Source: Abditibacteriaceae bacterium
Lineage (GTDB): Bacteria; Armatimonadota; Abditibacteriia; Abditibacteriales; Abditibacteriaceae
Assembly (NCBI GenBank): GCA_031372065.1
Contig: JANMKN010000114.1
Location: forward strand, 1-19,350
Reading direction: 5' to 3'
Length of the DNA: 19,350 nucleotides
Shown here: in pieces, positions 1 to 19,350 of the stretch
How positions within the stretch are numbered: position 1 is the stretch's first letter
How the letters are laid out: every line of letters starts with the position of its first letter
The notes under the pieces: generated by a model
The model's input: only the letters and a program-made list of their open reading frames with translations
The model's database searches: none
Told to the model about the DNA's origin: nothing
Position numbers and translations under genes: made by a program

Positions 1-1614
1 GCCGACGCGCGCGCTCTCAACCAACCGCAAATGGAATTCGTGGCGCGCAGCTACTTCATAAAATGGACTTCGGCTTATCAAAATTCCCAAGCCATTGGGC
101 GCATTGTGCAAAGTTTGGACGCGACTTATAAGGCATGGAAAGCCAACCCGAAATTGGCCGAAGCCGAACCTTCGACTTACAATCCCGATTGGTTTGGCCT
201 TGGGCTTTCGGGCCGCGCCATTTCGCTGTTGCAAAAGCCATTAGCGCCTTTGTTCGATGAAAAAATCACGGGCGCCGAGGTGACGCGCCGCGCCGGTTGG
301 ACAGATATGTTAATCGCTTCGCGCGACTGGCATCGTTTTCATCGCCGTCAATACACCAATCAGTCCATGATTAACGATACCTACGGCATTTATCTGTCGA
401 ATCGCGGTGTCCTTGCGCTTTCGCCTGACAAAGCGATGCCCGAAAAAGAAGCGCTGCGTTATCTTTACGAATCTATGGGCCTCGAACCGTGGCGCGACAG
501 CGATGTTGACCCCAATAATCCGAACGCCAAGCGCAATTGGGGCACCGGCACCGATTATTTTCAACTGACCGCCAAAGGCCTGACTAAGGAACTCGGTTAT
601 GTCGGCTATTACGGCGAAGTTTTAGATTGGGTAGCGAAAATTTACGATGCGACACGCCCCGCTTTTGGCGAAGCAGGCGACCCGAAAATCAAAGAACAAG
701 CGATAAAAATCGCGCGGGCGCGCGCTGCATTTCGTTATCCGTCTTTGGATGATGAAGGTAACACGGCGATGGTCGTCGAAACCATCGTCGGCTGGCGCGA
801 TGCGCATTATGGCAGCGATGTGGTTTATGCCCAGCGCACCAGTTGGGACGGTTCGCCGTTGGAAATTGCCGCCGCCACACTCAACCCACAACTCATCGGC
901 TACGTGCAGCAAATGTTCGATGACAATCAGTATTTTGCGTCCGTGCAAGAACGCATGAAAGAGACAGGCTTTCGCACCACATCCGGCCTTTTGGAAACGC
1001 CGGGCGAATACGAAATTCTCAAAGCGCAAGCCAAAATGCCGCATCGTTTGCCTATGTCGCCCACTCAGCCAGACTTTGTTTTTTCCGACGAAGAAGATGG
1101 CGTTATCGCCGTCAAAAACGGCAACGATATTTTATATGTTTCGCTTTACTGGCGGGCGCGCAATGCCATCAATAATTTAGCGCGCGTGCATTATATCACG
1201 CCGAATTTTGACCGCGTGGCGACTGTGCGCCAAGAAACAGAGTTCACGCCGAGCGGCCTGACTTTCAAGCGCGGCAAAAACACTAATGCCCCGTGGGGGC
1301 CGTGGCTGCCACGCTATCCCAACGAAGACAATTCCGCTCTGGCCGGTGAAGAATTGCCGATTGCCAAAATCCCGGCGGGCATTGATTTCAAGCCCGGCCA
1401 AGAAAGCGTTTACGCCGGCAAAGGCGATTTCTACACGCTACATTACGGCCCCTATCTCATCGGCATGAACATGACGACGGACAAAACCTTCGACATCGCC
1501 GTGCCGCAAGGTAGCAAAGAATTGGTGTCAAAAACCAGCGCTAAAGCAGGCGCCGTGAAAAAAGTCGGGCCACGTTCGACGGTGGTTTTTTATAAGGAAT
1601 TTGCAATTTCTTGA
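1..1614 (+). CDS. Large uncharacterised protein, 5'-truncated by the window edge; possibly a glycan-active enzyme
   Basis: The frame is open from base 1 (gcc gac gcg...) to TGA at 1612-1614, so ATG 31 is probably internal. The protein is rich in Trp/Tyr/Arg with conserved-looking blocks (RRQYTNQSMI, KELGYVGYYGE, SLYWRAR). The function is an inference only. Confidence 0.8.
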   Translation, partial: ADARALNQPQMEFVARSYFIKWTSAYQNSQAIGRIVQSLDATYKAWKANPKLAEAEPSTYNPDWFGLGLSGRAISLLQKPLAPLFDEKITGAEVTRRAGWTDMLIASRDWHRFHRRQYTNQSMINDTYGIYLSNRGVLALSPDKAMPEKEALRYLYESMGLEPWRDSDVDPNNPNAKRNWGTGTDYFQLTAKGLTKELGYVGYYGEVLDWVAKIYDATRPAFGEAGDPKIKEQAIKIARARAAFRYPSLDDEGNTAMVVETIVGWRDAHYGSDVVYAQRTSWDGSPLEIAAATLNPQLIGYVQQMFDDNQYFASVQERMKETGFRTTSGLLETPGEYEILKAQAKMPHRLPMSPTQPDFVFSDEEDGVIAVKNGNDILYVSLYWRARNAINNLARVHYITPNFDRVATVRQETEFTPSGLTFKRGKNTNAPWGPWLPRYPNEDNSALAGEELPIAKIPAGIDFKPGQESVYAGKGDFYTLHYGPYLIGMNMTTDKTFDIAVPQGSKELVSKTSAKAGAVKKVGPRSTVVFYKEFAIS

Positions 1615-1668
1615 AATTCAAGCGTTTTTAAACGCTAAAAAATTCCAGCATTTAGCTGAATACTATTC

Positions 1669-1887
1669 ATGAATCGAACATTGAAAATTGGTCTGGTGCT
1701 GTTAATTACAGGGCTGCTTTTGAACTTCTTGACGCGACTAATTAGCCCGTCTATTGTTGCGGCTCGCCTCGATACAGCCAACACTGTTCAATTATTGGCA
1801 TTAGCCTTCGGCATTATCCTCTCAATTATTCTTATCTTGGCAGGACTTGTTACTTGCTTCATCGGCCTTGTCAAAATTAAGCCTTGA
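1669..1887 (+). CDS. Small membrane protein, 72 aa, two predicted TM helices
   Basis: ATG...TGA ORF with two hydrophobic stretches (IGLVLLITGLLLNFL; LLALAFGIILSIILILAGLVTCFIGLV), basic termini and an AT-rich context. Confidence 0.7.
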   Translation: MNRTLKIGLVLLITGLLLNFLTRLISPSIVAARLDTANTVQLLALAFGIILSIILILAGLVTCFIGLVKIKP

Positions 1888-1911
1888 GGATGATTCAAAC
1901 TGGCTTATATC

Positions 1912-2079
1912 TCACTTTTTCATTCTCATAATGCGCAGAATAATAGCGCCAATTCCCAACAGAACAAGAAGATGCGTTGAGTAATCTGCCGAACCTGCTT
2001 GAGGTTTGTAGTTAATGAATGGGAAGACAACTGCGACAATTAGGGCGAGGGCTACACCAGCGATAAATCGGTAAGGCAT
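1912..2079 (-). CDS. Small membrane protein, 55 aa, two predicted TM helices (not in ORF track)
   Basis: Manual translation gives MPYRFIAGVALALIVAVVFPFINYKPQAGSADYSTHLLVLLGIGAIILRIMRMKK*. A perfect TATAAT at 2092-2087 lies 7 nt before the ATG (leaderless geometry). Confidence 0.7.
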   Translation of the reverse strand: MPYRFIAGVALALIVAVVFPFINYKPQAGSADYSTHLLVLLGIGAIILRIMRMKK

Positions 2080-2086
2080 GGAGGGA

Positions 2087-2092
2087 ATTATA
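2087..2092 (-). promoter_or_regulatory. -10 box (TATAAT) of a probable leaderless transcript
   Basis: Minus strand reads TATAAT-tccctcc-ATG, with no Shine-Dalgarno. Confidence 0.6.
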
Positions 2093-2211
2093 AATTACTC
2101 ATTTTGTTTAGCATAGAACCTTAAACTCAGAGCAATTATTCAATGCGCAAGTTTGAACTGGCACTTTAACTTTGTGCCTAACAAAATGACGGAAAATGAA
2201 AACCGGCATTT

Positions 2212-2236
2212 GTAAGGGCGAACCTTGTGTTCGCCC
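2212..2236 (+). repeat. GTAG-type REP-like palindrome
   Basis: GTAA-GGGCGAAC-cttgt-GTTCGCCC: a GTAR tetranucleotide followed by a perfect 8-bp stem. A degenerate partner (ggggcgaccaacaag) lies at about 2258-2272. Confidence 0.65.
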
Positions 2237-2321
2237 GATGGACATGGCGCGCGGCAAGGGGCGACCAACAAGAGCATACCAGAAAACATTTGCCGCACTA
2301 CTTAACAAAATGATCGCAGAC

Positions 2322-2377
2322 GTAGGGGCGCATAGCGTGTGTCTTCTAATCTGCGGGCGCTCGCTGTGCGCCCCTAC
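2322..2377. repeat. REPIN-like inverted REP doublet
   Basis: GTAGGGGCGCATAGCG (2322-2337) pairs with CGCTGTGCGCCCCTAC (2362-2377) at 15/16 positions. The right copy is itself palindromic (GGGCGC...GCGCCC). Confidence 0.7.
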
Positions 2378-2384
2378 TACATTC

Positions 2385-2665
2385 CAACAATTCTTGTTGT
2401 TCGGGATTGACTTGACGATTGCTCTTGAGACGGGTCAAAAAATGATACTGCTGACCAAACTCTTCTTTTCTAAGATGCTTGAGATTATCCAAGCCGCCAT
2501 ACCAAGAATCAAATGCCACATAATCAAGCTTTAAGCCGCGCTCTTTGACTTGGCCGATCATCGCTTTGAAATGGTCATTCTTGGTGTAATGCTGACCGTT
2601 AGCATTCGTTAGCATCGGCGTTGACATCGTAAACAAGAAAGTCCAACGGCACAACCGGCATCTGA
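2385..2665 (-). pseudogene. IS701-family-like DDE transposase internal fragment, frameshifted
   Basis: Joining two frames gives VVPLDFLVYDVNADAN/GQHYTKNDHFKAMI...VAFDSWYGGLDNLKHLR...FLTRLKSNRQVNP, which matches IS701-type motifs (TKNxHF, FDSWY, TRLKSNR). A 10-nt duplication at 2597-2615 causes the frameshift. Both ends are missing. Confidence 0.75.
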
Positions 2666-2672
2666 AAGAGCT

Positions 2673-2726
2673 AAGGCCACCTTCGTGGCCTCAAAACCTT
2701 GATTGTGAGACTACGAAGGTGGCCTT
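2673..2726. repeat. 21-bp inverted repeat (REPIN-like doublet; possible 3' stem-loop of the Spy/CpxP-like gene)
   Basis: AAGGCCACCTTCGTGGCCTCA (2673-2693) versus TGAGACTACGAAGGTGGCCTT (2706-2726), 19/21 complementary. The left arm is itself a hairpin (AGGCCAC-cttc-GTGGCCT). Confidence 0.65.
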
Positions 2727-2745
2727 GCCCCGACAAACGCTGGTT

Positions 2746-3411
2746 TCAATCGGCGTGAAAGCCCAACGCCACACCAAATTTTCCAATACGCGATACCGCT
2801 TCGGCGCGCACGGCGGCGCGCATTTGATCAAGTTTTTGCATTTGCTCTGGTGTGAGAATCGAAGCCAATTTTTCGCGGGTTTTGGCGTGTAATTCCATCA
2901 ATTTCGCACGCTTTTGCGCAAAGCCAGAAGCGTCTTGAAAAATGGCGCGGCCTTGTTGGACGGCGTCTTCGATAATTGGCTTGGTTTCGGCGCGTTGCGC
3001 GTTTGTCAGGTGCAATTCGTCGGCGACTTCGTTTAACGTGGCGCGCATTCGCGTTTCACGGCTGGCAAATAATTGCTGCGCGGTTTGGCGTTGCTCAGTC
3101 GTGAGAAGTTGCGTGATTTTGCCGCGTGTGCTTTCGCGGAGCGCTTTGATTTTTTGCTGCTTTTGCGTGCTGGACAATTCTTTATTTTGCGCGATGGCGC
3201 GGCCTTGCGGAATCGCCTCGCACACTAATCCGGCGATGGATTTCTTTTGCGCGTCGCTCAGGTTGATTTGCTTTGCCATCGCCTCGAAGCGCGCTTTTAC
3301 AACTGCGCGATAGGGATTATTGGCGTCTTTGTTTTGTGCCCGCACAACAACGCTTCCGGCCACGACGGCCACGCCCAACAGGGCTATCAACCACTTTTTC
3401 TTGCTTTGCAT
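2746..3411 (-). CDS. Spy/CpxP-family (LTXXQ motif) periplasmic chaperone/accessory protein with duplicated domain
   Basis: Likely start is ATG 3411, preceded by AAGGAG. It has a signal peptide (MQSKKKWLIALLGVAVVAGSVVVRA-Q) and motifs LSDAQ, LTTEQ, LTNAQ, LTPEQ. It is divergent from the cpxR/cpxA-like pair. Confidence 0.8.
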   Translation of the reverse strand: MQSKKKWLIALLGVAVVAGSVVVRAQNKDANNPYRAVVKARFEAMAKQINLSDAQKKSIAGLVCEAIPQGRAIAQNKELSSTQKQQKIKALRESTRGKITQLLTTEQRQTAQQLFASRETRMRATLNEVADELHLTNAQRAETKPIIEDAVQQGRAIFQDASGFAQKRAKLMELHAKTREKLASILTPEQMQKLDQMRAAVRAEAVSRIGKFGVALGFHAD

Positions 3412-3500
3412 TTCTGCTCCTTTTGGGGCGCGCCAATCCGTTTCTGCGCGCCGTTTTGCCTTATTCAACGCCAAAAAGCGCGCGGCGACGCACGGTTTGT

Positions 3501-3547
3501 GTCAAGGAGCAGTCAACAATCGTCAGGGCACGTTGACAAATTTTGAC
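3501..3547. promoter_or_regulatory. Putative OmpR/CpxR-family regulator binding array in the divergent promoter
   Basis: GTCAA 3501, GTCAA 3512, GTCAG 3522, TTGAC 3533, TTGAC 3543, with 10-11 bp periodicity. It resembles the CpxR box GTAAA-N5-GTAAA. Confidence 0.6.
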
Positions 3548-3581
3548 GAATGATTTTTCGTGCTGCCTTAAACTGCAAAAT

Positions 3582-4301
3582 ATGGAGTTCCCGAATCGCG
3601 TGCTGGTGATTGATGATGACCGCGAATTGTGCAAGCTGGTCAAAGAATTTTTGGAGCCGGAATTTCAAGTCTATAGCGTCTCGCGCGGCGATGAAGGCGC
3701 GCGGCGTGCCCAAGATGACAATTTTTCGCTGATTGTGCTGGATGTCATGCTGCCCGGCCTGAGTGGTTTTGAAGTGCTGCGCCAACTGCGCGAGAACAAT
3801 TGCGCCACGCCGGTTTTAATGCTCACCGCGCGCGGCGATGACATAGACCGTATTGTCGGCCTTGAATTAGGTGCCGATGATTATTTGGCGAAGCCTTTCA
3901 ACCCGCGCGAACTAACGGCGCGCATTCACGCCATTTTGCGCCGCGCCCGTCCCGCGCCTTCTGCGGCTGTACGCGCGAAATTTCAATGCGACGATTTGGA
4001 ATTGGATGTTTTGGCGCGCCGCGTGCGTTGCGACAGCCAAACGCTTGATCTAACCGCTGTCGAATTTGATTTGCTCACGCTTTTAGTAAAAAATCTGGGC
4101 GTTGTCGTATCGCGCGATGATTTAGCGAAGCACGCCCTTGACCGCAAATGGACGGCGTATGATCGCAGCATTGATATGCACGTTTCCAATTTGCGCAAGA
4201 AAATCGGCCCCGCACCCGATGGCAGCGAACGCATCAAATCCATCCGCAGCGTAGGTTATGTTTTAGTGAGTGCGGAATACGAAATGCGGAATGCGGAGTA
4301 G
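3582..4301 (+). CDS. cpxR: OmpR/PhoB-family response regulator, CpxR-like
   Basis: Receiver domain (VLVIDDD, LIVLDVMLPG, LMLTARGD, GADDYLAKPF) plus a winged helix (EFDLL, DRSIDMHVSNLRKK, IRSVGY). Likely start is ATG 3582, with TAAACT 7 nt upstream. Confidence 0.9.
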   Translation: MEFPNRVLVIDDDRELCKLVKEFLEPEFQVYSVSRGDEGARRAQDDNFSLIVLDVMLPGLSGFEVLRQLRENNCATPVLMLTARGDDIDRIVGLELGADDYLAKPFNPRELTARIHAILRRARPAPSAAVRAKFQCDDLELDVLARRVRCDSQTLDLTAVEFDLLTLLVKNLGVVVSRDDLAKHALDRKWTAYDRSIDMHVSNLRKKIGPAPDGSERIKSIRSVGYVLVSAEYEMRNAE

Positions 4302-4330
4302 AATTTCGCATTCCGCACTCCACACTCCGC
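4268..4330. repeat. Inverted heptamer tandem repeat (GAATGCG)n / (ATTCCGC)n
   Basis: GAGTGCG GAATACG AAATGCG GAATGCG GAGTAGA, then ATTTCGC ATTCCGC ACTCCAC ACTCCGC. It spans the cpxR stop codon. Confidence 0.75.
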
Positions 4331-4336
4331 GTTTCT

Positions 4337-5698
4337 ATGCGCTCTTTATTTTTCAAAATTTTCCTGTGGTTTTGGCTGACGATGGCGCTTTTGGGCGCGG
4401 CTTTATTTGCCATAACGTGGACGCTACGCGCCGAGCCTTTGGTGCCCACGCAGCACGCATTTTTAAGTGAATCGCTCACGCAGAATGCCAAAATCCTCGT
4501 ATGGCGCTTGCAGACGCGTGGCATGGCGGATGTCAAGGACTACATAAGGCGTATGAGTCAGAAAAACCAAGTGCGCGCTTTGCTTTTCGATGAGACGGGG
4601 CACATTATAGCTGGTGATACATCAGTGGAAGGTGCAAGACAGTTAGCCCTCGCCGCCTCCAAACGCGACGAGGTAGAATTCCATATTTCCGGTGCCGATT
4701 TAATGGCGGCCCGCCGCGCCGTTGCCAGTGATGGCAAAGTCTATGTCTTATTTGCATCAATGCCACGCACTATGCTTTCGGTGCTTCGCGTGCCGTTAAG
4801 CACTCGCGTCCTGCGAATTAGCGCCGTCATTTTCATAGGGAGCTTGGTGTGCTTCGCCTTAGCGCGCTATCTCACCGATCCGGTTGTGAAATTGCGCGCT
4901 GCGACGCGGCGTTTCGCAGAGGGTGATTTATCGGTGCGCGTTTATCCGCAATTGGGCCGGCGGCGCGACGAACTGGCCGATTTAGCGCGCGATTTCGATG
5001 CGATGGCGGCTCAAATCGCCATTTTATTAAATGCACAGCGCCGTTTATTAGGCGACGTTTCACACGAACTGCGCACGCCACTCACGCGCCTGTATTTGGC
5101 TTTGGAATTAGCGCGGCGCCATGCCGGAGACGGCGCGGCGCCAGCTTTAGATCGCATCGAACGCGAAGCCGCGCAACTAAACGAACTTATCGGCCAATTA
5201 TTGATGCTTTCGCGTTTGGAAAGCGGCGAAGCGCGGCCCGCTCCCCTTTTATTTGACCTGTCGGCAGTGCTGCTCGAAGTTGTGCATGACGCACAATTTG
5301 AAGCCGAATCTACGCAGCGCAAAATTCTTTTAGAAGCTAATGAAACTTGCCGAATTCACGGCACGCCGTCCATTTTGCGTAGCGCATTGGAGAATGTCAT
5401 TCGCAACGCGCTACGTTACACACTGAAAAATAGCAGCCTCGAAATCGCGCTGCACTGCGATGAAAAGCACGCCGTTTTAACCGTGCGCGATTACGGCCCC
5501 GGCGTGCCTGACGCGGATTTGACCCAGATTTTTCAGCCGTTTTATCGCGTGGATGATGCCCGTGACCGAGAAGATGGCGGCGCCGGTTTAGGTTTAGCCA
5601 TCGTCGAACGCGCTATCACCTCGCACGGCGGCCAAGTGCGCGCCGAAAATGCGCTGGGCGGCGGTTTGCTCGTTGAAATTCAACTTCCGGTGGCATAA
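4337..5698 (+). CDS. cpxA: Sensor histidine kinase with two TM helices, HAMP, HisKA and HATPase domains; CpxA-like
   Basis: N-terminus MRSLFFKIFLWFWL, HAMP (RRDELADLARDFDAMA), H-box DVSHELRTPL, N-box ENVIRNALRY, G1 DYGPGV, F-box IFQPFYRV, G2 GGAGLGLAI. Confidence 0.9.
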   Translation: MRSLFFKIFLWFWLTMALLGAALFAITWTLRAEPLVPTQHAFLSESLTQNAKILVWRLQTRGMADVKDYIRRMSQKNQVRALLFDETGHIIAGDTSVEGARQLALAASKRDEVEFHISGADLMAARRAVASDGKVYVLFASMPRTMLSVLRVPLSTRVLRISAVIFIGSLVCFALARYLTDPVVKLRAATRRFAEGDLSVRVYPQLGRRRDELADLARDFDAMAAQIAILLNAQRRLLGDVSHELRTPLTRLYLALELARRHAGDGAAPALDRIEREAAQLNELIGQLLMLSRLESGEARPAPLLFDLSAVLLEVVHDAQFEAESTQRKILLEANETCRIHGTPSILRSALENVIRNALRYTLKNSSLEIALHCDEKHAVLTVRDYGPGVPDADLTQIFQPFYRVDDARDREDGGAGLGLAIVERAITSHGGQVRAENALGGGLLVEIQLPVA

Positions 5699-5735
5699 AA
5701 AAGCCGCCGTCACGTTTTCGTGACGGCGGCTTTTA
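5697..5735. terminator. Bidirectional intrinsic terminator
   Basis: AAAAAAGCCGCCGTCACG-tttt-CGTGACGGCGGCTTTTA lies between convergent genes: a perfect GC stem with A/T tracts on both sides. Confidence 0.9.
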
Positions 5736-5746
5736 TCTTACGGTTT

Positions 5747-6400
5747 TTAGCGCGGCGCGATGCGCGCGTTACCATCGGGCGAGACGGTTTTGCGTTGCGC
5801 AATATAATTCGCCACCGCCTGTTTCACTTTTACGCGCGCCGATTGCCGTCCGGCACTGCTCCACACGTTAAAGTAAGCGTCATTCGCCAAACTGACCGGC
5901 ATCGCCACGCGAATTGAGTCTTGCGCGCCGATCTCGCGGCCTCCGACATTCACTGAAGTGATGCGCGGTGGGCCACCCTGACCTTTAAACGAAACACTCA
6001 GGCCCGCACCGTGCAAAAACGCGACATCGGCAGTGGGATATTCGCGCACAGCGCGCTCTAAAGCCTCACGCAATTGCGCGCCAGTGATGGTAAGTGTCAC
6101 CACATCGTCATCACCAAAATTGAGCAAACCATCAATGGCAGCCTGCTCAATTTCGCCCGCTTTTAGGGATCCGCTGCGCAAAGCACCACCATTAATCAAA
6201 GCGATATCGCTGCCCGCTGCGGCGCGCAAACTATCAGCAGCCAAACGTCCCCACGCGGTTTCGCTTTTATTGGGCCGCTGATTATCGAAATCTGCCGTCG
6301 CGCGCCCCACAGCGGCCCAAGCGGGCTGCGCACTCAAAACGACAAGCACGCACGTTATCGCCAGAACAAATTGGAACATACGTCCAAAATTCAATTTCAT
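5747..6400 (-). CDS. Secreted protein consisting only of a 5'-nucleotidase C-terminal (substrate-binding) domain
   Basis: Signal peptide ending AWA-A; motifs ETAWGRLAADSLR, DIALINGGALR, VVTLTITGAQLREALE. There is no metallophosphoesterase domain. Confidence 0.85.
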   Translation of the reverse strand: MKLNFGRMFQFVLAITCVLVVLSAQPAWAAVGRATADFDNQRPNKSETAWGRLAADSLRAAAGSDIALINGGALRSGSLKAGEIEQAAIDGLLNFGDDDVVTLTITGAQLREALERAVREYPTADVAFLHGAGLSVSFKGQGGPPRITSVNVGGREIGAQDSIRVAMPVSLANDAYFNVWSSAGRQSARVKVKQAVANYIAQRKTVSPDGNARIAPR

Positions 6401-6491
6401 GATTGTCTAAACACTTTCGAGTTGGTTGAACCCATCTTTCCAACTCGTCGCCGCAGACGTTGACTTTTGGCTGATAGTTCCAAACGAAACA

Positions 6492-9401
6492 TTAGCCACC
6501 ATTCGCTTCCAACCATTGCAGTAATTCGGCGGTGCTGCCTTTGGCGATAAGCTGGGCATTGCCGCCCCGTTCTTTCACCATTTGCGCCAAATTAGCCTCA
6601 ATACCAGCTTCGCGGACGGCTTCCCATGCGGGCGTAGCAACGGGGCCGTTGTGCGATTGCAAGACAAAAGTGGAAACATCAGGCACAAATTCGTAAGCCG
6701 TATCCCAGCCATCGCGGAAGGGATAATTCATCGCAAAAAAGGCTGTGCCCAGATTGATGCCGGGCTGCGTCGGATAAGAACGAATCTGATCAAAAACCGT
6801 TTGTGGCGTTTGTGGTTCTTTGTCACGATAAGCGGGCGTTGTATACCAAAGCCACGGTTTCGCCGAAAAAATCGCGCGCTTGGCCGGAACATCGGCGGGA
6901 GGATTTACCAAATGGCGCGCGAACGGCATCAAAATATTCGCATACGAATCAAGCACACGAAACGTTTCTGGTGTGGCGCTCTCGCCCGGATTGAAACTGA
7001 TGCCCGCGCGTGAATCGCTTTGCCGGATAAACTGCGCCAATTCCAAATAAGGCTGCAATTGCGCCACATTCCCGCCCGGTTCATCTTTCACGGCAAACAC
7101 CCAATCGTTGTAATTCAATCCGGCGCGCCGCACTTCTTCCAAACGCGTTGTGACTTCTTCGGGCGTGCTGACTTTGAGCGACAACAAGCGCAGGCCACGC
7201 CGGTTCATTTCGTCTTTGGTCATCACGCTGTAGCCCACGCCGATGCCATGTGCGCGCGCATCCTGCCAGTAAATTTCGCCTTCGGGCGGGTCGGTGTAGC
7301 CGCTAATCAAAATCGGGCGCTGCGGCATGGCACGCACCCGCGAAATGCGCACCGGAAGCGTCAGATTGCTTTGCGTGGCGCCAAATAAATTGACACGCAA
7401 ATTATAATTTCCGGCGGGCACATTTTGACTGTCGAGAGTAATCCACAAACCGGCCACGCCCTGCGGCGGAACCGTAATGCCGGGACGCCGCAAGAGAGCG
7501 AACGGCGACCACGAAAAATTATTCGGCGCGTTGGCATTTGTTACATACGGCGCAAAAGCCACCACGCGCCAAGTCGCGCCACCGGGCACATCGCCTTGCG
7601 CACCAGAAAGTGTTGAATTTACACCAAGCGTAACAGGCGCGCCGGTCAAATTGCGCAAGCCAACTAAAACCGATGTTTGCGCCTGCGAGGGCAAAGCAAT
7701 TCCGCTTGTTTTCGCGCCGCCCTGCCCGGCCATTGTTTCCTGCGAAAGCGGCGCGCCATACGGGTCGGTGTTGAACCACGCTTGCAATTGATTGCCAACA
7801 TTAACAACTGGCTGCGCGACGCTCATAGCATTGTTTTTTGCCCCCGAAGCCTGCACATCGCCCGTTGGCACAAAATTATCCTGTGCCGTCAGCAACACCT
7901 GATGAATAACGCGATAAGTGTTAGGCTTTTGCGCCGGAAGCGGCGCGATTTGCAAGCGCACATTGCCCGCGCGATTGACATTAATTTGCCCGATGCGCTG
8001 CCATTCGTTGGGATAATTGTCGGCAATGTGATCCCACGAAACGCCGCCGCTTGGCCCTTGCACACTCAGTCGCCAGTTAGCAAAAAAGCCCGGTAATAAT
8101 TTAAAGCGCACCCACGCCGTATAGCGTCCAGGCTGGTCAACGCGCAAATCCGTTGAAACAGGGCCATCAATGTTGCCGTAGCTGCCTTTGAGCGAAGTGC
8201 CATCTACCTCCCAACCGGGGCTAAGTTGCGTAAAATCGCTGCCACGCGCCACATAAGAGGCGCCGCTGGAAGTTGCGGGCGAAGCCGCGCTGGCCCCGCG
8301 CCCGCCGCGCGATAATTCGTTGATGCGGCGCCGTATAACAACTGGATTGCCGATCATGTTCCATGCGTCATCGAAAATAATTTGTCGAACCGGCGCGCGA
8401 TAATCGGGCGCGTTGTTGCCGTAGTCCTGCTGTGCCAACGCATCAGTTTGCGCGCGCCAAAAAGTGCGACTGAGATTAAAAAGTGGTGTGTTGCCGCGTT
8501 CGTCCCACGACAGGGGCCGCACCTGCCACCAACGCCATGCATCCACATTGGCAACTGGAATTTGCGCTGCCCATTGCCCACCGATGCCCGGCCCGGCCCG
8601 CAAAGCGTTGCGCGTTAAATCATTGGGCGCACCGGCCCACAATTCTTCGGTGAGATATAAACAATCAATCTGGCGCGCGCGCAAAACGCGTTGCGGCGCA
8701 GCGGCAGCTTTGTTCAATTGCCCGCCGGTAACGTGCCACCATGCCCGCGCATAGCCCAACTTCACGGTGTAATCGCCAGCGGACAAATCCACCATCACGT
8801 CATGCCATGCCAATCCTTCCTGCGTTTGTGGCGCATCATAGATTTCATCGCGCAGCAGCGGCGCCTCGTTTTCCTGTCCCGCGCGATAAAGTTTCAAAGT
8901 TGTTAGCGCCGTGCCCGTCGGCCAATTGTAGTAGCCAACCCACAAGCGAAACGTGCCCGCACGTTCGACGCGCAGCGGCATTGAAGCATCCGGCCCGTTA
9001 TCGAGGTTCGAGCCGATAATGAATTGGCCTTGCGCGCGCCAGCCGTTGAGCATTTGCGGCGCGAGATGTTCGGGTTCAATGAGAATGCGCTGCAACGCGG
9101 CAGGCGGATTCAAAGTAGACGGCAAAAGGGTTTGCGGATTTTGATTTTGCGCCCGCAAAAACTGATGGAATTTCTGAATATAATCCGCATCGTGCCCCAT
9201 GTGCCGCAAAGTCAGACCCAGAGAATCACGCGCGCCACTTGGCTCATCGGTCACGTTTGTTGTGACCGCAAAAGCGCCGGATGTTGAAGCAACAGGAAGC
9301 GCCCCGTAACGCGGCGCTTGGGCCTGACAAGAAGTCGTCAGAAACACAGTGCCCAGAGCAGAAGCACCAAAGAGAACATGGCGCGAAGATATTTTTTTCA
9401 T
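6492..9401 (-). CDS. Large secreted (possibly lipid-anchored) multi-domain protein, 969 aa; putative carbohydrate-active
   Basis: Long ORF with GAGG upstream and a signal peptide with a possible lipobox (FLTTSC). It has two similar beta-sandwich-like modules, Ser/Ala/Gly linkers and a C-terminal region with KDEP and WEAVREAG motifs. The function is inferred. Confidence 0.8.
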   Translation of the reverse strand: MKKISSRHVLFGASALGTVFLTTSCQAQAPRYGALPVASTSGAFAVTTNVTDEPSGARDSLGLTLRHMGHDADYIQKFHQFLRAQNQNPQTLLPSTLNPPAALQRILIEPEHLAPQMLNGWRAQGQFIIGSNLDNGPDASMPLRVERAGTFRLWVGYYNWPTGTALTTLKLYRAGQENEAPLLRDEIYDAPQTQEGLAWHDVMVDLSAGDYTVKLGYARAWWHVTGGQLNKAAAAPQRVLRARQIDCLYLTEELWAGAPNDLTRNALRAGPGIGGQWAAQIPVANVDAWRWWQVRPLSWDERGNTPLFNLSRTFWRAQTDALAQQDYGNNAPDYRAPVRQIIFDDAWNMIGNPVVIRRRINELSRGGRGASAASPATSSGASYVARGSDFTQLSPGWEVDGTSLKGSYGNIDGPVSTDLRVDQPGRYTAWVRFKLLPGFFANWRLSVQGPSGGVSWDHIADNYPNEWQRIGQINVNRAGNVRLQIAPLPAQKPNTYRVIHQVLLTAQDNFVPTGDVQASGAKNNAMSVAQPVVNVGNQLQAWFNTDPYGAPLSQETMAGQGGAKTSGIALPSQAQTSVLVGLRNLTGAPVTLGVNSTLSGAQGDVPGGATWRVVAFAPYVTNANAPNNFSWSPFALLRRPGITVPPQGVAGLWITLDSQNVPAGNYNLRVNLFGATQSNLTLPVRISRVRAMPQRPILISGYTDPPEGEIYWQDARAHGIGVGYSVMTKDEMNRRGLRLLSLKVSTPEEVTTRLEEVRRAGLNYNDWVFAVKDEPGGNVAQLQPYLELAQFIRQSDSRAGISFNPGESATPETFRVLDSYANILMPFARHLVNPPADVPAKRAIFSAKPWLWYTTPAYRDKEPQTPQTVFDQIRSYPTQPGINLGTAFFAMNYPFRDGWDTAYEFVPDVSTFVLQSHNGPVATPAWEAVREAGIEANLAQMVKERGGNAQLIAKGSTAELLQWLEANGG

Positions 9402-9414
9402 AGTTAGTAACCTC

Positions 9415-9451
9415 GATTAGGGAGCGCTGGCGAGATGCGCGCTCCCTAATC
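9415..9451. promoter_or_regulatory. Perfect 13-bp stem-loop directly 5' of the RBS of the 969-aa gene
   Basis: GATTAGGGAGCGC (9415-9427) / GCGCTCCCTAATC (9439-9451), 11-nt loop, no U-tract on the minus strand. Confidence 0.55.
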
Positions 9452-9505
9452 ACAACTTTCAAGTATGCCCAGTGCAAACTACACGACAATTCTTGAAAGC
9501 AAAAC

Positions 9506-11389
9506 TCAGTCGCGGACGAATTCCTGATGCCACAGTTCAAGCATGAGCAATGTCCACAAACGCGGGCCGTGTTCAGCGCGTTCGTCGAAATGCTCCTCTG
9601 CCAAATTGCGCAGCGCATCGGGCCGAAAATAGCCGCGATTTAAAGCGCGCTCAGATAAAACGGTATCGTAAAAAAGCGGCTTCATTTCGCCTCGCAGCCA
9701 TTTGCCAACCGGCACGCCAAAGCCCATTTTCGGGCGCTCCATATTTTCCGCAGGCACCAAATCTCGAATCGCGCGCCGCAGAATATATTTGCCGGAGGAA
9801 CCCTTCAGTTTCAAATTTGATGGCAGTGTGGCGGCCCATTCCATCAAAGTGTGATCGAGCAGTGGCGAACGCGCTTCCAGCGAATTCGCCATCGTGGTTA
9901 TGTCCACTTTTGTCAGCAAATCATCCGGTAAATACGCGTTAATATCACTGAACTGGCAGGCATCAACGGAATTAAAATGGCGCGCCAATGCGTTTGCCAT
10001 ATAAACCGCAACCGGATTAGAAATTTCGCCCAATGAGGCAGCAAACGAAGGATTGTAAAGGACCCCTTTTTGCTCGAACGTAAACGCGCTTTGCCAGTTC
10101 AAATAGCGCCGTGGCGCAGGCAGATTGGTGGCTTGCAGCATCTTTTTGAGTCGCACCATTTTGCTGCGAAAATTGAGTCCGCTGGGCAGCATTTTGCCGA
10201 AAGCAGCGCCCAAAGCACGAACCGGAGCCGGAAAACTTTCGGTCAATTGAAGCGCGCGATAGCGTTCATAACCGGCAAACGTTTCGTCGCCGCCATCACC
10301 ATTGAGCGCGACGGTAACGTGCTTGCGTGTTTCTTGCGCAACATAAAACGAAGGCACGGCGGACGAATCGGAATAGGGTTCGCCATAATGCCGCACAAGG
10401 GTTGGCAAAATCGCCTGCGCATCGGCGCGCACGATGATTTCGTGATGCTCGCAGCCGTATTTTTCGGCCAAGCGGCGCGCATGCGGCGTTTCGGAATAAT
10501 CGCTTTCTTCAAAGCCGATGCTAAAAGTTTTCACCGGCTGGCTCGTGAAGCGCGCCATCATCGCTACAACCGTCGACGAATCAATGCCGCCCGATAAAAA
10601 CGCGCCTAAGGGCACTTCGCTCATCAAGCGAATGCGCACGCACTCTTCCAAGCGTTTTAACAATTCTTCGGCGGCTTCGTCTTCGCTAATTTTCAATTTG
10701 CGCGACGGCTCGAAATGTTCTTCGATTGACCAATAGCGACGCAGCTTCGTTTCGCCGTTTTTCAAAGTCAAAGAATGCGCGGGCGGCAGTTTTTTGATGT
10801 CCTGATAAATGCTGTCCGGCGCAGGCGTGCAAAGGTTGGAGAGGTATAAATCCATCGCCGCGAAATTAATGCGACGCGGCACATCGGGATGCGCGAGAAG
10901 GGCTTGAAATTCCGAAGCAAAAACGAAACTTTTACCGCTGTTCGCATAAAGCAGCGGCTTTTTGCCCAATCTATCACGCGCTAAAAACAGCGTTTGCGTT
11001 TTGGTGTCGTAAATGGCAAAAGCGAACATTCCGCGCAGCTTTTGCGGACAATCTTCGCCCCATTCCTCATAGGCATGCACAATCGCTTCCGTGTCGCTAT
11101 TGGTGCGGAAAATGTGGCCTTTATTTTCCAATTCTGTGCGCAAATCGGGAAAGTTATAAATCTCGCCATTAAAGGCAATCCACACGGTTTCGTCTTCGTT
11201 GCAAAGTGGCTGCGCACCGCCCAACAAATCAATAATCGCAAGGCGCCGATGGCCAAGTGCCGCCGCACCGAGTTGTTGAAAACCATCGGCATCCGGCCCG
11301 CGATGGGTGATGCACGAAGTCAGTTTTTGCAACAGTTCAAGCGACGCCTTTTGCCCGTCAAGTTGAACTATACCAGTGATACCGCACAT
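9506..11389 (-). CDS. asnB: Asparagine synthase (glutamine-hydrolysing)-family amidotransferase, polysaccharide-cluster type
   Basis: Ntn N-terminus MCGITG, HRGPD, GHRRLAIIDL, FNGEIYNF, ARDRLGKKPL, FLSGGIDSS, GDGGDETFAGY, LEARSPLLD, RPKMGFGVP. Confidence 0.95.
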   Translation of the reverse strand: MCGITGIVQLDGQKASLELLQKLTSCITHRGPDADGFQQLGAAALGHRRLAIIDLLGGAQPLCNEDETVWIAFNGEIYNFPDLRTELENKGHIFRTNSDTEAIVHAYEEWGEDCPQKLRGMFAFAIYDTKTQTLFLARDRLGKKPLLYANSGKSFVFASEFQALLAHPDVPRRINFAAMDLYLSNLCTPAPDSIYQDIKKLPPAHSLTLKNGETKLRRYWSIEEHFEPSRKLKISEDEAAEELLKRLEECVRIRLMSEVPLGAFLSGGIDSSTVVAMMARFTSQPVKTFSIGFEESDYSETPHARRLAEKYGCEHHEIIVRADAQAILPTLVRHYGEPYSDSSAVPSFYVAQETRKHVTVALNGDGGDETFAGYERYRALQLTESFPAPVRALGAAFGKMLPSGLNFRSKMVRLKKMLQATNLPAPRRYLNWQSAFTFEQKGVLYNPSFAASLGEISNPVAVYMANALARHFNSVDACQFSDINAYLPDDLLTKVDITTMANSLEARSPLLDHTLMEWAATLPSNLKLKGSSGKYILRRAIRDLVPAENMERPKMGFGVPVGKWLRGEMKPLFYDTVLSERALNRGYFRPDALRNLAEEHFDERAEHGPRLWTLLMLELWHQEFVRD

Positions 11390-11431
11390 ATTTTCATTTC
11401 ACCGTCCTGCCCACTTGGCAAGACAGCGAAC

Positions 11432-13426
11432 CTACTTTTTCGTCCCTACCGCGCACCAGAAGGGCACGGTTTCCGAAAAGTGAATGTTTTCCAAGCCCGC
11501 TTTTTCCATCATGTCTTGAATTTCGGCGCGCGTGAAACGCTGCTCCAACTGCGTCCCAAAGCGGTCGCGCGCGTCGGTGCGCATCGTATAAAAGCTACGG
11601 CCACGATAAATCGCAAGCGGTAAATTTTCGACGTTGCGTCCGGTTTTTTCCAGCAGTTTTGCGCCGCGCGCCAAGGGTAAATAAACGCCCGCCGCTAATG
11701 CAGTGCAAATTGCGTCGCGCACGCCATGCGGCGCCTGTGAAATGGCGCCGCGCCCGATTTCGCTGGCTTGCCATAAAGCGCGATACCATGACGGCTTGTT
11801 ATCAAACGCGTAATACAAATACAGCAAAAACGGCGCGCCCGGTTTTAGTTTTTTTACGCACGATTGCAAGCCCGAAAGCGTGTCCGGCACATGATGCAAC
11901 ACGCCCAGCGAATAACCAAAATCCATCGAATTATCATCTAAGGGAATCACATCCACGCTGGCATAATGAAAGCGGACGTTGCCTGCATCCGCTAAATTTT
12001 TGCGCGCCACATTTAAGGCGTCGTCGCTGGCATCGACGCAATGCAAAACGCCAACGCGCGGCGCTACGCATTGCGCCCAGCGGCCACTACCCGAACCCAA
12101 ATCGAAGCCTTGAGCGTTTTCAGGCAGAGAATCCCACGGAAAAATGCCAAAGTATTGCTCGAAAATTTCGGCGCGTTCGGTTTCGCTTAATTCCGATTGA
12201 TCGTAACGCGTCCACTCGTCGCCAAAACCGGCAACCGTGCCCGCGTCGGCGTTGTTCGTTTGGTTTTCATTCAACAACGTTTGATAAATTTCTTCATAAC
12301 GGCGCGTCACGCTTTGCAGGCTGAAATTGTCTTGAATGCGCGCCCGTGCCGCTTGGCTAAATTGCGTTTTAGCTTGCTCATCCGCTTCGATAAAATGCGC
12401 GATACCTGCAGCCAATTCCGGCGCGTTTTTAATCGGCACCACGATGCCCGCCTCACCAATAATTTGCGCGCTTTCGCCGACATTGGTTGCCACACCTGGC
12501 ACACCGCAAGCCATCGCTTCGCCAAGCACAAGCGGAAACGCTTCGCCATGCGAAGAAGACAAAACCATCACATCCAAAGCCGCCATCAAGCGCGGCATAT
12601 CTTGCCGTTCGCCGAGAAAATGCGTTTGCGCTTCCACGCCGTTTTCGCGTGCCAATTGCACAAGTTCCGCGTTGTCATGGAAGATGCCCGCGCCCGCTAA
12701 AACGAAGTGAACTTCGGGATGTGAATACGCTACGATGTTAGCCGCTTGAAAAAAATTAGAGTGGTCTTTCATGGCGTGCCAACGGCTGAAGAGACCGACT
12801 AACATTGTGTTCTGCGGCACGCCAATTTCTTCGCGCACATCTTGTCGCGCTTGCTGCGAGGGCGCGAATAATTCCATATCGAAACCATTCGGCACGACCC
12901 AGCTTTTGCTGGTATTGTAGCCCGCTTCCCCATGCTGCTGCCGCCCGATTTGCGAAACGTAAATGGTGCCGTCCGGCTGGCCCGAAAAACGTTGGCCTAA
13001 TGTATCGAATAAGCGATTTAATCGCGTTTTAAACAGTTCCTCGTTGCGCGTATTGTGAATGGCCCACACCAATTTTGCGCCTTGCGCGCGCACTTTGCGG
13101 CCCAACAAAGCGGCGAGGTTGCTGTGATACATCCAACCTTGAATCACATCCGGTTTTTCGCGGCGCAAAACGCGTTGTAATTTCCACCACGCGCGCAAAG
13201 TTGTTTTGGGCGTTGGGCAGCTTAAATCCATGTCCAAGGTGTAAACCTTGATGCCCAAATCCTCGACAGCGCCAATCATGTCGCGCTGCCCGCCGCGTCC
13301 CATCAAAGCGACGACAACCGGCTCAAATTTCTCGCGATTTGTGGCGCACAGCAACTTATAAAGCATCATCTCGGCGCCGCCGACATAAAGCCCGATGATG
13401 ATATGCAGAACTTTGGTTTTCTTCAT
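11432..13426 (-). CDS. Fusion of a GT4-family glycosyltransferase and a class I SAM-dependent methyltransferase
   Basis: Likely start is ATG 13426 (MKKTKVLHII), just after the upstream stop. GT4 motifs: GGAEMML, VVPNGFD, KDHSNF, EAFPLVLGEAMACGVP. The C-terminal domain has TVAGFGDEW, DLGSGSGRW, YSLGVLHH. Confidence 0.9.
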   Translation of the reverse strand: MKKTKVLHIIIGLYVGGAEMMLYKLLCATNREKFEPVVVALMGRGGQRDMIGAVEDLGIKVYTLDMDLSCPTPKTTLRAWWKLQRVLRREKPDVIQGWMYHSNLAALLGRKVRAQGAKLVWAIHNTRNEELFKTRLNRLFDTLGQRFSGQPDGTIYVSQIGRQQHGEAGYNTSKSWVVPNGFDMELFAPSQQARQDVREEIGVPQNTMLVGLFSRWHAMKDHSNFFQAANIVAYSHPEVHFVLAGAGIFHDNAELVQLARENGVEAQTHFLGERQDMPRLMAALDVMVLSSSHGEAFPLVLGEAMACGVPGVATNVGESAQIIGEAGIVVPIKNAPELAAGIAHFIEADEQAKTQFSQAARARIQDNFSLQSVTRRYEEIYQTLLNENQTNNADAGTVAGFGDEWTRYDQSELSETERAEIFEQYFGIFPWDSLPENAQGFDLGSGSGRWAQCVAPRVGVLHCVDASDDALNVARKNLADAGNVRFHYASVDVIPLDDNSMDFGYSLGVLHHVPDTLSGLQSCVKKLKPGAPFLLYLYYAFDNKPSWYRALWQASEIGRGAISQAPHGVRDAICTALAAGVYLPLARGAKLLEKTGRNVENLPLAIYRGRSFYTMRTDARDRFGTQLEQRFTRAEIQDMMEKAGLENIHFSETVPFWCAVGTKK

Positions 13427-13428
13427 GC

Positions 13429-14232
13429 TTACGCTTCTGGTTTGCGCGCTACGCAAATGATATAGGGCGATGTTTTGCGATTGGGTTTGATGCGAAGTCC
13501 AGCGCGCTCTAAAAACCAAAACACCATCGAAACCGCTTTCATTAAGGCAAGGCGCACCAAGAAAATTGGCCCCGACGTGTGCTTGGAAAAACTCATGACG
13601 GCCCAGTTGACACTCAGCAAATAATCGCAGCTTTGCACGATTAAACCGGCTTCCTTGTGGGCTTTCGCCAGTGCCTCATCATCCAATGGCACATGGACAT
13701 CATAAACCGTGCGGTCAAGACGCTTTTGCAATTCTCCGACCCAACCGGCCATATTGGGAATTTGCGTAATCATCAGGCCACCGGGCTTGAGAAAACGACT
13801 GAATTTATCAATGCAATCGGCGGTATCGGTGAAATGTTCGACCACGCCAATCGAAACGATGACATCATAAGCGCCCAGCATATCGTCGGGCGGCACGAAA
13901 AAATCGGCATTGGCAATGCGGCCTTTCACGCCCGCTTTATCGAGAATCGCTTGCGCGGTTTCGCAGCCGACATCGGAATAATCTATGCCCGACACATCGA
14001 AGCCAAACTGCAAAGCAAAATACGGCAGCCAGCGCGAACGCCCGCAGCCGATTTCCAAAAGTTTTTGCCCGCGCGTGTTTTGCTTTTTGAACAACTGCGC
14101 GAAATAGCGATGAAAACCACGATAAACGTGGTTTCCCAAATGTCGGATATGTGGGTTAATCGGCCCCGGAATCGGCTTGTTTTCCCAACGGCGATCCCAA
14201 AAGGCCACGCCCGCCTTGTCTGTCTGCTCCAT
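13429..14232 (-). CDS. Class I SAM-dependent methyltransferase
   Basis: LLEIGCG (motif I), VSGIDYS, YDVIVSIGVVEHF, LKPGG. Confidence 0.9.
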   Translation of the reverse strand: MEQTDKAGVAFWDRRWENKPIPGPINPHIRHLGNHVYRGFHRYFAQLFKKQNTRGQKLLEIGCGRSRWLPYFALQFGFDVSGIDYSDVGCETAQAILDKAGVKGRIANADFFVPPDDMLGAYDVIVSIGVVEHFTDTADCIDKFSRFLKPGGLMITQIPNMAGWVGELQKRLDRTVYDVHVPLDDEALAKAHKEAGLIVQSCDYLLSVNWAVMSFSKHTSGPIFLVRLALMKAVSMVFWFLERAGLRIKPNRKTSPYIICVARKPEA

Positions 14233-14253
14233 GAAAAAGTCTCCTGTTTTGTG

Positions 14254-15186
14254 TTACTGCGTAACGGGCGCCGGTTCTTTTGCAAACCACAATGCTACTA
14301 AATCGCGGCCTAAAATGTGGCCCAAGCGTTCAACATCGGGCGTGAATTCAGCTTCCAAACAGCGGCGCAAATTGTCCGGCATGGTTTGACGCGAAGCGGT
14401 TTGCGAGTTCATTGTAATCAGCTTCTCGCCCATGCGCGCCCGCACGCTTTGCGGCATGAGGCCGCGCACCATTTGCTTGAGTTTCGGGTTGGGCCGCGTT
14501 AAAAGCGAATGCAATTTCGCGTTCTTCACGCTGCGATTTTCGTTGACACGCTCAATGACTGGCTCGAATGCCGAATCAATTTCCAAAAACTGACAGGTTT
14601 CTCGAAAGGCGCGGCGCGCATCGGTTTTGAAGTCGTCGAAAATGATGATTTTCGTTTGCGCCTGCCCAAAAACATCCAGATAATTTTGCACCTGCTGACT
14701 GTAAGTCACCATTTCACGATACAACAAAGGCCGCACCGGATACATCGAATAGGGGATGCGCTTGCCCTGTTTGCGATCAGTTTCGGCGTCCAGCGCCTCC
14801 TCGAAATCTTCGATGGTTTCCCAGCCCATCCAAATAAGATACGAATGCAGCGAATGAATCATATCTACCGGGTTGCGCAGCATGATAAGAATCTTCGCTT
14901 GCGTATTGAAATCGTGAATCTCGCGCGCCGCATCGGACGAATTGATATACCACGTCGAGCCTTCGCCGATGATTTTTTCGTCGCCCGCTTCTTCGAATAA
15001 TTTGAGGTAGTCCGCTTCGGTTGCCACCACATCGGGAATGCCCAAATCCTTGCCGAAATAAGCTGGTTCTTTGGGGTCGCACATCCACACATCAGGATGC
15101 TGTCCTAAATATTCAAACATCGCTGTCGTGCCGGACTTTTTGGCGCCGACGATGAAAAAATTCGGTTTCTTCATTGCTTCTTTCAC
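14254..15186 (-). CDS. PAPS-dependent sulfotransferase
   Basis: 5'-PSB loop IVGAKKSGTT, KEPAYF, GEGSTWY and the 3'-PB motif LRNPVDMIHS. The GTG start overlaps the flippase stop (GTGA); an alternative ATG is at 15174. Confidence 0.9.
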   Translation of the reverse strand: MKEAMKKPNFFIVGAKKSGTTAMFEYLGQHPDVWMCDPKEPAYFGKDLGIPDVVATEADYLKLFEEAGDEKIIGEGSTWYINSSDAAREIHDFNTQAKILIMLRNPVDMIHSLHSYLIWMGWETIEDFEEALDAETDRKQGKRIPYSMYPVRPLLYREMVTYSQQVQNYLDVFGQAQTKIIIFDDFKTDARRAFRETCQFLEIDSAFEPVIERVNENRSVKNAKLHSLLTRPNPKLKQMVRGLMPQSVRARMGEKLITMNSQTASRQTMPDNLRRCLEAEFTPDVERLGHILGRDLVALWFAKEPAPVTQ

Positions 15187-16535
15187 TGCTCTTTGCGTCT
15201 CACATTGCTCCGCACATAAAACGCAGTCGAATCAATATCGAGGCGCGCTTTCACCACGAACACTAAAACCACATTCCACAAAATCAAACTGAGCGAAGCC
15301 GCCCACGCCGCGCCTTCGATGCCCCAACGCGGAATGAGCAGCGCGCTTAAAATTCCGTTGGCTAAAGCGCCGCAGCCGATGCCTTTGGCGGCGTCTTTTT
15401 CGTGGCCGGTCATCATCAAAAGCAAGCCTACCGAACCCATCGCCGCGTTCACTAACTGGCCGATGCAAAGCACAATCAAAGCCGTTTGCCCGCGCGCGAA
15501 TTCGCCTCCGGCCAGCTTCAAAATCGGCGTGCCGAAAGCCATTAAAATCAGCGTCAGCGGGAGCGACAAAAATAACAGGGCGCGGGCACTTTTGGTGACG
15601 GTGTTTTGCAATGCTTTGATGTTGCCCATAGTATAAAGACTGGCCGCCGAAGGCGCTAAAACGGCGTTGACGGCTGTAACCACAAGGCCAATCACGCCCG
15701 AAAGCCATTTTGCCATGCCATAAATGCCCGCCGCCTTCACGCCTTGCACAGCACCTAATATCAACATATCGGCCTGCGAAAATGTGATGTGCAGCAAATT
15801 CAGCGTGAGTAGCGGCCACGCACTTTCCAACCAAACTGGCGCTTCTTGTCGGGCCGCGCCTGTCATTTCTGCGGGCAGTTTTTTTCGTAAAACCAAAGCG
15901 CCAAGAGCAAACGCGGTTAGTGTAGATAAGACATTAAGTGCCATCGCGCCCTGCGGTGAAAATTGATTTCCCCATTGCCAATGCGCCGTGCCGATAAAAG
16001 CCAGCAAAAGCAGTGGTTGCACCAAAGTTTCGGGCCACAAACCGCTAACGACTTCTCGAAAGCCACGCAATGTGGCCTGCCGCAAGCGCGCCTGCGCCAT
16101 AAGAGGCACTAAAAGCAGCGCCACCAAAAATGTCGCGCGATTTTGCAATTCATTTTGCAAAACGAACCACGCGGCGCACGCTACAAGGAGCGCGATGGCA
16201 GTGCCCGTCAACAAAACAGTTCGCGTGGCCCACACTAAAATGCCGCGCGTTAAAGGCCAATTTTTCTGCGTGAGGTAAACCGCAATTTGCCGCACGACAA
16301 GCGTATCAAGGCCAAAAAGCGCGGGCGTAATGAGAAACGTCACCCACGCCATCGCGTAGGCATAAGCGCCATAAGCCGATGCGCCCAACCAGCGCGCCAA
16401 TAAAATGCTGATGACAAACGACAGCCCAGCAAAAGTCGCCGTGAGCAGAAACGTGCCCGCCGCGCTTTTGGCCGAGCGATTCTGCATTTGATTCTTGGCG
16501 CCTTGCAGACCTTTGGCGCGTAGCGCGCTCATCAT
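15183..16535 (-). CDS. wzx: Wzx-type polysaccharide flippase (MOP/PST exporter)
   Basis: Multi-TM protein with LARWLGASAYGAY, ADMLILG, AGIYG, LIPRWGIEGAAWA. Likely start is ATG 16535, overlapping the upstream TGA (ATGA). Confidence 0.88.
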   Translation of the reverse strand: MMSALRAKGLQGAKNQMQNRSAKSAAGTFLLTATFAGLSFVISILLARWLGASAYGAYAYAMAWVTFLITPALFGLDTLVVRQIAVYLTQKNWPLTRGILVWATRTVLLTGTAIALLVACAAWFVLQNELQNRATFLVALLLVPLMAQARLRQATLRGFREVVSGLWPETLVQPLLLLAFIGTAHWQWGNQFSPQGAMALNVLSTLTAFALGALVLRKKLPAEMTGAARQEAPVWLESAWPLLTLNLLHITFSQADMLILGAVQGVKAAGIYGMAKWLSGVIGLVVTAVNAVLAPSAASLYTMGNIKALQNTVTKSARALLFLSLPLTLILMAFGTPILKLAGGEFARGQTALIVLCIGQLVNAAMGSVGLLLMMTGHEKDAAKGIGCGALANGILSALLIPRWGIEGAAWAASLSLILWNVVLVFVVKARLDIDSTAFYVRSNVRRKEQ

Positions 16536-18013
16536 GGCAAAGCCATTTTCGAATCGCGCGGCGCCGCGCATAATTTATTGGCGAAAAAATCGCGTAGCGC
16601 GTGCGCCATTAAATCGTGACCGTGCGCGTTGATGTGGCCCGTCCACGGCAGCGTATTCATAAAACCAAACGGCGGCTGATGCGTTTTTTGATAGTCCTCG
16701 GCCACGCGCGCTCGCATGAGAATCAAAGGAATCTCAAGTTTCAGGCAACCTTTTGTCAATTCGCGTTCTTCCTGCGTGACGGGTTTCAGATTCGCTGCTG
16801 CCATATCGTAAGATGGCATATGCAAAATTACCAAGCGCGGATATTTTTCTTTTAATTGTTGCAGCGTCCAATTCATCGAACGCGCTACCATTTGCGGATT
16901 TTTCATGTTGGCATAAGCAGCGCGTTGCACTTCGTTGCCTTTAGCCGCCGCGCGTTCGGCAGAGCCTTCGCCGTTGGCATCATTACCTGTTCCGACTCCG
17001 TTCATCAGTTGCCAGCGACTGAAACTCCAATCGAACAACGCCAAATCCCGAATGTGCAATTTGCGCAAAATCTGATAGCCGCGCCCCCGACTTTTGCCCT
17101 GCCATTGCGTCACGATTTTAAAGCCCTCGTTTTGCGGCTCGTAGCGAATTTCGTGAATCGGGCTAAAAGTCAATTTCCAGCGCTCGTCTTCGATGAAAAT
17201 CACAGTCCAATCGGGCTGAAATAGTTTTTGTGGTTCTCGCACAATGCTTTGAGGAAAAGCATCCGCTAAGAGAAATCGGTTGAGGCGAATTAATGCCCCG
17301 CCCTGCGGATTTTGTGAAAGTAACTTTTTCGTTTCCTCGCTTAGAGCAACGTGTTCAAATCGCTCTTTTGTATAAATTGGCTCGAATTGAAGTATAAGAT
17401 TTAACTCACGGGCCACTAACTGCCGAATTGCCTTTGACTCAAAATTCGACTCTTGCCCCATTTCCAAGATTTTCTCTAACGAATAAGTAAAATTTTCTCT
17501 AATATATTTCGATAAAGGCTTGTCATCTTGCAATTTACTCAATAGGCCAGAAATATCTTTCAAGTCTTCAGCATTCAACAAAGCAACGCCATTTTTGTAT
17601 TCGTCCGCCAAAGCAACATGAAAAGCAGGCGTGGCACCGACACGCCCGCCATTGAGAACGCGCACGCGGCAATTTGCCGATGTATCCAGCAAAGTTTGCA
17701 AGCGCGCGGGCAACGTTTGGGGCAAATCCATCTGGCGCGCTTCGATGTTGGAATCGCCCAAAATCAAAATGCGCGTTTCATCTTTGGGCTTGTTTTGCAA
17801 TGCGCCTTCACGGAAACCGAATTCGTTATAGATAACATGGCCGCGCCCTTCGGTTGTGCTAAGGCCGCGCGCATTTTTCGGCAGCCAACCGAGGCCGGGC
17901 ACATCGTCCGACACAATCGGCACGGTGAAAAAAACGCGCAACACCATTTCCCAGATTAAAAGGCTGAGAAACAGCGCAGCGCCCACTTTGGTGACGTTTT
18001 TCAAAATTCTCAT
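16532..18013 (-). CDS. Membrane-anchored SGNH/GDSL-family protein (AlgJ/AlgX/PatB-like partner of the MBOAT) with a 122-aa internal insert
   Basis: ATG 18013 overlaps the MBOAT stop (TGATG). It has an N-terminal TM (EMVLR), NEFGFR, block I ILILGDS, block II VLNGGRVG, FQPDWTVIF and a C-terminal GHINAHGH. Confidence 0.82.
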   Translation of the reverse strand: MRILKNVTKVGAALFLSLLIWEMVLRVFFTVPIVSDDVPGLGWLPKNARGLSTTEGRGHVIYNEFGFREGALQNKPKDETRILILGDSNIEARQMDLPQTLPARLQTLLDTSANCRVRVLNGGRVGATPAFHVALADEYKNGVALLNAEDLKDISGLLSKLQDDKPLSKYIRENFTYSLEKILEMGQESNFESKAIRQLVARELNLILQFEPIYTKERFEHVALSEETKKLLSQNPQGGALIRLNRFLLADAFPQSIVREPQKLFQPDWTVIFIEDERWKLTFSPIHEIRYEPQNEGFKIVTQWQGKSRGRGYQILRKLHIRDLALFDWSFSRWQLMNGVGTGNDANGEGSAERAAAKGNEVQRAAYANMKNPQMVARSMNWTLQQLKEKYPRLVILHMPSYDMAAANLKPVTQEERELTKGCLKLEIPLILMRARVAEDYQKTHQPPFGFMNTLPWTGHINAHGHDLMAHALRDFFANKLCAAPRDSKMALP

Positions 18014-19350
18014 CAAAATTGAAAGTAAATAAACGGCGCCGAAACAGTGGCGGCCAAGAAGAAAATGCCGAAAATCCACACAAAAAGTGTTACCAAATGC
18101 GCGAATTTTTCAGGACGTAACACGAAAACTGTCTTGCGTTTTTCCAGCCATGCTCCAAAGGCGTGCGCGGCGATAACAACCGGCAGAATCACGAGCAGAG
18201 GCCCGAAAATCCATGTGAGTTCGCCGTTTTCGAGGCCACTCATGCGTCGCACCATCAGCCATGCATGATCGAATTGTTGCGAGCGAAAAAACACCCAACC
18301 ATAGCACACAAAAAGGTAAGTCAGCGCCCATGAAACCACTTTTATGGCCGCACTTTTTTGCAAGATGGCATAAGTTTTTTCATTCGTTACCTTTTTCAAA
18401 AAAGCGGTATACGCTTTGTGAATCGCCAAGCCCAAACCGTGCAAAATTCCCCAAATCACAAAGTTCCAACTGGCGCCGTGCCACAGGCCGCCGAGTGTCA
18501 TGGTGAGGAGCAAATTGCCGTAAGTGCGAAAGGTGCCTTTGCGATTGCCGCCCAGCGAAATATACAAATAATCGCGCAGCCAACTGGACAATGAAATGTG
18601 CCAGCGACGCCAAAAATCGGTGAGATTATTGGCTCCATACGGCATCCGAAAATTTACCGGCAAATCGAAGCCGAGAATTTTCGCAAGGCCCATCGCCATG
18701 TCGGAATAACCGGAAAAATCGCAGAAAATCTGTATCGAATAGGCAATAACCGCTTGCCAAATACTGAGCGCCGAGTAATTTTCAGGATTGCGAAAAACCG
18801 TGTCTACAAAAGGCGACATATGATCGGCGATGACTAATTTTTTGGTCATGCCAAACAAGAAAAGCTGCCCGCCTTGCACGAAATTGGGCCACGTTAAAAA
18901 GATGGCGCGTTCGATTTGCGGTAGAAAATCGGCGGGGCGAATAATCGGTCCGGCAATCATGCGTGGAAAGAAAAATATGAAAAGCGCAAAGTGCTTCCAG
19001 TTGGTGTAGGGCTGCAATTTGCCCCTATAAATATCAATGCAATAACTCATCGCCTCGAAGACGAAAAACGAAATGCCGATCGGCAAAATGATATGCGCGG
19101 TTGACAGATGAAATCCCATTGACCCACTGAGTGCATTTACGCTTTCGATGAAGAAGTTGAGGTATTTAAAAACGCATAAAATGCCGAGATTAACGAAGAT
19201 GTCGAGCGTTACCAATCGCTTACGCAAAGGTTCGGGCGCCGCGCCGATTTTCAAGCCCATCCAGAAATCGAAGATTGACGTAAAGCCAATTAGCGCCAAA
19301 AACCGCCAGTCGAAATAACCATAAAACGCCATGCCGCCGAGCAGCAGCCA
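18013..19350 (-). CDS. MBOAT-family O-acyltransferase (AlgI/PatA/DltB-like), 5'-truncated by the window edge
   Basis: LPIGISFFVF, FFPRMIAGPI, KKLVIAD, QIFCDFSGYSDMA, FWRRWHISLSSWLRDYLYISLGG, GGLWHGASWNF (catalytic His), C-terminus FIYFQF. The frame is open to base 19350. Confidence 0.95.
   Translation of the reverse strand, partial: WLLLGGMAFYGYFDWRFLALIGFTSIFDFWMGLKIGAAPEPLRKRLVTLDIFVNLGILCVFKYLNFFIESVNALSGSMGFHLSTAHIILPIGISFFVFEAMSYCIDIYRGKLQPYTNWKHFALFIFFFPRMIAGPIIRPADFLPQIERAIFLTWPNFVQGGQLFLFGMTKKLVIADHMSPFVDTVFRNPENYSALSIWQAVIAYSIQIFCDFSGYSDMAMGLAKILGFDLPVNFRMPYGANNLTDFWRRWHISLSSWLRDYLYISLGGNRKGTFRTYGNLLLTMTLGGLWHGASWNFVIWGILHGLGLAIHKAYTAFLKKVTNEKTYAILQKSAAIKVVSWALTYLFVCYGWVFFRSQQFDHAWLMVRRMSGLENGELTWIFGPLLVILPVVIAAHAFGAWLEKRKTVFVLRPEKFAHLVTLFVWIFGIFFLAATVSAPFIYFQF

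Follow-up and report, generated by a model that had tools for sequence, protein, structure and literature searches.

A low-GC domain inserted in frame in a GDSL-type protein of an Abditibacteriaceae bacterium is probably a worn copy of an ISL3-ended MITE

Results

We investigated a stretch of 19,350 nt (hereafter the window), i.e. contig JANMKN010000114.1 of an Abditibacteriaceae bacterium (GCA_031372065.1, genome labelled G000), in which a gene on the minus strand (16532..18013) carries an insert of 122 codons. We consider, with a probability of about 0.85, that this insert is a worn copy of a non-autonomous ISL3-type MITE, whose fully open frame encodes a predicted six-helix domain and which landed in frame in its host gene. 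Judged by sequence comparison, the module to which the insert belongs presents the features of a MITE: inverted repeats, a duplication of fixed length, a size of 358-361 bp, no transposase, a dispersed distribution and empty alleles.

The insert and its host gene

The host gene is a 493-aa ORF, in which codons 1-140 and 263-493 correspond to the host and codons 141-262 to the insert. Its product (P0002) is likely a membrane-anchored SGNH/GDSL-type protein, the O-acyltransferase partner of the adjacent MBOAT. The GDS motif at host residues 86-88 is invariant across the four orthologues; P0002 gave no match in Pfam, and the orthologue of G010 matched Lipase_GDSL_2 with an E-value of 8.6e-6, under the cut-off. 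The MBOAT O-acyltransferase gene (18013..19350, minus strand; PF03062, E 2e-30) has a stop codon that overlaps the start of the host gene (TGATG), and the same neighbour is present in G002 and G010. By analogy with MBOAT-SGNH pairs such as AlgI/AlgJ, we take the two genes to be an O-acylation module. The model of the full-length host protein, with a pLDDT of 48, was uninformative. Elsewhere in the window, short degenerate tandem repeats (ECGMRNSTPHSAFRIPHS on the minus strand) are located between response regulator and kinase genes at 4270-4340, and tandem repeats resembling them lie outside the window, in an oxidoreductase ORF of G000 (L001:2269-3771). The ORF at 11432-13519 (minus strand) resembles, by eye, a glycosyltransferase-methyltransferase fusion of a polysaccharide cluster.

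An earlier note on this DNA had described a low-GC, in-frame insert of 122 aa at 17228-17593 (minus strand). The translation is indeed as described, and the insert follows codon 140 of the ORF. Its GC and GC3 are 0.393 and 0.369, compared to 0.531 and 0.607 upstream and 0.504 and 0.565 downstream in the same gene. Among 7,948 stretches of 366 nt from an unfiltered set of long ORFs of G000, a GC3 this low was found in 0.65%, and a GC3 deficit this large relative to the own gene in 0.15%.

The orthologue search covered 41 genomes and found the gene in G001 and G002, of the same genus (78% and 83% identity to the host), and in G010, of the same family (37%). All three orthologues lack exactly 122 residues, and they read EYK/ELFQPDW (G001), DYK/KLFQPDW (G002) and EYQ/AVFQPDW (G010) across the empty site (slash). 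Each of them aligns to host residues 1-140 and then from 259-263 onward, with nothing between, and the flanks of the insert are ordinary host sequence, 75-83% identical to the congeners. The empty-site orthologue of G002 (L004:1329-1505) presents a frameshift near codon 430. The divergence of the window copy, which is high for a young insertion, would suit an insert ancestral in the host gene and precisely lost in the relatives. However, such a history needs a precise loss in G001, in G002 and in the family-level relative G010, and the GC3 of the insert is unadjusted to its host, unlike that of a genus-wide copy in MurJ (0.61 vs 0.68 in its host, i.e. adjusted), which makes ancestry highly improbable.

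With the insert read as an acquired MITE copy, its description as recently acquired holds in a relative sense only: the insertion postdates the split from the congeners, but the host gene already shows a dS of 0.94-1.16 to theirs and the ends of the element are worn. No other copy exceeds 46-48% identity to the window copy, which sits on a long branch. This branch exceeds the expectation for an insertion younger than the genus, which points to either an unsampled donor lineage or fast evolution after insertion.

A family of modules in unrelated proteins

Using the insert alone as query, we found 1,683 representatives of 50%-identity protein clusters at E ≤ 0.001. The Pfam scan covered 147 of the best 150 among them (all but P0019, which is very long, and P0003 and P0004, which were examined separately), and 66 of these 147, tallied by hand, show a Pfam match outside the module. 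About 50 distinct Pfam host families, cytoplasmic and membrane alike, were recognised, including MurJ, OPT, LptE, KaiC, NACHT, P-II, MraY, RAMP, SIR2, WD40, thioredoxin, PTR2 and HlyD; further hosts at genomic loci are MlaD, an FAD oxidoreductase, MFS (two sites), ABC-2, NuoJ, CstA, heparinase and TMEM260. The proposal of a mobile protein-domain element is supported as to a mobile unit in unrelated proteins, but the mobility is likely that of a DNA element, an ISL3-ended MITE, and not of the protein. Three findings that would speak against such a unit were sought, namely homologues with the segment, confinement to a single family and host-like codon usage, and none was obtained.

In the phylum of the window, 73 of 301 genomes carry the module, with no internal stop in it among the matches listed for these genomes. 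Carriers were also named among Acidobacteria-group, Nitrospirae, cyanobacterial, Verrucomicrobia, Planctomycetota and Gammaproteobacteria genomes, together with one archaeon, of the Methanotrichaceae, and all 30 genomes picked as carriers contain 1-11 matches each. The motif ERF...RLNR, which the earlier note had mentioned, turned out to be a genuine family signature. Two Asn, one Arg, one Phe and the Tyr-Pro pair are 81-97% conserved over 203 copies. The module was found within long ORFs of three viral contigs (L047-L049), and no match was found in the plasmids searched.

Clustering of 209 full-length copies by flank similarity, partial and split copies being dropped, gave 101 host sites. The ORF runs for more than 30 aa beyond the module on both sides at 88 sites, the remaining 13 having at most 30 residues on one side. 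At 68 of the 101 sites, the GC3 of the module is below that of its host; the shortfall is 0.15 or more at 12 sites and an excess of this size occurs at one, a pattern that fits repeated arrival from AT-richer DNA or a relaxed codon bias. Copies are somewhat more alike within a genome than between genomes (40% vs 32%; 59 and 319 pairs), which fits an old, lineage-specific spread.

G000 holds a paralogous insert. This second copy (L001:6202-6567, minus strand, contig C210 of G000) is located near the C-terminus of MurJ, is common to all three congeners and is 31% identical to the window copy. Two copies occur in the same MurJ region in other families of the phylum (L009, L028, L033, L040). A weak, apparently shortened relative (E 0.0015) was also seen in G000 at residues ~770-850 of a 947-aa protein (C157, ORF from 10048, plus strand), which may be an S8 peptidase. 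At L202 (P0008), six module copies stand in tandem with 78-85% DNA identity.

Terminal inverted repeats, target duplication and the ISL3 link

The best-preserved copies are 361 bp long, with inverted ends of ~26 bp and an 8-bp target duplication. Their terminal inverted repeats are self-complementary at up to 15/16 positions and read in frame as GSSLF... and ...YPxEIAKS. A length of 361 bp is the commonest (55 of the 101 sites) and, with 8 bp added, makes 123 codons, a frame preservation that is partly by construction because element lengths were read at in-frame positions. Stops are present in five of the six frames and one frame is open in 16/16 best copies.

At the 10 best-ended sites, with ends optimised within one codon, the identity of the k-mers just outside the element peaks at k = 8, with 0.64 compared to 0.29 for shuffled pairs (p 0.0005) and at most 0.40 for other k. 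With unoptimised ends at all 101 sites, the identity at k = 8 is 0.37 vs 0.26 in the control; of the in-frame control lengths, k = 5 gives 0.30 and k = 11 gives 0.31 vs 0.26, the latter being also above control, though less than k = 8. With the same unoptimised ends, flanks match at 6 or more of 8 positions at 10 of the 101 sites, for a control mean of 0.76. The duplications are richer in AT than the flanks (58% vs 51%, 16 sites), and the target in the window is an A-run. Synonymous positions of the module vary freely (codon-position conservation, 64 sites); a reading drawn from this free variation, that the module has no DNA ends, was overturned by the ends present in the best-preserved metagenomic copies.

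Inverted ends of this kind with 8-bp repeats are typical of ISL3. A pattern search for the end motif led to eight elements with PF01610 transposase sequence in G128, G257 and G294, most of them decayed, which share the ends of the module and read there as GSSLFCVG and YYPHEIAR/YYPHQIARS. A scoring matrix that uses these eight elements only is positive at the unoptimised module ends at 30/101 sites on the left and 60/101 on the right, and at 26 other in-frame offsets in 0-1 of 101. The generation of 8-bp repeats by ISL3 members is stated in the part of PMC3469429 that deals with them. The conserved terminal motifs of the module are best read as transposon ends in frame.

An origin of the module interior from the ISL3 transposase was tried and rejected: in six frames of 34 ISL3 loci the domain profile gave no match under E 3.5, and the DNA profile gave nothing.

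Several other elements were observed with these ends. The exact end motif occurs in 29 stretches of viral contigs, one of which is a paired element with a duplication (L324). At L364:65-532 (G128:C21), a methyltransferase-like ORF runs at its 3' end through an ISL3 left end, which is read as GSSLFCVGSH, a naturally occurring illustration of the N-terminal motif of the module. G128 also contains a different MITE family of 293-312 bp with the same ends (L289, L293, L294, L295, L365); three of these five are fully open in one orientation, but adding 8 to their lengths gives no multiple of three. Such ends also flank non-coding elements in G307 (L355:878-1082, contig C39; 205 bp, with an 8/8 duplication) and, with palindromic cargo, in G323 (L358-L363). 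Module-type ends appear to capture varied interiors.

Regarding mobility, the best-preserved copy is located in G307 (C17:1033-1393) and its genome-mates are 67-69% identical. Copies at different sites share at most ~74% DNA identity, and neither a young burst nor near-identical copies were found among the copies compared, G000 included. No ISL3 match was found in G307, and neither a well-preserved family end nor a transposase with matching ends was found in G000. The single full ISL3 element found in G000 (C306:2437-4189, 1,753 bp) carries ends that belong to a different subgroup, and its transposase is split over two ORFs. The flanks of this element are inverted rather than direct, as they would be if it were nested in another repeat.

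Ends of the window copy

The boundaries 17228-17593 given by the earlier note stand for the span of 122 codons; the element proper occupies 17233..17590 (minus strand), 358 bp, and together with one 8-bp duplication makes up the 366 nt. These bounds come from the family alignment and from P0062, the closest relative of the window copy (45% identity), which aligned from G2 to P121. The element, one codon shorter than the usual family length, has an open frame running GVALLNAED...AFPQSIVRE; the stops per frame, counted on 17232-17590, are 0/9/7/4/4/11, so that only one frame is open.

Both terminal inverted repeats are degenerate. The left one (17565..17590, minus strand) reads GVALLNAE where the canonical end reads GSSLFCVG; it matches the family end at 8/16 bases, counted by hand, and, scored with a matrix made only from the ends of ISL3-transposase-bearing elements, it ranks among the host-gene windows between percentiles 95 and 99. 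With the same matrix, the right one (17233..17258, minus strand; FPQSIVRE for canonical YPHEIARS) lies close to the 99th percentile or exceeds it in three neighbouring registers, and it is the best-scoring window of the gene against the ISL3 right end of G128. Since its ends are worn, the window copy is assigned mainly by family homology.

The likely 8-bp target duplication consists of a left copy at 17591..17598 (minus strand; ACAAAAAT, 6/8 vs the empty site of G002) and a right copy at 17225..17232 (minus strand; CACAAAAA, 5/8 vs the same site). The two 8-mers agree at 4/8 positions in register and at 7/8 when shifted by one base. The right one contains, one base out of register, the 7-bp direct repeat already reported, whose copies, at a distance of 367 nt, occupy 17592-17598 and 17225-17231. 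Alone, this repeat says little, as its right copy ends in bases that belong to the host; its position, where the 8-bp duplication of the family is expected, makes it more telling, and it is likely a remnant of the target duplication of the window copy. The shift of register could have come about by the gain of one base in the CC run and the loss of one in the A-run. The local repeat search returned only pairs of chance size. No joint across the insert was found in four DNA runs from one study, and one X4 contig, with four differences, covers 17155-17356 and hence spans the right junction.

Worn ends, the long branch, the low GC3 and junctions lying in an A-run are also what one would see if the family is a MITE but this particular copy came by recombination or slippage at the A-run, from a decayed copy in foreign AT-rich DNA, and not by a transposase. 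Against this route, the insert stops to the codon at the two ends of the family with a duplication remnant where expected, and on either side of it the sequence is ordinary for the host, with 75-83% identity to the congeners; we regard it as unlikely and retain transposition.

Fold and selection of the encoded domain

The suggestion that the insert is alpha-helical agrees with the AlphaFold2 model of the module (37-row alignment), which consists of six helices with a pLDDT of 90.4. The only bridge residues in this model are 11 and 117, and for this reason the two ends of the domain are predicted to adjoin. No significant profile match was found in Pfam, NCBIfam or PDB sequences, the one Pfam match at E 0.02 being below the cut-off, and no significant fold match in Foldseek PDB, Foldseek viral or VIA-align wide (best Z 4.4); the ESM Atlas gave weak unnamed matches only. 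The lack of a fold match does not prove a new fold.

For copies at different host sites the dN/dS is 0.19-0.52 (11/11 pairs), and for copies at the same site 0.05-0.40 (5/5 pairs), values that lean low because the pairs were hand-picked as the best DNA matches among copies found by protein profile. Judging from these ratios, the module is under purifying selection (dN/dS ~0.2-0.5).

A domain with a function of its own, e.g. a binding or interaction module kept for the benefit of the host, with the transposon origin as mere history, is a rival reading. The conserved Asn pair, Arg, Phe and Tyr-Pro (81-97% over 203 copies), the presence of the MurJ copy in all four members of the genus, with a dN/dS near 0.05-0.12 in its closest pairs, and tandem arrays of up to six copies (P0008) agree with it. 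Nevertheless, the hosts (NuoJ, MurJ, KaiC, P-II, MraY, RAMP, MFS, WD40) have no common pathway or compartment, close relatives manage without the insert, the conserved terminal motifs are transposon ends in frame, and maintenance of the fold alone would yield purifying selection. We hold this function possible but doubtful, and a tolerated passenger, whose fold serves the survival of the element and not the host, is the most likely reading.

Precise in-frame insertion in essential proteins could be expected of a segment that is cut out of the transcript or of the protein, in the manner of a non-canonical intron or an intein. An intein carries an N-terminal C/S and a C-terminal HN/HQ before C/S/T. 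The insert, as had been noted, is not one: it has neither Hint fold nor splice-junction residues nor homing nuclease, and it has DNA ends and a duplication. No Hint match was obtained in Pfam or NCBIfam, the model is all-helical, junction residues are unconserved outside the element ends, synonymous positions are free to vary and RNA folding of the window copy gave z = -0.42, i.e. no stable fold. Removal is therefore very hard to credit.

Discussion

For the tolerated passenger we propose the following course. An ISL3 DDE transposase, acting in trans, would move the element and duplicate 8 bp of the target; in the window, insertion would have taken place at an A-rich pair of codons in the host gene, in the element's single open phase. 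As 361 + 8 (here 358 + 8) is a multiple of three, one genic landing in six, counting strand and phase, would be read through. The domain would then bulge from a surface loop, with its predicted ends together, and leave the host working; in the window it would fold independently, within the loop that precedes core strand three of the SGNH fold and that, from general SGNH topology, presumably points away from the catalytic serine. The fold of the passenger would be kept by selection on the host protein while the DNA ends decay, and copies outside genes or out of phase would be lost. Because copies at unrelated sites are joined by a dN/dS well below 1, new insertions would come from copies already in genes.

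In a broader reading, towards which we lean only slightly, the module would represent a gene-dwelling transposon class, an ISL3-ended MITE with an own, unseen fold as camouflage, spread across bacterial phyla and archaea, and a major unrecognised source of inserted domains (>1,600 clusters), some of them later used by the host.

Whether selfish DNA creates lasting protein domains has been an open question since the Rickettsia elements, and the review PMC10969869, in the part that treats them, calls their contribution unexplored. With its ends defined, its transposase family named, empty alleles, a confident structure model and selection that can be measured, the present family allows this question to be tested on a large scale. 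It also accounts for the unannotated gaps of 120 residues by which Pfam domains are interrupted in many metagenomic proteins, and constitutes a natural frame-preserving domain-insertion system. No description of the family was found in the literature searched, which comprised few subscription journals and main texts without supplements.

Comparison with known systems

Inteins are likewise in-frame parasitic inserts of many host proteins, with a Hint fold and a homing nuclease. The ISL3 insertion sequences (PF01610, NF033550) and their derivatives share with the module the ~26-bp ends and the 8-bp duplication, the latter as given in the ISL3 part of PMC3469429. The module differs from them in that it has no transposase, its interior is unlike ISL3 loci in any frame, and it persists within genes rather than disrupting them.

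The intragenic repeats ERIC, BOX and RUP are also small, with open frames that fuse with host ORFs, but in the portion of PMC3184786 devoted to them they are described as restricted to narrow taxa and as encoding short peptides whose stability is unclear. The module, in contrast, persists genus-wide (MurJ) and keeps its predicted fold.

The closest known system is that of the Rickettsia palindromic elements (RPEs); the module works alike but is not a member. RPEs are, according to the section of PMC10969869 concerned, non-autonomous repeats located in frame in unrelated genes, where they encode a conserved peptide. The same section gives them a size of ~150 bp and reports one genus, whereas the module has ~361 bp and occurs in several phyla and in an archaeon. 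RPEs form a palindromic hairpin; the module is non-palindromic and, in the window copy, has no stable RNA fold (z -0.42). Finally, the module, unlike RPEs, encodes a predicted globular domain of ~120 aa under apparent purifying selection, and its ends can be assigned to a transposase family.
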